This document shows, one piece after another, positions 1 through 64,000 of a stretch of 64,000 bases of DNA. This DNA comes from an uncultured Parachlamydiaceae bacterium (GTDB taxonomy: Bacteria; Chlamydiota; Chlamydiia; Chlamydiales; Parachlamydiaceae). The notes beneath the pieces were generated by a model, which had not been told where the DNA came from, searched no databases, and saw nothing but the letters and a program-made list of their open reading frames with translations. The position numbers and the translations under genes were made by a program. How positions within the stretch are numbered: the first letter of the stretch is position 1; the number at the start of each line of letters is the position of its first letter. The DNA lies in assembly GCA_963742415.1 (NCBI GenBank), contig CAVULX010000003.1, positions 864,001 to 928,000 of the forward strand, read 5' to 3'.

Positions 1-18
1 TTGCAACATTTTTGACAT
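1..18 (-). CDS. groEL: 5' end of the gene downstream of groES (MSKMLQ...), most likely chaperonin GroEL; truncated by the window edge
   Basis: GAGGAG RBS then ATG at 18, about 35 nt after the groES stop. Identity is inferred from groES-groEL operon order; only 6 codons are visible. Confidence 0.55.
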
Positions 19-52
19 AAGTCGAGCTCCTCGATAGTAAGGGTTTAACTAG

Positions 53-355
53 TTAAGATAAGATGCCGAGGATGTCATCTTCGGACATGATGAGATAATC
101 TTCCTCATCGGAGAGATGTTTAACTTCTGTGCCTGAATAGGAGCTAAACAGAATGCGGTCGCCGATTTTTACGTTCATGGCTTCGGTTTTGCCGTTTTCA
201 TCCATTTTGCCGGGGCCGACAGCGACTACAACTCCTTCTTTGGGTTTTTCTTGGGCAGTATCGGGCAACAGGATCCCCCCTTTAGAAGTTTGTGCTTTTG
301 AACGCTGGATCAGTACACGGTTGCCTAAAGGTTTAATATTGTTCTTGCTAGTCAT
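53..355 (-). CDS. groES: Co-chaperonin GroES
   Basis: IKPLGNRVLI...TSKGGILLPDTAQEKP..G.VVAVGPG...VKIGDRILF...YLIMSEDDILG is the Cpn10 signature. Confidence 0.97.
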   Translation of the reverse strand: MTSKNNIKPLGNRVLIQRSKAQTSKGGILLPDTAQEKPKEGVVVAVGPGKMDENGKTEAMNVKIGDRILFSSYSGTEVKHLSDEEDYLIMSEDDILGILS

Positions 356-389
356 AATTCCTTGCTCCTTTGTTACATGTCGAAACGAA

Positions 390-419
390 ATTTTAACGAG
401 ATATTCCGATTTATGTCAA
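390..419 (-). promoter_or_regulatory. Sigma66/sigma70-type promoter of groES
   Basis: Minus strand TTGACA (419-414), N18, TAAAAT (395-390). Confidence 0.65.
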
Positions 420-437
420 GAGGGGAAATGAAAAATT

Positions 438-464
438 TTAGCAATCCGAGGAATTAAGTGCTAA
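438..464. promoter_or_regulatory. CIRCE operator (HrcA binding site)
   Basis: TTAGCAATC-N9-AAGTGCTAA against consensus TTAGCACTC-N9-GAGTGCTAA, directly upstream of the groES promoter. Confidence 0.9.
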
Positions 465-470
465 GAAAGT

Positions 471-704
471 TTATGGCTTAAGGTTTTCCGGAAGCGGACA
501 GCCCGCTGTTTCCTCGTTGTTGTCTTTGTGAGCAGCTTCCTGTTTTTTTGCGTGATCTTTCAGGTAGTCATCATAATATTCGTAATTATTTTCAGGATGC
601 ATTCTATTATATTCGCGGACCTCTTCACATTTTTTGCAAACGGCCGGTAGAGGGGAAGAGAGGATAAAGGTTGAAACCAGGGCAAACATTTGAATGTTTT
701 TCAT
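471..704 (-). CDS. Small hypothetical exported protein with a CxxC motif
   Basis: GGAGG RBS before ATG 704; signal-peptide-like MKNIQMFALVSTFILSSPLPA followed by VCKKC. Confidence 0.6.
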   Translation of the reverse strand: MKNIQMFALVSTFILSSPLPAVCKKCEEVREYNRMHPENNYEYYDDYLKDHAKKQEAAHKDNNEETAGCPLPENLKP

Positions 705-810
705 CGCAACCTCCTTGAACCTGAGATTTGCCACCTTATTTATACGCTATGCAATTTTTATTTTCTTGTGTATACAAATAATTTATAATTAATTGTAGGG
801 AGAGGTTGCT

Positions 811-1467
811 ATGTGCTTTTCAGCCCAGGCGAGTTTTGCAGGAGCGGCTTTACTTGGAATCACCGGATTGGCCACTTTCCGCTATGTGAAATCAAAGGCG
901 CAAATTCCCTTGGCCTTGGTGCCCTGCTTTTTTGCCATGCAGCAGCTTACAGAGGGGCTTCTTTGGTTAACATTAGGGGCAGAACGGCCCAATCCGGATT
1001 TGCAGAGTTTCTTGGTTTATTCTTATCTATTTTTTGCTATTTTTTTCTGGCCGATATGGTTTCCGTTTTCACTCTATTATTTAGAAGATCAACCTGTTAG
1101 AAAAAAAATATTATTTGGAATTTTTTCAGTCGGTGTGGTTCTTGGTCTATTCAATTTGTTCTATTCGATGAATCAACACATTGGTGTGGTCGCTATTGAA
1201 CATAGCCTCCATTATACCGGAAAATTACCGGATATAGTCACGTGGCTGTATGTGGCCACCGTATTGACTCCTTGTTTCCTCTCTTCATTTAAAAATATAT
1301 GGCAATTAGGATTGTTGATTTGTGCCACATTTTCAATAGCGATGTACTTTTATGAGGCTACTTTTGTCTCGGTTTGGTGTTTTTTTGGTGCTATCGTCAG
1401 TGTCTACATGTTCAAAATCTTTCGAGACAATGCCTCTATTTCTGATAGGTATTCCTCTCCAAGCTAA
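811..1467 (+). CDS. Multi-pass membrane protein of unknown function (MCFSAxASF family, DUF6629-like)
   Basis: N-terminus MCFSAQASF, QQLTEG and SVWCFF motifs, about 7 hydrophobic segments, good RBS. Confidence 0.75.
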   Translation: MCFSAQASFAGAALLGITGLATFRYVKSKAQIPLALVPCFFAMQQLTEGLLWLTLGAERPNPDLQSFLVYSYLFFAIFFWPIWFPFSLYYLEDQPVRKKILFGIFSVGVVLGLFNLFYSMNQHIGVVAIEHSLHYTGKLPDIVTWLYVATVLTPCFLSSFKNIWQLGLLICATFSIAMYFYEATFVSVWCFFGAIVSVYMFKIFRDNASISDRYSSPS

Positions 1468-2239
1468 AAAATCGTGAGAAGTCAACTTGATCTTTCAATA
1501 GTTGGGGGAAATCCAAAGCTGTCTTTTCTTTCAACCAAGCTGTATTTTTTGTGAGGTCTTCTAACGTCATGGTAGAGTTGGAATAGGGAAAGTTCATCCA
1601 GACGATGTTAGGGGATTCTGAATTGGGCAAAGCAAAAAAAGGTTGTTGAAGAGAGGATTTCATATTTTCGATTATACTCAGTAATTTGCCTTGAGGCCCA
1701 TGCTTCCACGTATTTAAGATAATGAGGCCATTTTCGCTAAGTGCAGAGCGGCATCGGGAAAAAAATTCGGAATGCCCTACCACAGGGGAATTTTGGTCTC
1801 CCAGAAATAAGTCCACAAAAAGAAGGTCATAAGCTGAACGGGAGGACGTTTGTAAAAATTGGAGAGCATCTGAGCAATGGATGTTGAGGCGGAGATCTCT
1901 AGGGATAGAAAAGTGGCGGTATCCCGCATCGATGACAAGGGGGCTCCATTCAACCGCATCGATGCGGCAGGAGGGGAAATGTTTCCATAGGAACTTTTGT
2001 TTTGCTCCTCCGCCGAGTCCTAGAAAAAGAACTTTATGTGGTTCCGGGTTGAACAACAAGGAAAGCATCATGACTTTGCAATATTCCATTTCTAGATCAA
2101 AAGGATCCGCAAGGTACATTGAGCTTTGTTGTATGGGCGTTCCGAAATGGAGGCACCGGATGAAAGGATAATCGACGACTTCTACGACTCCCCGCTCATC
2201 CTCCCCTGTAAAAATTAATTTTCCACCATATTTTTCCAT
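1436..2239 (-). CDS. Spermidine synthase-like SAM-dependent methyltransferase
   Basis: LHFG..IQQSSM, VLFLGLGGG SAM motif I, IDAVE, DALQFL, YDLLFVD. Confidence 0.85.
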   Translation of the reverse strand: MEKYGGKLIFTGEDERGVVEVVDYPFIRCLHFGTPIQQSSMYLADPFDLEMEYCKVMMLSLLFNPEPHKVLFLGLGGGAKQKFLWKHFPSCRIDAVEWSPLVIDAGYRHFSIPRDLRLNIHCSDALQFLQTSSRSAYDLLFVDLFLGDQNSPVVGHSEFFSRCRSALSENGLIILNTWKHGPQGKLLSIIENMKSSLQQPFFALPNSESPNIVWMNFPYSNSTMTLEDLTKNTAWLKEKTALDFPQLLKDQVDFSRFFSLERNTYQK

Positions 2240-2313
2240 AGATGTTTACAGATTATAATCGGGAACATCATTTTTACTATAGACAATTTCCATGGAAAAA
2301 TGGTTTCAGAAAC

Positions 2314-4038
2314 TTATTGTTTGATATATTGTTCCTGTTTCAGATAGTCCACGATATAGTTGATCGCGTCGTCAATCTCGACTTGCGAGGCATCGATTCT
2401 GATATCAGGATGCAGAGGTTCTTCATAGATATCATCGACACCCGACATCCCTTTTAATTTTCCTTGTTTGGCTTGTGTATACAGACCTTTGGTGTCCCTG
2501 CGCTCACACTCTTTCAGGGGAGTTGATACATAAATTTCGATGTAACCTCCCCGCTCACTTATTAAGTCTCTATTATAGGCGCGGTCTTTTTCATAAGGCC
2601 CGATGAACGCGCAAATAGCAATGCCATGGTTTTTGGTGATTTCTGAGGCAACAAATCCCACCCGCCGCGCATTAATGGAGCGATGCTCTTTAGAAAATCC
2701 CAATTCAGATGACAAATGGGTGCGAATGATATCGCCATCAAGAATAGTGACCGGCCTTTCTTGAATTTCCATCAATTTAATGGCTAAGGCATTTGCTAGG
2801 GTAGACTTTCCTGCTCCAGACAATCCTGTAAAAAGCAAAGTGAATCCCTGCTTTTCTTTAGGAGGGTATACTTTTTGCAGCTCTTCAATCACTTCGGGAA
2901 AAGAAAACCAGGGTGGGATCTCTTTTCCTTCATGCAGCATCTTGCGCAGTTTTGTACCCGAGATCATGAGCTTTGTTTTTCCCGGAGCTACTAGATCGAC
3001 CTGCTGATAGTTATCATCTTCCTTGACGTAAACCATCTCAGTAAAAGGGATAATTTCGATGCCGATTTCTGAAGAATACTCTCTAGCTAATTTTTGGGCG
3101 GCATAAGGATCATAGAAAGGGCGCCCCTGGCTATCTTCTCCTGGACCAGCGTGATCCCTGCCCACAATAAAGTGGGTGCATCCGTAATTTTTTCGAATGA
3201 TGGCATGCCATAAGGCTTCCCTTGGTCCCGCCATTCTCATGGCAATGGGGAGCAAGCTCAAGGTGACGCTCCCTTTAGGAAAATATTTTAAAAGCTTTTG
3301 ATAACATTTGACCCGGGTAAAGTAGTCGACATCACCAGGCTTTGTCATTCCCACAGCCGGCTGAAGTAAAAGATGTCCTTCAATTTGTTCTGAGGCTCTT
3401 TTAGTTAATTCGACATGCGCCCGATGCATCGGATTTCTTGTCTGGAAGGCGACTACTCTTTTTACTCCAAGAACTTCAAAATGGGCTTTCAATTCTTCTG
3501 GTGTTTTTCTTAGAGCGATGAAATCATAGTGTTTCGGTTTTTTTATTTGTTGAACTTTCCCTGCGACATAGTATTCCCCTGTTGAGTTGAAGAGATAGGC
3601 AACGCCTGGATGTTCTGCATTCAAAGTGCCGTAGACTTTTTCAGCTTCTATCGATTTATTTGGCTTCCAAATTTCCGCTACTGTCAATAATGCGACTGAG
3701 AACCCCTCAGGTTCTTTCAGAATGATCTGTTGAGCTCCGGACAGCCTTTCCAGATCTTTTTCTTTGATATCTAAAACGATAGGAATGGGCCATATTTGTC
3801 CATCGGCTAAACGCATTTCCTGGACTACCCTATCGTAGTCTTTGCTATTCATATACCCTTCCAAAGGGTGGAATCCACCATTGAGCAACAATTCTAAATC
3901 GCATAGCTGCCGCTGTGTAAGAACGATCGAAGGGGCATCGGAGGGAATGGCAATGGTTCCCTGCATTCTTAGGGGGAGAGTTAAAAAAATAATGAGTAAA
4001 AGGGAAAAAGTCGATAATTGGCGCGACACGCTTTTCAT
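2314..4038 (-). CDS. sat: Bifunctional sulfate adenylyltransferase / adenylylsulfate kinase (Sat-CysC)
   Basis: QLCDLELLLNGGF, FQTRNPMHRAH, GRDHAG, then APS-kinase P-loop FTGLSGAGKST and LDGD. Start placed at ATG 4038 (GGAGA RBS, just after the E2 stop). Confidence 0.93.
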   Translation of the reverse strand: MKSVSRQLSTFSLLLIIFLTLPLRMQGTIAIPSDAPSIVLTQRQLCDLELLLNGGFHPLEGYMNSKDYDRVVQEMRLADGQIWPIPIVLDIKEKDLERLSGAQQIILKEPEGFSVALLTVAEIWKPNKSIEAEKVYGTLNAEHPGVAYLFNSTGEYYVAGKVQQIKKPKHYDFIALRKTPEELKAHFEVLGVKRVVAFQTRNPMHRAHVELTKRASEQIEGHLLLQPAVGMTKPGDVDYFTRVKCYQKLLKYFPKGSVTLSLLPIAMRMAGPREALWHAIIRKNYGCTHFIVGRDHAGPGEDSQGRPFYDPYAAQKLAREYSSEIGIEIIPFTEMVYVKEDDNYQQVDLVAPGKTKLMISGTKLRKMLHEGKEIPPWFSFPEVIEELQKVYPPKEKQGFTLLFTGLSGAGKSTLANALAIKLMEIQERPVTILDGDIIRTHLSSELGFSKEHRSINARRVGFVASEITKNHGIAICAFIGPYEKDRAYNRDLISERGGYIEIYVSTPLKECERRDTKGLYTQAKQGKLKGMSGVDDIYEEPLHPDIRIDASQVEIDDAINYIVDYLKQEQYIKQ

Positions 4039-4051
4039 AAAAATTTCTCCA

Positions 4052-5272
4052 CTACAATAAAGAAGCTGGATTGCTGATAAGATGACTATAAAAATGGGAA
4101 ATTGCGGCTGCAGCATTTCCATCAATCACGCGATGATCAAAACTCCAAGAAAAATGCATGAGATTCCCGATGGCGATGGCATCTTGCTTTACGATCGGCT
4201 GTTTTTGAATTTTAGCAACAGCCAAAATAGCGACCTCGGGATAATTTATGATCGGGGTCGCCCATAATCCATTACTTTCGGAAACGCCAAAATTGCTGAT
4301 GGTCACCGTCCCTTCTTTCATATCAGCAGGTTGAAGCTTACCATGTATAGCTTTTTGTTTTAAAGCTTCGTATGCCTTGACAATCGATTCTAAATTCATG
4401 GTCTGTACATCTTTTAAAACAGGGACGATAAGCCCTTGTTCTGTCGCCATAGCGACGCCGATATTATGCTTTTTATGGAGAATCACTTTAGTCCGGGCTT
4501 GATTCAAAGAACTATTGATGAGGGGGAACTGGATGATTGTCAAAGATAAAGCGCGGATTAAAAACGGCATGAAAGTTAATTTCAGGGATTTTTCTGAAGC
4601 TTTGTCTTTCAGTTTTTCACGTAGTAGGATAAGCCTGCTGGCGTCAACCTCCTCAAAATAGGAAAAAGGGGGGATCTGTTGATGGGAAATTTCCATTTTT
4701 TTAACCATCAAATGGCGAACTCCCACAAGGGGGACCTCTTCATCCTCAGAAGGGGCAGAAGAGGGGGCAACAGATTGTTTCTCAGAGAACTTTTTCAGGT
4801 CTTCTTCGGTGACCCTCCCTTGTTTTCCTGTTCCTTTAACTTTTGCAATATCGATCCCTAATTCTTTTGCCAGATGGCGCACATGGGGAGTTGCTTGGAC
4901 CTCTCCTTCTTCCATTTGTGCTGGGGAAAGGGATGATGGAAGCGGCGGGGTCTGTTTCTGTTTTCTTTCACGCAAAGGTGGGGCTTCTAAGTCCTGTGCA
5001 GGTGCATTTGACTTTTCAATAGATCCGACTTCCAATTCAATGTCATACAAGGGCTTGTCCCGGATGGCGGTTTCACCGGCCTGATAGTAATGTTTCACAA
5101 TTTTCCCAGGATGGGGCGAAGGCAATTCTACAGTTGCTTTATCGGTCATCAACACAACAACGGGTTCGTCTTGGGCGACGAATTCATCGATTTTCTTCAA
5201 CCATTCGATGACTTCCCCTTCAACAACTCCTTCGCCAATATCGGGCATTTTCACTGTGTAAATTTTATCCAT
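4052..5272 (-). CDS. bkdB: Dihydrolipoamide acyltransferase E2 of branched-chain 2-oxoacid dehydrogenase
   Basis: Lipoyl domain MTDKATVE, E3-binding ATPHVRHLAKE, catalytic SFDHRVIDG. Confidence 0.9.
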   Translation of the reverse strand: MDKIYTVKMPDIGEGVVEGEVIEWLKKIDEFVAQDEPVVVLMTDKATVELPSPHPGKIVKHYYQAGETAIRDKPLYDIELEVGSIEKSNAPAQDLEAPPLRERKQKQTPPLPSSLSPAQMEEGEVQATPHVRHLAKELGIDIAKVKGTGKQGRVTEEDLKKFSEKQSVAPSSAPSEDEEVPLVGVRHLMVKKMEISHQQIPPFSYFEEVDASRLILLREKLKDKASEKSLKLTFMPFLIRALSLTIIQFPLINSSLNQARTKVILHKKHNIGVAMATEQGLIVPVLKDVQTMNLESIVKAYEALKQKAIHGKLQPADMKEGTVTISNFGVSESNGLWATPIINYPEVAILAVAKIQKQPIVKQDAIAIGNLMHFSWSFDHRVIDGNAAAAISHFYSHLISNPASLL

Positions 5273-5282
5273 GACCTTCCCG

Positions 5283-6260
5283 TCAAAAATTCATGACTTC
5301 CCGAACACAATAAACAACTTTTTGAGCTTCCGGTAAATATTCTTTTTCCAACGTATGGGGAAAAGGAGTATCTAATCCGCAGCAACGCTTTATAGGGGCT
5401 TTGAGGAATAAAAAACATTTTTCGGCGAGCTGTGCAGTTATCTCGGCTCCAAAACCTTGCGTTAAGGGGGCTTCGTGGGATATAACACAGCGTCCCGTCT
5501 TTTGAACAGATAATACCATTGTATTGACATCTAAAGGGTTTAATGAACGGAGATTCAACACTTCGACATCAAGCCCCTCTTTTTCATTCAGCTCCTTTGC
5601 CGCAGCCATATTTTGATGGTGTTGGGCTCCCCACCCGATTAAGGTTAGATCTTTACCTTCTCGTGCCACTTGAGCCTGCCCAAAGGGGATGGTATACATC
5701 TCCTCAGGGACTTCTTCCTTTACTGACCGATAAATTCGCTTCGGTTCCAAAAATAAAACAGGATCTTGCGCTTGCAAGGCCGATATCAACAACCCTTTGG
5801 CTTCGTAGGGGCCTGAAGGGACAATCAAGCACAATCCTGGGATATGCAAAAATAAAGCTTCAGGAGATTGGGAATGATAGTGCCCTCCATGGATTCCCCC
5901 TCCATAAGGTGTACGGATCACTAAAGGGGTGGGATACTGATTTCCCGTTCGATAACGCATCTTGGCGAGTTCATTGACGATTTGATCGTAACCAGGGAAG
6001 ATATAATCGGCAAATTGAATCTCGCAGACCGGCTTTAACCCCTTTTGTGCCATGCCGATTCCAAAGCCGATAATGCCTGCTTCTGAGAGCGGAGTGTCGA
6101 AGCACCGGTGCTCCCCAAAAGCTTTTTGCAGTCCAGAAGTGACCCTAAAAACGCCCCCAAAGGCTCCAGCATCTTCCCCAAACGTGACAAGCCGGCTATC
6201 TTGCGCAAAGGCTTGATGCAAGGCTTGATTTAGGGCTTGAATCATGTTAAGTTGCGGCAT
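5283..6260 (-). CDS. bkdA2: 2-oxoisovalerate dehydrogenase E1 beta
   Basis: FGED..FGGVFR, FDTPLSE, EIQFADY, GGHYHSQSPEA. Confidence 0.9.
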   Translation of the reverse strand: MPQLNMIQALNQALHQAFAQDSRLVTFGEDAGAFGGVFRVTSGLQKAFGEHRCFDTPLSEAGIIGFGIGMAQKGLKPVCEIQFADYIFPGYDQIVNELAKMRYRTGNQYPTPLVIRTPYGGGIHGGHYHSQSPEALFLHIPGLCLIVPSGPYEAKGLLISALQAQDPVLFLEPKRIYRSVKEEVPEEMYTIPFGQAQVAREGKDLTLIGWGAQHHQNMAAAKELNEKEGLDVEVLNLRSLNPLDVNTMVLSVQKTGRCVISHEAPLTQGFGAEITAQLAEKCFLFLKAPIKRCCGLDTPFPHTLEKEYLPEAQKVVYCVREVMNF

Positions 6261-7368
6261 GACCTTTTTCCTTTTTCAAAGCAGCTTCGAGTTCTTCGTA
6301 TTGCCTTTCTAAGGGAGGGGGGACCTCGAAGTACACATGTTCAATGATGCTTCTCAATGGAGGAGGCGGGGTTTCCCGGGCTTCGTTGATGGCCGTATTA
6401 ATCTCTTGCAACTGCTTTTCATGCATCTGCTTTTCTTTTTCTTCGTTCCAAAGTTCTTTTCCTTCTAAATAGGTTCTCAATCGTTTGATAGGACATTTTT
6501 TCCACCATTCGGAAACTTCCTCTTCAGTGCGATACAAAGTGGGATCATCCGATGTTGAATGGGCTCCCAGGCGATAGGTCATTGCTTCGATCAGGACCGG
6601 CCCTTTGTTTTCCAGGGCATGCCTCTTCGCTAAAGTTACAGCCTCATGCACCGCAAAAAAATCGTTTCCATCAACTTTCATTGCGGCGATTCCATATCCG
6701 ACCCCTTTTGGGGCAATCCCATCTGATGCGAACTGTTTATGGGCTGGAGTCGAAATCGCATAACCGTTGTTTCGGCAAAAGAAAATGACAGGAGCTTTTT
6801 TAACCGCCGCAAAATTTAACCCCACATGGAAATCCCCTTCCGATGTGGCTCCTTCGCCGAAGTAGCAGACAGCGACAGCCTTTTCATTTTGCAAACACAT
6901 AGCATAAGCACATCCCGCGGCATGGGGAATTTGAGTTGCAATAGGGGAAGAAACAGGGACGACGTTGTGCTCCCGGGATCCAAAGTGATTAGGCATTTGA
7001 CGTCCTAAAATGAGGTCTTTGCTATTTCCAAACATATGGTGGATATATTGAGCAACAGGAAAGCCGCGCCAGAACATGATTCCTGCCTCACGATATTGAG
7101 GATAAAGCCAGTCTTGGAGGTCTAGAGCTGCGGCGCTGGCGACAGAACAGGCTTCTTCACCTAGTGAGCTGAGCGCAAAAGAGATAGTCCCTTGCCTTTG
7201 CAGGGTGATCATCTTCTCATCCACCAGACGGGTTAATGACATCGTCTGGTATCCCTGAATCAGAATTTTTTCGTCGATATAATGTTTGCAAGCAGGAGAT
7301 AATTCCCCATTTTCATTCAAGTAAGAGAGGGTTGAGAAATGGGTTCGGTGTTGTGATAATAAACCCAT
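6247..7368 (-). CDS. bkdA1: 2-oxoisovalerate dehydrogenase E1 alpha
   Basis: LQRQG, GRQMPNHFGS, TPP motif GEGATSEGDFH...NN, HSTSDDP. ATG 7368 follows a GGAG RBS. Confidence 0.9.
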   Translation of the reverse strand: MGLLSQHRTHFSTLSYLNENGELSPACKHYIDEKILIQGYQTMSLTRLVDEKMITLQRQGTISFALSSLGEEACSVASAAALDLQDWLYPQYREAGIMFWRGFPVAQYIHHMFGNSKDLILGRQMPNHFGSREHNVVPVSSPIATQIPHAAGCAYAMCLQNEKAVAVCYFGEGATSEGDFHVGLNFAAVKKAPVIFFCRNNGYAISTPAHKQFASDGIAPKGVGYGIAAMKVDGNDFFAVHEAVTLAKRHALENKGPVLIEAMTYRLGAHSTSDDPTLYRTEEEVSEWWKKCPIKRLRTYLEGKELWNEEKEKQMHEKQLQEINTAINEARETPPPPLRSIIEHVYFEVPPPLERQYEELEAALKKEKGHAAT

Positions 7369-7522
7369 TATGAAGGTCTCCAATTAGCTTATATAAATAT
7401 CAATTAAATAATAGAGAAAGGGTAAAATGTCAAATTGGGTGTTATAAAAATTTATATATAGACTTTTAAAAATGATTTTTATTAATCTGAATTTTTGATT
7501 ATGACTCGGGGTTTAATTGGTA

Positions 7523-7939
7523 ATGTTTACAGCAAAAAATAAAGTGCGCATGCACGATACAGACATGGCGGGCATTCTCTATTTCCCAAGGCAATTCCGC
7601 TTTGCACATGATGCCCTTGAAGATTTTGTAGCCAGTGAAGGAATAGACTTTGATCAGGTTTTTCGCAAAGAAGACTTTGTCTTCGTCATCGTCCATTGCG
7701 AGGCAGACTATTATTCCCCCTTGCGTGTCGGAGATGAGATAACGGTGCAGGTCAGTGTGGAAAGAATAGGATCTTCTTCATTTACAATGCTTTATGAAAT
7801 TTATAAAAAAGACCATACCCACGTGGGAACAGCCAAAACGATCCATGTGACCTTAGAGCGAGTTTCCCGCGAGAAGATCGCAATTCCCGAAAAATTGCGC
7901 AAGCGCCTTGAAAAGCACCTGGTCGAAGAAACAGTCTAA
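7523..7939 (+). CDS. Acyl-CoA thioesterase (4HBT/hotdog family)
   Basis: VRMHDTDMAGILYF, IVHCEADY..PL..GD motifs. Confidence 0.85.
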   Translation: MFTAKNKVRMHDTDMAGILYFPRQFRFAHDALEDFVASEGIDFDQVFRKEDFVFVIVHCEADYYSPLRVGDEITVQVSVERIGSSSFTMLYEIYKKDHTHVGTAKTIHVTLERVSREKIAIPEKLRKRLEKHLVEETV

Positions 7940-7941
7940 AA

Positions 7942-8105
7942 TAGACTTCTTTCGAAATTCGCTTTGATTAGAAAAATGAGCTATTTTTGAGCAGATTTTT
8001 TGAAAAATTTTGAGAGCATATGAGTGCATATGGTCGAAAAATTTTACGAAAAAGATGCTAAAAAGGGCCATTTTAATAATCAAATGGAATTTCGAAAGAA
8101 GTCTA
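7942..8105. mobile_element. 164-bp MITE-like palindromic element
   Basis: Perfect 19-bp terminal inverted repeats TAGACTTCTTTCGAAATTC (7942-7960 and 8087-8105); no credible ORF; lies between convergent genes. Confidence 0.7.
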
Positions 8106-8111
8106 ATACAT

Positions 8112-8876
8112 TTACCAGACGGGCTTCCGCTTCTCTATAAATGCATTGATCCCTTCTAAGGCTTCTTGAGAATGCCTGGCTTGGTGATGATAGGGAAGGG
8201 CTTTGATAAAAGCTTGTTCGAGCTGCAGCGGATCTAGTTCGTGTAAAAGGCGCTTGGTCGCCCGAATCGCTTCCGGAGCTCCTAGTAAAACTTTTTGCGC
8301 CAGTCGATAGGCCTCGGATAGGAGATCAGCCTTGGAGACGATTTGATAGACGAGGCCGATCTCATGGGCACGTTCGGCGCTGATGAGCTCTCCAAGCAAA
8401 AGAAGCTCTCGCAAATGGTGTCGAGCCAGCTCCCTCTTTAATATGACAGCCACTTGAGCCGCTACTAATCCCCGGTGGACCTCTGGAAAGCCGCACATAA
8501 GTTCAGGGGAGGCAATGACAAAGTCAAAGGCTGCCATTAGTCCTGCCCCACCTGCAATGGCAGCCCCATGGACAGCTCCAATGGTCACTTGGGGTGCTGT
8601 GCTGATCGACAATAACGTTTTTTGAAAAAGCAATGCAGAATCCTCTTCAACTTCAGCATTAGTCGCTTCTTGTAAGTCGAGTCCCGCGCAAAACACAGCT
8701 CCTTCACCATGGACAATGATGACACGGATAGAGGGCTGCTGCTTCACATTCTCCATGACCGCGCAAAATTCATTCATCAAATCGATATTAAGAGCATTCC
8801 GCTTTTCGGGGCGGTTCAATTTTACGACGAGAACTTCAGGATCTTCATTGGAGGCAATAACTAAAGAATTTGGCAT
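8112..8876 (-). CDS. Enoyl-CoA hydratase/isomerase (methylglutaconyl-CoA hydratase-like)
   Basis: LNRPEKRNAL, FCAGLDL, AIAGGAGL, FPEV..GL, EGINAFIEKRKPVW. Confidence 0.88.
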   Translation of the reverse strand: MPNSLVIASNEDPEVLVVKLNRPEKRNALNIDLMNEFCAVMENVKQQPSIRVIIVHGEGAVFCAGLDLQEATNAEVEEDSALLFQKTLLSISTAPQVTIGAVHGAAIAGGAGLMAAFDFVIASPELMCGFPEVHRGLVAAQVAVILKRELARHHLRELLLLGELISAERAHEIGLVYQIVSKADLLSEAYRLAQKVLLGAPEAIRATKRLLHELDPLQLEQAFIKALPYHHQARHSQEALEGINAFIEKRKPVW

Positions 8877-8886
8877 GATTGCGCTC

Positions 8887-9267
8887 CTAGTTTTTTTTAT
8901 CGAGGGGATCGATCATCTCTTTGATTTTTTCCTGCGGCGCCCAAATTTTCATTTCCAGAAGAGCTTGTCCGAGTGCTTTTCCTTGGGAATCAAAGCGTAA
9001 AGATTGGCTTCCTCCCCCTGCAAGGACTCCATTGAGAACGAAATTGAAAGCCAATAAATGGGGCATTTCATAGCGGCGTGTAGAAATGACTCCAAGCGGC
9101 TTAAAAAAGGTATCTACAATTTCGGCTGTTAGGTTTTCTTTTAAAAAAGTATAGCCTGCTTCTGTGTAGGCTATGACGCCTATATTTGCGTTGGATCCCT
9201 TGTCGCCGCTGCGGGCAAAAGCGATCTGTTTAAGAGTTATCTCGATCTTTTCTAATGTATTTGTCAT
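8887..9267 (-). CDS. AtuA C-terminal-like (acyclic terpene utilization) small protein
   Basis: IAFARSGDKG..ANIGVIA ... LAGGG..SLRFDSQGKALG motif. Confidence 0.8.
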   Translation of the reverse strand: MTNTLEKIEITLKQIAFARSGDKGSNANIGVIAYTEAGYTFLKENLTAEIVDTFFKPLGVISTRRYEMPHLLAFNFVLNGVLAGGGSQSLRFDSQGKALGQALLEMKIWAPQEKIKEMIDPLDKKN

Positions 9268-9419
9268 TAATTCATGAAAATGTGCTTATTTTTACTTATA
9301 GACTTTTAATTTATTGATATAGTCTCATATTACAATAAAAATATTTTTATAGGTAGTGATTATGGTGAATATTTTGAGTGTTATAGCTACGTGAGAGCCA
9401 GCTGTTTATTATGCTTCCG

Positions 9420-9573
9420 AGGAGGCCGCGGGAGCGGCCTTTAGTGGGGAGCCCCGCGTGTAACGAGCGATAGCGAGTGGAACGTGGGGTTCCTGTGTTA
9501 TTAATAACCTAGCTGCGGAAGCAGCGACAGATTTAACGATCACTGACCCCGATCACAGGCCTGACCCCGATCA
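9420..9573. repeat. Cluster of GC-rich REP-like palindromes and short direct repeats
   Basis: AGGCCGC..GCGGCCT hairpin, CCCCGCGT...ACGTGGGG hairpin, CTGACCCCGATCA twice (9543, 9561), and copy A of the 40-bp repeat. Confidence 0.6.
9497..9536 (+). repeat. 40-bp direct repeat, copy A (left border of the RHS locus)
   Basis: 36/40 identical to 17678-17717. Confidence 0.8.
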
Positions 9574-9708
9574 TTGTTTCCCAATAATAACTTACTTGTT
9601 TAGGGCGGAACATTGTTTTTGTTTGTTTGGAAAAAAAAATGAGAATTTGCAGACTTTTTGTTTAGATCTAAAATTTATTTTAGATAATTACTTTCCATTT
9701 AGGTTATA

Positions 9709-10056
9709 TTAAAACATCTTTCTTAAGATAGAATCAATACTTTGAATGGTATCTAAATATTCATAACAATTTTTAGCGATTGTTAAATCTTCTTGTTTCT
9801 TCAAGTGTGGTTGAATCTCATTAAGCTTCTTTCGAAATTGAACAAGATCGAACAAGTCTTTCTTTGAAATTTTTTCGCCTTCAGAAATCGAAAGCGATAA
9901 ACCTGCATAATAAGCATCAATTTCTATAAGCTCTTCTATCCAATTAGAAAGATCATTAATATACGAAAACTTAGGAAACTGTAGTCCTTTTAACTTCTCA
10001 TGCAAACTTTTCAACTTTCTTTTTTCTTCATCAAATTTCATCATTGAGCCTAACAT
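9709..10056 (-). CDS. Putative immunity protein for the orphan RHS toxin
   Basis: Small AT-rich ORF starting just after the toxin stop at 10061; exact start uncertain (10056 or 10044). Confidence 0.7.
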   Translation of the reverse strand: MLGSMMKFDEEKRKLKSLHEKLKGLQFPKFSYINDLSNWIEELIEIDAYYAGLSLSISEGEKISKKDLFDLVQFRKKLNEIQPHLKKQEDLTIAKNCYEYLDTIQSIDSILRKMF

Positions 10057-10060
10057 AGTT

Positions 10061-11305
10061 CTAATCCCAATAAGTAACAATTTTTTCATCTTCTGTCCAA
10101 AAACCACCTGCTTTTTGACTATTTTGATTTATTTTAATTGAATAACTTTTTTTTCCATTTTTTAAAATAACATTCATTTTTTTATCCTGATTGGTTTTAA
10201 AAAAATGTAATGCATCCTGAGTGTATTCTTTCATAGTTCTCTCACTACCGTGTTTTTGAAAGTGGTATTGAATTGATTTCATGCGATTTGGAAAAGTACC
10301 TCTATCCCATGAATGGAAAAGAAGTTCTGATGTAGATTTAGTCTCATGCCTTATCACAGTTATGCCTTGATTTGCAACAGTACTGCTGCTCCTCATGACC
10401 ATAGCAGTTCCACCCATGCTACCGGCAATGCTAAGTCCGCTATCAACTAGGATTGCGGTTTGGGCCGACATTCCTGCTTTTTGTAGCAGTTGAGAAGTTG
10501 CTGTTTCTTGATGTCTTCCTGAAATAACTGCACCGACTCCAGTGAAAAAATGATCTGAGCCGTGCATCATAATTGGTACTCCAGCTGCAGCACCTACTCC
10601 TGAAATTGTCAATGTTAATACACCACCAATACAAGCTTCTGAAAAGCCTCCAACAACTTGCAATCCTCCCTGAACACGAGGATTGCGAAACATATCAGCA
10701 ATGGTTCCAAATATTCCGCGATCATCCTCACGTTTTTTTTCTTGAACTCGATTCGGATTGCGGAAATGCTCGATGATGCGGTCGGCTTCATATTCATGAA
10801 GGGCGTCGATTTCGGGGGAGAGGCCGAGCTGGTCAAAAAAGGCGAGGGGGTTATTAAGGACATAAGCATAGAGGTTGGGGCCGCCCTCTTGAGCAATAGG
10901 GTCAGGAGTAATCCAGACAGCAGTTGCAGGATTATAATAGCGCAGGCCGAAATAGATGAAGCCGCTTTCAGGATCATGCCGCTTGCCGGCATAACGCCAA
11001 GGATTTAGCGAGCTCATCTGCAGCTGCTGCTCAGCATCATAAATGTTCTCCTCACCAAATGCCGTATACCGATAGGTCTCCACAATACTTCCAGAATGAT
11101 CCAGCAAACAACTGACATGGCCTAGATGATCATGAAGAGGAAAATAAATATTTCCATTCAACTCCATCGCCACTGCTGGATTGCCTCGACCGAATCCCAA
11201 AACACGCAATTCGTTAATAGCACCATCCGCCTGACATGATCCCAATTCGAAATGATCCATCACTTCGAAAATAAGCACCTCTGCCATCAGAAGTGTAAAT
11301 TTCAA
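10061..11305 (-). CDS. Orphan RHS module: duplicated core end plus alternative C-terminal toxin (HFxKHG, RNase-like)
   Basis: PWRYAGKR..YFGLRYYNP..WITPDP..NLYAYV.NNP..DQLGL core, near-identical to 13129-13627, then a Gly/Ala-rich hydrophobic linker and a YHFQKHG...IVTYWD tip. No native start; homology begins at about 11259. Confidence 0.8.
   Translation of the reverse strand: MKFTLLMAEVLIFEVMDHFELGSCQADGAINELRVLGFGRGNPAVAMELNGNIYFPLHDHLGHVSCLLDHSGSIVETYRYTAFGEENIYDAEQQLQMSSLNPWRYAGKRHDPESGFIYFGLRYYNPATAVWITPDPIAQEGGPNLYAYVLNNPLAFFDQLGLSPEIDALHEYEADRIIEHFRNPNRVQEKKREDDRGIFGTIADMFRNPRVQGGLQVVGGFSEACIGGVLTLTISGVGAAAGVPIMMHGSDHFFTGVGAVISGRHQETATSQLLQKAGMSAQTAILVDSGLSIAGSMGGTAMVMRSSSTVANQGITVIRHETKSTSELLFHSWDRGTFPNRMKSIQYHFQKHGSERTMKEYTQDALHFFKTNQDKKMNVILKNGKKSYSIKINQNSQKAGGFWTEDEKIVTYWD
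10761..11259. repeat. About 500-bp duplication of the RHS core 3' end (partner 13129-13627)
   Basis: Near-identical sequence at a constant offset of 2368. Confidence 0.92.
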
Positions 11306-11385
11306 ATCCTTTTTTATCTTCCTTAATAATGATTTCAGGATGCGTCAAAATATCATCCAAGTGGTATTGACCTTGGGCTTTTTTG
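11260..11385 (-). pseudogene. Truncated toxin-tip fragment homologous to the main RHS toxin
   Basis: KAQGQYHLDDILTHPE...DGRGAYFRSDGSF against NAQGQYHLDDILTHPD...GPGARFSKEGEF in the 12432 ORF. Confidence 0.7.
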
Positions 11386-11427
11386 TAGCGACATGCCGGT
11401 TGTTCTAGGAAAAAAACTCCCATTTCT

Positions 11428-11922
11428 CTAAGGTTCATCAGAAGAAGGTTTTTGCATTTCCCATAGAGCATTTTTTGCAGAATTCAGTGCTGCCTCAAAT
11501 TCCGAAAATTTAAAAATCCAAAATTTTTGATTTGGCGGAGAATGTATTTCAATTTCCAAATTCTCAAAACCTCGTTCCTGAGTAAGAATTCCAACAAATT
11601 GATCTTCGAAAAAAAATTCTGCACAAAGCTCATTATAATCTAAATCGCTAGATATTAAAATTTTAAATGGATGTTCTTTTGGAATTTTCTCATAATACGA
11701 AGCCAACGACTCGGACAACGAGGAAGATTCATCTGTTCTTTCATAAACGCCTTCAATATAACTACCACCTCTATAAATAAATTGGATTGCATTAACAAAT
11801 TTAATCTCTATAATTTTATCATCCCAAGAATTAAGATAAACTATTAAGTCATCATTACTTTCGCCTGTACAAGATTTATAGGAAGCGTCTGCAAAATCCA
11901 CATTAGGTGCAACTTCTTTCAT
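11428..11922 (-). CDS. Orphan immunity gene, apparently a fusion of two immunity types
   Basis: C-half ISSDLDYNELCAE..TQE..LEIEIHSP..FW aligns with 12181-12414; the N-half is unrelated; GAGG RBS after a toxin-tail remnant. Confidence 0.7.
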   Translation of the reverse strand: MKEVAPNVDFADASYKSCTGESNDDLIVYLNSWDDKIIEIKFVNAIQFIYRGGSYIEGVYERTDESSSLSESLASYYEKIPKEHPFKILISSDLDYNELCAEFFFEDQFVGILTQERGFENLEIEIHSPPNQKFWIFKFSEFEAALNSAKNALWEMQKPSSDEP

Positions 11923-11976
11923 TTACAACCTCTTTAAAATCCCGGAAAAAATTCATCGGGTAAAAATCCTGTACCT

Positions 11977-12107
11977 GAACCAGCCGTCCCATGCTGTCAT
12001 ACTCCCATACCGTGTGCATTTCACGGGTAGAAACATCAGGAGTGAAGACCGTTTCGGTCAGATGGCAGCAGTTCCCATTGAGGTCATAACTATAGGCGCT
12101 TTTTTTA
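11977..12107. repeat. 131-bp duplicated internal RHS fragment (partner 14294-14424)
   Basis: Near-identical sequence; fused to a toxin-tail remnant GSGTGFLPDEFFPGF*. Confidence 0.9.
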
Positions 12108-12180
12108 ATGACCTTTCCACATATTGTTTGTTTATTTAAAGATGTTCGAAAAGGCCAGAATTTTGTTAGAATTATTTTTT

Positions 12181-12414
12181 TTAGCTCGTGTTTTGACCAA
12201 GTAAGTAATTTTTACCATCTTCTAAGGCTTGTTGAAAATCTAACAAAGAAACTTCCCACCATTTTTCCTTCTGAGGGGAATAGATTTCTAACATCAGTAC
12301 ATCAGTTTCTTGAGAAATTTCTGCTATGATTTCATTCTTGTAGGTAATCTCACAGGTTAATTTTTCTCGATCATACGCACTAACGATTGTAAATTCAAAT
12401 AATCCTTTTATCAT
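12181..12414 (-). CDS. Cognate immunity protein of the main RHS toxin
   Basis: 77-aa acidic ORF starting 17 nt after the toxin stop. Confidence 0.78.
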   Translation of the reverse strand: MIKGLFEFTIVSAYDREKLTCEITYKNEIIAEISQETDVLMLEIYSPQKEKWWEVSLLDFQQALEDGKNYLLGQNTS

Positions 12415-12431
12415 AATGCATGGAATGTTTG

Positions 12432-15400
12432 TTAAGGATTTAAAAAACCAATAAACTCACCCTCTTTAGAAAATCTTGCCCCTGGGCCATTCGCTATTTT
12501 AACATCGATAACATCGCCACCATATCTCTCTCGATAACTTCGTACAATAATACTATCAGGATGTGTCAAGATATCATCCAAGTGGTATTGACCTTGAGCA
12601 TTTTTGCTAGCAGCATTGCCTGTAGCTTTAGGAAAAACACTACCAGGACGGCCTCCATGCTTATCTAATGCGCGTCCAGCTTTGTTTAAGCCTCCTCGGT
12701 CCAAAATCTGACCAGCTTTGGATAACGTATTTACACATGGCAGTGATTGTTTTGCAAGGATTTTTGTCGCACTAAACGATCCGATCTTTATCGCATTGCT
12801 TAAGCAGGGCAATTCTCCCCGAACTAAATTATTGTTGAATTGGTTCCTTAAAAGAACATTTTCAGAATATCGTTTGGTTAAATCTGGGGTAACATCTAAT
12901 GCCCAATCGCAAACATGACAGGCAAAACTAATAGGATCAACACCTTCAAAATCTAAATTATTACGACCTCCCAGACACTTATAGTCAAAATATCCAAAAA
13001 TACCAAGCCGAACATCCCTATATGCTTCAGTAATAGCCCTACAAGCCCTTCTTAAAAAAGATGGATTTTGTTCCCGGTTAGGTTGCAAACGCTCTTTTTC
13101 TATCGATTTATTACAGCTTTCCTGACTTCGGAAATGCTCAATGATGCGGTCGGCTTCATATTCATGAAGGGCGTCGATTTCGGGAGAAAGACCGAGCTGG
13201 TCAAAAAAGGCGAGGGGGTTATTAAGGACATAAGCATAGAGGTTGGGGCCGCCCTCTTGAGCAATAGGGTCAGGAGTAATCCAGACAGCAGTTGCAGGAT
13301 CATAATAGCGCAGGCCGAAATAGATGAAGCCGCTTTCAGGATCATGCCGCTTGCCGGCATAACGCCAAGGATTTAGCGAGCTCATCTGCAGCTGCTGCTC
13401 AGCATCATAAATGTTCTCCTCACCAAATGCCGTATACCGATAGGTCTCCACAATACTTCCAGAATGATCCAGCAAACAACTGACATGGCCTAGATGATCA
13501 TGAAGAGGAAAATAAATATTTCCATTCAACTCCATCGCCACTGCTGGATTGCCTCGACCGAATCCCAAAACACGCAATTCGTTAATAGCACCATCCGCCT
13601 GACATGATCCCAATTCGAGATGATCCACATAGAAAAAGAGCTGCTTGAACTGAAGCTGCCAAACATCCCCTTGCTTCTCATAAAAGGTTTTCGAAAGACG
13701 ACGATTGGCTTCGTCATAGGCATAAACGACTTTAGTATCCCCATTCAATATCTCTCTCAACCTATCCTGAGCATCATATTGATACTCCGTATGCCCTGAA
13801 GTTGTATCTGCTGCTATACGATTGCCATTAAGATCATATCCATAATCTCCTTGATCGCTCTTCAGCAACTGGTTAAGGGTATTAAAGTTATAAGAAGCTT
13901 CATCCTTTTGAACATGATTGTAAAGGGAATCATTGAGGTACTTATGTGAAACAGTTCCTGATTCTTCAATCAACTGATACAGGTCATCATAAGCAAATCT
14001 TAATTCCAGACCATTGGCTTGCATCTCTTTGACAACCCTTCCTAAAGGATCATACTCTTTTTGCGTTGTGGTCTGTGAAATGCTTTCATGGACTGAAAGG
14101 GTGTTGTCATTGTGGTCATAAGTGTAAGCATAATGGAATGAGTCGGAAGAAAATGTCTGCAGACGCCCCAGAAAATCATAAGTATGGGACAATGCAGTGC
14201 CATCGGCTTTGGTGATTTTTTCCAATTGCCCATAAGCATTAGAACTTCGATGCACACTCTTTTGTTCAGGGGTTCCAGCCGCTTCAACCGCCAGAACCAG
14301 CCGTCCCATGCTGTCATACTCCCATACCGTGTGCACTTCACGGGTAGAAACATCAGGAGTGAAGACCGTTTCGGTCAGATGGCAGCAGTTCCCATTGAGG
14401 TCATAACTATAGGCGCTTTTTTTAGTGATTTGCCCATATGCATTTTTATAGACTTCTTCCGTCTGTCTCCCTAAAGCATCATAAATTTCAAGGATGCTAT
14501 TGCCATTGGGGTCGATGGTTTCTTTTGAAGGGATGGCATAGTCATAGCGGATATAAGTTACCCTTCCCATCGGGTCGGTCATCTGAATCGGCTCGTTGCG
14601 GAAGTTATAGACTGTGGAGCTGACCGCAGACTCCCTCTTCGCGAAGTTGCACCGTTTGGATTTTATTGCCTGCTTCGTCGTAGACATAGCTTGTTTGACT
14701 GTAAACAATCTCTGCTTGATCTTGGACCTTTTCTTCTACAACTTTTCCTAAGAAATCATACTGGAAATGGGTGGCTAAATAATCAGTAGCGGACGAGTAT
14801 TGACGCGTTTCGGCGATGAACCCTTGCCGATCGTAAAAATGCTCTGTCCGTTGCCCCTCTTTTTCTGTTCTAATGAGGCGTCCAGCCCCGTCGTAGGAAT
14901 AATAGGTAGTGATCCCTTCCGGATCTGTTTCGCTAGTCAGGTGGAACGGATTGTAGGTGCGGCTTTCCACCGTGAGCAGTTCACCTGCGGGGGAGTAGGT
15001 CTCTTTTTTGATCAAGCGAGCGAGGTAATCGTAGTTATACAGGGTATAGACACCATTGGCTGCGACCGATTTGCTTAGCTGCCCTTTGACCGTATATTCG
15101 AACCGCTCTTGTGTGCCATCGGGGTGGCAGACATAATAAGGCTTTCCCAGAATTGTGGAGCGGGTGGTTGCCGTATGGCCGCAAGGATCTGTCACCGAAG
15201 TGACATGCCCCAAGGGGTCGTATGTTTTAGACGCTACCGCTGTGACACATTTCCCCTTTTCGTTGAGAACTTCAGGAAAAATCGTTTGAACCACTCGATT
15301 GAAATCATCGTACACAAAGTGGGTGGTCTTACCGTGAATATCTGTTGTCGACGTTCGATTGCCAAGTAGATCGTAAGCGTGGAGTGGTGGTCAGCCTTTG

Positions 15401-17510
15401 GGAACCCTTCTCTTCCCGGATGAGGCGGTTCATGTAATCGTAGGCATATGTGCGGATCATCTCAGGAAGCGGGCCCTGTTCACGAATCGTATTGCCGTTG
15501 CCGTCATAGCTGCGCGAAATCTTGTGTCCTAGGGCGTTAGTCTCTTCGAGAACATGCCCCATAGCGTCATACACCCAAGTCAAGGTATAGAGTTCTTGCC
15601 ATTGGCTATCGTAATGGGTTTGACGGATCAAATGCCCTTGATCGTCGAAGGTGTTGACTAATCCCTTTAAAAGACGCTCTTTACCTGTTGCCAAGTTGAG
15701 GCATTTTTCTCTGACCTCGCAAGGCAAGCCTACAGGAAAAGTCGAAGTATTTTTTATCCGGCGGATTTTTCGCTCAGTAACCCCTGTCAGATTGTCTCTA
15801 TCTAAGGTGGTGCCATCATCGCTGATTTCCAGGGTCACGGCTCCATTTTCATCATAAGAGAAAAATTCCCGCATGCGGATATTTCCCACATCCATCGTAT
15901 AACGGGCTTCAAGCAGATCGGTGCCCTCGATATAACTGTATTTGAAATTATGGGGTTTATCGGGGCAGTTTTCATAACGGACAAGATTTCTGTCGTCATT
16001 GGTGTATAGACGTCCGATGTAAAGGTGATCGCACCCATTTTCGATCCCTTTCCCTTGTGGATCTAAAGCCACAGCCGGCTGTTCTTTTCCCGTGAGATTG
16101 CCGTAGAGATGTTCATGTAAAACATTTCCCCGGTCATCATATACATAATTGCGGCAAAAGAGGTTGCTTCCTTTGGAAGCAAAAACTTTGGACATGAGGT
16201 TGCCGCAATCGGGAGTGCCGGGTTCACCCCAGACGAACCGCTCCTCAGCATAAGAAACACGGGGAGGGGTGCCTGCAAAATGTTCAATCTTGGTCAGCCG
16301 TTCCCGAGAGCTATAGTGGTAGATTTTGCATCGATCGTAGGCATCATAGACTTCGGTGCGCAACGAAGATAAATCATACAAAAAGCGGTAGATCGGAATC
16401 GGCGTCTCATCGCTGCCTGCCGGGGCTCTGAGCTGCATGACACGACCTACAACATCCCCTTGAGCGTGGGTTATAGAGTTGGGCCAAACCCGATTTCCCC
16501 CTTCGCTGAAGTAACCGATCTCCAAGCAACGCCCTTCGGGAAGATCCTTGCGGACCATTTTTTGGTGTCCAGGATGATGGATGAGGATGGAGGCATAGAT
16601 GTAAGACTCTTCAGGAGATTGCTCTCTCTTTGCTTTGGTTAGGATCCAATGGGTGCTTTTTTCCCATCTGCTTGGAAAGTCATCGAGGCCGTCGCTCCAA
16701 GACTTATATTTCACGCGACGATATTCCAACTGCGCTAGCTGCTTACCATCTTGCAGCACAGAATAGGTGCGGGCATGGTCAGCCCCTTTGGTTAGCGAAA
16801 ACTGGAGCTGATTTATGACTTTGCCTTGGCTATTTAAAGCTTGAATCTGATCGAAGTAACTGTAGTTAAAATTTTTATATGAATCATCCTTAAAAGTGTA
16901 GGTCAATTGATTCCGGTTGGGTTTTACCGTCTTTTTGATGTAGTGGGTTGAATGACTATCAGAGGGAGTGGTAAAATAGTGTGCTGTCCCTGTGCCCTCT
17001 TTAGCGATGGTTTCTCTTTTTTCAATCGCGAGCCGTTTATAGGTTGTAGCGGCCGCTCATCACCCCTCTGGGAGTATTGGTGACCCCTTTATGGAGAGCC
17101 TCCGGCTTGACGCCGAGAAAGGCGTTGCGGCGATAGCGATCCCCTTCAAAAGGGAATTCGGCCCCAAAAGCATCCCGCTGGACAATGGTGATGGAATTTC
17201 CGTAAGTACTTTCCCGGTAAAGACTGATGTCGTGGTTAAAGCTCCAGGCTTTAAAGAAAGTACTATCCCGCTCATCGGAGCTGCAGTAGAAACGTTGCAG
17301 CATTAAAGGCTCGATGCCAGGCAGCACTACATCGGTTTGCATGTCGACGTAGTCGCCGGTGATCACGTTGACGGAATGGTAGACCAGAGTATTTGGATCC
17401 CCCTCCAAGCTTGTCAGGGCATTTTCAGCGCCGAAGAAGGTTCTGTCTTCGTTTTGACCAAAAGCAAAGGCATGGATAACAAGAAGGCAAAGTACAAAAA
17501 TCGGTTTCAT
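12432..17510 (-). pseudogene. RHS/YD-repeat polymorphic toxin with Sec-like signal peptide, split by three frameshifts (about 17040, 15382, 14633)
   Basis: ORFs 17510-17037, 16906-15329, 15315-14605 and 14708-12432 join into one protein: MKPIFVLCLLVIHAFAFG signal, VNVITGDY N-domain, many YD repeats, RHS core ending DQLGL, tip AGRALDKHGGRPGS...FIGFLNP. Confidence 0.88.
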
Positions 17511-17677
17511 GTGTAATTTCCCATTTGGACAGTTTCACAATGCAAATGGGCGAGGTGTTAACGGAAAAGTGTTTCAAAAACAAGATATTTTTGAAATTTA
17601 TTAAATAAAAAAATTATTTTTCATTATAGCAGGAGAGCGTAGCCTTGGAAGTTTCTATTGTTTAACTCCGCAGCTAG

Positions 17678-17717
17678 GTTATTAATAACCTAGCTCTGGA
17701 AGAAGCGACAGGTTTAA
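17678..17717 (+). repeat. 40-bp direct repeat, copy B; overlaps the perfect 24-bp palindrome AGCTAGGTTATTAATAACCTAGCT (17672-17695) after the brnQ stop
   Basis: 36/40 identical to 9497-9536. Confidence 0.8.
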
Positions 17718-17719
17718 TT

Positions 17720-18886
17720 TTATAAAAAGTAAAGATATGTCGAGAAAGCAAACGCAGCAAAAACAGGCACTTTGATCGGTGTAAAATTTTTAAGGCGATA
17801 AAGAATATTTAAGACTGTAAGGATAATCAAGCCTGGATAACAAATTTGTAAAATCGGCGAAAGAAATTTGGAAATCCCTGTAAATTCAAAAGTCGATACA
17901 AAAAATGTCAAAAGCAATGACCCAAGCAGCGTCCATTCGTAACTTATTTTTTGCTTAAAAACCTCTTTTTGAATGAAGTCTGTAAAGGCAGATATCAATG
18001 CGATAGCTGTTGTTAAACAGGCCAAAGCAATGGTAATGCATACAAGAATTCCCGCCTTAGCGCCTGCAATCCTCATCGTAATAGCTGGGAGCAATTCATC
18101 TTTTCCACTGATATCGAGATAACTTCCATGAAAAGCTGCAAGGTAACTGAACCCTACATAAATGAGGGCAAGTAAACAAGCTCCAACAATGCTAGCGCGA
18201 AAGGCTGTTTTTATATAACTATTCGAGGAGTGCTCAGTGGATTCATCTTTCTGTAAGCGCACTCTCAAAAGATTTAATATTGTCGATGAAAAGAAGAACG
18301 CCGCTAATAAATCCATCGTATTATAACCTTCCTTTAGTCCATGCAAAAACATGGCGGAATTGGTTTCATTGACGTTCTGCATATTTGGTTCAGCAATTAG
18401 CCCCATGATAATGATAGAAATAAGAGAAATTAACAAGGCCGGGGTCAAAACCCATCCTAGAAGAGTTAAGATTTGATTTTTTCTAAAGGTGAAAAGAAAA
18501 ATAGTTCCACAGGCTAACGCACTAAACAGAACAGGAGGTATGTTCATAAAAGAACTTTTCAATGTTGTGTAAGATAGTGCAATACACCTCGGAGTAGACC
18601 CTAAGGGGCCCAAAAGGCTAATGATGATGAGGGCAAGCAAAAATCCGGGGATCTTTCCTAACCTTCCAAAAAATTGCCGGTAATTCCCATCAAACAAAAT
18701 CATGGCAATGACACCGGCTATAGGCATGATAGCAGCTGTGAGGATCAACCCGGACATCGCATAAAAGTTTTTATCTCCCGCATATTGCCCGACAGCTAAC
18801 GGAAAAATAATATTGCCTGCTCCAAAAAACATCGAAAACATGGCTAGCCCGATTGCTAGTGATTGTGATTTTAATAATTTATTCAT
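17720..18886 (-). CDS. brnQ: Branched-chain amino acid transport system II carrier
   Basis: GLAMFSMFFGAGNIIFP, GPLGSTPR, EGYNTMDLLAA, LACLTTAI; about 12 TM segments. Confidence 0.95.
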   Translation of the reverse strand: MNKLLKSQSLAIGLAMFSMFFGAGNIIFPLAVGQYAGDKNFYAMSGLILTAAIMPIAGVIAMILFDGNYRQFFGRLGKIPGFLLALIIISLLGPLGSTPRCIALSYTTLKSSFMNIPPVLFSALACGTIFLFTFRKNQILTLLGWVLTPALLISLISIIIMGLIAEPNMQNVNETNSAMFLHGLKEGYNTMDLLAAFFFSSTILNLLRVRLQKDESTEHSSNSYIKTAFRASIVGACLLALIYVGFSYLAAFHGSYLDISGKDELLPAITMRIAGAKAGILVCITIALACLTTAIALISAFTDFIQKEVFKQKISYEWTLLGSLLLTFFVSTFEFTGISKFLSPILQICYPGLIILTVLNILYRLKNFTPIKVPVFAAFAFSTYLYFL

Positions 18887-19014
18887 GGTTTTTATTTATT
18901 TACCTCTATTGTGGTTTATTTCCATCGCATGCCACAGGCACGATGAATTAGGTCAGGTTGACTCTGCTGACTTTGTTTTTGTTAGTTCGAATGATGATGT
19001 ATGGGTGGAATAAA

Positions 19015-19080
19015 TTATATGTGCGCGAAGCGCACGACGACGACGGCAGACACAACCACGGCAACAAAAGAGGATAGCAT
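19015..19080 (-). CDS. Putative Val-rich attenuator leader peptide of brnQ (MLSSFVAVVVSAVVVVRFAHI)
   Basis: 21 codons, 8 of them Val in two runs; GAAGG RBS upstream; ends 128 nt before brnQ; hairpin GTGCGC-TTC-GCGCAC at the end of the Val run. Confidence 0.78.
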   Translation of the reverse strand: MLSSFVAVVVSAVVVVRFAHI

Positions 19081-19236
19081 AGTAATAGAGCCTTCATGCT
19101 CCAATGCTTCGCTAATAATGTTACTATTTTTCTTTAAATAAGACATAAAAAAACAAAATTCCCCTTTTGTGAAAGTAACATATTTCACCCATTTTTTGCA
19201 AACCAAAAAATGAAGAGCTTCAATTTAGAGAAAAAC

Positions 19237-19266
19237 AAAGCTCAGGTTAAAGTTTGCCTGAGCTTT
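19237..19266 (-). terminator. Intrinsic terminator of the TauD gene
   Basis: AAAGCTCAGG...CCTGAGCTTT stem, followed on the minus strand by GTTTTT. Confidence 0.65.
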
Positions 19267-19275
19267 ATTCCAGGA

Positions 19276-20877
19276 TTATTGAACCATTGAGGCTAAAATG
19301 CGGCGTTGGCCGACGTAAGGATTGCGTCCATGGCATGCTTTGCGGTTGTGCAAAAGCAACAGATCCCTTTCTTGCCAGTCGAATTTGACTGTGACCCCAT
19401 CCAGAGCATCGTAAATTTCATAGACAACATCTTTGGGGATCTCGGTCTCATCTTCAAATTCAATTTCATACTGTCTGGTTGAAGGGGCAATATAAAGGAG
19501 GTTAGCCATTAAGTGATTGACCCAGCCATTGCGAATACGGGGGTTTCCATGATAAAGATAGGCTTGGTTGAACCAATATGGGTGGTCAAAATATTCGTCG
19601 GGGCCCTGAGTTGCCGGAACATGCCGGATGACCTCTATCCAATCGCCGGTCCATTCGCATTCATATCCTTTTCGTTCACATATTCTGGCGACTTCATCTT
19701 TATCTGTTGTTTCAAAAGCTTGAGGCCATGTTTTATGCGTCGGATTTACACGAGAGAAAAAATTCCCTTCAGAAGGATGATGAGTAATATAATTGAGGGT
19801 TTTCCCATAAAACATATTCCAGATGTGGGGCTTCTTCATGATCTCTCTAGTGACATCTTCGGTTTTTGCGAGAATTGTTTCCCCTGAACCTGGATCCGGG
19901 GCTATTTCACAATAGAAGCAAATATAGTCTACAGGATTAAGAGTGCAGCTCAGCTCATTATGCAGAGGGATTTTGAATTCGGGAGGCGCTTCTGTAGACG
20001 TATACACCCCTTGGGTTATTCTTTTTCGGGAACCTTCCCCTTTATAATCGATCAGTTCCCGTCCTGTAATTGTTCGAACAATTGCACCGAAATCGTCTGC
20101 ACTATTAATGGGGAAGTCCCGCAATAAAATTCCTCCTGCGGAATCGATGTAAGATTTTAGTTCTTGCTGATGGATTTCGGCCCATATTTTAAAATTCTCA
20201 AGGGTGATATCTTGGCTTTTTGGGGAGAGGACAAAAGGGAACATTTCTCGATTAACAAAATAGCCGTTAACTTCATCATTTACAAAATCAAGGGAACCGA
20301 GGGAAGACAAACTTGATTTTATTTGTGGTTCCTCTTCAACAGAGTCTCCCACACACACGTCCACAATAGAGGTTTCCATTTGGGGTGAATTTGCTTCAGA
20401 AAGTTGTGTCGATTGATCCTCGAACTGAAGTTTGGCAAGTACATCATGGACTTGAGACTTATCGTAAGAAGAAACTTCTGTGGTTTGATAAAGGGCCTGA
20501 AAAGAAAATGGGGATAAATCGAGCGACGTTAACTCACAGATGTTTAATTTTGAACTTCCCTCTTGAGATAAAATTTGAGTGCATTGACCGTCGTTTAGGC
20601 ATAAGATGACACCCTGAATATCTTCTTCCGATGACCCTACAAAAAGGAGGGTTCCCGGCGGCAAGCCATCGGCTCCAATCCACTCGGGTGTTGAACCATC
20701 TAAATAAGTCAGGGTGTATTGACCTTTCATCCTGTTCTTTTCCACGTTTCGATAGAGTTTCCTAATCAGTTTTTGACTATCATAAGAGGCTTGAATCGTA
20801 TAGGAATCCACTTCTTGAATAGTTGTGTCATTTGAACCTGTAAACCCTATTATCGTGGCAAGCAAAACCATCATCAT
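19276..20877 (-). CDS. TauD/TfdA-family 2-oxoglutarate dioxygenase with a signal-like leader and an unknown N-terminal region of about 200 aa
   Basis: GGILLRDFP, VYTSTE.PP..IPLHNELS, W...D.LLL.N....HGR.PY.G.RR; hydrophobic N-terminus MMMVLLATIIGF. Confidence 0.85.
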   Translation of the reverse strand: MMMVLLATIIGFTGSNDTTIQEVDSYTIQASYDSQKLIRKLYRNVEKNRMKGQYTLTYLDGSTPEWIGADGLPPGTLLFVGSSEEDIQGVILCLNDGQCTQILSQEGSSKLNICELTSLDLSPFSFQALYQTTEVSSYDKSQVHDVLAKLQFEDQSTQLSEANSPQMETSIVDVCVGDSVEEEPQIKSSLSSLGSLDFVNDEVNGYFVNREMFPFVLSPKSQDITLENFKIWAEIHQQELKSYIDSAGGILLRDFPINSADDFGAIVRTITGRELIDYKGEGSRKRITQGVYTSTEAPPEFKIPLHNELSCTLNPVDYICFYCEIAPDPGSGETILAKTEDVTREIMKKPHIWNMFYGKTLNYITHHPSEGNFFSRVNPTHKTWPQAFETTDKDEVARICERKGYECEWTGDWIEVIRHVPATQGPDEYFDHPYWFNQAYLYHGNPRIRNGWVNHLMANLLYIAPSTRQYEIEFEDETEIPKDVVYEIYDALDGVTVKFDWQERDLLLLHNRKACHGRNPYVGQRRILASMVQ

Positions 20878-20992
20878 AAAAACCTCCAAAACATACTGTC
20901 AAATTCAAAAAAAAATTAGCGAGAAGAATGTGTTTTATGCGTAAAAGCGATAAAAGTCAAGAAGGCATATGAAATTTTATAATATATCTTTT

Positions 20993-23163
20993 TCAAGGGG
21001 ATTTCTTCAGCCTTAAAGCATTCAGAATGACTGAAACGGAGCTGCAAGCCATGGCGGCGCTGGCAATCATGGGGTTTAAAAGCAGGCCGAAGAATGGATA
21101 TAAAAGGCCTGCAGCTATAGGGATTCCGGCCATATTGTAGATGAAGGCAAAAAACAGATTTTGCCTTATATTCCGCATAATGGCTTTACTTAAGCGGATG
21201 GCTCTTACAATTCCTGTAAGGTCCCCCTTGACTAAAGTGACCCCAGCACTTTCCATAGCCACATCGGTGCCTGTGCCCATGGCGATCCCGACATCGGAAA
21301 CAGCTAATGCGGGCGCATCATTAATTCCATCTCCTGCCATTGCGACAATGAGGTTTTTATTTTTGAGATTCTGAACCAAAACATTTTTGTCTTTCGGATC
21401 AACGTTGGCGTGAACGTCGTCGATGTTCAATTTTTCAGCAACAGCTTGTGCAGCCTGCACATTATCTCCTGTCAACATGATGACCTTAAGGCCGAGCTGA
21501 TGCAGATCGGCAATGGCATTGGGGGTGGAAGCCTTGATGGGATCAGCGACCGCGATGCAGCCGATAGCTTTCCCATTGGCGGCTACAAAAATGGCTGTTT
21601 GAGCTAGTTCTTGAGGAATTCTTGCTTGAGCTTGCAAATCGGCCATTCCATCGACCATGTTCGCTTCTCCATGAAATCGACCTTGCCGATCAAGATCTTT
21701 CGATTTTCTACGATCCCTGTCACTCCTCCACCTGTGATCGAATTAAATTGCTCGACTTGAGGAATACTTAAATTTCTTTTTTGAGCTTCTTTTAAGATAG
21801 CTGCAGCGAGGGGGTGCTCGCTATTTTTTTCAACTGAGGCAGTCAATCTTAAAACTTCATTTTCTTGCCAATGGGGCGCTGTGATAATCTGGGTGACTTT
21901 GGGCATCCCTTCAGTAAGGGTTCCCGTCTTATCCATAACAATGACATTGACCTTTTCAAGTTTTTCAAGAGCTTCCCCATTTTTAATTAAAATCCCCATT
22001 TCTGCCCCTCTGCCTACTCCGACCATTACAGACATTGGCGTTGCCAAGCCTAAGGCGCAGGGGCAAGCGATGATCAGCACGGCAACAGCGTTGACTAAGG
22101 CATAAACAAACCGGGGTTCAGGCCCGAAAACTCCCCAAACAATAAATGTAATCAGCGCAACTAAGATGACGGCAGGAACAAAATAACTTGAAATCTGATC
22201 GGCGAGTCTTTGAATGGGTGCTTTACTTCTTTGGGCTTCGGATACCATCTGCACAATCCTTGATAACAAGGTTTCACTGCCGACCCGTTTAGCTTCCATT
22301 AAAAAACTTCCGGTTTGATTGATTGTGCTTCCGGTGACTAGATCGGGAGCTTTTTTTTCAACAGGAAGAGGTTCCCCAGTAATCATCGATTCATCCACAA
22401 AGCTCGAACCCTCGAGGACGACTCCGTCAACCGGAATTTTTTCTCCAGGCTTTACTCTCAAAAGATCTCCCACTTTCACATGATCAATGGAAACCTCTTG
22501 CTCATGTTGTTCGTGACCCAGACCTATGGCAACGAGATGAGCTGTTTTAGGGCCCCGCCCAAGCAGGGTTTTAATTGCTTGACTAGTCTTGCTTTTGGCC
22601 TTAAGTTCCAAAACCTGTCCTAAAATGACAAGCACTGTAATTACAGAAGCTGCTTCAAAGTAGATGAAAAGCTCTCCTTTTTCTTTGAAAGAATCTGGAA
22701 ACAGGTTAGGAAATACAACAGCGATGGCACTGTACAGATAAGCCGTTCCCACACCTAAGGCTATCAAAGAAAACATGTTTAAAGAGCGGTTCAACAATGA
22801 ATGCCAAGCTTTTTCAAAAAAGGGCCATCCAGCCCAAAACACTATAGGGGTGCATAAAATGAATTGCAGCCAGCGTGAAAGGGGGGCGGAGATCTGTGAT
22901 AAATAGGGGACATCGCGGCTGGCTGCTAATATCAAGACAGGGATCGCCAGAGCGGTTCCGATCCAAAATCTGCGCAGCATGTTCCGAAATTCTGAATCGT
23001 CTTCTTTTGCGGTCATGACGATAGGCTCCAAAGTCATTCCGCAAATGGGGCAATCTCCAGGATGGTCTTGCTGCACTTCGGGATGCATCGGGCAAGTGTA
23101 AAGGGCAGCCGTTGAAACATTCACTTTTTGGGGGTCTTTTTGACAACAATTCGGATGATCCAT
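20993..23163 (-). pseudogene. copA: Cu(I)-translocating P1B-type ATPase, single frameshift near 21665 (true lesion or sequencing error)
   Basis: YTCPMHP heavy-metal domain, TGE, CPCALG, DKTGTLT, SEHP in ORF 21604-23163; [19 protein letters not shown] in ORF 20993-21658. Confidence 0.9.
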
Positions 23164-23164
23164 G

Positions 23165-23671
23165 TTATCTCATCTGGTTTGGTTGATTTTTCATGTTTGA
23201 ATAATCATCATTCATGGTGGACTTTTGTCCACAATGATAATTCAAAGCATTTTCATTGATTTCAGAAAATCTTTTTTCGCATTCAGCTTTTGATATTTTG
23301 CATTCAGCTCCGGATATTTTAAATTTCATCATTGCTGCAATTTTTTCCCAATTCACTTTATTTTCTGCAGACATTTCTTTCACCAATCTAATTAAAGCTA
23401 AATCCTGCTCCTTGTTCCAAGAATTATCCCTAATTTGTCTATATTTTTGCTGACATGCACCTTCCGTACGCTGCAACGTTTTAGCAATGTCTGGCCAATC
23501 GATTTTTCTGTCTAAGCGGCGATAAATGTCGATCTGGTCAATAAGAACCTGTTCTTCTTCATCTTTCCAAAATTGTCTCGACTTTGTCAAATTCTCACCG
23601 GGTTGCTGAGAACGAGAAGCGTTCCTCTGTGGATTGATATCAAAGGCAAAATGGTAATTATCTGTTTGCAT
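23165..23671 (-). CDS. Eukaryote-like tandem Myb/SANT-domain protein
   Basis: W.DEEEQVL...W.DIA..L.RT..AC..KY and W..EQD..L..LV....NW.KIA......EC..RF; the stop lies 1 nt before the copA ATG. Confidence 0.8.
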
Positions 23672-23736
23672 GAATGATCCTTGTCCTGTTTGAATATTCG
23701 ATTAAAAATTTGGAAAGATGCACTTTATATTTTTAA

Positions 23737-23874
23737 TCAGATATTTGCAACTTTAATGGGGCAATCTCCAGGATGGTTTTGCTGCACTTCGGGATGCATC
23801 AGGCGAGTGTAAAGGGCAGCCGTCGGAACATCCACTTTTTGGGGGTGTTTTGGACAACAATTTGGATGATTCAT
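23737..23874 (-). pseudogene. Duplicated, degenerate copA 5' fragment
   Basis: MNHPNCC.K.PQKV....ALYTRLMHPEVQQ.HPGDCPI, in which YTCPMHP has mutated. Confidence 0.85.
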
Positions 23875-23875
23875 G

Positions 23876-24361
23876 TTATCCCATCTTGTCCGGTTGATTT
23901 TCCATTTTCGAATCATCAATTTTCCTGGTAGACTTTTGTCCACAATGATAATTCAAAGCATTTTTATTAATTTCAAAAAATCTTTCTTGGCATTCAGCTG
24001 CTGATGTTATTCTATATTCCTTCATCCTTGCCGCAATTTTTTCCCAATTCAATTGATTATTTGCAGACATTTTCCTCACCATTCCAATTAAAGCTAAATC
24101 TTGCTTCTTGCTCCAAAGATCATTCGTAATTTGTCTATGCTTTTGCTTACAAGCATCCGTATGTTTCAACGCTTCAGCAATGATTACCCAATCGATTTTT
24201 GAACTGGAGCATTGATAAAGTTTATCATTCCCAGGTTGTCTTGACATTGTCAAATTTTTACTGGCTTGCTGATCTGGAAAAGTGCTCATCTGTGAATTCT
24301 CACCAGGAACGGCATGGAATTGAATATCATGGCCTCTTCTGGAGGTATCGCCTACTTGCAT
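23876..24361 (-). CDS. Second Myb/SANT paralog, first repeat partly deleted
   Basis: KIDW.IIA.AL...DACKQKHR, WSKKQDLALI...NWEKIAA..AECQERF and the shared [12 protein letters not shown] tail. Confidence 0.72.
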   Translation of the reverse strand: MQVGDTSRRGHDIQFHAVPGENSQMSTFPDQQASKNLTMSRQPGNDKLYQCSSSKIDWVIIAEALKHTDACKQKHRQITNDLWSKKQDLALIGMVRKMSANNQLNWEKIAARMKEYRITSAAECQERFFEINKNALNYHCGQKSTRKIDDSKMENQPDKMG

Positions 24362-24488
24362 GAATATACCTTCTTCTGTTTGAATATTTGATCATAAATT
24401 TAGAAAAGCGTACTGTATATTTTTAATCAGATATTTGCAACTTTCACTAACCAAAAATATCAAACTCGAGATGCCGTTCGGTATAGTT

Positions 24489-27400
24489 TTATGTTTTTAT
24501 TTCATTTTGTAAAACGATTGAAACGAGATGACTTTTTTGATCATCGATTAAAGGGATTTCTGATGTCGAATACAGAGTCCCATCAATCGTAACGCATGCG
24601 CTTCCTTTATTCAAGTGTTGGGGATTGGATACAATGATGTCGTAAAATGTGGATTGATATTTATACCGTATTTTAAAGCTGTCCCATTCCTTTGGAATTG
24701 TGCAGTCGATCTTCAAGATATTGCCTTTCAATTTGAAGCCCAGAATTTCTTCCAGCCAAATTCTATACATCCACCCTGTCGATCCGGTATACCAACTCCA
24801 ACCTCCTCTTCCTAGCTGGCTCGAAAGTGAATAAACATCCCCTGCTGTTACATAAGGTTCAATTTTATACTGCGTTAATTCTTCCATCGTATGGGTATGA
24901 GAGCTTGGGTGCATCATCTTCAATAAGGAGACCGCTTTGTTGCCATCCCCTTTTCTTGCAAAAGCCATGGCTAACCAGATGGAGCCGTGGGTATATTGCC
25001 CCCCATTTTCTCTCACGCCGGGGGGATATCCTTTGATATAGCCCGGATCCATCGGAGCCACGTTAAATGGGGGCGTCAGCAATAAAACAAGTCCCTCTTT
25101 GGGAAGGACAAGATGCTTATCTGCTGAGCTTAGTGCGGTAGAGCTTCGAATGGGATCTCCCAAACCGGAAATCACAGACCAAGATTGAGCTATACAATCG
25201 ATCATACACTCTGTATTGCTTTTAGATCCTAAGGGGGTTCCATCATCAAAATACGCTCGCCGATACCACTCCCCATCCCAACCCCCTTTTTCAACAGCTT
25301 CCGCGAGTCGCTTTGCCTGAGTCCTAAATCCTTGGCTTGACTCCTGTTGTCCGGCATAGGCAAGCAAATCGGCAAAGTCGTTCATCACATGAATGAGAAA
25401 CCAAGCTAGCCAAACGCTTTCCCCTTTTCCTTTGATCCCAACGCGGTTCATTCCATCGTTCCAATCTCCCCCTCCAATTAAGGGAAGGTCGTGAGGGCCA
25501 GTAGCAAGGCTTTTGTAGATAGAGCGTCGGCAGTGTTCCAATAGAGAACCCACTTCACTGGAAATTGTGGGAACCAGATAAACCTCATGTTGATCTTCTG
25601 TCAATGTTGGAGCTTGTAAAAACGGAACTGTTTCCTCCAAGATAGAGGTGTCGCCGGTGACCCGCACATAGTGGGCTGTAGCAAAGGGGAGCCATAAGAG
25701 GTCATCGGAAATCCGTGTGCGCACGCCGCCGCCTGAAGGGGGATGCCACCAATGCTGCACATCCCCTTCGATAAACTGACGTGATGCAGCTTTGAGTATA
25801 TGCTCCCGGGCAATTTGAGGAGCGGTATAGATCAATGCCAGGACATCTTGAAGTTGATCTCGAAACCCATAAGCTCCGCTGGATTGATAAAAAGCGGATC
25901 GTCCCCATATTCGGCAGCTGAGGTTTTGGTAGAGCAGCCAACGATTCATCGCAAAGTTCATAACCAAGTCGGGCACTTCTACCTGGACCGCTCCTAGGAT
26001 TTTGTCCCACCAAGCTTGTGTTTCGGAGAAAAGTTGATCAATTTTTCCTTCGATCCGGGATTGCAAAACTAATTTTCTAGCCTCCAAAATATCGGGGGAA
26101 TAGCCCATGATAAATACGACTTCAGCAGATTCTCCAGGCTCAATTTCAACGTTTACTTGGATGGCCGAACAAGGATCTGAGGCAGCTCCGGTATGCCCTG
26201 ATAAAGACTTTCGTCTTAATGCCGCAGGATCATTTGTGGAGCCATTTCTTCCCAAAAATTCTTTTCGATCTCCGGAAAACGAGCTTGCCAATGGAGTAGA
26301 GGCTGTAAAAGCCACGCAGTTGCTATAGTCGGGATGATAGTGATTATAAGCAAAAAGGGCTTGGCATTCGGGGTCCCATTCGGTGATTATATGCATTTGC
26401 GTTTCTTCTCGGTTTGTTCCTAGAACCCACTCAGAATAAGCTGTGACAGTAAGCTTGCGGCGGTGGGAAGAGCTATTTAGCAACCGCAGACGTTGAATCC
26501 GAAGGGGAAGCCCCCCATTGTCATCCACAGGGACAAATATGAGGAGATCCTGCTCAATCCCATGGCTGTTGTGTTCAAAACGGGTGTATCCTTGGCCGTG
26601 ATGGATCCGATAAGCATCTAATTCACGAATAGGCGATGGGGTAGGCGTCCAGAATGTCCCTAGCTCTTCGTCTCGAATGTAGATAGTGTCTGCAATAGGA
26701 TTTATCAAGGGATCATTGGACCAAGGGGTTAGCCGATTGGTTTGGCTATTGCCGTACCAGGTGGAACCTAAGCCTGTTTCTGAGATTATTGTTCCGAATT
26801 GAGAGTTAGCAAGGACATTAATCCAGGGTGCAGGAGTATTGGTGTTTGGACCCAAGTAAATGACGTAAGATTTGCCATCGGGAGAGTACCCCCCTAATCC
26901 ATTGAAGTAAGGAAGTTCTAAAAAAGGCAATGGCTTCGAAGGCTCTTCTTTCGCTTTTCTATTGACAATAAGCCTTTTTGGGTAATTTATCGAAGGCATC
27001 GGGGAAACGAGCTGCTGTCTCAAGGAACCCCGCGCTGCTACAAGCACGGCCCTTGCCGCTGAAAGTATCAAGGTTAGATCTGCAGGTGAAATCTCTTCCG
27101 TATTCCTGAGATAAACTCCCCCCGGGATTTCAATTTGCCCCCGATGGGCATAGGCTTGAATCATTCGTTGTAATTGTTCTCTAAGCGGGTGCTCGTAGCC
27201 GGGGGCTTCTTCATTCAGAATGATTAAATCTACACTTAAGCCTCTAAGGCTCCAAAAGGCATGAGCGACCAGCACTTGCTTGACAAGATCGACATCATAG
27301 ATGTCGCCGACAGAAACGGCGACAATAGGCAAATCGCCCGAAATGCCTTGCGCCCATAAGCTTGATTGACCCAAACGATTGCTTCGTAGACGGTCAGCAG

Positions 27401-30400
27401 AGGGCCTAAGTTGTTCATGAGGATATAAAATTCGGCTTGCTAATTTTTGAAAAAGTTGAGTTTCTTCTTCATGAATGCGCAGATGGCGCATCTCAAGTTG
27501 TGCATATGTCCAGGCTAATTCTATTGCACGTTGACTGGCAGAAAAATCTTTATATTTTTCCATTAGAACCATCACATTGCTGCGTTGATCGGCAAGGGCG
27601 GTAACAAAAGAAAATTGGATCCGTTCCCCGGGATTTAAGGTAAATCGCTGCCGAAGGCTAAAAATGGGATCTAAGACAGTTCCTGTAGTATTTGATAAGT
27701 CCCCATTCAGAGCGATCGGATTTTGAAGAGTTCTTCCTCGTCCGATGAAGCGAGTTCTATCGGTCTCGTGCTGCACTTTTTCATCTGGGGTTATGCTTGA
27801 AGCTAGGACATGCCCCGCCCAGACAGGGGCGTCGTCAGCTGAGCGGAGACGTCGAAAAGCCAAGAGACCTGAGAGTTGTGTCAAAGCTTCAGTCTCGATA
27901 AAAAATTTATTAAAACAAGGGTGAGCGCGATCCGTGTTGTGAGGGGCTAAGGCCAGTTCCATGTAGCTTGTGAGTTCCAACGAACGGACTTTATCTGATT
28001 GATTACTTATAGTAATAAGACGGATTTCTGCATTGTCTTCGGGCGAAACTACAATTTCTGTCACCGTTTCAATCTGATTGTCTTTTCGGCGGAATTCCGA
28101 TTTATCGGCTTTAAAACTGACTGAATACTGCGGTCCCTTTTTTAATGTGGGATGGTAGGCGTTAGACCAAATCTCTTGCGACTGTAAATCTTTGATGTAG
28201 AAAAAAGCTCCATCAGCATCCCGGGTGGTATCGGCCCTCCAACGGGTCACATCCATGTCTCGCCAGCGGCTGTAACCCCCTCCTGCATTAGTGACCATCA
28301 AGGAATAGGTTCCATTGGAGAGCAGATTGAGTTTTGGTATTTCACTTTGGGGCGTTTCGGCAATTCCCATAATCGGATTTTGTGAAAAAGGCTTTAGCCT
28401 GGTCATGGTGATTTCCCGATGGAACCGGCTGACTTTAATTGGAAGAGATGAAGGAATACGTTCATAGAGGAGGGAGTCAACTCCGCATATATAAGGATCG
28501 CTGTGGAAACGGTTGGGCAGGATATCGTGGTTGAGGATGTTATTGATGGAAGCGAGGATCATCCCTTGATGATGGGCCATGAAAGTGTAAACGGTGACAC
28601 CCCGTTCTCCACGAGGGTTTCTTTGTCGTGTGAAATCGATCGATTCGTAATATCCATAAGGGCCTAGCATATTGAAATGGGGTTTTTCGGCTAATTTCTT
28701 CAAATTTTGGATTGCCTTCACTGGGTCTACGGCCAAGGCCAGGGCTGAAGAATAGGGGCTTACGACGAGATCCTCTTCTAGGCCACGCTTAAGGCCAGCT
28801 CCAGGGATCCCAAAGCTGCGGTATTGATATGTTTTATGTGCATCGATGGCGCTAAAAGCTGCTTCAGAAATCCCCCAAGGGATGCCCCGTTTTTGACCAT
28901 ATTTCATTTGGCAAATCACGATCGAATTGCAAGCCTCTCCTAGCAAAGAATCTTTGTGGCATTTGTTGAACAATAAGGGCATTAAATATTCAAACATCGT
29001 TCCGCCCCAAGACAACAGAATTCTTTTCCCATCCAACTTTATGTAGGATCGGCCGAGGGCCCACCAGTGGTCTATTGAAAGGTCCTCTTTCGCAATGGCG
29101 AGGAGGCTGGCAATCCGGGCTTCGCTGGCGAGAAGATCGTAATGGGACGAATCTAGTTTTCGTTCATCTACATTGTAGCCGATGACAAACAGTTTTCTTT
29201 CGGGATTATACAAAAATTTCATGTTCATTTCATCGGAGAGCTTTTGCAGGTCCCCCATCATTTGGTGAGCTTGGCCTAATTTTTCACCTGCGAACCATTG
29301 AGCTGTTGAAATGGCTTCTTTGAGTTTTAGACCCCATTCTTTAACTTCTGCAGGCATATCGGCCCGTTGGGAATTTTCAATGAGTTTGGCCATTGGAGAA
29401 AACAACTCTTCGTTTGTTAACATTTGGAGAGAGGGGTGCAAACTTAAGGCTTCATTTATCCATATGGCGGCGTTCTCGCCCAACAGATGAACGTTTTCTG
29501 GAGAAACTTCGGAAAGGATGAAAACCCAACTGAAATAACGGGAAATAAGGGTATTCCACTCATTTAATTGCTTTTCAGTGTGCATGAGCCAATAGGGGCT
29601 TTGCAATCCACCCTGCGTTTCTTCATCTACGATTTCTTCGATAAGCTGCAACGCTTCCATATAAGTGAAAACTAAAGTGATGAGATCTCTTGGATGCCGT
29701 TCAATGACTTCATGTAATTTCGCAATTTTAGGATTGCTGATATTTTCGTTAAGAAGCAATTCATAGGTGTCTTTAACCCCTTCTAGGCTGTTCATCGGCA
29801 AAAGAGGGGAAGAAATTATTTCTTCAATTCCCTGCTGAAGAGTTAGCATAGAGGCCAATAGATTGCCGCTATCCACTGTGGATATATATTGGGGATACAA
29901 CGGGTCTAATGTTTCGGTGTTGTACCAGTTGAGAAAATGCCCTTCAAACTTTTTAAGTCTTTTTAACTCTTCTATTGTGGCTAAAATTTTATCGATCATC
30001 GCATCGCAGGTGATATATTTTAGATCATACGCAGACAATACAGCCAGCAGCCACAAGCCGATATTTGTTGGGGAGGTTCTTTGGGCGATTTCGATTTTTA
30101 AGGCTGTTTGGTAGTTATCAGGAGGAAACCAGTGGGTTTGAGGACCAACAAAATCATCAAAGTAACGCCATGTTTTACGTGCAATGAGTCTTAAAAATTT
30201 TCTATCTTGATCGGTAAGGTCTCGATCTCTTCGTGTATCCCTTGGCTTGTCGATAAAATTGACGATGAAAGGTGCTGCAATCCAAAGAGAGCAAAAAGGG
30301 ATGGCATAAATGAGTTCCGGAGGGTCGATATAATAAACCGCAGCAAAAGTAAAGATAGCAAAGAATGAACTCAACCCCATCCGGTAAATGAATCTTTGAT

Positions 30401-33400
30401 GGTGATAGGTAGAACAGCGGGTTCCATAGCCGGAAGTGATCCATTGCAAGAGTTGACGATGGGAAACAGTTCTGCGATAGATGACGCGGATCAAGGCGTC
30501 TAACGAGATTAAAGATTCATGAAGCAATAAAGACGCAGTCACCACGGCACGCAACAGGTCCATTTTCAACTCATCCCAGGACCATTGAATTTTCTGAAAG
30601 GGGAGCATACAAAACTTGTTTGCCAAGGATGAAATAAATGCTTTAAATAAAACTAACAGAGCTAACCCCGTATACAGATCAGAAAGTGGAGAAAAAAGCC
30701 ACCCGCAGATCAATAAAATTACCAGTGATACAGGGATTAGGGCCCGTCGTAAATTATCGAAAATTTTCCAACGATTGATCAAAGATAGGGGATTTTTTTC
30801 CTTTTTTCCTTTGTCTGTTTCGATGTAGGGAAACAGCCAGCCGGTGATTTGCCAGTCTCCCCGCATCCACCGATGCTGCCGGTTTGACCAGGATAAATAA
30901 TCTTCGGGATGGAGGTCATATAAACAGACATTGCTTGCAAACCCTACTCCTGCGTAGGCTCCTTCGAGAAGATCATGGCTAAGGATAAGTTCTTCGGGAA
31001 AACGGTTTGTTAAAATTTGGTGAAAGGCTTCCACATCATAAATGCCTTTGCCATGGTAGGTCCCTTCCTTCGTTAGATCTTGATATAGATTAGAAACGGC
31101 CTGCGTATAGGGATCGAGTGCGGAAGGATCGGAAAAAATTTGGGAAAATAAAGAAGCTTTGGTGTGTGAAAAATCGGTGCAAACTCTAGGTTGAATGATG
31201 GTATACCCTCGGAGGATGTTTCGTCTATCGGTTGAAAGATAGGGCTGGTTTAAGGGATGGGATAAAACTTCAATTAAGGCTCTGGCTTGGTTTTTGGGAA
31301 GTTGAGTGTCGGAGTCCAAGGTGATGACGTAACGGATCCCTTTTAGTGCATCTCCTTGCCCTGCGTAGAGAATATTTTCCGGCAGTGTTTCCCCCATCAA
31401 AAAGCGGTTTAAGCACTCCAATTTGCCCCGTTTTCTTTCCCAGCCTATCCAGGCATTTTCACTTGGAGACCAAATCCGCTGCCGGTTAAAAAGGAAAAAT
31501 TTATTATCTCCATATTTGCTCTTCAAGGCTTCTATTCCCTTCATAGCAACTTCAAGCAGAGGGGCATCCTCTTCCATCTGCTGCTGAGGGGAATCAACAT
31601 AATCGACAAATAGCCCAAAGAATAATTGGGGGGCTTCGTTGGCCAAATAACGGATTTCCAGCCGATCCAAGTCCTCTTGGATAGCTTCAGGAGAGGATAG
31701 CATCGTGGGCACAATCACTAAAGTTTGGCAGTCGGATGGAATTTCATCTTCATATGACATTTTAGGTAAAACTGTAGGGGGAAGAAGATGAGTTAAGAGC
31801 AGATCCATAAACTGGATGACCAATTCGCTCAGCGGCGACAGGGTAAGAATACCAAAAAAAATCGATTGGAGTGGACTAATTCCATAGGATAAAGAAAGAT
31901 AGAATATCCCTAACTCGAGGATCAAGATGAGAGTGGAAATCCCTCCCAAATAGACCAAAGAGGGATTAGAAGTGATTCCCCGCCGAATTCTTTCGGAAAA
32001 ATTGGGATTATATTTTACCTGAGTTTCTAGTTGAGGAAGGCCTGAGTCAATGAGATGATACCCGACATGCTTGCCTACGGTATTTCCACTCTCGCAAGCC
32101 ATGGCTAAAACACGTTCCGCAATTTCAATTTCTAAATATTGGGAGCGCTTAGCTAGATGTTCGATGACCTCTCGGTATTGGTTTCGGGTAGAAAAATCCA
32201 TTTTAGGATAAACATTCGCGGGGTCTTGATTTAAAATAGCATCAACTGGACTCACTTTTTCGAAAATCGTTGGCCAAGAAAGTTGCGATAATGCAATGAG
32301 ACTTATGATCGAATTGGAAAAAGCTACTTGCTCAGCGGTTTCATGCATTTGTTCTTGATGGATGATGTCATCTACGGGAATGGCAAAACGTTCTTCCAGC
32401 CACTTTCTCGCTAAGGAGAGGATAGCTTCTTCATCAAATAAATGGTCTAATAGTTCTTCTGCGAAATGGGAGGAGGGATTGGGAAATTCATTAGTTAAGT
32501 CAGCAAAAAAATCTTGTAAACGGCCAGGCTCGCGGCGTCCTACATGCAAAAAACGGTTGCCCCAAAAGCTTGCCAATTCCCCCTCTCGCATCCGGTTATC
32601 CACATTGATGGCGAGCGATTGCACCCATTCTACCAATCTAAGCCTCAGCAATAGTGGGAAGGCCCAAAGCTCCCCGATCGTGAGCGGTTGAACTGATTGA
32701 TAGCTTGTCAGAAACTCTGTTATATTGTCCCCACTAAGCCTTCCTGCGGTGTTATTGACCAACTCAACAGCAAGAGCATAAATGCGTGGCAATCCAGAAA
32801 AAGGGCCGCTTCCGATTTGGGGAAGCTCTTTATAATATTGTTTTGGAAGATTCCGCTGAACTTCTTCAATGCTTGCTTCAATGACATACATGTTGTCCAA
32901 CAGCCATTCTGCCGATAATGTGAGGGTTTGTTCGATATCTTCGCCTTCAGCAATGTCATGACGAAGGAATTGAAGGATCCGTTCACTTCTTTGAAGCTGC
33001 TTTAATAAGGGGTGGGGATGGCTGAAATTTAACGTTTCCTGTTTTATAGAATCTGCCAAATTGATGGCATGCTGCCGCAATTGTTCAATCGTGAGCGGCT
33101 CTTTGGGAAGTCCAAGATTTTTTTCCCCTTCAAAGATATCGGATCGAAGTAAAAATGAGACAGGATGTCCGCTTTCAACTTGGCGTAAAATCCTCAAAGC
33201 TTCTGCCGCTTTCCTCCCTTTAACCTGGACAATTACTAAGATTTCATCTACCACCACCAGATTTTTAAAACGCTCGACAATATCCTTGTCGATGACATTC
33301 AAGAAATACCAAGCAATCAGACTTCCAAGTCCTGCGATAATAAGGCCTATCAGAATTGAGCTCATGAAAAAATTTAGTTGGAGATGGATAAAGAGGGCAA

Positions 33401-33599
33401 AAAGAGGGATCATGAGAAGGGCAACAAGAGCTCCTATAATGATGTGCGTGGGGTAGAATCTTTTAACAACCTCCAGCCCTTCAGGCGTATGATGAATATA
33501 GGCAAAGCGTCTGAACCCACCCCGCTTTAGCTCTTTAAGAACTGCATTGGCAGTTGAAACATTTTGATAAAAGCCAAGACCGATATTCCACTTTCGCAT
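24489..33599 (-). CDS. ndvB: Cyclic beta-1,2-glucan synthase (Cgs/NdvB/ChvB; GT84 with a GH94 C-terminus)
   Basis: 3036 aa; EWLLDN, GWERKRGKL, TLDSDT, SHDLLEG, RWMRGDWQ, YDLLASEAR, QSSGAYGFRDQLQD, GDWNDGMN, RENGGQYTH. Confidence 0.95.
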   Translation of the reverse strand: MRKWNIGLGFYQNVSTANAVLKELKRGGFRRFAYIHHTPEGLEVVKRFYPTHIIIGALVALLMIPLFALFIHLQLNFFMSSILIGLIIAGLGSLIAWYFLNVIDKDIVERFKNLVVVDEILVIVQVKGRKAAEALRILRQVESGHPVSFLLRSDIFEGEKNLGLPKEPLTIEQLRQHAINLADSIKQETLNFSHPHPLLKQLQRSERILQFLRHDIAEGEDIEQTLTLSAEWLLDNMYVIEASIEEVQRNLPKQYYKELPQIGSGPFSGLPRIYALAVELVNNTAGRLSGDNITEFLTSYQSVQPLTIGELWAFPLLLRLRLVEWVQSLAINVDNRMREGELASFWGNRFLHVGRREPGRLQDFFADLTNEFPNPSSHFAEELLDHLFDEEAILSLARKWLEERFAIPVDDIIHQEQMHETAEQVAFSNSIISLIALSQLSWPTIFEKVSPVDAILNQDPANVYPKMDFSTRNQYREVIEHLAKRSQYLEIEIAERVLAMACESGNTVGKHVGYHLIDSGLPQLETQVKYNPNFSERIRRGITSNPSLVYLGGISTLILILELGIFYLSLSYGISPLQSIFFGILTLSPLSELVIQFMDLLLTHLLPPTVLPKMSYEDEIPSDCQTLVIVPTMLSSPEAIQEDLDRLEIRYLANEAPQLFFGLFVDYVDSPQQQMEEDAPLLEVAMKGIEALKSKYGDNKFFLFNRQRIWSPSENAWIGWERKRGKLECLNRFLMGETLPENILYAGQGDALKGIRYVITLDSDTQLPKNQARALIEVLSHPLNQPYLSTDRRNILRGYTIIQPRVCTDFSHTKASLFSQIFSDPSALDPYTQAVSNLYQDLTKEGTYHGKGIYDVEAFHQILTNRFPEELILSHDLLEGAYAGVGFASNVCLYDLHPEDYLSWSNRQHRWMRGDWQITGWLFPYIETDKGKKEKNPLSLINRWKIFDNLRRALIPVSLVILLICGWLFSPLSDLYTGLALLVLFKAFISSLANKFCMLPFQKIQWSWDELKMDLLRAVVTASLLLHESLISLDALIRVIYRRTVSHRQLLQWITSGYGTRCSTYHHQRFIYRMGLSSFFAIFTFAAVYYIDPPELIYAIPFCSLWIAAPFIVNFIDKPRDTRRDRDLTDQDRKFLRLIARKTWRYFDDFVGPQTHWFPPDNYQTALKIEIAQRTSPTNIGLWLLAVLSAYDLKYITCDAMIDKILATIEELKRLKKFEGHFLNWYNTETLDPLYPQYISTVDSGNLLASMLTLQQGIEEIISSPLLPMNSLEGVKDTYELLLNENISNPKIAKLHEVIERHPRDLITLVFTYMEALQLIEEIVDEETQGGLQSPYWLMHTEKQLNEWNTLISRYFSWVFILSEVSPENVHLLGENAAIWINEALSLHPSLQMLTNEELFSPMAKLIENSQRADMPAEVKEWGLKLKEAISTAQWFAGEKLGQAHQMMGDLQKLSDEMNMKFLYNPERKLFVIGYNVDERKLDSSHYDLLASEARIASLLAIAKEDLSIDHWWALGRSYIKLDGKRILLSWGGTMFEYLMPLLFNKCHKDSLLGEACNSIVICQMKYGQKRGIPWGISEAAFSAIDAHKTYQYRSFGIPGAGLKRGLEEDLVVSPYSSALALAVDPVKAIQNLKKLAEKPHFNMLGPYGYYESIDFTRQRNPRGERGVTVYTFMAHHQGMILASINNILNHDILPNRFHSDPYICGVDSLLYERIPSSLPIKVSRFHREITMTRLKPFSQNPIMGIAETPQSEIPKLNLLSNGTYSLMVTNAGGGYSRWRDMDVTRWRADTTRDADGAFFYIKDLQSQEIWSNAYHPTLKKGPQYSVSFKADKSEFRRKDNQIETVTEIVVSPEDNAEIRLITISNQSDKVRSLELTSYMELALAPHNTDRAHPCFNKFFIETEALTQLSGLLAFRRLRSADDAPVWAGHVLASSITPDEKVQHETDRTRFIGRGRTLQNPIALNGDLSNTTGTVLDPIFSLRQRFTLNPGERIQFSFVTALADQRSNVMVLMEKYKDFSASQRAIELAWTYAQLEMRHLRIHEEETQLFQKLASRILYPHEQLRPSADRLRSNRLGQSSLWAQGISGDLPIVAVSVGDIYDVDLVKQVLVAHAFWSLRGLSVDLIILNEEAPGYEHPLREQLQRMIQAYAHRGQIEIPGGVYLRNTEEISPADLTLILSAARAVLVAARGSLRQQLVSPMPSINYPKRLIVNRKAKEEPSKPLPFLELPYFNGLGGYSPDGKSYVIYLGPNTNTPAPWINVLANSQFGTIISETGLGSTWYGNSQTNRLTPWSNDPLINPIADTIYIRDEELGTFWTPTPSPIRELDAYRIHHGQGYTRFEHNSHGIEQDLLIFVPVDDNGGLPLRIQRLRLLNSSSHRRKLTVTAYSEWVLGTNREETQMHIITEWDPECQALFAYNHYHPDYSNCVAFTASTPLASSFSGDRKEFLGRNGSTNDPAALRRKSLSGHTGAASDPCSAIQVNVEIEPGESAEVVFIMGYSPDILEARKLVLQSRIEGKIDQLFSETQAWWDKILGAVQVEVPDLVMNFAMNRWLLYQNLSCRIWGRSAFYQSSGAYGFRDQLQDVLALIYTAPQIAREHILKAASRQFIEGDVQHWWHPPSGGGVRTRISDDLLWLPFATAHYVRVTGDTSILEETVPFLQAPTLTEDQHEVYLVPTISSEVGSLLEHCRRSIYKSLATGPHDLPLIGGGDWNDGMNRVGIKGKGESVWLAWFLIHVMNDFADLLAYAGQQESSQGFRTQAKRLAEAVEKGGWDGEWYRRAYFDDGTPLGSKSNTECMIDCIAQSWSVISGLGDPIRSSTALSSADKHLVLPKEGLVLLLTPPFNVAPMDPGYIKGYPPGVRENGGQYTHGSIWLAMAFARKGDGNKAVSLLKMMHPSSHTHTMEELTQYKIEPYVTAGDVYSLSSQLGRGGWSWYTGSTGWMYRIWLEEILGFKLKGNILKIDCTIPKEWDSFKIRYKYQSTFYDIIVSNPQHLNKGSACVTIDGTLYSTSEIPLIDDQKSHLVSIVLQNEIKT

Positions 33600-33884
33600 T
33601 GTGGGCCCCGCCTAGCAAGCCTATCGTTATATTATATTAAATTTTTACCGGATGCCTCACTATTTGTAAACAAGTGCTCCCATCGGTAGCAAAACTTAAA
33701 TATTTTTAAATCTAAATATCCTTTTTAAATATCCTTAATTTTTCTGTTGTATGAACAGCATAAACTATTTCAATATTTATTATTTTAAATAATTATTATT
33801 TTATTAATTATATTGCAATAAAAAAACAAGGTGTTTTATGTTTTTTAAATCGAATTATAAAAAGCTAAATTAGAAGGTTCTCTT

Positions 33885-35999
33885 ATGTCTAGCTCAACCA
33901 TAAATTCATATAATCCAATTAATCCATTTTATTTAATTAATCCAAATGCAACCAATGTTGATCCCAAACTTTTACCTGGAAAAGGGGTTCACACGCCTTA
34001 TTTTGAGGGGCGCCGCGTTGAAACTTATACTGATATTCTCGAAAATCTAACCCCACCTCAAAGAGAAGCCATTGAAATGAAATTAAATCATGTGGACCAA
34101 GGGAGATTAAAAGATGTCTGCGAGGCCTTAGCAAAAGGGGATATCACCGCTCCTATTACCCAGATGAAGAATTTTTCTTTCTATTGTTTACTTGCTTTAA
34201 GGGAACAACTAATCGATGGGCAAACCTATACGACAAGCCAGCTTTTTTTAAATGTATTGAACCGGCTTGAAGATAAAAGCAAGGCGGAAATCGTTTCCCT
34301 TTTTATTGGGGAAGCCATCAATCCCCGAGCATGGAATTTGATTCAAGAAACGCTTAAACCTTTTCCCGATACGCAGTATCAAAATGAAACAAAGAAGAGT
34401 AATGCCTATGATCCATGTCCTCGCATGACGCCGGAACAGCTTAAAACTTTTTTTGATTTGATGAGAAGGCTCCCGCCCCTAGAACGGCAATTTATCCTGA
34501 TTCCTGATCCTAATCCTATTGGGAAATTAAAAACTCCAACAAAAACGATTACTGTTAGAATTCAGTTGCTTTTTCATAGTTCTAATGCACTGTGCCGTGT
34601 TTCGGATAAGGAGGGGGAACCCAAAAGAATCAATCCTTCAAAAGGGATGTATCAAGCTCTGTTAATAGCAAAACATGAAGAATATGCCCCCACATTAATA
34701 ACGAATTATAACTTGGCTGACATTGTTGTGTTAAAGAATGGAATTCCTCGAAGAGAACGCCCCTTTTGTTTAGATCCCACTCCCGAAATGGAGTCCATTT
34801 TACCTCCAGTGCCGGAAGCAGATGGATTTCCTTGTGATATTCGCGTAAATGAAAGCGGGTATCATGATGGAGGATATCATGGAGATGTTTTCGGTGATAC
34901 GAAAGATGATCAAATGAGATATTATGCGGTTGGCCAAATTTGTGAAGATATAGCAAAAGAAATGTCTAGCCCAGAAGCGTCTGAATTGGCAAAAATGATA
35001 GCAGATAAAATTTACGATATGGATAATACTGCGTATAAAATATTTGGAAAAGTTAATTTACCTTTTTCTGATCGTGCAGCTCCTTTTTGGTATGTTATAA
35101 CGCGGCGTTTAAATGGAGACAAATTTACAAATGAAAGGGGGATGATAATCAACGAGATTTTTCATAAGCTTATCGAGCAGGCTGATCAATTCAAAGAAAA
35201 GTATGATTTAACATTGGAGAGTTTCATTCAAGTTAATTTTTCTAAATATGCACACATTGTCACTCAGGCTCAAGTTAGTACTAAAAATTTATTTCAAGGA
35301 GTAATTCTTCAAGCTGAGGCTGTTTCATCTTTAATAGAGAGAGTTGAAGGGAAAAAAATGGAGGAGCTGATTCAGTTAAGCAAGCATCCGACAAGCTACC
35401 TTCTTCGCACACAAGCTTTGAAGCAACTAAGAAAAAAGGTGGACCAGACAAACCGTGGAACGTTTATCAGCCTTTCTCAAAAATCTCCCGCAGCGTTTTC
35501 ATTAGCTGCAGAGATGTTTATGGATGATTTTCATAGGCTGCGCTTGACATACGAACAAAGAGCTCCTTCGCTTGTTAGAAATTTGCGTGAAAAAGTACAA
35601 TATCATCCGAAGTTTGAATATTATATTAAAACGGCTGTTATTAAAAAGGATTCAAAGTTATTTGATTTTCTTATGACCGGGGATGAATTTAGACAAAAAA
35701 CTGTAAATCGAGTTTTTGATGATGGAATGACTTTATTACAAACAGCTCTTTATAATAAAAGTTCTTACATGGTAAAGAAACTTTTAGATCTGGGAGCAAC
35801 CCCCTTTTCGATTGCAGGGCAGGTTTCCCATGCTCCTATAGAAATTGCAATCAAGTCAAGAAATCGAGCCTTGATTAATCTGATCAATGAAGCCATGAAA
35901 AAATCTCAGATTTCCTATATTCCTAAAGAAATTAAAATGACCACATTGGGCCGCGCTTTAATTGATAAAATTGAAGAACCCATGAAAAAATTATCCTAA
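33885..35999 (+). CDS. Effector-like paralog 1: HDxYH-type domain plus C-terminal ankyrin-like repeats
   Basis: Ser/Asn-rich N-terminus; domain shared with the next three ORFs; GMTLLQTAL....MVKKLLDLGA and APIEIAI ankyrin-like tail. Confidence 0.75.
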   Translation: MSSSTINSYNPINPFYLINPNATNVDPKLLPGKGVHTPYFEGRRVETYTDILENLTPPQREAIEMKLNHVDQGRLKDVCEALAKGDITAPITQMKNFSFYCLLALREQLIDGQTYTTSQLFLNVLNRLEDKSKAEIVSLFIGEAINPRAWNLIQETLKPFPDTQYQNETKKSNAYDPCPRMTPEQLKTFFDLMRRLPPLERQFILIPDPNPIGKLKTPTKTITVRIQLLFHSSNALCRVSDKEGEPKRINPSKGMYQALLIAKHEEYAPTLITNYNLADIVVLKNGIPRRERPFCLDPTPEMESILPPVPEADGFPCDIRVNESGYHDGGYHGDVFGDTKDDQMRYYAVGQICEDIAKEMSSPEASELAKMIADKIYDMDNTAYKIFGKVNLPFSDRAAPFWYVITRRLNGDKFTNERGMIINEIFHKLIEQADQFKEKYDLTLESFIQVNFSKYAHIVTQAQVSTKNLFQGVILQAEAVSSLIERVEGKKMEELIQLSKHPTSYLLRTQALKQLRKKVDQTNRGTFISLSQKSPAAFSLAAEMFMDDFHRLRLTYEQRAPSLVRNLREKVQYHPKFEYYIKTAVIKKDSKLFDFLMTGDEFRQKTVNRVFDDGMTLLQTALYNKSSYMVKKLLDLGATPFSIAGQVSHAPIEIAIKSRNRALINLINEAMKKSQISYIPKEIKMTTLGRALIDKIEEPMKKLS

Positions 36000-36010
36000 C
36001 TTAGATTAAC

Positions 36011-36045
36011 AAGAGTTGTCGGAATATTTGATTCCAGCAACTCTT
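36011..36045 (+). terminator. Hairpin downstream of paralog 1
   Basis: AAGAGTTG..GGAAT-ATTTG-ATTCC..CAACTCTT; weak U-tract. Confidence 0.5.
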
Positions 36046-36138
36046 ATATGAACTATTTATTGCTTTAAATAATTAATTACTTTACAATTTAATTTTTAAT
36101 CTAATTAAAAAATTATAATCTGTAAATGGTTTTTATTT

Positions 36139-37719
36139 ATGTCTAGTTTAACTATAAATTCAAATAATTCAATTAATCAATTTTATTTATTTAATCCAAG
36201 TACAACTGATATAGACCCCCAACTTTTACCTGGAAAGGGGGTTCATAAGCCTTATTTTAAGGGTCGCCGCGTTGAAACTTATACTGATATTCTCGAAAAT
36301 CTAACACCACCTCAAAGAGAAGCCATTGAAATGAAATTAAATCATTTGGATCAAGGGAGATTAAAAGATGTCTGCGAGATTTTAGCGAAAGGGGATATTT
36401 TGTCTCCTATTACTCAAATAAGGAATTTTTCTTTCTATTGTTTACTTGCATTAAGGGAACAACTGATCGATGGGCAAACCTATACGACAAGCCAGCTTTT
36501 TTTTAATGTATTGAACCGGCTTGAAGATAAAAGCAAGGCAGAAATCGTTCCCCTTTTTATTGGGGAAGCCATCAATCCCCGAGCATGGAATTTGATTCAA
36601 GAAACGCTTAAACCTTTTCCCCTTACGCAGTATCAAAACGAAATAGAGGAAGAAGATGAGAATGACCCTTATCCTCGTATGACTTTAGAGCAGTTAAACG
36701 ATTTTTTTGATTTGATGAGACCGCTTCCCCCCTTAGAACGGCAATTTATCTTGATTCCTGATCCTAATCCTGTCGGGGAACTAAAAACTCCAACAACTAC
36801 GGTTACAGTTAAAATTCATCTGATTTTTCATCGTCAGAATGCACTATGTTGTGTTTCCGATAAGGAGGGGGAACCCAAAAGAATGATTCCATCAAAAGGA
36901 ATTTATCAAGCTTTGTTAATAGCAAAACATGGAGAATATGCCCCCACATTAATAACAAATTATAACTTGGCTGCCATTGTTGCTTTAATGAATGGAATTC
37001 CTCGAAGAGAACGCCCTTTTTGTTTGGATCCCACTCCCGAAATGGAGTCCATTTTACCTCCAGTGCCAGAAGCAGATGGATATCCTTGTGATATTCGTGC
37101 CAATGAAAGCGGGTATCATGATGGAGTCTATCATGGAGATCTTTTTGGTGATGCCGAAAAGGATCAAATGAAATTGTATGCGTTCGGCCAAATTTGTGAA
37201 GATGTAGCAAGAGAAACTTCTAGTTTCGTGGTGTCTAAACACGCAATAATAACAGCGGAAAGTATTTACGATATGGAGCATTCTGGGTATAAAAGATTTG
37301 GAAAAGTTAATTTGCCTTTATCTGATCGAGCAGCTCCTTTTTGGCATTCTATTGCAGAGACTCTTCCAATTGGTGAAATAGAAAAAGAGAAATACGTAAT
37401 AGAAACTGAAATTTTTAATAAACTCATCGATCATGCCGATCATTTCAAAGAGAAGTATGATTTGACTTTGGAGAGTTTAATTCAGGTTAATTTTCATAAA
37501 TATAAAAATCCCGCTGACCCCTATGCTCCATTGAGTCCTAATGGATATTCAAAAACATCTGATTTAAAATCTTTGGCTGTTTCAACTTTAAGAAAGAGAT
37601 TTAAAGGAAAAAATTTGGAGGAGCTTGTTCAATTAAGCAAGCATCCTGGAAGTTATCTCATTCGCAAGAAAGCTTTGGAGCAACTAAGAAGACAGGAGAA
37701 ATTGTCCAATCTTGGATAG
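36139..37719 (+). CDS. Effector-like paralog 2 (no ankyrin tail)
   Basis: Highly similar to paralog 1, e.g. GRRVETYTDILENLTPPQREA and YHDGVYHG. Confidence 0.75.
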   Translation: MSSLTINSNNSINQFYLFNPSTTDIDPQLLPGKGVHKPYFKGRRVETYTDILENLTPPQREAIEMKLNHLDQGRLKDVCEILAKGDILSPITQIRNFSFYCLLALREQLIDGQTYTTSQLFFNVLNRLEDKSKAEIVPLFIGEAINPRAWNLIQETLKPFPLTQYQNEIEEEDENDPYPRMTLEQLNDFFDLMRPLPPLERQFILIPDPNPVGELKTPTTTVTVKIHLIFHRQNALCCVSDKEGEPKRMIPSKGIYQALLIAKHGEYAPTLITNYNLAAIVALMNGIPRRERPFCLDPTPEMESILPPVPEADGYPCDIRANESGYHDGVYHGDLFGDAEKDQMKLYAFGQICEDVARETSSFVVSKHAIITAESIYDMEHSGYKRFGKVNLPLSDRAAPFWHSIAETLPIGEIEKEKYVIETEIFNKLIDHADHFKEKYDLTLESLIQVNFHKYKNPADPYAPLSPNGYSKTSDLKSLAVSTLRKRFKGKNLEELVQLSKHPGSYLIRKKALEQLRRQEKLSNLG

Positions 37720-37920
37720 TTTAATAGTCTTTTCAAAACTCCTAAGCAGCTTATCATTAGTTTCTGTCTTTTGATTTTTATGAAAAACAATTATTTATAA
37801 ATAAGTTGTAATATTTAGTAGTTTTTATTAAATAATTAAATTTTATATTGAATTAAAAAACATAAATATTTATATTTTTATATACTTAATTTAAAAACTA
37901 TAACTCAAAGAGTTTTATTT

Positions 37921-39552
37921 ATGTCTAGTTTAACTACTATAAATTCAAATAATCAATTTAATTCATATTATTTAATTAATCAAGATGCTATTAATCTAGT
38001 TCACAAATTTTTACCTGTAAAAAGGGAGCAAAAGGTCTATTTTGAGGGGCGACGCGTTGAAACTTATAACGATATTACCGAAAATCTAACTCTAGATCAA
38101 AAACAAGCTCTTGAAGATAAATTAAATTCTTTGCCAGATCAAGAATCTGTCCTCAACAAGGTTTGCGAGGCCCTATCGGAAGGAGAAATCCAAGATTCGC
38201 CTATCGAAAATTTTTCGCTCTATTGTTTACTTGCTTTAAGAGAACAACTGATTGACGGTCTCACCTATTCAACCAGCCAGCTTTTTTTAAATGTGCTGAA
38301 TCGGCTTGTAGATAAAAACAAGGCAGAAGTCGTTCCCCTCTTTTATGACGACGACATCAATCGCCGAGCATGGAAATTGATTGAAGAAACTCTCAAACCT
38401 TTTCCCCGTACGCAATATCGAAACGAAATAATAAAAAGTAATGAATACGATCCATATCCTCGCATGACATCAGAACAGCTTACGATTTTTTTTGATTTGA
38501 TGAGAACGCTCCCAAGTCTCGAACAGCAATTTATTCTTATTCCTGATCCCAATCCTATTGGGAAAACAAAAACTCCAGTACGAACAGTCAGCTTTGAAAT
38601 AAATGACCTTATTCATAGACCAAATGTACTGTGCCGTGTTTCGGATAAAGAGGAGGAACCGAAGAGAATGATTCCATCAAAAGGGATTTTTCAAGCTTAC
38701 TTAATAGCTAAACATGGAAAATATGCCCCTACATTAATTTCAAGTTATGGTTTATCTCCCGTTAATGTTTTAAAGAATGGAATTCCTAAAAGAGAACGCC
38801 CCTTTTGTTTAGACCCAACTCCGGAGCTTGTGCAGCTGTTACCTTTAGTTCGAAAAGCAGATTTAGTTTTGTGCGATTTTCGCGTAAATGAATGCCCGTA
38901 CCATGATGTGTATCATGGAGATCTTTTTGGTGACGCCAGAGATGATCAAATGAAATTTTATGCGGTAGGCGAAATTTGTGAAGATTTAGCAAAAAAAAAT
39001 GCTGAAGTATTTGAATCTGCAAATACTATAGCTGAACAAATGTATGATATGCAGCATCTTGCTTATACAGAGTTTGGAAAAATAACTTTGCCTGCTTCCG
39101 ATCGCGCTGCTCCTTTTTGGCTATCTATAGTACGGTGGCTTCCAGAAAAAGATAGATATGCAAAAGATCAAATTATAACTGAGATTTTTAATAAGCTCAT
39201 CGATCAAAGTGATTCTTTTAAAGAAAAATATGATTTAACATTGGAGAGCTTAATTCAGGTTAATTATTCTAATTATTTTTGGAGCTTAACTTCCCACACT
39301 CCTTTGAATTTTACTTCCCACACTCCTTTGAATCATAGTGAACATGTAAATTCGACTAGGTTTCGTTCTTTGGCAATTTCAACTTTAGAAAATAGATTTA
39401 AAGGAAAAAAATTTGAGGAGCTTATTCAATTGAGCGAGCATCCTGCAAGTTATCTTCTTCGCCAGAAATCTTTGGAGGAACTAAGAAAACCGATGGACAA
39501 GACAAACTCTGGAACGTTTATTAGCCTTTCTCAAAAATCATCCTATAAATAA
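37921..39552 (+). CDS. Effector-like paralog 3
   Basis: YFEGRRVETY, YHDVYHGD, YDMQ; internal TSHTPLN duplication. Confidence 0.75.
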   Translation: MSSLTTINSNNQFNSYYLINQDAINLVHKFLPVKREQKVYFEGRRVETYNDITENLTLDQKQALEDKLNSLPDQESVLNKVCEALSEGEIQDSPIENFSLYCLLALREQLIDGLTYSTSQLFLNVLNRLVDKNKAEVVPLFYDDDINRRAWKLIEETLKPFPRTQYRNEIIKSNEYDPYPRMTSEQLTIFFDLMRTLPSLEQQFILIPDPNPIGKTKTPVRTVSFEINDLIHRPNVLCRVSDKEEEPKRMIPSKGIFQAYLIAKHGKYAPTLISSYGLSPVNVLKNGIPKRERPFCLDPTPELVQLLPLVRKADLVLCDFRVNECPYHDVYHGDLFGDARDDQMKFYAVGEICEDLAKKNAEVFESANTIAEQMYDMQHLAYTEFGKITLPASDRAAPFWLSIVRWLPEKDRYAKDQIITEIFNKLIDQSDSFKEKYDLTLESLIQVNYSNYFWSLTSHTPLNFTSHTPLNHSEHVNSTRFRSLAISTLENRFKGKKFEELIQLSEHPASYLLRQKSLEELRKPMDKTNSGTFISLSQKSSYK

Positions 39553-39700
39553 ACACTGAGCGACTTGTACAAAATCATCCTAAGTTTGAATATTATGTTA
39601 AAACGGCTATGATTAATGAGGATAAAAAACTTTTCCATTTTCTCAAGGTCGAGTTTATGATGACCGGATCCCTTTATTACAAACAGCTCTTATAAGAAAA
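39553..39700 (+). pseudogene. Eroded remnant of the ankyrin-region tail
   Basis: ATCATCCTAAGTTTGAATATTATGTTAAAACGGCT and TTATTACAAACAGCTCTT match paralog 1 at about 35602-35750. Confidence 0.7.
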
Positions 39701-39732
39701 GCACTAAAAATGAAGATGAGTTTATAAATTCA

Positions 39733-41268
39733 ATGATCTCTGAGAACGTAAATTCCTTTGTCATTAGTCAAAGAAATTTAGATTTAGTCAGAGATGCTGC
39801 CGCGATACAAACAAATGAAAGTAGCATTAAAAAAAGTTATTTCGAAGGGCGGCGAGTTGAAACGTACACTGATCTAGTCGAAAATTTAACAGATGCCCAA
39901 AAACAAAATCTTGAATTTAAATTAAATTCTTTGCCGGATCAAAATTTTGTCCTTAAAGAGGTTTGCGAGGCCTTATCCAAAGGTGACATCCGAGCCCCGA
40001 TCAAAAATTTTTCTATGTATTTCTTGCTTGCATTGAAGAAGCAATTGATCGATGGGTTAACCTATACGACCAGCCAGCTTTTCTTAAATGTTTTGAACCG
40101 GCTTGGAGATAAAAACAAGGCCGAATTCGTTCCCCTTTTTATCGACGCAGCTATCAATCCAAGAGCATGGAATTTGATTGAAGAAACTCTCAAACCGTTT
40201 CCCGGTTCCCAATACAAGGGTGAAATTATCATCAACAATGAAGAAGATCCATACCCTCGTATGACAAAAGAGCAACTAAAAGTTTTTTTTGATTTGATGA
40301 GGATCCTCCCCCCTTTAGATCAACAGTTCATCCTTCTCCCAGATCCCGATCCGATTGAAAAAAAAAATGTAGCTTTAGCAAATACGATAACTAAGCGGCT
40401 TAATCATACCCTCTTTCATAAGTTTAATGTCTTTTGCCGGCTTTCAGATAAAGAGGGAAAACCGAAGAGGATGATCCCTTCAAAGGGGATGATTCAAGCC
40501 TATTTAATAGCAAGGTTTGGAGAACATGCCCCTACATTAATCACAAATTATGGCTTATCCCCCTTTGCTACTTTAAAAAAAGGGATTCCAATCAAAGAGC
40601 GCCCCTTTTGTTTAAATCCTCCGCCAGAGGCAGAATTACCTATGGTATGGACTGCAGACAAGTTAGCATGCGATATTTGTGCAAATGAATGTGAATATCA
40701 TGATTTTTATCACGGGGAGATTTTTGGGGAAATAGGAAGGGATCAAAAGAAGTTTTATGCTTGCGGTCAATTTTTTGAACAATTAGCAAAAGAGCTTTCT
40801 CCGGAGGACAAAAATTTAGAGCTAGTGAAAAAGGCATCGGAAAAATTCTATGATATGGAGCATGCAGATTATAAATTTTTTGCCAAATTGGATCTCCCTT
40901 CATCTGATCTAGCAGCCCCGTTTTGGAGTGCTTTCACTTACCGAATGCTTAATATGGACATAAAAATTGTCTTCAAATTTATAAATGAGTTAATAGATAA
41001 AGTTGATTTTTATAAAGAAGAGTATGATATAACCTTGTGGAGTTTAATCCGGATTGATTTAAAAAAATACAAAAAAAATATGGATATTGGTGATTATAAT
41101 AATGTTCGCAATTTTCAAAGTTTTGTTGAACAAGCTATAGACAGTTGTTTATCAGAGAAAACAAAGGAAGACCTTAATCAAATAAGCAAAAACAAATATA
41201 GTCATTTTCTTCGCAAAAAGGCGTCTGCAATTTTAAAAGAGAGGGCTTTATGGTCCATGCTGGTTTGA
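39733..41268 (+). CDS. Effector-like paralog 4 (most divergent)
   Basis: YFEGRRVETY, PKRMIPSKG, YHDFYHGE, YDMEH, AAPFW. Confidence 0.75.
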   Translation: MISENVNSFVISQRNLDLVRDAAAIQTNESSIKKSYFEGRRVETYTDLVENLTDAQKQNLEFKLNSLPDQNFVLKEVCEALSKGDIRAPIKNFSMYFLLALKKQLIDGLTYTTSQLFLNVLNRLGDKNKAEFVPLFIDAAINPRAWNLIEETLKPFPGSQYKGEIIINNEEDPYPRMTKEQLKVFFDLMRILPPLDQQFILLPDPDPIEKKNVALANTITKRLNHTLFHKFNVFCRLSDKEGKPKRMIPSKGMIQAYLIARFGEHAPTLITNYGLSPFATLKKGIPIKERPFCLNPPPEAELPMVWTADKLACDICANECEYHDFYHGEIFGEIGRDQKKFYACGQFFEQLAKELSPEDKNLELVKKASEKFYDMEHADYKFFAKLDLPSSDLAAPFWSAFTYRMLNMDIKIVFKFINELIDKVDFYKEEYDITLWSLIRIDLKKYKKNMDIGDYNNVRNFQSFVEQAIDSCLSEKTKEDLNQISKNKYSHFLRKKASAILKERALWSMLV

Positions 41269-41301
41269 CAAGGATTTCACTTTTAAGTTTGTGAACACCC
41301 T

Positions 41302-43713
41302 CTAACCAATGCTTTGCAAGAAGTTGATGATCGCCCGGTTATCGGAGCGAAGAATGCCAGAGTGCAGGCGTAGTGTGGTCGACCCCTCTCCAAAAATGAG
41401 AGTGACGTTTGGGTGAAGGAATCCGAAACTCCCTCTAATCGAAGCTTTCACTTTTTCTGCCACGGCATGGCATTGAAAATAGGCGACTAGTAAGCTGGCT
41501 TTAAATTTGTGAAAGGTCCCCTTTATCTTTACGTCGATGAATGTGAGTTCTGACTTATCATCGACGGAGGATACGGTAATGTTTCGCCCTTTTGCAGGTC
41601 TAAGGCTTTCTGGGATATTTTTGAGGACATCTCTATTGTTTTCAAAGAAGAGCCGCCGGAATTCATCGACTTGATCTGCGGCGAACTCGTAAAGAAGACA
41701 AAACCATTGATTGCTCAAACGATCTGTTTGATTCACTTCTGCCCTAAAAAGCTCATCGAAGGATTCCCAGTCTTCATCATTGTTATTGATTATGTAAAAT
41801 GGGGAACCGTAGCAGTGATCCATGCCAAGCATGTCAAATTTTTGACCGCTTCCAAATAGGACAAAATTCAATTTGCCTTCAAGGATCTCATCTTCAAAGT
41901 GCGTCAATAACGCTTTAGTTTTCTCGGAATTGAAATAATCATTTGTGAAATCTAAGGCAATTGTCAACCGGTCTGTTTTTGGTTTTTCTTTTAAAATTCT
42001 TTCTATGTCGCCAATGAGGTCTCTTTGAGCATAGTTTGTATTTGTATGATCGGATTCGATACTGGGGTTGAAGGCGCACCCATAAAGGTCAATTTGTTCA
42101 ACACTCTCATCAGCCAAAATCGTTTCAAGTTTTTGATTTTTTCCAATAAAATTGGCATGTTCAAAATAGAACCAATTGCACCAGGTTGTTACTGGCTTCT
42201 TCTCATCCGCTCTAATTGCCAGATTCACCCCTGCAAAGACGGTCTCTGCGGTTTTGCCAAGACCACCCTTAACATATCTGCGCAGTTTTTCCGGGACAAT
42301 CTTTAATTGGCCCGTATAAATTGACCCAAAGTCTCTTGATTTATAAGGAAGTGTCAGTTCTAAGAGGGTGATAAGCTCGGCGAAAGCTAACTCCATTGCC
42401 TGGATGAAGCCATTGTCATTGTCATCCTCTATCGAATTATTTGCAGTTTCAAGGTGCGTAATGATGTTAGACAGGGCCGCCTGAAAAATCTGTTTTATAA
42501 CTTGATCTTCATCTTCATAAATGTCACCCGAATTTTTATCGATTTTATCAAAGAGACTTTGCAGCATTTGAATAAACGATAACCCTAAAATTTGCACATG
42601 AGATTTTGTAGAATTCTTTACCAGAAGTTGAAATTCCTCAGTTTGTTTTTGATCAAGGAAATCTTGTTTGTTTTCATAGTAGGAAATTTTAGAAAAGTCC
42701 TTTTCCGATTCTTTGGATGATTTTGGAAGAGGAAAAGCCTCCGGGATAAGGCGGCGCAATTGGATGGCTCCTAGAACGATTCCGGTTTCTTCCATAAAAG
42801 ATTGAACCAGGGGTTTATGGATTTTGAGAACGGTGTTAGAGGTTAAATTTGTAAATAAGGGAAGTATTTTCATCCCTCCAATTTCCTTTTTATAGCATTC
42901 AAACTTAACCCTGCATATAGCGGCACATTTTTGTTTGAGGAATTTTCTTACCTGCGCATTCTGCTTTTCTTCCATCGAGTCGATTAACCCATTAATCTCC
43001 TCTTTAATTTCTTCGAATAGTATGGAAAAATCGTCTTCTAGCTCTTTGACTCCTTCCGTCAAAATTACCCCACCCAGATCTTTGGTAAAATCGAACAGAA
43101 GGTCTTCGTTTCTCTCCATTGCGTCCAAAATGAGCTGTTTCCAATTTTTTTCATTGTCTCGATTCAAGACGACAAATTTGAGCGGAAGGAACTGTTCAAA
43201 TTTAGGGGTATCTGTGAGGACAAGAGGGCTGCTACTCTTTAAGGCAAACCGTTCATTAGTTTTATCGCTTATATTAGGGCAATAGCGGGAGAAGGCTCGA
43301 TGATACTGATAGCGGGAAAATGGGGAAACTTGGAAAGCCGACTCAAAAAACTTCCAACTCATAATTCTTGCCGTGGCTGGCATGAGGGGAGCTATTTTGT
43401 TCAGGTAATTGACTGATAGGAACCGAAATTCATTTTTTAAAGTTAAATTATCGGTTTTTTTTTGTGCTTCAGACATCAAACTAAAATTCCGGCGCCAGGC
43501 GGTCTCGGATTTTAAAATTGTTGGACTTTTCCCAAAAATCGATGAAGCAATATCGGATATTTTTGAAAGGGTAAAATGAAAAAAAGATGAGGTTAAAAGA
43601 AAGACGGAAGAGGCAATCTTCTTACTTTTATTTGGGATGAATTTACTTTCATTGGGGATGATTTTTGGAAGAATATCGAATTCTTTATCAAATGGAGCTG
43701 TTGTTGTAACCAT
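41302..43713 (-). CDS. Large hypothetical protein with a divergent C-terminal PLP-dependent (Cys/Met-metabolism-like) domain
   Basis: IALDFT, FGSGQKFD (candidate Schiff-base Lys), RGSFGF and TLRLHSG near the C-terminus; motif-level only. Confidence 0.55.
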   Translation of the reverse strand: MVTTTAPFDKEFDILPKIIPNESKFIPNKSKKIASSVFLLTSSFFHFTLSKISDIASSIFGKSPTILKSETAWRRNFSLMSEAQKKTDNLTLKNEFRFLSVNYLNKIAPLMPATARIMSWKFFESAFQVSPFSRYQYHRAFSRYCPNISDKTNERFALKSSSPLVLTDTPKFEQFLPLKFVVLNRDNEKNWKQLILDAMERNEDLLFDFTKDLGGVILTEGVKELEDDFSILFEEIKEEINGLIDSMEEKQNAQVRKFLKQKCAAICRVKFECYKKEIGGMKILPLFTNLTSNTVLKIHKPLVQSFMEETGIVLGAIQLRRLIPEAFPLPKSSKESEKDFSKISYYENKQDFLDQKQTEEFQLLVKNSTKSHVQILGLSFIQMLQSLFDKIDKNSGDIYEDEDQVIKQIFQAALSNIITHLETANNSIEDDNDNGFIQAMELAFAELITLLELTLPYKSRDFGSIYTGQLKIVPEKLRRYVKGGLGKTAETVFAGVNLAIRADEKKPVTTWCNWFYFEHANFIGKNQKLETILADESVEQIDLYGCAFNPSIESDHTNTNYAQRDLIGDIERILKEKPKTDRLTIALDFTNDYFNSEKTKALLTHFEDEILEGKLNFVLFGSGQKFDMLGMDHCYGSPFYIINNNDEDWESFDELFRAEVNQTDRLSNQWFCLLYEFAADQVDEFRRLFFENNRDVLKNIPESLRPAKGRNITVSSVDDKSELTFIDVKIKGTFHKFKASLLVAYFQCHAVAEKVKASIRGSFGFLHPNVTLIFGEGSTTLRLHSGILRSDNRAIINFLQSIG

Positions 43714-43866
43714 TTTATTCCTTTCTCTATTTTCCTGATAAAATCTAATAAATTAAGTAAAATCATAATTAATATTGAATTAAATTACAAGTTGATCAAT
43801 AAGGAATAAATTAAAATATTTTTTAATAATATAAGCAAGATAGAAAAGGGGGAACAGGATAGGCAG

Positions 43867-43937
43867 GCATACGCATCAGGCTAACTCCAAAAAAGATTTT
43901 TATGCTCATTTTTTCGAAGTTAGCCTGATGCGTATGC
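43867..43937. repeat. Inverted repeat with 20-bp perfect arms right after the ABC ATPase stop; repeat-family member and possible terminator
   Basis: GCATACGCATCAGGCTAACT (43867-43886) and AGTTAGCCTGATGCGTATGC (43918-43937). Confidence 0.75.
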
Positions 43938-44618
43938 TTACCTATCCCACTTATCCTGCTTTTCCATTGTTTTGATGCATAATTTGCGCATTCCTGATCC
44001 ATAAGGATCAATTTCAAGCTGCATTTGAGAGCCTGTCGCATACCGATGCACAAGCTCCCGATCGTGGCAGACAACCAACACGGTTACCCCATTTTGAACG
44101 AGCGAGATTAAAAATTCGAAGACTAACATCGCATTTTGTTCATCAAGAGTTGCAGTAGGTTCATCTAGGAGCAAAATATTCATAGGTTTTTGCAAAACCA
44201 TGGAAAGCGCTAAAATTTGACGCTGCCCGCCTGATAGTTGATGGACAGGCTTTGAGGGGTCAATATGAAATTTGTCTAGAAATTCAGGATAAAAATGGGG
44301 GGAATTCAAACCGCAAAATGGGTGTGGAAATCTATTCATGCAAGCAAACCTCAAATTCTCTTCAAAAGAGAATTGGTCGGCAATCATAGAATCAAAACGT
44401 TGATTTACAAGGACGACCCTATTTCCTCCGTTGATTTCCCCTTTAATGATGGCTTTAGGGGGAATTTTCCCACTTAAAAGGTTTAACAAAACTGTTTTTC
44501 CGATTCCATTTTTTCCATGGAGGACATGTATTTGATTTGCCGCAAGCTCAAAAGAGAGATCTTTAAAGAAATAGGGGGCGTTTTTTTCATGTTGAAAACA
44601 CAATTGATTGACTTGCAT
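43938..44618 (-). CDS. ABC transporter ATP-binding protein
   Basis: GKNGIGKT, LSGGQRQ, LLLDEPT, VCHD. Confidence 0.92.
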   Translation of the reverse strand: MQVNQLCFQHEKNAPYFFKDLSFELAANQIHVLHGKNGIGKTVLLNLLSGKIPPKAIIKGEINGGNRVVLVNQRFDSMIADQFSFEENLRFACMNRFPHPFCGLNSPHFYPEFLDKFHIDPSKPVHQLSGGQRQILALSMVLQKPMNILLLDEPTATLDEQNAMLVFEFLISLVQNGVTVLVVCHDRELVHRYATGSQMQLEIDPYGSGMRKLCIKTMEKQDKWDR

Positions 44619-44619
44619 T

Positions 44620-45441
44620 TCAGACTCCCAGATGGTCAAGGGTTAAAGTTTGTTTTCGTTGCCCAGCAAACAAGATCCCCAATATCAATAAAGCTTGAAA
44701 GGCATTGAAATATTTGAGATTTAGCCCAAGGCGTAAAAGGGATTGTTGGATGAGGAAATAGGCTAAAATGCCGAAAAGAGGAACCCAAATGCTGGGAATT
44801 CTCATCCGTACTATCTGTTTTCCGATCATAAGAGCAGTTAAACATAACAAGATAATCCCAAAATTCATGGAGAGATCGACAAATGAATTGGATTGAGCAA
44901 ATAAAAACCCGCTCAACCCTGCCAAGCCGTGCCCTATCATCACTCCGGCAAAAACAACATAACGAGTTGAAAGGAGATGGTTGTGAAAGAAGAGGGGATT
45001 ATTTCCATAAATGGCCAAGCTAAAACCAAGCTGAGAGTGCAAGATTAAATAGAAAATCGTGAATAGGAAACCGCTTAACCCCAAAAGAAAAATCATCTCA
45101 TGAATTGGAAAGTTGTAAGAAAAGCTTTTCATCGAGCCTCCCAGGAAATATTGGGTAAGTCCATGAAAAAGGCCGTTGGTGATGATAGCTGCTAAAAGGA
45201 AGGGAAATCGTAAAATTTGGTTCATGCAGCTTACGACTGCTCCCACAATGACCCCGCCGCCTATCGAACTTAAAAAAACGAGAGGCAAGGGGAGATCTTT
45301 GGCTAGGTAGGCGCAAACCGCCCCGAATAAATAGGCGCTTTCGATGCTAAAGTCGGGCAGTTTAAGCAGAGAGATTGTCAGGTAGGCGCCTACAATGAGG
45401 GGCAAGGCAATTAAAGCTTGTTCAATAATTGAATAAATCAT
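44620..45441 (-). CDS. ABC transporter permease (putative aromatic amino acid/Trp uptake type)
   Basis: G.Y....LLKLPDFSIESAYLFGA, G.N, GLAGLSG.LFAQ...FVD..M..G pattern. Confidence 0.85.
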   Translation of the reverse strand: MIYSIIEQALIALPLIVGAYLTISLLKLPDFSIESAYLFGAVCAYLAKDLPLPLVFLSSIGGGVIVGAVVSCMNQILRFPFLLAAIITNGLFHGLTQYFLGGSMKSFSYNFPIHEMIFLLGLSGFLFTIFYLILHSQLGFSLAIYGNNPLFFHNHLLSTRYVVFAGVMIGHGLAGLSGFLFAQSNSFVDLSMNFGIILLCLTALMIGKQIVRMRIPSIWVPLFGILAYFLIQQSLLRLGLNLKYFNAFQALLILGILFAGQRKQTLTLDHLGV

Positions 45442-45443
45442 GA

Positions 45444-46400
45444 TTACTCCTTTTTATCTGCTGGAATAAGAAAGGGATCTATTCCTTGCCTTTTTGCAGC
45501 TTCAGCATTAACGCGAAGGGAAAATTCAGAAACGGGGGTTACAGGGATGGCACCAGGAGTGGTTCCTTGATTTAAAATCAAAAGGGCTTTCTTTGCAGCC
45601 TCTTTGCCAAAATCAACTTCATGAACTCCGTATCCAAATGCTGCCCCTCTATCTGGAGAATCTAAATCGCTTGCCATGAGGGGAATCTGGTAGGCGTCGC
45701 ACAGTTTGACGAGAACGTCCAAACCTGCAACGACAGTGTTGTCTTTCAGTACAAGGATAGCATCGGATGTTTCTAGGAAAGGGGATACTTTTGCCTTAAT
45801 TTCGTTGGTTTGAAAAGTTTCGACGCTGGTTAAACCGATTCCCATCTCTTTGAGGATCCGTTCGATTTCTTGCTGGTCTTTTTGAAGACCAGGTTCTGCG
45901 GGGTTATAGACAAGCAGAATCTGTTTCGTTTGGGGCTTAAAATTTAACAAAGCAGCCAGCTCTTCCTTAAAATTGAGCATCTCTTTCACGCCAGTGACGT
46001 TGCCTCCAGGAGTTTGCTCCGAGCTGACAATGTGAAAGCCAATGGGGTCATTGACACAGGTAAAAACAATCGGTGTACTCAACCCCTTTTTAGATAACAC
46101 TTCTCTGGTCATTTGAGAGGCTGACGCTCCCAAAGTGAATATGAGGGCAAAATTTTGACGGGCGATCTCTTCAATTTCTGAACGCATCAATGTTTTGTTT
46201 CCCTGGGCATTGAATGTCACAAAATGGTATTTGCCAGGATGTTGTTCTTCCATCGTCTTGACAAAGCCTTGTTCAATTTGTTCCAAGCTAGGGTGGGTTA
46301 CAGGGGTTAAAATGGCAATGGAGATAGGCTTATTATTTTCTTTTCTGCAGCCATAAAACAGTGAAAGAATAAGCAAACAGACTATAAATAAATTTTTCAT
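45444..46400 (-). CDS. ABC substrate-binding lipoprotein (ABC_sub_bind, Trp/Tyr-type)
   Basis: Lipobox LFYGC, HPSLEQI..GF, NAQG, PIVF..V.DP, GGNVTGV, YNPAE, DNTV. Confidence 0.88.
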   Translation of the reverse strand: MKNLFIVCLLILSLFYGCRKENNKPISIAILTPVTHPSLEQIEQGFVKTMEEQHPGKYHFVTFNAQGNKTLMRSEIEEIARQNFALIFTLGASASQMTREVLSKKGLSTPIVFTCVNDPIGFHIVSSEQTPGGNVTGVKEMLNFKEELAALLNFKPQTKQILLVYNPAEPGLQKDQQEIERILKEMGIGLTSVETFQTNEIKAKVSPFLETSDAILVLKDNTVVAGLDVLVKLCDAYQIPLMASDLDSPDRGAAFGYGVHEVDFGKEAAKKALLILNQGTTPGAIPVTPVSEFSLRVNAEAAKRQGIDPFLIPADKKE

Positions 46401-47074
46401 ATATACCTTTTTAATATTTTTGCAGGGATTTTGATCGAATCGTACAAGGGTTTTTTCGATGCGATCGGAAAGCGATGGTGAAGCACGGGCAAATCGGTAC
46501 ACCCCAAAACCACACCATCAAAGGAGTTTTCACTTGCTATCTGAGAGATTACCTCGCTCATCAAAAAAGAGTCTTTGGGGGTGATTTCACCCTTGAGCAC
46601 GCGGTCGATGACCTCGTCGGCCAGCCTTTGATGCTGGGGGTAAGGATAAACCATTTCCATCTCAGGATGTTGATAAAGTTGGGAATTGCATGTGTTTTGC
46701 GTTCCTAGAATCAATAAACGGCGATGCCCTCTTTCTTTGGCTTCTTCCATCACAAGAAACGGGAGAGCATAAAAAGAAAAGGGGGTTTTCTTCCCTTCCA
46801 AAAGGGGCAAATAGAGATGCAATGTATTGCACGTCAGAATTCCGACGTCCACACGATATTGAGAAAGAATGTCCACACAATATTGCAATTCATCTTTAAG
46901 CTTGCTTTCATTGACAACTCCTTCTTCAAGTGTCAAAGCTCTCGAAAAAGGATAATTGATCAGTAAAATTTCAGGCACTTGATGTGCCTGAAGGTAACAT
47001 TCTTGAACAATCGTTTCATAAAAAAGAGCGCTTGCCAACGGGCCGGCACCTCCAATGATTCCTATTTTTTTCAT
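46397..47074 (-). CDS. Asp/Glu-racemase-family amino acid racemase
   Basis: IGIIGGAGPLAS..FY and the two catalytic Cys motifs TCNT and LGCTD; ATGA overlaps on both sides. Confidence 0.88.
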   Translation of the reverse strand: MKKIGIIGGAGPLASALFYETIVQECYLQAHQVPEILLINYPFSRALTLEEGVVNESKLKDELQYCVDILSQYRVDVGILTCNTLHLYLPLLEGKKTPFSFYALPFLVMEEAKERGHRRLLILGTQNTCNSQLYQHPEMEMVYPYPQHQRLADEVIDRVLKGEITPKDSFLMSEVISQIASENSFDGVVLGCTDLPVLHHRFPIASKKPLYDSIKIPAKILKRYI

Positions 47075-48396
47075 ATCATCCCCCTATTTTTCAAAATGGC
47101 TTCAGGAGAAGCATCTAAAAAGAGGGTTTCAGATAGAGCATGCAAGCCGTTATCCGGGTGGACATGGCAGACAGAAAACGTCACTGGATTATTTCTGCTA
47201 AGCCCTAACTCAGAAACTTTAGGGATGGATTCACGATAGATCTTGGATAACAAAGGATATTTTTCTCGATTGTCAAACAAGGGGAGTGCTTCAGGCTGTA
47301 CTTGAGCCATAAAATCGGCCGCCACAGCATAAAACATCTCTTCAGGAGATTTCGCGGCCTGTTCAATTCGTTCTCGATAAGGCTGCAGATCGATGGCCGA
47401 GAAAGTGCAATTGAAGCACTTTTTCTGCTCATCATGCCGCATCTTCCGGTCAGGATGCCGGAAGAAGTACTGATGGCATTTTTTTGCCTCTTCGGTACAA
47501 ACAGGAAGTGAAAACGACCCATCTGTAGCAATGGCTTCAAAAACAATCACAGGAGTCTTTGCTTGTATCTCCCCAAAAGGTTTCACCACTGTTCCGGCCA
47601 CCCCATCTTTGGTCATGACTTTGACTTTGATCACATAAGGGATATTCTTTTTAGCTATTTCTGACACGAAGTGAGCCATCCCTGCAAGCTTAGGGAGTGT
47701 AAAGGTCTTCTCCTTATTTAGGCTTATGTTGGAAATCATCGGATCAAAACTGGAACTCATTTGCAAGTCTTCTTGCGCCATCAGGTGCAATTCGGAACGG
47801 AGAGGGGAGCTTTCCGCTGAGGAAGCAAAGAGGGACTTAATATGAGATTCAAAATCATCAACCAAGGCTTGCCGAGCGGCATTTTCTCGAGATCTTTTTT
47901 GATCTCTCAAAAAATCTTGAAATTTGTTTTTGGGAGCCGGAGCTTTTGCTTTCATTTCTTTCATGGCAGCTTGAATTGTTTTAACAAACAGATTCATGTC
48001 GCTAATTAACGACAGAGATAAAAAAAATGAAAGATGGAGAAACCTGTTTTCTCCGTTTTTAGACAATTTCTCCTCCTCTGTTTGTTGGGAGTAAACAGCC
48101 ATGATTTGAACTGCTCTCATGGAAGAAAGATGGCATTGATTTTGATGATCTTTGGGATCGATTAAGAACAAGCCCTCTTTTTTCGAGAGAAGAAAAACGT
48201 TGACTCGGATCAGCAGATCTAGGCATTCATCGATAAATTTCCTTTTCTTATCGATCTCTCCTTCAGATCTAAAAGATTGACATTGAGTCATTAAACCTTG
48301 GCTGCGAGGTTGTGTTAAATGGAAGTCGGAAAATATTTTTTCGGCTTCCTGTCCAAAAAAGTATTTACACGTTGTTTCTGTATTGTTAACTAACAT
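47071..48396 (-). CDS. Hypothetical 441-aa Trp-free protein, first gene of the operon
   Basis: AAGGAGA RBS; ATGA-coupled to the racemase; no family recognised. Confidence 0.8.
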   Translation of the reverse strand: MLVNNTETTCKYFFGQEAEKIFSDFHLTQPRSQGLMTQCQSFRSEGEIDKKRKFIDECLDLLIRVNVFLLSKKEGLFLIDPKDHQNQCHLSSMRAVQIMAVYSQQTEEEKLSKNGENRFLHLSFFLSLSLISDMNLFVKTIQAAMKEMKAKAPAPKNKFQDFLRDQKRSRENAARQALVDDFESHIKSLFASSAESSPLRSELHLMAQEDLQMSSSFDPMISNISLNKEKTFTLPKLAGMAHFVSEIAKKNIPYVIKVKVMTKDGVAGTVVKPFGEIQAKTPVIVFEAIATDGSFSLPVCTEEAKKCHQYFFRHPDRKMRHDEQKKCFNCTFSAIDLQPYRERIEQAAKSPEEMFYAVAADFMAQVQPEALPLFDNREKYPLLSKIYRESIPKVSELGLSRNNPVTFSVCHVHPDNGLHALSETLFLDASPEAILKNRGMI

Positions 48397-48508
48397 AAAT
48401 TCTCCTTAATTTTTGTTTTAAATTTTTTAAGCTAGGCTTGTTTTTTTATTATGCAGCCTGTTTTCTCTTATTCCACGGCGGCGATCTTTATTTTAAACCG
48501 CTATGAAA

Positions 48509-48543
48509 TTGTAACGTTACAACATTACAGCATTTCACGTCAA
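48509..48543 (-). promoter_or_regulatory. Promoter (TTGACG-N18-TAACGT) overlapped by a chlamydial TrpR-like operator CTGTAATGTTGTAACGTTACAA
   Basis: Imperfect 18-bp inverted repeat GTAATGTTGTAACGTTAC, plus the perfect 14-bp palindrome TTGTAACGTTACAA at 48509-48522. Resembles the C. trachomatis trp operator as I recall it. Confidence 0.65.
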
Positions 48544-48626
48544 CCTTTTTGTTTTTAACACCGTATTTTTAATTTCGGCCTGAAGTTTGGGCATTTATTT
48601 ATATTTAAGAAATGACCAATCTTAAA

Positions 48627-48675
48627 CAGGCCTTCGGCCTGATAACAAATGGTTTTCCTTAGATTGATGTGTATG
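48627..48675. repeat. Dispersed repeat (CAGGCC-TTC-GGCCTG ... CTTAGxTTGATGxGTATG), also at 61002-61051
   Basis: Direct comparison of the two loci; the right end also matches 43920-43936. Confidence 0.65.
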
Positions 48676-48885
48676 CGGTAGCGGCGAGAGAGATGTGATA
48701 ATGTAAATAAATATTTTACAAATGTCCAAAATTTCAGACACAAATTTAATTTCGGATGCTACCCGAAAACTTACATTCGTATCCTTCCATATAAGGAAAC
48801 ATTTTCAATTTTTATCCTTGCCTATAAGGATAAAATAAGATAACCTCATTCTAAGGACAGTCTCTTGCTGATAAGGGGGATCTAG

Positions 48886-50148
48886 ATGGAAAAGTTTTTA
48901 CAGATTCTGCAAGAAGAATTCAGAGCTTTGTTACAAAAAACGGCCCATAGTGTCTTGCGCCACTATCAATTTCCTAAAGCCAAAGATCTTGCAAAAGTTG
49001 CTGTGGGTATGAGGAGATCGGGAAAGACCTATTTTTTATTTCAAATGATGAGAGAGCTTGTTTCCCAACAAATCCCGGTCGACCGCCTGCTTTATCTTAA
49101 CTTCGAGGATGACAGGTTGTTGCCTATGGATCAAAAGAAGATGGGAGAGATGATCGATGCCTTGTATACACTCCAACCTGATCTTCATAATCACCGCTGT
49201 TTTCTATTCCTTGATGAAGTGCAAAATGTGGAGGGGTGGCCTTTGGTTGTTCGACGCCTTCTAGATACAAAGGATATGGAAATTTATATTACAGGGTCTT
49301 CTGCAAAATTATTGAGCAAAGAGATTGCAACTTCTTTACGTGGACGCTCATTATCGATGGAAATACAGCCTTACAACTTTCAAGAATATCTGATTTCAGA
49401 AGAAATCCCCCTGCCTTCAAAACCTTTCGGAAAAAGAGTTTTAGATCAATACCGTCTTCATTTATTGGGATTTTTTCAAAAAGGGGGATTTCCCGGAGTT
49501 CAAGCGTTGTCAGCCGATGAAAGGCTAGAGACTTTACAGAATTATGTGGAGGTAGTTGTTTTTAGAGATATCGTAGAGCGCTATAAAGTGAGTAACATCA
49601 AATTATTAAAGTACTTTGTTAGCGTCCTTTTGAAAAATGCAGGAGCTCGATTTTCGGTTAACAAATTTTATAACGACATTGTCAGCCAAGGATATAAAGT
49701 AGGAAAAGATACCTTATATACCTACCTGGAATATTTGGAAGACGCCTTCCTCATTTATACGGTTCCCATTTTTACTGAGTCCATACGGACATTAGAGAAA
49801 ACACCAAAAAAAATATATGCCATTGATAACGGCTTGATTAATGCAAATACGTTTAATTTTGCCCTTAATTTTGGAAAATTGCTAGAAAATCAAATTTATT
49901 TGGATTTGCGGCGTCAGAAAAAAGAAATTTTCTATTACACCACGAAAGAAGGTTATGAAGTAGATTTTATTACTCAAGACCAAAAAGGGGTTCACGAAAT
50001 TATCCAAGTTGTTTGGGATCAAAGTGATCAGCAAACTTACGAAAGGGAGGAAAGGGCGCTTAAATCTGCAGAGAAAGAATTGGGAATCAAAGGAAAGATC
50101 ATCGATTGGGAAGCTTACCTAAAATCTCAAGAGTCGGTACTGAATTAG
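48886..50148 (+). CDS. AAA+ ATPase (AAA_14 / DUF4143 type)
   Basis: GMRRSGKT, LNFEDDR, FLDEVQ, ITGSS, GGFP, KKIY.IDNG, EVDF. Confidence 0.9.
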   Translation: MEKFLQILQEEFRALLQKTAHSVLRHYQFPKAKDLAKVAVGMRRSGKTYFLFQMMRELVSQQIPVDRLLYLNFEDDRLLPMDQKKMGEMIDALYTLQPDLHNHRCFLFLDEVQNVEGWPLVVRRLLDTKDMEIYITGSSAKLLSKEIATSLRGRSLSMEIQPYNFQEYLISEEIPLPSKPFGKRVLDQYRLHLLGFFQKGGFPGVQALSADERLETLQNYVEVVVFRDIVERYKVSNIKLLKYFVSVLLKNAGARFSVNKFYNDIVSQGYKVGKDTLYTYLEYLEDAFLIYTVPIFTESIRTLEKTPKKIYAIDNGLINANTFNFALNFGKLLENQIYLDLRRQKKEIFYYTTKEGYEVDFITQDQKGVHEIIQVVWDQSDQQTYEREERALKSAEKELGIKGKIIDWEAYLKSQESVLN

Positions 50149-50272
50149 TAGTAATTTCACCTTGAAAATGATGTGTGCATGCATTTGTGATCTAAATAAA
50201 TTTGCAAAGAATTGGGCTTTTAGCAACAAAAGCTTACAAATTTTTACCCGAAACTGTCCTCTAGAAGATTAA

Positions 50273-50474
50273 AATTTTATGCCGTCCTTACAGGACTCTG
50301 TTTTTTTTGCATTTAACCCAGGCCTCCGCTTCGCTACGACCTGGGCTATAATATTTCGGCCTTTCAGGCCGTTTTTAGGCCGAAGGCGCGGAATATCATA
50401 GCCCAGGTCGTAGCGAAGCGGAGGCCTGGGTTAAATGCAAAAAAAACAGAGTCCTGAAAGGACGGCATAAAATT
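50273..50474. repeat. 202-bp inverted repeat built from REP-like units
   Basis: Arms of about 77 bp (50273-50349 and 50398-50474) with one mismatch; internal CCAGG..CGCTTCGC..CCTGG hairpins. Confidence 0.9.
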
Positions 50475-50519
50475 AAATCAGCACCGACTCAAAAAAAATA
50501 GTCGATGATGATTGACAAT

Positions 50520-50999
50520 TCAAGCGGACAATGTTGTTTTTTGTTCCAACCAATAACGTTGATAAGCAATAAAACCGGCTCGAGACATCAATTCTAAAGC
50601 CAGAAATGTAAACCAGATCTTACCAAGAGAAGGTTGAATCTGAACAAAAACCACTTTTGTTCCCATTGTTTCACAAAAAAGGCGAGAAATGGACAAAGCA
50701 TTGATTAGCAACTTGGGCAGAACCTTATCTGATGTGGCAAAATCATCGACCAAACAATACATTGCAGCCAGCTGAACTGTAATTTGCACAGCCTTGTAAG
50801 GTATAAAACATATCCCTAAAGATAAATATAAAGTATTCATGATGTCTGAAGCTGAAGCCATTATTTCAAATAATTTTGCCATGCGCTTACTGGACAATGG
50901 CGCTCCACTGTCGCTAAGAAAACTTTCACGTACATTTAAGACGTTATTTACTACCAATGGGAAGATACTAAACTTTGGCAAAGCACTGGCAATGATCAT
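50520..50999 (-). CDS. Hypothetical membrane protein
   Basis: AAGGA RBS, 159 aa with several hydrophobic stretches. Confidence 0.55.
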   Translation of the reverse strand: MIIASALPKFSIFPLVVNNVLNVRESFLSDSGAPLSSKRMAKLFEIMASASDIMNTLYLSLGICFIPYKAVQITVQLAAMYCLVDDFATSDKVLPKLLINALSISRLFCETMGTKVVFVQIQPSLGKIWFTFLALELMSRAGFIAYQRYWLEQKTTLSA

Positions 51000-51168
51000 A
51001 ATTTTTTCCTTTATTATGCTATTTTAACTTTGCGAAAAATTTTACCTGATATCGAATTAAAATCGAATAAAAGTTGCCGAAATCCAATGTTTTTAGCTCT
51101 CTTAAATATAACATGGGGATCATGGGGATTTTGGCGGCTTATGATCGTTTTTTATTCGATGGAATTTG

Positions 51169-51417
51169 TTGTACCCCGCTTCGGGGGTACAATAATTAAT
51201 TCTTAAATTCCCAGAGTTGCGCTGTTTCGGGCTTCGCCCTCACAGCTTACTCTGGGCTATCAATCTGTAATTCCCTTCGGGAATTTCTCGAGTTTGGACA
51301 CGGAGTCTGTCAGTTTTTTGGAGTGCGGCGGCAAGCCGCCGCACTCCAAAAAACTCATTCGGGAATTTATTTGCGAAATGTCCGAACTCGAGCGCACGGC
51401 GTGAAAACGCCGTGCGC
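51169..51417. repeat. Mosaic of nested palindromic elements
   Basis: TTGTACCCC..GGGGTACAA; CCCAGAGT..ACTCTGGG; AATTCCC..GGGAATT; terminal pair CTCGAGTT(T/C)GGACA (51287 and 51392) enclosing a hairpin with 21-bp arms (51312-51355); GCGCACGGCGT-GAAA-ACGCCGTGCGC. Confidence 0.8.
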
Positions 51418-51434
51418 CAGATGGACTTTCTCTT

Positions 51435-52991
51435 TTATGCTTCAGTTTTTATGTGAGAGATCTTTTTAGTGAATTTTGCAGAGGTTTGTTTTAATGCCTG
51501 CAGATTTTCTGAATCGGGATCTATCATTTCTGCCACTTTCATTGCAGCTACGATGGCAGCATCATGGGAGCCTCCTGGACTTGCCCACATTCCAGCAAAA
51601 TAGCATTTGTGATTTCCTTGCACTTTTTCAATCGCTTTTTGTGCGAAAATGTAATTTAAGTTAGATAGCAGGTGTTGATATTCAACAAAGTAGTACAAGG
51701 GTTCGGGCATAGGATCGCCTTCGTTTATCCAACTTTTAAAAGTGTATGGATTTATCCACTCTTTCCACATTGTCATGGTGCTTGGCTTGTCCTCATTGTG
51801 CTGAATATTGGCCACCGACCATCCCGATTTATCAGGGGGCATGTAGGATGGATCTCCGTGAATAGCTATCCTTGCTTTGTAATATTCAATTTGATTTAAA
51901 AGGGTTCGAATATCTGTCTTTTCAGGGATATCTTTTAATAGTCTGCTTGCAGTAGGTGCATCGGTCGCCAAAATAAGATGGGTATAATAGTTTACTTTTC
52001 CATTATCCTCTGTGATTTTATAACAGTCATCCTCCAATGTGATGCTTTCAATGTTTGTAGATCTTTTTATTATCGTTAATGAAAGTTCCTTTTCCAATTT
52101 TTGAATATAACTGGACATTCCCCCTTGCACTTCATTCCATACAGGGGTTTGTAAATTTTTAGGGGCATTTTTTTTTATATAGTCGAGAAAGGTGCTCGCT
52201 GCAAAATCTTTGATATATTGAATTGAAGTTCCCCAAGCTGCGGAAAAAAAAGGATAGAGGAAGTGTTCTTTAAAATCCTTTGTAAGTCCATCAATTGAAT
52301 CGGCATATTGTTGCAATGTGACATTCGTATTTTTTTTATCTTCATGATCTATAAAGATCTTAAATTCAACGAGATCATAAATAGCATGAAGGGTGAGACC
52401 TTTCCAAATCACTTTTTTGTTTTGTATTGGCGGAAGAATAACTAATTCTTTTCCATCTTTTTTGTAGAAGGAGTAGGTGAAAGGGAATTTATGGATAGGA
52501 GCGTCCAGAAGTTCAAGTAATCCCATGAAATGGGTATACATGGGATCATTGAAAAATTCGGCGCCGGCTTCTATGACGACATATTTTTCTTCAGGTTCTT
52601 CTACTTCAACTCCAGACTCATTCCCAGATTCGACTTCTAGTTCCTTTTGGGGCTTAGCGTCCATCACTTCCACTCGTCCGGTAGGCTTCCCATTCTTATC
52701 GACAAAAACCTTTATCGTATTGGCATGGCCGCCCAGCCGATCGCTTTTTTCATATAAAGTCACATCGAAATTATATTGCAAATCCCAAGCTGCTACAAGG
52801 CCCGAAACGCCTCCCCCAATGATGGCAATGCGGTTTACTTGTTCCCATTTATTAATTTTTTCACTCGTCTCCTCCAATTTGCTATCTCGAGTAGTTGTGG
52901 GACTTGATAACGGTGTAGCCAGTCCATAATCATAAAGGGAAGACAGAATACTATCGGCACCTCGTACAAGGAAATTACCTGCACCTTCCAT
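51435..52991 (-). CDS. FAD-dependent oxidoreductase (amine-oxidase-like, COG2907 type)
   Basis: IAIIGGGVSGL, LYEKSDRLGGHANT, GGMSSYI, IHGD.SYMP, YFAGMW....SHD.A. Confidence 0.85.
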   Translation of the reverse strand: MEGAGNFLVRGADSILSSLYDYGLATPLSSPTTTRDSKLEETSEKINKWEQVNRIAIIGGGVSGLVAAWDLQYNFDVTLYEKSDRLGGHANTIKVFVDKNGKPTGRVEVMDAKPQKELEVESGNESGVEVEEPEEKYVVIEAGAEFFNDPMYTHFMGLLELLDAPIHKFPFTYSFYKKDGKELVILPPIQNKKVIWKGLTLHAIYDLVEFKIFIDHEDKKNTNVTLQQYADSIDGLTKDFKEHFLYPFFSAAWGTSIQYIKDFAASTFLDYIKKNAPKNLQTPVWNEVQGGMSSYIQKLEKELSLTIIKRSTNIESITLEDDCYKITEDNGKVNYYTHLILATDAPTASRLLKDIPEKTDIRTLLNQIEYYKARIAIHGDPSYMPPDKSGWSVANIQHNEDKPSTMTMWKEWINPYTFKSWINEGDPMPEPLYYFVEYQHLLSNLNYIFAQKAIEKVQGNHKCYFAGMWASPGGSHDAAIVAAMKVAEMIDPDSENLQALKQTSAKFTKKISHIKTEA

Positions 52992-53064
52992 AAGGACCCC
53001 CTTGTTTATGAATGATTTAAAAGGCTATATCCTCCTTGTATTCTCCTAAATAATTCATTACAAT

Positions 53065-53952
53065 TTATTTTTTTATCCCACTGAGAGCCACCTTAAATAA
53101 CTTTTTTGTGGCGAGCGAATAGACTTTAGGGGTAACGATCTTTCGATAGATAGTAATCCAGGTATTACGTGCTTGCTGGATCCAATGGGGCCGGTGGGGT
53201 TCACACTGTTGATCGAACAAGCGGGGGTACCGTTTTTTCTTTCGGATAAAGTCTGCTGTTTTGGCTTGCAGTTGCGCATGGGCAACACAATCATTGAGAG
53301 GATTATCTATGTTGTAAACATATAGAAACTCGTTGATGAATTTGCAGCTTTTTCCCCCTGTCATTTCGAGTAAAGGATAAAGGATGGCGAGATCCCAGGC
53401 TGTTTTAAAATACCTGCCTGACTCATCTTGTAAATCTTCTTCTCTGACATGTTTCCATATTTTGTGTTTAAATGTTCTCAAATGGGAAAAAACGAAGGGA
53501 ATTTCCCGGAAATCTAGACTTTGAGCCGCAGGGTTTGGCAAGGGAATGCAAAATCCTTTCTGCCATCTAGGGTAGGTAATAAATTGGCCGTAAGTCATGT
53601 TTACAGCTTCTTCGCGATAAGCCGCCGCAACTTTTGCGAAGACGTGGCGATTGTAAAGCCAATCATCCCCATCGAGAAGGAGGATGACATCTTCATCGTT
53701 TGGGTTAAGTTGCTTAATCCCCTCGACGATGTTAGCTAAGGCGCCGTGATTGGTTGTTCGGAATAGTGGCTGCCAGGGGTGCTTTTGACAGTAGCTTTCG
53801 ATAATCTCTCTTTGCCCCGCTTCAGTAGAGGCATCGTCAATGACACAAACATCATAATGGCTATAGGTTTGACGGGCTACGGAATCGAGGGTTTTTTTGA
53901 TCCATTTGACGCTGTTGTAGGAAGGGATCACGACTTTAAAGCGGACGCTCAC
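53065..53952 (-). CDS. Family 2 glycosyltransferase
   Basis: VVIPSYN, IDDAST, LDGDDWL (DxD), SHLRTF. Confidence 0.88.
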   Translation of the reverse strand: MSVRFKVVIPSYNSVKWIKKTLDSVARQTYSHYDVCVIDDASTEAGQREIIESYCQKHPWQPLFRTTNHGALANIVEGIKQLNPNDEDVILLLDGDDWLYNRHVFAKVAAAYREEAVNMTYGQFITYPRWQKGFCIPLPNPAAQSLDFREIPFVFSHLRTFKHKIWKHVREEDLQDESGRYFKTAWDLAILYPLLEMTGGKSCKFINEFLYVYNIDNPLNDCVAHAQLQAKTADFIRKKKRYPRLFDQQCEPHRPHWIQQARNTWITIYRKIVTPKVYSLATKKLFKVALSGIKK

Positions 53953-55417
53953 TTGGGACCTCCGTGGATGGATTAGAACGCAATTTCAGCCAGCTTTTCA
54001 GAAGATCTAATAAGGAATCTCTTTCGCTTTTTGATAAGATCCCATACCAACAGTAGCTGTAAAAGGCAGCTAAAACGAGGATCATGCTGCCATTATAGAG
54101 GATCGCATTGGAAAAGGGAATAAAGGATAAGCAGCCGGTGATGGTCAAGGCAATTCCTATTTTGCCGATCCGCTTTTTTTCATAGGGGATCCATATAAGG
54201 CGTTGGTTGATCCAAAGGCTAGCAGTGACTAATCCCAAGAACCCCAAAAAGGTGGCAAAGGCCGCTCCCATTTTTCCCCCTATTAAAATGAGGGGGATAT
54301 TAAGCCCGATGCAGCAAACGCCTGCCCCTAGTTCAAGACAGGATTGCACTCCTGTTTTTTTATGAAATATCAAGGGGGGGTAGGTGATGGCATAGACTCC
54401 CCATAAACCTTGAGCGGCGGCTGTGAGCCCAACCACAGTCCATATGTCGTAAAAAGGGGGTTGCACAAAGGCATGGACGACCGGTTTGGCCAAACAAAAC
54501 AGGGCTGCCACGCATCCGCTTAGGCCAAAAAGATAGTAGGTCATGACCTTGCTAAAGACTTGGGGAGCTTCTTCTTGCTTATTGAGATAGCTATTGAAAA
54601 GGGGGACCCACGCGCTCATAAAGCCCCACAAAGGGAGCTCGATGACTCTGCCGATATTTGAACCGAGGAAGTAGAGCCCCACCTCAGATTCGGTGCTGAA
54701 TAACTGTAGAATGTATCTTGAGATCCCTTGCAACATACAGTAACCCCAATAGCCGTAGATGCAAGGCAAGCCTATTTTTATCAGTTCCTTTCCGTAATTC
54801 CACTGGATGGAGAAGGAGAGGGTGGGGCAAACGACCAGCATCATAAGGATAAGATTGAATGAATGGGTTAGGATAATGGCTTCCATGTACCCTGCAACAC
54901 CTCTTTGAAGATAAACGACCATGAAGATCATCGAAGAAATGGAGACGGTTACATCGGCGAGGTTGAGAAAAAACACTTTTTTGGCTTGTTGAGAGGCTCT
55001 GAGATAATATTCAAAAGCCATCCGCACGGTGCAAATGCCGATGCCAAGGAAGGTGAGGACAATAAGATGTGAGAGAGAGGCGTTGCCGAGTAAAATCGAG
55101 CTTATCGGCTTGGCGAAAAATAGGGCTAACGAGGTCAAAACGAAGTTATTGAATACCAGCGTACAGAAGGCGGTCCAAATAATCCCCTCTTTCTCCACTT
55201 TAGTCTTCCCTGACGAATAAACTCTTCCCAGCGAGGTGTGAAATCCTGCTGAAAAAAGGCCATTGGCAAAGGTAGGAACGAGAGTCAGGATGCCGATAAC
55301 CCCGTAATCCCAAGGGGTTAGATAGCTTGTCGTCAATGGCAATAGAAACAGGGTGACAATGCGGCCGATGAACGATCCCCCGCTATAGAGAAGAATATCT
55401 TTGAAGAACTTTAACAT
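53936..55417 (-). CDS. wzx: Wzx-like oligosaccharide flippase
   Basis: FLLPL.T.YLTP.DYG, VGLY..G, LNIPLI...G.MGAA.AT; many TM segments. Confidence 0.8.
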   Translation of the reverse strand: MLKFFKDILLYSGGSFIGRIVTLFLLPLTTSYLTPWDYGVIGILTLVPTFANGLFSAGFHTSLGRVYSSGKTKVEKEGIIWTAFCTLVFNNFVLTSLALFFAKPISSILLGNASLSHLIVLTFLGIGICTVRMAFEYYLRASQQAKKVFFLNLADVTVSISSMIFMVVYLQRGVAGYMEAIILTHSFNLILMMLVVCPTLSFSIQWNYGKELIKIGLPCIYGYWGYCMLQGISRYILQLFSTESEVGLYFLGSNIGRVIELPLWGFMSAWVPLFNSYLNKQEEAPQVFSKVMTYYLFGLSGCVAALFCLAKPVVHAFVQPPFYDIWTVVGLTAAAQGLWGVYAITYPPLIFHKKTGVQSCLELGAGVCCIGLNIPLILIGGKMGAAFATFLGFLGLVTASLWINQRLIWIPYEKKRIGKIGIALTITGCLSFIPFSNAILYNGSMILVLAAFYSYCWYGILSKSERDSLLDLLKSWLKLRSNPSTEVPSERPL

Positions 55418-55428
55418 GCTTTCTACAC

Positions 55429-56334
55429 TTAGGGTTTAGAGGAGATAACAAACCAGTCGGGTGGAATCAGATCGTCGCTTTTTAATCCCGTTTCAGGCTG
55501 AAACCACTCCTTGGGCGCTAAGACGATTTTTTTTGAGTTCTTTTTTCCGATGTAGGCTGCCCACCATGAAAAAGTGGAGTTTGAAATTATATTATGCCTG
55601 CAAAGGCTTTGCAGGTAAAAATCGTAAATATAATGCTCGGTTTGGATGAATTTAATGTTTCCGGGGATTCCTTGAAGGTCCTTTTTGCACCATTCGATGT
55701 CATCGGAGAAGACATAAAAATGAAACCCTCTGGGAAATGACTGCATGGCTTTGCAGACATACTTTTTGCCATTGAGGGGATAGATTTGGTGCTGAGGGTC
55801 TGCGTTGAAATAGGTTCTAATATGGACAGCAACACCTTTGGGGTCTGCAATAATGTCACCATAATGGCTTTCCAAGTGAGCCAAAATCGCGGGACTTGGG
55901 GCGAAGAGCTCTTGGATCTCTTTACGGTGGTGGTCGAAATATTTCCAAGATTGAAAATAGCCGTGTATTTTCATCCCTGCCTGAAAAGGGATAGGGGAAT
56001 AGGTAAAAGCGGGTTCATGATGCACTTTTGAGATGGAATCGGCGGGTGGGGTTATTTTCAATTGGGAAAACACAAGCTCCCGATTTACAGGGATCCCCTC
56101 TTTTTCAGAAGTGAGCAATTCAGGAAAATAGGCCTCGGCTCCGTGATCCAAAGCAAGGCTTGTCGCGGTTGCAATTTGGAACATCTGATTGCCCAGTTGT
56201 CCATACAAGTCGGCAACCAAAAAAGGGTTGATGCTAGAGGGAAGATCTTCACTAGCAATCATGAGATTATGGGCAAACAAAAATGTCAAGAGGAGTAATA
56301 TGGGGGAACTGCGTGGCGGCATATTCGTTTTCAT
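55429..56334 (-). CDS. GT11 alpha-1,2-fucosyltransferase-like protein
   Basis: GQLGNQMFQ, GYFQS.KYF, VAVHIR, FSDDIEWC, HNIISNSTFSWWAAY; start uncertain. Confidence 0.88.
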   Translation of the reverse strand: MKTNMPPRSSPILLLLTFLFAHNLMIASEDLPSSINPFLVADLYGQLGNQMFQIATATSLALDHGAEAYFPELLTSEKEGIPVNRELVFSQLKITPPADSISKVHHEPAFTYSPIPFQAGMKIHGYFQSWKYFDHHRKEIQELFAPSPAILAHLESHYGDIIADPKGVAVHIRTYFNADPQHQIYPLNGKKYVCKAMQSFPRGFHFYVFSDDIEWCKKDLQGIPGNIKFIQTEHYIYDFYLQSLCRHNIISNSTFSWWAAYIGKKNSKKIVLAPKEWFQPETGLKSDDLIPPDWFVISSKP

Positions 56335-56350
56335 GTTAGCTCCGAATAAT

Positions 56351-56596
56351 TTAAGTTTCACTTTTTAAGGCTTGGAAAGCCATTTGAACCGTTTGAATGC
56401 CTGCTAAAACCCCTTCTTCATAACGGAAATGGGGATGGTTCTCCAGATCTGGAAAATCATTGGGCTGTAACAGATCATCGGTCGTGAGATGGGGGACAAT
56501 TCGGCGGCCGCACTCCAAGACTTTTCGATGCTGCTGTGCTGTTATTTGGCTAAGAAGTTTTTCTATAGTTTCCCAATCAGGTTGCATTTTCGCCAT
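56351..56596 (-). CDS. Conserved chlamydial small hypothetical protein downstream of tadA
   Basis: IVP.LT.DDLLQPNDFP.LE.HP.FRYEEGVLAG; abuts tadA. Confidence 0.8.
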   Translation of the reverse strand: MAKMQPDWETIEKLLSQITAQQHRKVLECGRRIVPHLTTDDLLQPNDFPDLENHPHFRYEEGVLAGIQTVQMAFQALKSET

Positions 56597-57106
56597 TCAG
56601 TTTTTTCCTTCAGAGGGGTTCAGGCGCCGTTGTTGAAAAAAGTCCCTTAGGATAGCCCCGCTTTGCTCTTGGAAGATCCCCTTTCGAATGGTTAATGAAT
56701 GGGTGGGATGGGGTTGGCCAAACAGGTTGATCCAACTGCCATTGGCGCCATGCCGAATGTCTGGGGCGCCCCAGACGAGGACGGGAAGGCGTGACAATAG
56801 CATGGCTCCGGCACACATGGCGCAAGGTTCGATGGTGCAATATAAGGTGGTCTGTTCGAGGCGCCAATTTTCCAACGCAGAAGCCCCTGCAGTGATGCAG
56901 AGCATTTCCGCGTGGGCTGTGGCATCCCGCAACATTTCGACTTGATTGTGCCCTCGCGCGATGACCCTTCCCCCTTGGACAAGAACAGCGCCTACAGGAA
57001 CTTCATTCTCTTTATAGGCTTTCCAAGCTTCCTTCAAGGCTTCCAACATGAATTTTTCATCTTCGTTTTGGGGCGATAGTTGACTAAAAGGAAAGGGTTG
57101 GTTCAT
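56597..57106 (-). CDS. tadA: tRNA adenosine(34) deaminase
   Basis: EVPVGAVLV, DATAHAE, TIEPCAMCAGA. Confidence 0.93.
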   Translation of the reverse strand: MNQPFPFSQLSPQNEDEKFMLEALKEAWKAYKENEVPVGAVLVQGGRVIARGHNQVEMLRDATAHAEMLCITAGASALENWRLEQTTLYCTIEPCAMCAGAMLLSRLPVLVWGAPDIRHGANGSWINLFGQPHPTHSLTIRKGIFQEQSGAILRDFFQQRRLNPSEGKN

Positions 57107-57777
57107 TCACTCAATTTCCGTTGTAAATGGGCAATTTGTTTCTTTAAGCTGTCGACATCATGGGTATATTTTTTTTGGAAACCGGCCAGCTTTTTTTCAT
57201 ATTTATCGACGAGCCGTGCGATTTGTTCTTCGTAAGATTGCTTTAAAGACTCCAAAGAAAATCTTTCTTCGTTTTCCTTGGCCGTTTGTTCGGCTTGTTT
57301 AACTTCCCGTTTAGCTTGATGGCTCAAATCGTGATAGACTTCCTGTGGAAAGACGACAGAATTGAGGACACAGAACAAATAGGTGGCCGGAGCCCCGTAT
57401 GTTTGTATCGCTTCCGAGATGATTTGCTTGGAATCTTCTAACTTAATCTCTTGAATCTCAGTGAAATTCGGATCGATTTGACTTAATTTCTTTTCAAAAA
57501 AATCGTAAAGCTCGCTATTTCTGAAAAGCCACCGATTCGAAATGAATTCGGCTAATTCTTCCCCCTTTTCACTTTCTTTGATCGCTTTTCCGTAGGCGGG
57601 CACCAACTCTTCTACAGATAATTTGTTGAAGTTTTTCCCCGTGAAGTATTGTTTGCAAAAAAGGGGATCTTGCCGTAGATGATCATTTTTAAGATCTTTT
57701 TTCACAGCTTCAATAATCGATGGAAACCATTCTTGCAGAATGGTAAATTTTTCTTTATATGTGGTATCCTTATGCAT
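57103..57777 (-). CDS. Hypothetical protein with a C-terminal coiled coil
   Basis: 224-aa ORF overlapping the tadA start by 4 nt. Confidence 0.75.
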   Translation of the reverse strand: MHKDTTYKEKFTILQEWFPSIIEAVKKDLKNDHLRQDPLFCKQYFTGKNFNKLSVEELVPAYGKAIKESEKGEELAEFISNRWLFRNSELYDFFEKKLSQIDPNFTEIQEIKLEDSKQIISEAIQTYGAPATYLFCVLNSVVFPQEVYHDLSHQAKREVKQAEQTAKENEERFSLESLKQSYEEQIARLVDKYEKKLAGFQKKYTHDVDSLKKQIAHLQRKLSE

Positions 57778-57864
57778 ATTAGGGTTTCCTAAACTTGTTT
57801 AAAAAATGGGCTTCTCCAATTTAGCAAGCTTTTCAACAAAGAATCAAGAGGATTTATTGAAGTT

Positions 57865-58140
57865 ATGACAGAAAAAGATAGAGGGGATAACGCCCTGCAT
57901 GAACACCCTTTTTATGGATACGATATAATCCGGCGTGAACAACAAAAATATATTAAAAATTTATTGAAAAAATACCGGAATGAACCGGTCTCTGAAGAGC
58001 TAAAAAAGAAAATTTGGGATGAATTGCAAATGGAAAAGCATTTAGGGAGGATCACGATCCCTTTTAAAATGACGAGCCGCCGGGATCCCTATGGGAAATT
58101 CCCCCCTGTGATCGAGGTGATTCTCGATACAAAGGTTTGA
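57865..58140 (+). CDS. Small hypothetical protein
   Basis: 91-aa ORF, GAGG upstream, plausible composition. Confidence 0.6.
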   Translation: MTEKDRGDNALHEHPFYGYDIIRREQQKYIKNLLKKYRNEPVSEELKKKIWDELQMEKHLGRITIPFKMTSRRDPYGKFPPVIEVILDTKV

Positions 58141-58225
58141 GTCACGTTCGGAATAAACCTGCCATGGCCCACGTACCCCTTTAATTTTACATTTTAAACA
58201 AAGCTTAAAAGATCTTAATCGGTTC

Positions 58226-58254
58226 TTGATTTATAATTCTGTTTATGCTAGAAT
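58226..58254 (+). promoter_or_regulatory. rpsO promoter
   Basis: TTGATT-N17-TAGAAT with a TGn extended -10. Confidence 0.6.
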
Positions 58255-58324
58255 ATAACCATACGATGTTAATCATTATATAAAATAGCCATTTAGTGGC
58301 TTACAACTACGGGGGATTTTCAGG

Positions 58325-58594
58325 ATGTCTCTTGATAAAGGCACAAAAGATGAGATCACTAAAAAATTTCAGCTTCATGAAAAAGACACAGGATCTGCAG
58401 ATGTTCAAATCGCAATTTTAACAGAAAGAATCGCCGAATTGACTGAACATCTGAAGCGTTCGCCAAAAGATCACAACTCACGGTTAGCGCTCCTTAAGCT
58501 GGTAGGCCAACGGCGCCGCTTATTGGATTACTTAAACTCAACAGATACAAAGCGGTATCAGACGCTTATCACCAAGCTTAAATTAAGAAGGTGA
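58325..58594 (+). CDS. rpsO: 30S ribosomal protein S15
   Basis: [21 protein letters not shown]....[20 protein letters not shown]. Confidence 0.98.
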
Positions 58595-58613
58595 GTAAGC
58601 CGAGAAAAAAACT

Positions 58614-58643
58614 AAAGGCAGCTAGTAAGCTGCCTTTTTTTTT
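58614..58643 (+). terminator. Intrinsic terminator after rpsO
   Basis: AAAGGCAGCT-AGTA-AGCTGCCTTT followed by a T-run. Confidence 0.85.
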
Positions 58644-58845
58644 AAACAGATGAAATTAAAGAAGAGGAAATTAAAGAAGAGGATAGAGATCAGAAAACAT
58701 TCTTTAAAATACCCTTTAAGGCTTGCTTTCTGAATTCTACTTCTTCTTTTCCATCTCACATAACAAAAACAAACGATCTCAACATGAATTATGTTGCGAT
58801 GTGATTTTAATGAACTATTCCAAATGGAGATAGATAAGTAGAACT

Positions 58846-60939
58846 ATGGAACATAAAGCTATGAAAGTCTTGGTGGGCGGACAAGAGCTCACATTTGAAA
58901 CGGGAAAAATCGGAAGGCAAGCAAACGGATCAGTTTTCGCGAAGTTAGGGGAGACCATCGTTTTTGCGACAGCCTGCGCTGCACCGGAACCCGCTCCCGA
59001 CACCGATTTTCTTCCCTTACGTGTCGATTACCAAGAAAATTATTCGGCCGCTGGGAGAACAAGCAGCGGTTTTGTCAAAAGGCAAGGCCGTCCTTCTGAG
59101 AGGGAGATCCTCGTTTCCCGCCTGATTGACCGTCCTCTTCGCCCGATGTTTGAAGAGGGGTATTATAATGAAGTCCAGGTGTTGTCATATGTTTGGTCAT
59201 ATGACACTGTTAATCCCCCCGAACCTCTGGCTATTTGCGCGGCTTCAGCTGCTTTGATCCTGTCCGATATTCCCCTGATTAAACCGGTGGCCGCTGTAAG
59301 GGTGGGGTTCATTGACAATACATTCGTTGTTAACCCAACCCTGGAACAAATGAAGGTATCCAAGCTCGATTTGATGCTCGCCGGAACCGAAGATGCTGTC
59401 CTCATGATTGAAGGATTTTGCGATTTCTTGACGGAAGATCAAATCTTAGAAGCGATCGAAACAGGGCATCAACACGGCATAAAAATTATCTGCGAAGCTT
59501 TGGCCCAATGGCAGAAGCACGTGGGGAAACCCAAAAATCACTCGACGCTGCACGTTTTGCCGCAAGACCTGATAGGATCTGTAGATGGGATAGCAAAGCC
59601 TCTGCTAGAACCTGCCTTGCGAATCAAAGAAAAGCAAAAACGGGAAGAGGCTTTAGATGCAATCACAGCCACGATTACAGAAACTTTATCGCCCGAAGGG
59701 GAAGAACCTAAGTATACCTCAATAGAGCTTGGAAGCGCGATCAAGCAGGTTCAATCCAAGTACATGCGGCAAATGATCCTCAACGAGAAAATACGCGCAG
59801 ATGGACGTACTTCCACAGACATTCGTGCGATCGACATCGAGTTGAGCCTTCTTCCGCGCACCCATGGAAGCGCCCTTTTTACTCGAGGTGAAACACAAGC
59901 GGTCGCCGTTTGCACACTCGGCGGCGAAAGTATGGGCCAAAGGTACGAGGATCTCGAAGGGGAAGGGCTTCACCGCTTTTACCTTCACTATGTATTTCCC
60001 CCCTTCTCGGTCGGAGAAGTGGGGCGGATCGGCGCTCCGGGAAGAAGGGAGATTGGGCATGGCAAATTAGCCGAACGCTCCTTGCTGGCAATCCTCCCCG
60101 CCAAAGAGAAGTTCCCTTATACCATCCGGATCGAATCCAACATCACTGAATCAAACGGTTCATCTTCAATGGCTTCGGTTTGCGGAGGCTGCTTGGCTAT
60201 GATGGATGCCGGGATTCCGGTTAAACGTCCTGTCGCTGGCATCGCCATGGGATTGATCCTCGAAAAAGATCACTACATTATTTTGTCCGATATTTTGGGG
60301 ATCGAAGATGCTTTAGGGGACATGGACTTTAAGGTGGCCGGAGATGCGGAAGGGATTACAGCCTTTCAAATGGATATTAAGGTGGAGGGGATCACCCCGG
60401 CCATCATGCGAGCCGCTTTAGCCCAAGCCAAAGAGGGGCGGATCCACATCCTTAACAAGATGTTGGCGGTATGCCCGAAATATAAAGAAAAGCTGTCGGT
60501 ATATGCCCCTCGCATTGAAACTTTGCAGATCAAGCCAAGTAAAATCGCGACGGTGATTGGTCCAGGCGGGAAGCAAATCCGTTCCATTATCGAGGAAACA
60601 GGGGTTCAGATCGATATCGACGATAGCGGGTTAGTCAGCATTTCCTCTCCAAGTTTGTCGGGGATTGAAAAAGCGAAAGAAATTATTTATAGCTTAACCG
60701 CCGAAGTTGAAATCGGCCGGGTTTACAATGGGAAAGTGACCTCTGTAGTCGCTTTTGGGGTTTTTGTCGAAATCTTGCCTGGGCGGGAAGGGTTGTGCCA
60801 CATATCGGAATTTGATACGTTGCGCATCGCTAACCTTGCCGATTATGTTAAGCAGGGGGATCTGATCTCGGTCAAAGTCCTCGACATCAACGAGCGCGGG
60901 CAATTAAAGCTCAGTCGCAAAGCCACCCTCGCTGTATAA
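58846..60939 (+). CDS. pnp: Polyribonucleotide nucleotidyltransferase (PNPase)
   Basis: SRLIDRPLRP, RTHGSALFTRGETQ, RREIGHG, SNGSSSMAS, GDMDFKVAG, KH and S1 domains. Confidence 0.98.
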   Translation: MEHKAMKVLVGGQELTFETGKIGRQANGSVFAKLGETIVFATACAAPEPAPDTDFLPLRVDYQENYSAAGRTSSGFVKRQGRPSEREILVSRLIDRPLRPMFEEGYYNEVQVLSYVWSYDTVNPPEPLAICAASAALILSDIPLIKPVAAVRVGFIDNTFVVNPTLEQMKVSKLDLMLAGTEDAVLMIEGFCDFLTEDQILEAIETGHQHGIKIICEALAQWQKHVGKPKNHSTLHVLPQDLIGSVDGIAKPLLEPALRIKEKQKREEALDAITATITETLSPEGEEPKYTSIELGSAIKQVQSKYMRQMILNEKIRADGRTSTDIRAIDIELSLLPRTHGSALFTRGETQAVAVCTLGGESMGQRYEDLEGEGLHRFYLHYVFPPFSVGEVGRIGAPGRREIGHGKLAERSLLAILPAKEKFPYTIRIESNITESNGSSSMASVCGGCLAMMDAGIPVKRPVAGIAMGLILEKDHYIILSDILGIEDALGDMDFKVAGDAEGITAFQMDIKVEGITPAIMRAALAQAKEGRIHILNKMLAVCPKYKEKLSVYAPRIETLQIKPSKIATVIGPGGKQIRSIIEETGVQIDIDDSGLVSISSPSLSGIEKAKEIIYSLTAEVEIGRVYNGKVTSVVAFGVFVEILPGREGLCHISEFDTLRIANLADYVKQGDLISVKVLDINERGQLKLSRKATLAV

Positions 60940-60957
60940 GTAGAAGGATAATCCCCT

Positions 60958-61073
60958 TTTGGAGTGCTGCGGCTTACCGCTAATCAAGGATGGTTATTTA
61001 CCAGGCCTTCGGCCTGATCAAAAAGGCAATCTGCTTAGCTTGATGCGTATGTGGCTTGCCGCCGCACTCCAAA
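60958..61073. repeat. Composite REP-like element: TTTGGAGTGC...GCACTCCAAA shell with a nested copy of the 48627 repeat
   Basis: Ends match the 51312-51355 hairpin; the interior matches 48627-48675. Confidence 0.7.
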
Positions 61074-61075
61074 TT

Positions 61076-63847
61076 TTAGGTCTCTTTAGATACAACCCCT
61101 TTCGTCAATGTGCCCGTCAAATCATTATATCGGGCGTCTTCTTCTGTTGAGGGAGTTGCTTTGATGGGTGGGGTTTCATCTAAACTTATGATCTCTTGCC
61201 CCTCACGATGGGGAACTTTAATGCTGGGAACGCTATATTTATTGGCAACGGATAGGATCCATTTAAATCCTTCACTGTTTCCAAAACCTTTTATCTCTTC
61301 GTACTTTGCCTTTTCTGCTGTTGGGGCAGTTTTTTCCAGGGTTTGCTTGAGATGAATATTAAAAGCTTCAATCAAGGGTGCATATTCCTTGCAAAGCTGT
61401 ACAATCTGCTTCTCCTGATCATCTAAATCCTTAACTTTATTAGTCGCTAACGATTTAAATATTTCATAATAATCATTATCATAGACAGCGCTTATCTCAT
61501 CCATTTTATCTAACCATTCCGCATTATAATTTTTCATTTTGAGGTAATATTGCGGGTATAATTTCTCTGTTATAGGATCTTCTTTAACCTTGTGATGAGG
61601 GTTCTCATTCAAATTTACAATGGCTTCCCTGAGGCCGATCTGGCCGGTAACGGGGTCAGCATCTAATCCATTATATAACCTTGCGGGCAGTGTATTAAGG
61701 CTAATAAAAGCTTCAGGATTAGTTTTTGATAGGTTCGACATATATTCCAGAACATGTCTATCCCTGGCTCTCCGTTCTGCAAGGATCTGCCGTTTGCGTG
61801 CCCATAAAGCAGGGGCATTCATGAACAAACCTATATTTTTAGCATCTTTCTGCATTTCGGGAGAGGGAGCGGTTCGCGTTTTAACAAACATGAGCATATC
61901 TTTGGCGAGTTTTTTGATTTTTTCAGCAGCTCCCCGGTCAATGCAATCTTTACAAGAAGTGTTTGTGTAACGGGCACCGGAAGCTAGTAAAATATAATCT
62001 TGGATCAAGTCGTAAGCATGTTCCATGGCTATTTGCCGTTCTTTGGGAGTCAAAAAATAAAACTTATCGGATGGAAAATGAGCATCTACGACTTTGTCAA
62101 GGATATGCTTAATATGGTCAATGTGAGGGGGCTGATTGTAAGGAGCCGAGATATTAAAAGAAGGGGATTTAAGGATCCCTGCTTTTTCATTGCCAAACAT
62201 GCGGGCTTTAAAATCATATAAAAAATCAGCTCGGCTTTGAACAGCAACGACAGGAAAAGCGTTGGTTCCTTCTTTGTGAACAGCTCTCCAAATTTCTATC
62301 AGCTCTTCCACAGCTTCTGCTTCGGTCGCATGTTTGGATATTTGTTTTTTTAAATGCTTTTCAAGGAGTTGGGCTTGAACATACACTTCTAAATTCTTCC
62401 CTTCCCATAAATGTTCATAATTTTGTTTGAGAGGAGAGTTTGATGAGAGAAGTCGAAAAAAATCTCCTCGTACAGCCATTTCTTCATGTAACTTTTTCCC
62501 CTCTTTATATTCCCGTTGCCAGTAAAAATCGGAATTTTTATCGAGGGTAACAACAGTAAAAAAACCTTTGAACTCTGGATCTTCGGCTAAAGCCTCTAAA
62601 GCTTTGACCCTCAAATCTTCTCTTGCAAATCCGAGAGTTTCCAAGATCCATTTTTTCGTTGATGATTGTTCCGCAGGGGAGCGTCGATCTTGAAGGTTGA
62701 AATAAACAATAGGATCCCCATTCGCTTTTGCAGTTCTTAAAAAAGCTATAAAAGCGGGATTTATTTCGTCGCCGATGGTGGGGGTTGGAGTGCGGATAAA
62801 TGTAAGTTCATTACCATCTGGCATGATCCGGGTATAATACACATTAGGGGGATTGCCATCTTTTATGGGATTAAGATCCATATGTTTGGTGCCCCCTTTG
62901 ATCGAGGAGGCCCATTTTGTCCAAGGGGAAATTTTATATTGGTCATCGGCATTTTCAATTCCCTTAGCAATCCCTTCTGAATTTTGAACTCCTTGATCGA
63001 AATCTCGATAAAAGGCTTCTTCAGGGGAGAGAGATCCATTCCCTTCTACATCTTTTTCTTTATACCCCCCATCCTCCGCGACTTTTTGAGCCACGCTGTT
63101 CATAAAATCGGTCATTTCAATCTTGGTGAAAAGGGCTCGAGCAATTGCATGCAGGGCAGCAATTTCGGGGTTGTTATGCTCTAAGTTTTGCATGGCGATT
63201 TTGTCACGGGGATAACTTTTAAAGTCCATCGTGGAGGTATAGTATTCGCTTCTAAGGGCACGATCATAAGCTTTCATAAAGGCTTTATAACGATCCCTTT
63301 CGTTTGCGAACCCCTCATCAGTAAAAAGGATCCTCAGTACTTCAGCGGTTTGCTGCTGACATTTATTTCGTGCAGGAATAGAAGAATAATGGATTCCCTT
63401 ATCTCGATCTTCTTCTTTTCCTGTTATCCAGAAGTTGATCATCTCTTTTACTTGATCAGAGGATTTGTTGGGCACATGGATCTGCTCCATCATTCCTTTG
63501 CCTATGAAGTTCAGGACTTTTTCATATTTTTGGGTGTGGCGCCAACCGGGGTCAAAGGGATTTCTTGCGTGTTCCCATGCTTTGCTGATCATGTTGATGA
63601 GCACTAAGCCGGCTTTAGCTGCCTGGGGCGGTAAGACTGCGCCTGGGGGGAAATAGGTGACATTTTTGACATTGTCATCGCTAAGAGGCAGAATTCCTGT
63701 GTTGGCGGCTTGTTCCGTTGTTTTTTTTGCAGAAGGAGGAGTTGGAGGTAAAGGGGTGTCTGGAAGAGGGCCTAAATCTTGAAATGCGCCTGAACTTTGA
63801 AAAGAGCCTAAATCTTTGGGTTCGTTTAAATTTCCAGAAGTTACCAT
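61076..63847 (-). CDS. Effector-like protein with a CX5R phosphatase motif (CKDCIDR)
   Basis: GGAGGA RBS before ATG 63847; Pro/Thr-rich N-terminus; TSCKDCIDRGA with the motif at 61934-61954. Confidence 0.7.
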   Translation of the reverse strand: MVTSGNLNEPKDLGSFQSSGAFQDLGPLPDTPLPPTPPSAKKTTEQAANTGILPLSDDNVKNVTYFPPGAVLPPQAAKAGLVLINMISKAWEHARNPFDPGWRHTQKYEKVLNFIGKGMMEQIHVPNKSSDQVKEMINFWITGKEEDRDKGIHYSSIPARNKCQQQTAEVLRILFTDEGFANERDRYKAFMKAYDRALRSEYYTSTMDFKSYPRDKIAMQNLEHNNPEIAALHAIARALFTKIEMTDFMNSVAQKVAEDGGYKEKDVEGNGSLSPEEAFYRDFDQGVQNSEGIAKGIENADDQYKISPWTKWASSIKGGTKHMDLNPIKDGNPPNVYYTRIMPDGNELTFIRTPTPTIGDEINPAFIAFLRTAKANGDPIVYFNLQDRRSPAEQSSTKKWILETLGFAREDLRVKALEALAEDPEFKGFFTVVTLDKNSDFYWQREYKEGKKLHEEMAVRGDFFRLLSSNSPLKQNYEHLWEGKNLEVYVQAQLLEKHLKKQISKHATEAEAVEELIEIWRAVHKEGTNAFPVVAVQSRADFLYDFKARMFGNEKAGILKSPSFNISAPYNQPPHIDHIKHILDKVVDAHFPSDKFYFLTPKERQIAMEHAYDLIQDYILLASGARYTNTSCKDCIDRGAAEKIKKLAKDMLMFVKTRTAPSPEMQKDAKNIGLFMNAPALWARKRQILAERRARDRHVLEYMSNLSKTNPEAFISLNTLPARLYNGLDADPVTGQIGLREAIVNLNENPHHKVKEDPITEKLYPQYYLKMKNYNAEWLDKMDEISAVYDNDYYEIFKSLATNKVKDLDDQEKQIVQLCKEYAPLIEAFNIHLKQTLEKTAPTAEKAKYEEIKGFGNSEGFKWILSVANKYSVPSIKVPHREGQEIISLDETPPIKATPSTEEDARYNDLTGTLTKGVVSKET

Positions 63848-64000
63848 GAAAATTCCTCCCTGTAAAACAAACATTACCTATAATAATTTTAACATTTATA
63901 AAATAAAATTTACAAAAATAAATAATATCTAAAAAACAACGGAATTATTAAAAAGATAAGGAATAAATGTGAGGGAAGGAATAAAACAATTGACAAAGCT

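Follow-up and report, generated by a model that had tools for sequence, protein, structure and literature searches.

A conserved leader ORF ending in a hairpin precedes brnQ in chlamydiae: a candidate ribosome-operated sensor of branched-chain amino acid supply

Chlamydiae depend on host amino acids, and to our knowledge few nutrient-sensing regulators have been described in them. A Val-rich ORF in front of brnQ, in a 64,000-nucleotide stretch of DNA from an uncultured Parachlamydiaceae bacterium (here called the window), raises the question of whether uptake of branched-chain amino acids (BCAA) could be coupled to their supply by translation of a leader peptide. The original prediction, made from this stretch alone, had proposed such valine-sensing control. 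All features described below lie on the minus strand of the window. brnQ (17720..18886) encodes a 388-aa member of the branched-chain amino acid transport protein family (PF05525, E 3.6e-61) and is the gene that the leader would regulate. The ORF upstream of the leader (19276-20889) matched the TauD-family domain PF02668 in a Pfam search. A predicted canonical intrinsic terminator of this TauD-family gene, a 10-bp stem followed by GTTTTT (19231..19266), marks the presumed upstream boundary of the brnQ transcription unit. The promoter scan returned no above-threshold promoter-like site at the brnQ leader of the window. A weak site that scored under the threshold (19172..19201; TTGCAA at 19201-19196, an 18-nt spacer, and TACTTT at 19177-19172) may serve as the promoter, and the two closest relatives (L050 and L002) have their sites, TTGCAA-18-CATAAT and TTGTAA-18-TATACT, at the equivalent position. 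The genome, which is 84% complete, yielded no IlvD homologue; this absence fits a reliance on imported Val.

As the original prediction had described, a 21-codon ORF with 8 Val codons (MLSSFVAVVVSAVVVVRFAHI; 19015..19080) starts at the ATG at 19080-19078, with a GAAGG 10 nt 5' of it, a long spacing, and runs to a TAA. Its length, however, was probably underestimated. The frame stays open further 5', to an ATG at 19146 and a TTG at 19206, and from ATG 19146 it comprises 43 codons (MSYLKKNSNIISEALEHEGSITMLSSFVAVVVSAVVVVRFAHI; 19015..19146), with the same stop codon (TAA, 19017-19015). Since the leader ORFs of the two closest relatives, L050 (MSLLKNN...) and L002, begin at the position that aligns with ATG 19146, the leader ORF is probably 43 codons long rather than 21, and the short form would be its 3' half. 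The candidate regulatory codon run, GTC GTC GTC GTG (19033..19044), consists of four Val codons, the last of which supplies the first three bases of a hairpin stem; an earlier Val cluster lies at 19065-19051. In the 361 kb of this genome outside ORFs of at least 120 aa, only 2 short ATG ORFs carry four or more consecutive Val codons. The second of these was dismissed as an artefact, as it is out of frame within a 118-aa ORF.

The hairpin that closes the Val run, GTGCGC-TTC-GCGCAC, was found exactly as predicted (19021..19035). Its arms (GTGCGC, 19035-30; GCGCAC, 19026-21) form a perfect 6-bp stem around the TTC loop, with a folding energy of -9.6 kcal/mol, and are read in frame as Val-Arg-Phe-Ala-His. 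The stop codon follows two codons past this core hairpin; a G-poor, C-rich tract and then brnQ come after it. The whole 2.69-Mb genome contains a single copy of this 15-nt palindrome. Its stability alone is unremarkable, as 15 of 200 shuffled sequences folded equally well (z -1.43), and the whole leader was likewise not more stable than its shuffles (z -1.36).

Comparison with related chlamydiae provided what we regard as the deciding evidence that the leader ORF with its hairpin is more than a chance arrangement. The layout recurs in front of brnQ in 38 genomes that represent 13 families of the order, counts that overstate independence because the loci come from related genomes, and the element also precedes mitochondrial-carrier genes in two further genomes. 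Among 30 brnQ loci retrieved by protein similarity, 12 carried the element, as did 8 of 8 whose product was at least 60% identical to the BrnQ of the window. The total of 38 brnQ-linked loci, one per genome, was reached after adding motif and covariance-model scans, which covered samples of 151 genomes each; in the scan of the order, 16 of the 17 covariance-model matches lay directly upstream of brnQ. The Val/Leu/Ile-rich uORFs that the original prediction had suggested looking for before brnQ in relatives are thus present, at 38 loci in 38 genomes.

Matches away from brnQ were examined separately. Of the 30 motif-scan loci, 12 were without brnQ and were left out of later counts; they were set aside as chance occurrences in long coding frames, as a dispersed repeat of one genus, or as the single locus L055. 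The motif match at L055 adjoins toxin-antitoxin-like ORFs. A contig scan with the exact pattern returned at least 120 loci; almost without exception, these were coincidental hits in genomes of high GC content (median, 0.62). Among the exact-pattern matches listed, 3 had brnQ alongside, a count that could miss further cases, as 40 of the 120 listed loci comprised 300-nt flanks only.

All 38 brnQ-linked loci contain an in-frame ATG ORF of 17 to 54 codons with Val, Ile, or Leu codons adjoining the hairpin. Counted from the start of the stem, the in-frame stop lies at +6 (13 loci), +9 (2 loci), +15 (3 loci), +18 (19 loci), or +21 (1 locus), so that it falls in the hairpin loop in 15 of the 38 and at most 21 nt from the stem start in the others. 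The leader frame is open for a median of 36 codons (at least 20 in 21 of 22 loci), compared to 13 and 15.5 in the other two frames, in which the first stop comes mostly 40 nt or more past the stem start (22 loci; range, +16 to +1300). The leader frame also shows 3-nt periodicity, with T recurring at codon position 2 and position 3 varying. At codons -1 to -4 before the stem, the fraction of Val, Ile, and Leu was 0.92, 0.53, 0.74, and 0.45, respectively, in the 38 loci, compared to 0.23 in the proteome. Val occupied codon -1 in 26 and codon -3 in 21 of the 38 loci, compared to 5.5% genome-wide, and the leaders of other BrnQ clades carried Ile or Leu runs (IIRIVR, LLCLLVR, and ILVLLVR). At the level of these alignments, the comparison shows that the leader ORF is under coding-type constraint and that Val, Ile, and Leu codons concentrate in the 3 to 4 codons beside the stem. 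The Val codons of leader ORFs were GTC in 77% of cases (56 of 73), compared to 30% in the genome. This excess means that a constraint on the nucleotides or on the tRNA isoacceptor acts on the codon run as well, and it weakens the argument from synonymous variation.

As another alternative, the leader ORF could encode a functional small hydrophobic peptide, such as a membrane micro-protein or a type I toxin-like product, and not be a sensor. Several versions do contain a hydrophobic stretch of 12 to 18 residues followed by Arg (FVAVVVSAVVVV-R at the locus of the window), but neither the length of the peptide (17 to 54 aa) nor its N-terminal sequence is conserved, and some versions, such as MKNFSVNRFRVVRLAHI, are not hydrophobic at all. 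Its C-terminus changes with the position of the stop (VVR-stop or VVRxAHI-stop) while the nucleotides GCGCACAT are conserved. The leader peptide had no Pfam match, and in every case a transporter gene of the same orientation directly follows the ORF. We therefore consider a functional peptide extremely improbable.

Conservation is strongest in the hairpin. The positions of the stem were paired in 98.5% of cells across 44 aligned copies, and three compensatory stem pairs were found (GTGCCC/GGGCAC, GTGTGC/GCACAC, and CTGCGC/GCGCAG). The stem sequence was nearly invariant across loci and its central 3 nt were free to vary; GCGCACAT was kept even in those loci in which a stop in the loop leaves it untranslated. 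The conserved core, as these alignments depict it, is the hairpin and not the Val run alone, with the stop codon within or just past the hairpin. Such near invariance would be unexpected for a purely structural hairpin, and it hints at sequence-specific recognition, which the attenuator model leaves unexplained. Conservation extends past the stem to an ACAT and then an A/T-rich segment (mixed A, T, and C). In 14 of the 38 loci a TACATTT-like motif was present, at a fixed 18 to 21 nt after the stem in 12 of these 14; it could be a weak internal -10 element.

These properties bring up a protein-binding site as an alternative: the 15-bp palindrome would be the actual control element, either in DNA, as the operator or roadblock of a dimeric regulator, or in RNA, as a hairpin to which a regulatory protein or nuclease binds, and the leader ORF would be secondary. 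Nearly invariant half-sites around a free center are operator-like, the compensatory changes preserve DNA symmetry as well as pairing, and a -10-like TACATT follows 17 to 20 nt 3' of CGCACA in 14 of 38 loci. In one genus, moreover, a dispersed repeat (54 and 9 copies) has the identical 15-mer at its core, so something may recognize it. An operator would leave unexplained, however, the register of the ORF, the adjoining Val, Ile, and Leu codons, and the stop in or beside the palindrome in 38 of 38 loci. Its position is also awkward, about 100 to 200 nt downstream of the predicted promoters; by raw counts, promoter-like sites lay upstream of the leader ORF in 24 of the 38 loci and near the hairpin in only 3. 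The palindrome has asymmetric flanks, and as a single copy in the genome of the window it defines no regulon. A linked regulator gene was rejected as well: none of 35 upstream neighbor ORFs of element loci had a DNA-binding domain, and the neighbors were not conserved. A role as a protein-binding site is thus very doubtful.

We then considered the RNA between the hairpin and brnQ. The G-poor, C-rich tract past the stop, another feature of the original prediction, was borne out. It adjoins the hairpin on its 3' side, contains the stop codon (18971..19020), and has little structure; it is a candidate site of Rho loading (rut). In the first 50 nt past the stem there are 2 G and 13 C, and among 3268 upstream windows from the same genome only 0.7% had no more than 2 G and at least 10 C. 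At most 3 G per 50 nt after the hairpin were found in 26 of 34 loci, compared to 8.7% of the 3268 background windows. A second hairpin without a U tail had also been predicted. It is real at the locus of the window (18921..18947; -10.8 kcal/mol, compared to -3.2 for shuffles), but it is common only to near relatives with long spacers and is no feature of the family, as 14 of 33 spacers lacked any predicted hairpin. The proposed absence of an intrinsic terminator held throughout, for none of the 33 spacers had a hairpin followed by a U tail (at least 5 U within the next 9 nt). A conserved second hairpin or a terminator hidden in the spacer was rejected on these counts. Across the aligned loci, then, the comparison shows conservation of the hairpin and of the register in which the stop codon stands to it, and the absence of an intrinsic terminator. 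No conserved segment complementary to either arm of the stem was found, L068 and L037 being isolated cases, and the mutually exclusive antiterminator and terminator pairings of a classical attenuator did not appear across the element loci.

The GC hairpin itself could still be a non-canonical terminator or pause signal that a ribosome occludes directly, with no need for Rho or an alternative structure; pyrBI is the model for direct ribosomal occlusion of this kind. A simple terminator scan did flag the hairpin with ATATAATTTA as terminator-like, and the Val codons lie 0 to 12 nt from the stem, so that a stalled ribosome would cover the 5' arm. The conserved ACAT and A/T-rich segment, and the T-rich TACATTT motif at its fixed distance in 14 of 38 loci, could be read in the same way. 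Yet the stem is only 6 bp long and no locus has a U tract directly after it, whereas terminators elsewhere in the same genome have long stems and U9. A closely coupled ribosome would, in addition, block the hairpin with or without a shortage of Val, which makes the regulatory logic of this reading weak. On the present analysis it is quite improbable.

A further alternative, translational attenuation, concerns the brnQ ribosome-binding site (RBS), whose sequestration the original prediction had offered as one possibility. Here, the pyrimidine-rich tail of the leader ORF would pair with the RBS, a Val-stalled ribosome would free it, and loss of the transcript would be secondary, through Rho polarity or decay. 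In minimum free energy folds of many relatives (for example, L003, L008, L066, L070, L071, and L073), codons just 5' of the Val run paired with the Shine-Dalgarno (SD) region of brnQ. The duplex between ORF tail and RBS averaged -12.14 kcal/mol for cognate and -9.83 kcal/mol for non-cognate pairs, and none of 20000 permutations reached the cognate mean. The cognate RBS was the best partner of the ORF tail in 6 of 34 loci and ranked third or better in 11 of 34; the helices vary in sequence between loci. The post-hairpin tract had no such specificity, since 18676 of 20000 permutations were as good. A precedent for translational attenuation exists in toiL, as far as the portion of the source available to us describes it (PMC12121999).

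Constraint folding did not favor this mechanism. When the ribosome footprint was forced open, SD accessibility rose by more than 0.15 in only 5 of 33 loci, and its mean moved from 0.38 to 0.42 (Wilcoxon p 0.41). Cognate duplexes were weak in loci with long spacers, that of the window included, and pyrimidine-rich ORF tails pair generically with purine-rich RBSs. At the locus of the window, the unpaired fraction of the brnQ region from -15 to +3 was 0.90 from the outset, and 17 nt separate the ATG from the nearest AGAGG. The sequestration idea thus fits the complementarity of some relatives but not the window itself. As a general mechanism, RBS unmasking was unsupported by constraint folding despite the significant complementarity, and we regard translational attenuation as rather unlikely.

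The explanation that we favor, and consider likely though far from secure, is that the leader is a ribosome-operated attenuator through which brnQ expression follows the availability of charged tRNA-Val, with Ile or Leu sensed in relatives. Transcription would begin upstream of the leader ORF, which would be translated. The last sense codons would be the Val run, adjoining and partly forming the 6-bp GC hairpin, with the stop inside the hairpin or immediately behind it. With Val-tRNA in good supply, the ribosome would reach the stop and leave; the hairpin would fold, and the G-poor, C-rich RNA behind it would stay bare. On this bare tract, transcription or expression would be aborted before brnQ, most likely by Rho. 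When Val-tRNA is scarce, the ribosome would stall at the Val codons and enclose the 5' arm of the hairpin, no hairpin would form, and the transcript would be spared and brnQ made. We infer in which direction the regulation works, what the hairpin does, and that Rho is involved; Rho is favored because of the composition of the tract and because a rho homologue is present in the genome (PF07497, 118.7 bits).

Footprint geometry bears on the Rho version of this attenuator. A ribosome stalled on the Val run would be expected to cover the hairpin and the pyrimidine-rich ORF tail, not the tract downstream. The G-poor tract would then be unshielded, a logical gap which suggests either that the hairpin itself matters for termination or pausing or that the pyrimidine-rich ORF tail belongs to the Rho site. 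A more speculative proposal, which we put forward tentatively and would not expect to hold, is that the invariant stop-carrying hairpin is a dedicated read-out module, recognized sequence-specifically, whether by Rho, paused RNA polymerase, or some RNA-binding factor, and combined with interchangeable Val, Ile, or Leu runs for BrnQ paralogues and mitochondrial-carrier-type proteins. Were this true, the element would represent a distinct class of ribosome-sensed attenuator; it would allow substrate prediction for the transporters behind it and give a first handle on host amino acid sensing by obligate intracellular bacteria.

For the ribosome-operated sensor in general, a conserved cis-acting element responding to Val, Ile, or Leu would account for the adjustment of uptake to demand in the absence of a dedicated transcription factor. 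The codon run tracks the BrnQ clade (Val, Ile, or Leu) and, together with the link to mitochondrial-carrier-family genes in two genomes, makes the element usable to predict transporter substrates. The genome of the window contains three brnQ paralogues, each with a different leader ORF, and these form a compact natural system for comparing attenuator designs. We found no published leader ORF or attenuator before chlamydial brnQ in the main texts of the open literature.

Several known systems share parts of this design. In Firmicutes, T-box leaders precede brnQ-type transporters, according to the accessible portion of the source (PMC2494555), and there, as proposed here, a BCAA importer would be switched on when the cognate tRNA is uncharged. 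The T-box, however, is a structured RNA that binds tRNA directly and has no leader ORF. A search of positions 18000-20000 against Rfam 15, whose families include the T-box and known leaders, gave 9 matches at E <= 10, all far below the gathering scores; they belong to unrelated eukaryotic or sRNA families and are at chance level.

In the ermC and cat leaders, a stalled leader ribosome remodels pairing at a downstream RBS. The toiL-topAI leader of E. coli combines translation attenuation with secondary Rho termination (PMC12121999, in the portion available). The brnQ leader resembles these systems, as far as that portion allows the comparison, in that some members of the family show specific complementarity between the ORF tail and the brnQ RBS. 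It differs in that the trigger would be a shortage of amino acid instead of antibiotics, and in that the predicted opening of the RBS is small in most brnQ loci and absent at the locus of the window.

Another group is that of the uORF-dependent Rho attenuators tnaC-tnaAB, speFL-speF, cruR-bfrG, mgtL-mgtA, and corL-corA. In the part of the review at our disposal (PMC12360218), rut sites in general are described as C>G-biased, weakly structured regions of 60 to 90 nt. Like tnaC, speFL, and cruR in that account, the brnQ leader has an unstructured C>G tract directly behind its ORF and no intrinsic terminator, and the fate of its transcript would depend on where the ribosome stands at the end of the uORF; like tnaB, bfrG, mgtA, and corA, the regulated target is a transporter. 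The systems of the tnaC, speFL, and cruR type, as described there, respond to a free ligand or an ion by way of the nascent peptide or of proline codons, whereas the Val, Ile, or Leu run of the brnQ leader implies a sensor of tRNA charging. Its stall site would lie just before the stop and not on it, and its Rho dependence is putative. If it is Rho-dependent, the brnQ leader would add a tRNA-charging input to a class of attenuator known mainly for sensing ligands and ions.

The sensing principle is that of the classical BCAA leader-peptide attenuators of E. coli and Salmonella, ilvL-ilvGMEDA, ivbL-ilvBN, and leuL-leuABCD. As in these, a short leader ORF, the translation of which we infer for brnQ, carries a codon cluster for the sensed amino acid and has a hairpin at its end, and the position of the ribosome would report tRNA charging. 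The classical design is itself in use elsewhere in this organism, since in the same genome the third brnQ paralogue is preceded by an Ile-rich leader that contains both a canonical terminator and an antiterminator. Unlike the ilvL, ivbL, and leuL leaders, the leader studied here has neither a GC hairpin with a U tract nor a terminator/antiterminator pair (0 of 33 loci). Its hairpin is instead a fixed 6-bp sequence that holds or adjoins the stop codon, and what it would regulate is an importer gene in place of a biosynthetic operon, in a different lineage, the Chlamydiae.

The brnQ gene, which codes for a branched-chain amino-acid importer, lies at 18886-17720 on the minus strand (PF05525, E 3.6e-61). 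A TauD-family gene, assigned by a domain match, is located upstream at 19276-20889. It ends with a canonical terminator (19266-19231, GTTTTT behind a 10-bp stem), so that 345 nt ahead of brnQ are non-coding. Within this region, all on the minus strand, a weak promoter-like site (TTGCAA-18-TACTTT, 19201-19172) is followed by a leader ORF that could start at ATG 19146 (43 codons) or ATG 19080 (21 codons) and that ends with TAA (19017-19015). Four Val codons (GTC GTC GTC GTG, 19044-19033) run into the core hairpin GTGCGC-TTC-GCGCAC (19035-19021, -9.6 kcal/mol) and share their last codon with its first. Behind the core hairpin are a 50-nt tract with 2 G and 13 C by base count and a second hairpin without a U tail (18947-18921, -10.8 kcal/mol). 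The original prediction, a Val-rich leader attenuator, had named the 21-codon ORF MLSSFVAVVVSAVVVVRFAHI (the ATG 19080 version), the Val run, the hairpin, the G-poor tract and the second hairpin, and all of these elements are present. Statistically, the folds were unremarkable (z of -1.43 for the core hairpin and -1.36 for the whole leader). The rarity of the palindrome and the Val run was a clearer signal at this locus: the core palindrome has one copy in the 2.69-Mb genome, and only two short ATG ORFs with four consecutive Val codons occur in the 361 kb outside ORFs of at least 120 aa. The second of these was rejected as an out-of-frame artefact within a 118-aa ORF. A 118-aa ORF at locus L210 (2091-2447, minus strand; G000:C3, about 540690-541046) begins with a dense His/Cys stretch (MAHHHHGHEHQHDQCCSHHHDHCCCC...) and may encode a metal-binding protein. 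Downstream of brnQ, two adjacent minus-strand ORFs at 15329-17510 match DUF6531 (157 aa) and RHS repeats (525 aa) and look like pieces of a polymorphic-toxin-type RHS gene.

To follow the element in relatives, we searched the BrnQ protein against 41 related genomes and kept the best locus per genome, which left 30 genomes. The motif, defined as codons with T at position 2 and then GTGCGC-NNN-GCGCAC-AT, was found upstream of brnQ in 12 of these 30 loci. It was present in 8/8 loci whose BrnQ is at least 60% identical to that of the window, in 3/14 at 45-57% identity (a 15th, L023, has no upstream DNA) and in 0/6 below 45%. A relaxed pattern matched 36 of 73 genomes of the family, compared with 7 of 73 for a reversed control pattern. 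We fetched 30 of the relaxed-pattern loci, and brnQ was directly downstream in the same orientation in 18; the other 12, which were discarded, either matched by chance within coding frames or belonged to a dispersed repeat of one genus. A covariance model built from 22 loci was then run, with strict filters, on two samples of 151 genomes each. In the first sample of the order, 17 genomes had matches at E <= 0.01, 16 of them directly upstream of brnQ; in the second, 16 genomes matched. Altogether, matches span 14 families, with brnQ-linked copies in 13, and one family of 1.0-1.2-Mb genomes had no model match among the 27 genomes searched. Among the public contigs in the matches listed, at least three have brnQ adjoining (an uncultured Chlamydiae bacterium, an uncultured Parachlamydiaceae bacterium and a Waddliaceae bacterium). 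In total, we examined 38 brnQ-linked copies; as these come from related genomes, the counts are not independent. The element also occurs upstream of mitochondrial-carrier-family genes (PF00153) in two genomes of other families: as two tandem copies in L072 (1501-1857, ORF behind at 1991-2578) and in L205 (1501-1597, ORF behind at 1658-2563). The leaders there end in ...LILVR-stop and ...LLIVR-stop, which hints that these carriers may handle branched-chain amino acids. One further copy (L209) precedes an ORF without a family.

The leader ORF carries a coding signature. In 22 loci anchored on the stem, the frame reading GTG CGC stays open ahead of the stem for a median of 36 codons (at least 20 in 21 of 22), against 13 and 15.5 in the other two frames; codon position 2 is mostly T back to about -30, and position 3 is variable. 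An in-frame ATG is present in all 38 brnQ-linked loci, where it opens ORFs of 17 to 54 codons, and each ORF has its in-frame stop at the hairpin. The loop holds this stop in 15 loci (+6 in 13, +9 in 2); elsewhere it is at +15 (3 loci), +18 (19) or +21 (1). In loci with a loop stop, conservation still extends over the 3' arm and the next AT (GCGCACAT), which are untranslated there; selection on them therefore acts at the level of nucleic acid rather than peptide. N-terminally, the ORFs showed no conservation across loci. The Val/Ile/Leu share of the four codons before the stem was 0.92, 0.53, 0.74 and 0.45, and farther off it declines towards the proteome value of 0.23. The type of run follows the BrnQ clade, with Val in the clade of the window and Ile (IIRIVR, SIIIVR) or Leu/mixed runs (LLCLLVR, ILVLLVR) in others. 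Val codons adjoining the stem are GTC in 56 of 73 cases, compared with 30% in the genome, which cuts against a simple argument from synonymous variation. Either the isoacceptor would matter or the RNA sequence itself would be constrained. Theory on leader-codon choice would suggest the former; tRNA-Val GAC and tRNA-Val UAC are both in the genome. In L004, L040, L006, L012, L057, L067 and L206, a good -10 promoter-like element ends only 6-8 nt before the first in-frame ATG, and in L042 and L073 it overlaps the leader ATG; the leader ORF in these genomes may be translated from leaderless mRNA. A leader ORF of a different kind lies about 90-210 nt upstream of brnQ in L018 (G035): it ends ...LLNVVVLIPLFAQ-stop, followed by a long GC-rich inverted repeat, and has neither the conserved hairpin nor a covariance-model match.

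In 44 aligned copies of the core hairpin, 98.5% of stem cells are paired, a value from an alignment that was fitted to the model and is therefore biased towards structure. Both-sided changes occur once each at three pairs (GTGCCC/GGGCAC, GTGTGC/GCACAC and CTGCGC/GCGCAG), all three one-sided changes yield G-U pairs, and four cells are unpaired. The stem sequence is near-invariant across BrnQ proteins just 33-50% identical, which structure alone would not explain. This invariance would suit a protein-binding palindrome, a candidate also favored by the recurrence of this core within a dispersed repeat of one genus and by a TACATTT-like motif behind the stem in 14 of 38 loci. However, the register of the stem with the ORF and its stop is fixed in 38 of 38 loci, the palindrome is single copy in the genome and far from predicted promoters, and we found no linked regulator gene among the upstream neighbours. 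Promoter-like sites lie upstream of the leader ORF in 24 of 38 loci and near the hairpin in 3 of 38 (counts without a shuffle control). The dispersed repeat belongs to the genus of G044 (54 sites) and G045 (9 sites), where the identical 15-mer is the core of a longer palindrome flanked by TTTCGTTT / AAACGAAA arms (for example, L034, about 1490-1525).

The absence of an intrinsic terminator, as originally proposed, held across relatives: no locus has a U tract directly behind the stem, none of the 33 spacers between core hairpin and brnQ combines a hairpin with a U tail behind it, and 14 of 33 lack hairpins altogether. Counterparts of the window's second hairpin are confined to loci with long spacers. 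The G-poor tract recurs, with at most 3 G per 50 nt in 26 of 34 loci; 8.7% of 3268 upstream windows of the genome reach this level. The TACATTT-like motif (L002, L004, L013, L015, L053, L063, L070, L071, L074, L075, L203, L206, L207 and L208) lies 18-21 nt behind the stem in 12 loci and 14 and 25 nt in two, and usually continues into more T; the window has only ATACATC (18999-18993). Candidate roles for this motif are a site of pausing or release and a weak internal -10 element. One candidate output is that the ribosome directly occludes a weak terminator or pause. Another is that a stalled ribosome would free the brnQ RBS from pairing with the ORF tail. Such pairing is predicted in many relatives, and the complementarity is locus specific (-12.14 kcal/mol for cognate versus -9.83 for non-cognate pairs; 0 of 20000 permutations as good). 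Constraint folding, however, predicted a real opening at no more than 5 of the 33 loci, and at the window locus the RBS is already 0.90 unpaired.

The sensing half of the mechanism, in which a ribosome on the leader ORF would read Val supply, is well supported by these comparisons. Upon Val-tRNA shortage, the ribosome would halt with one of the last four codons in its A site and, from ordinary footprint geometry, would hold the 5' arm of the hairpin inside it. For the output, Rho would fit the base composition, the lack of a terminator and the presence of rho in the genome. In passages of PMC12360218, rut sites are described as 60-90 nt long, with little structure and a bias of C over G. There is a gap in the Rho reading: a ribosome on the Val run would leave the downstream tract uncovered, so that either the hairpin itself would have to aid pausing or termination, or the loading site would have to include the pyrimidine-rich ORF tail (6.3 G and 13 C per 50 nt). 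Amino-acid imbalance in Chlamydia reportedly acts through competition at BrnQ. Derepression of brnQ on starvation would fit the physiology; we found no IlvD homologue in the genome (84% complete), and PMC11140210 describes Chlamydia as dependent on amino acids from the host and as inhibited in growth when amino acids are out of balance.

Two further brnQ paralogues are present in the same genome. Upstream of the third (L078, G000:C3:554900-556600; minus strand, about 1165-1295 in locus coordinates) lies a leader ORF rich in Ile, MITIQIIVIHAQWRCGPM, and behind it a strong canonical terminator that ends in a U9 tail. An alternative pairing would let the end of the ORF compete for the 5' arm of this terminator. 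The organism therefore uses the textbook design, but not at the window locus. The second (L079, G000:C1:41700-43500, gene start C1:42288) has a 33-codon ORF about 100-230 nt upstream, with many Thr, Ala and Arg codons towards its end (...STRTATATTGRGRTSTR). This ORF may represent a third leader type, one that differs in amino-acid specificity. Just behind its stop is TTCCACCC, as in the window.

No Rfam family matches the element, and a full-text literature search turned up no account of leader ORFs preceding brnQ in chlamydiae. Classical attenuators are defined by an intrinsic terminator and alternative hairpins, whereas the element has neither. An ORF tail acting as part of a Rho loading site would resemble the rut site of lambda tR1, which is split around the boxB hairpin. 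In its mode of action, the element would work like leader-peptide attenuators, and at the sequence level it has the features of uORF-dependent Rho attenuators, of which passages of PMC12360218 and PMC12121999 name tnaC, speFL, cruR, mgtL, corL and toiL.
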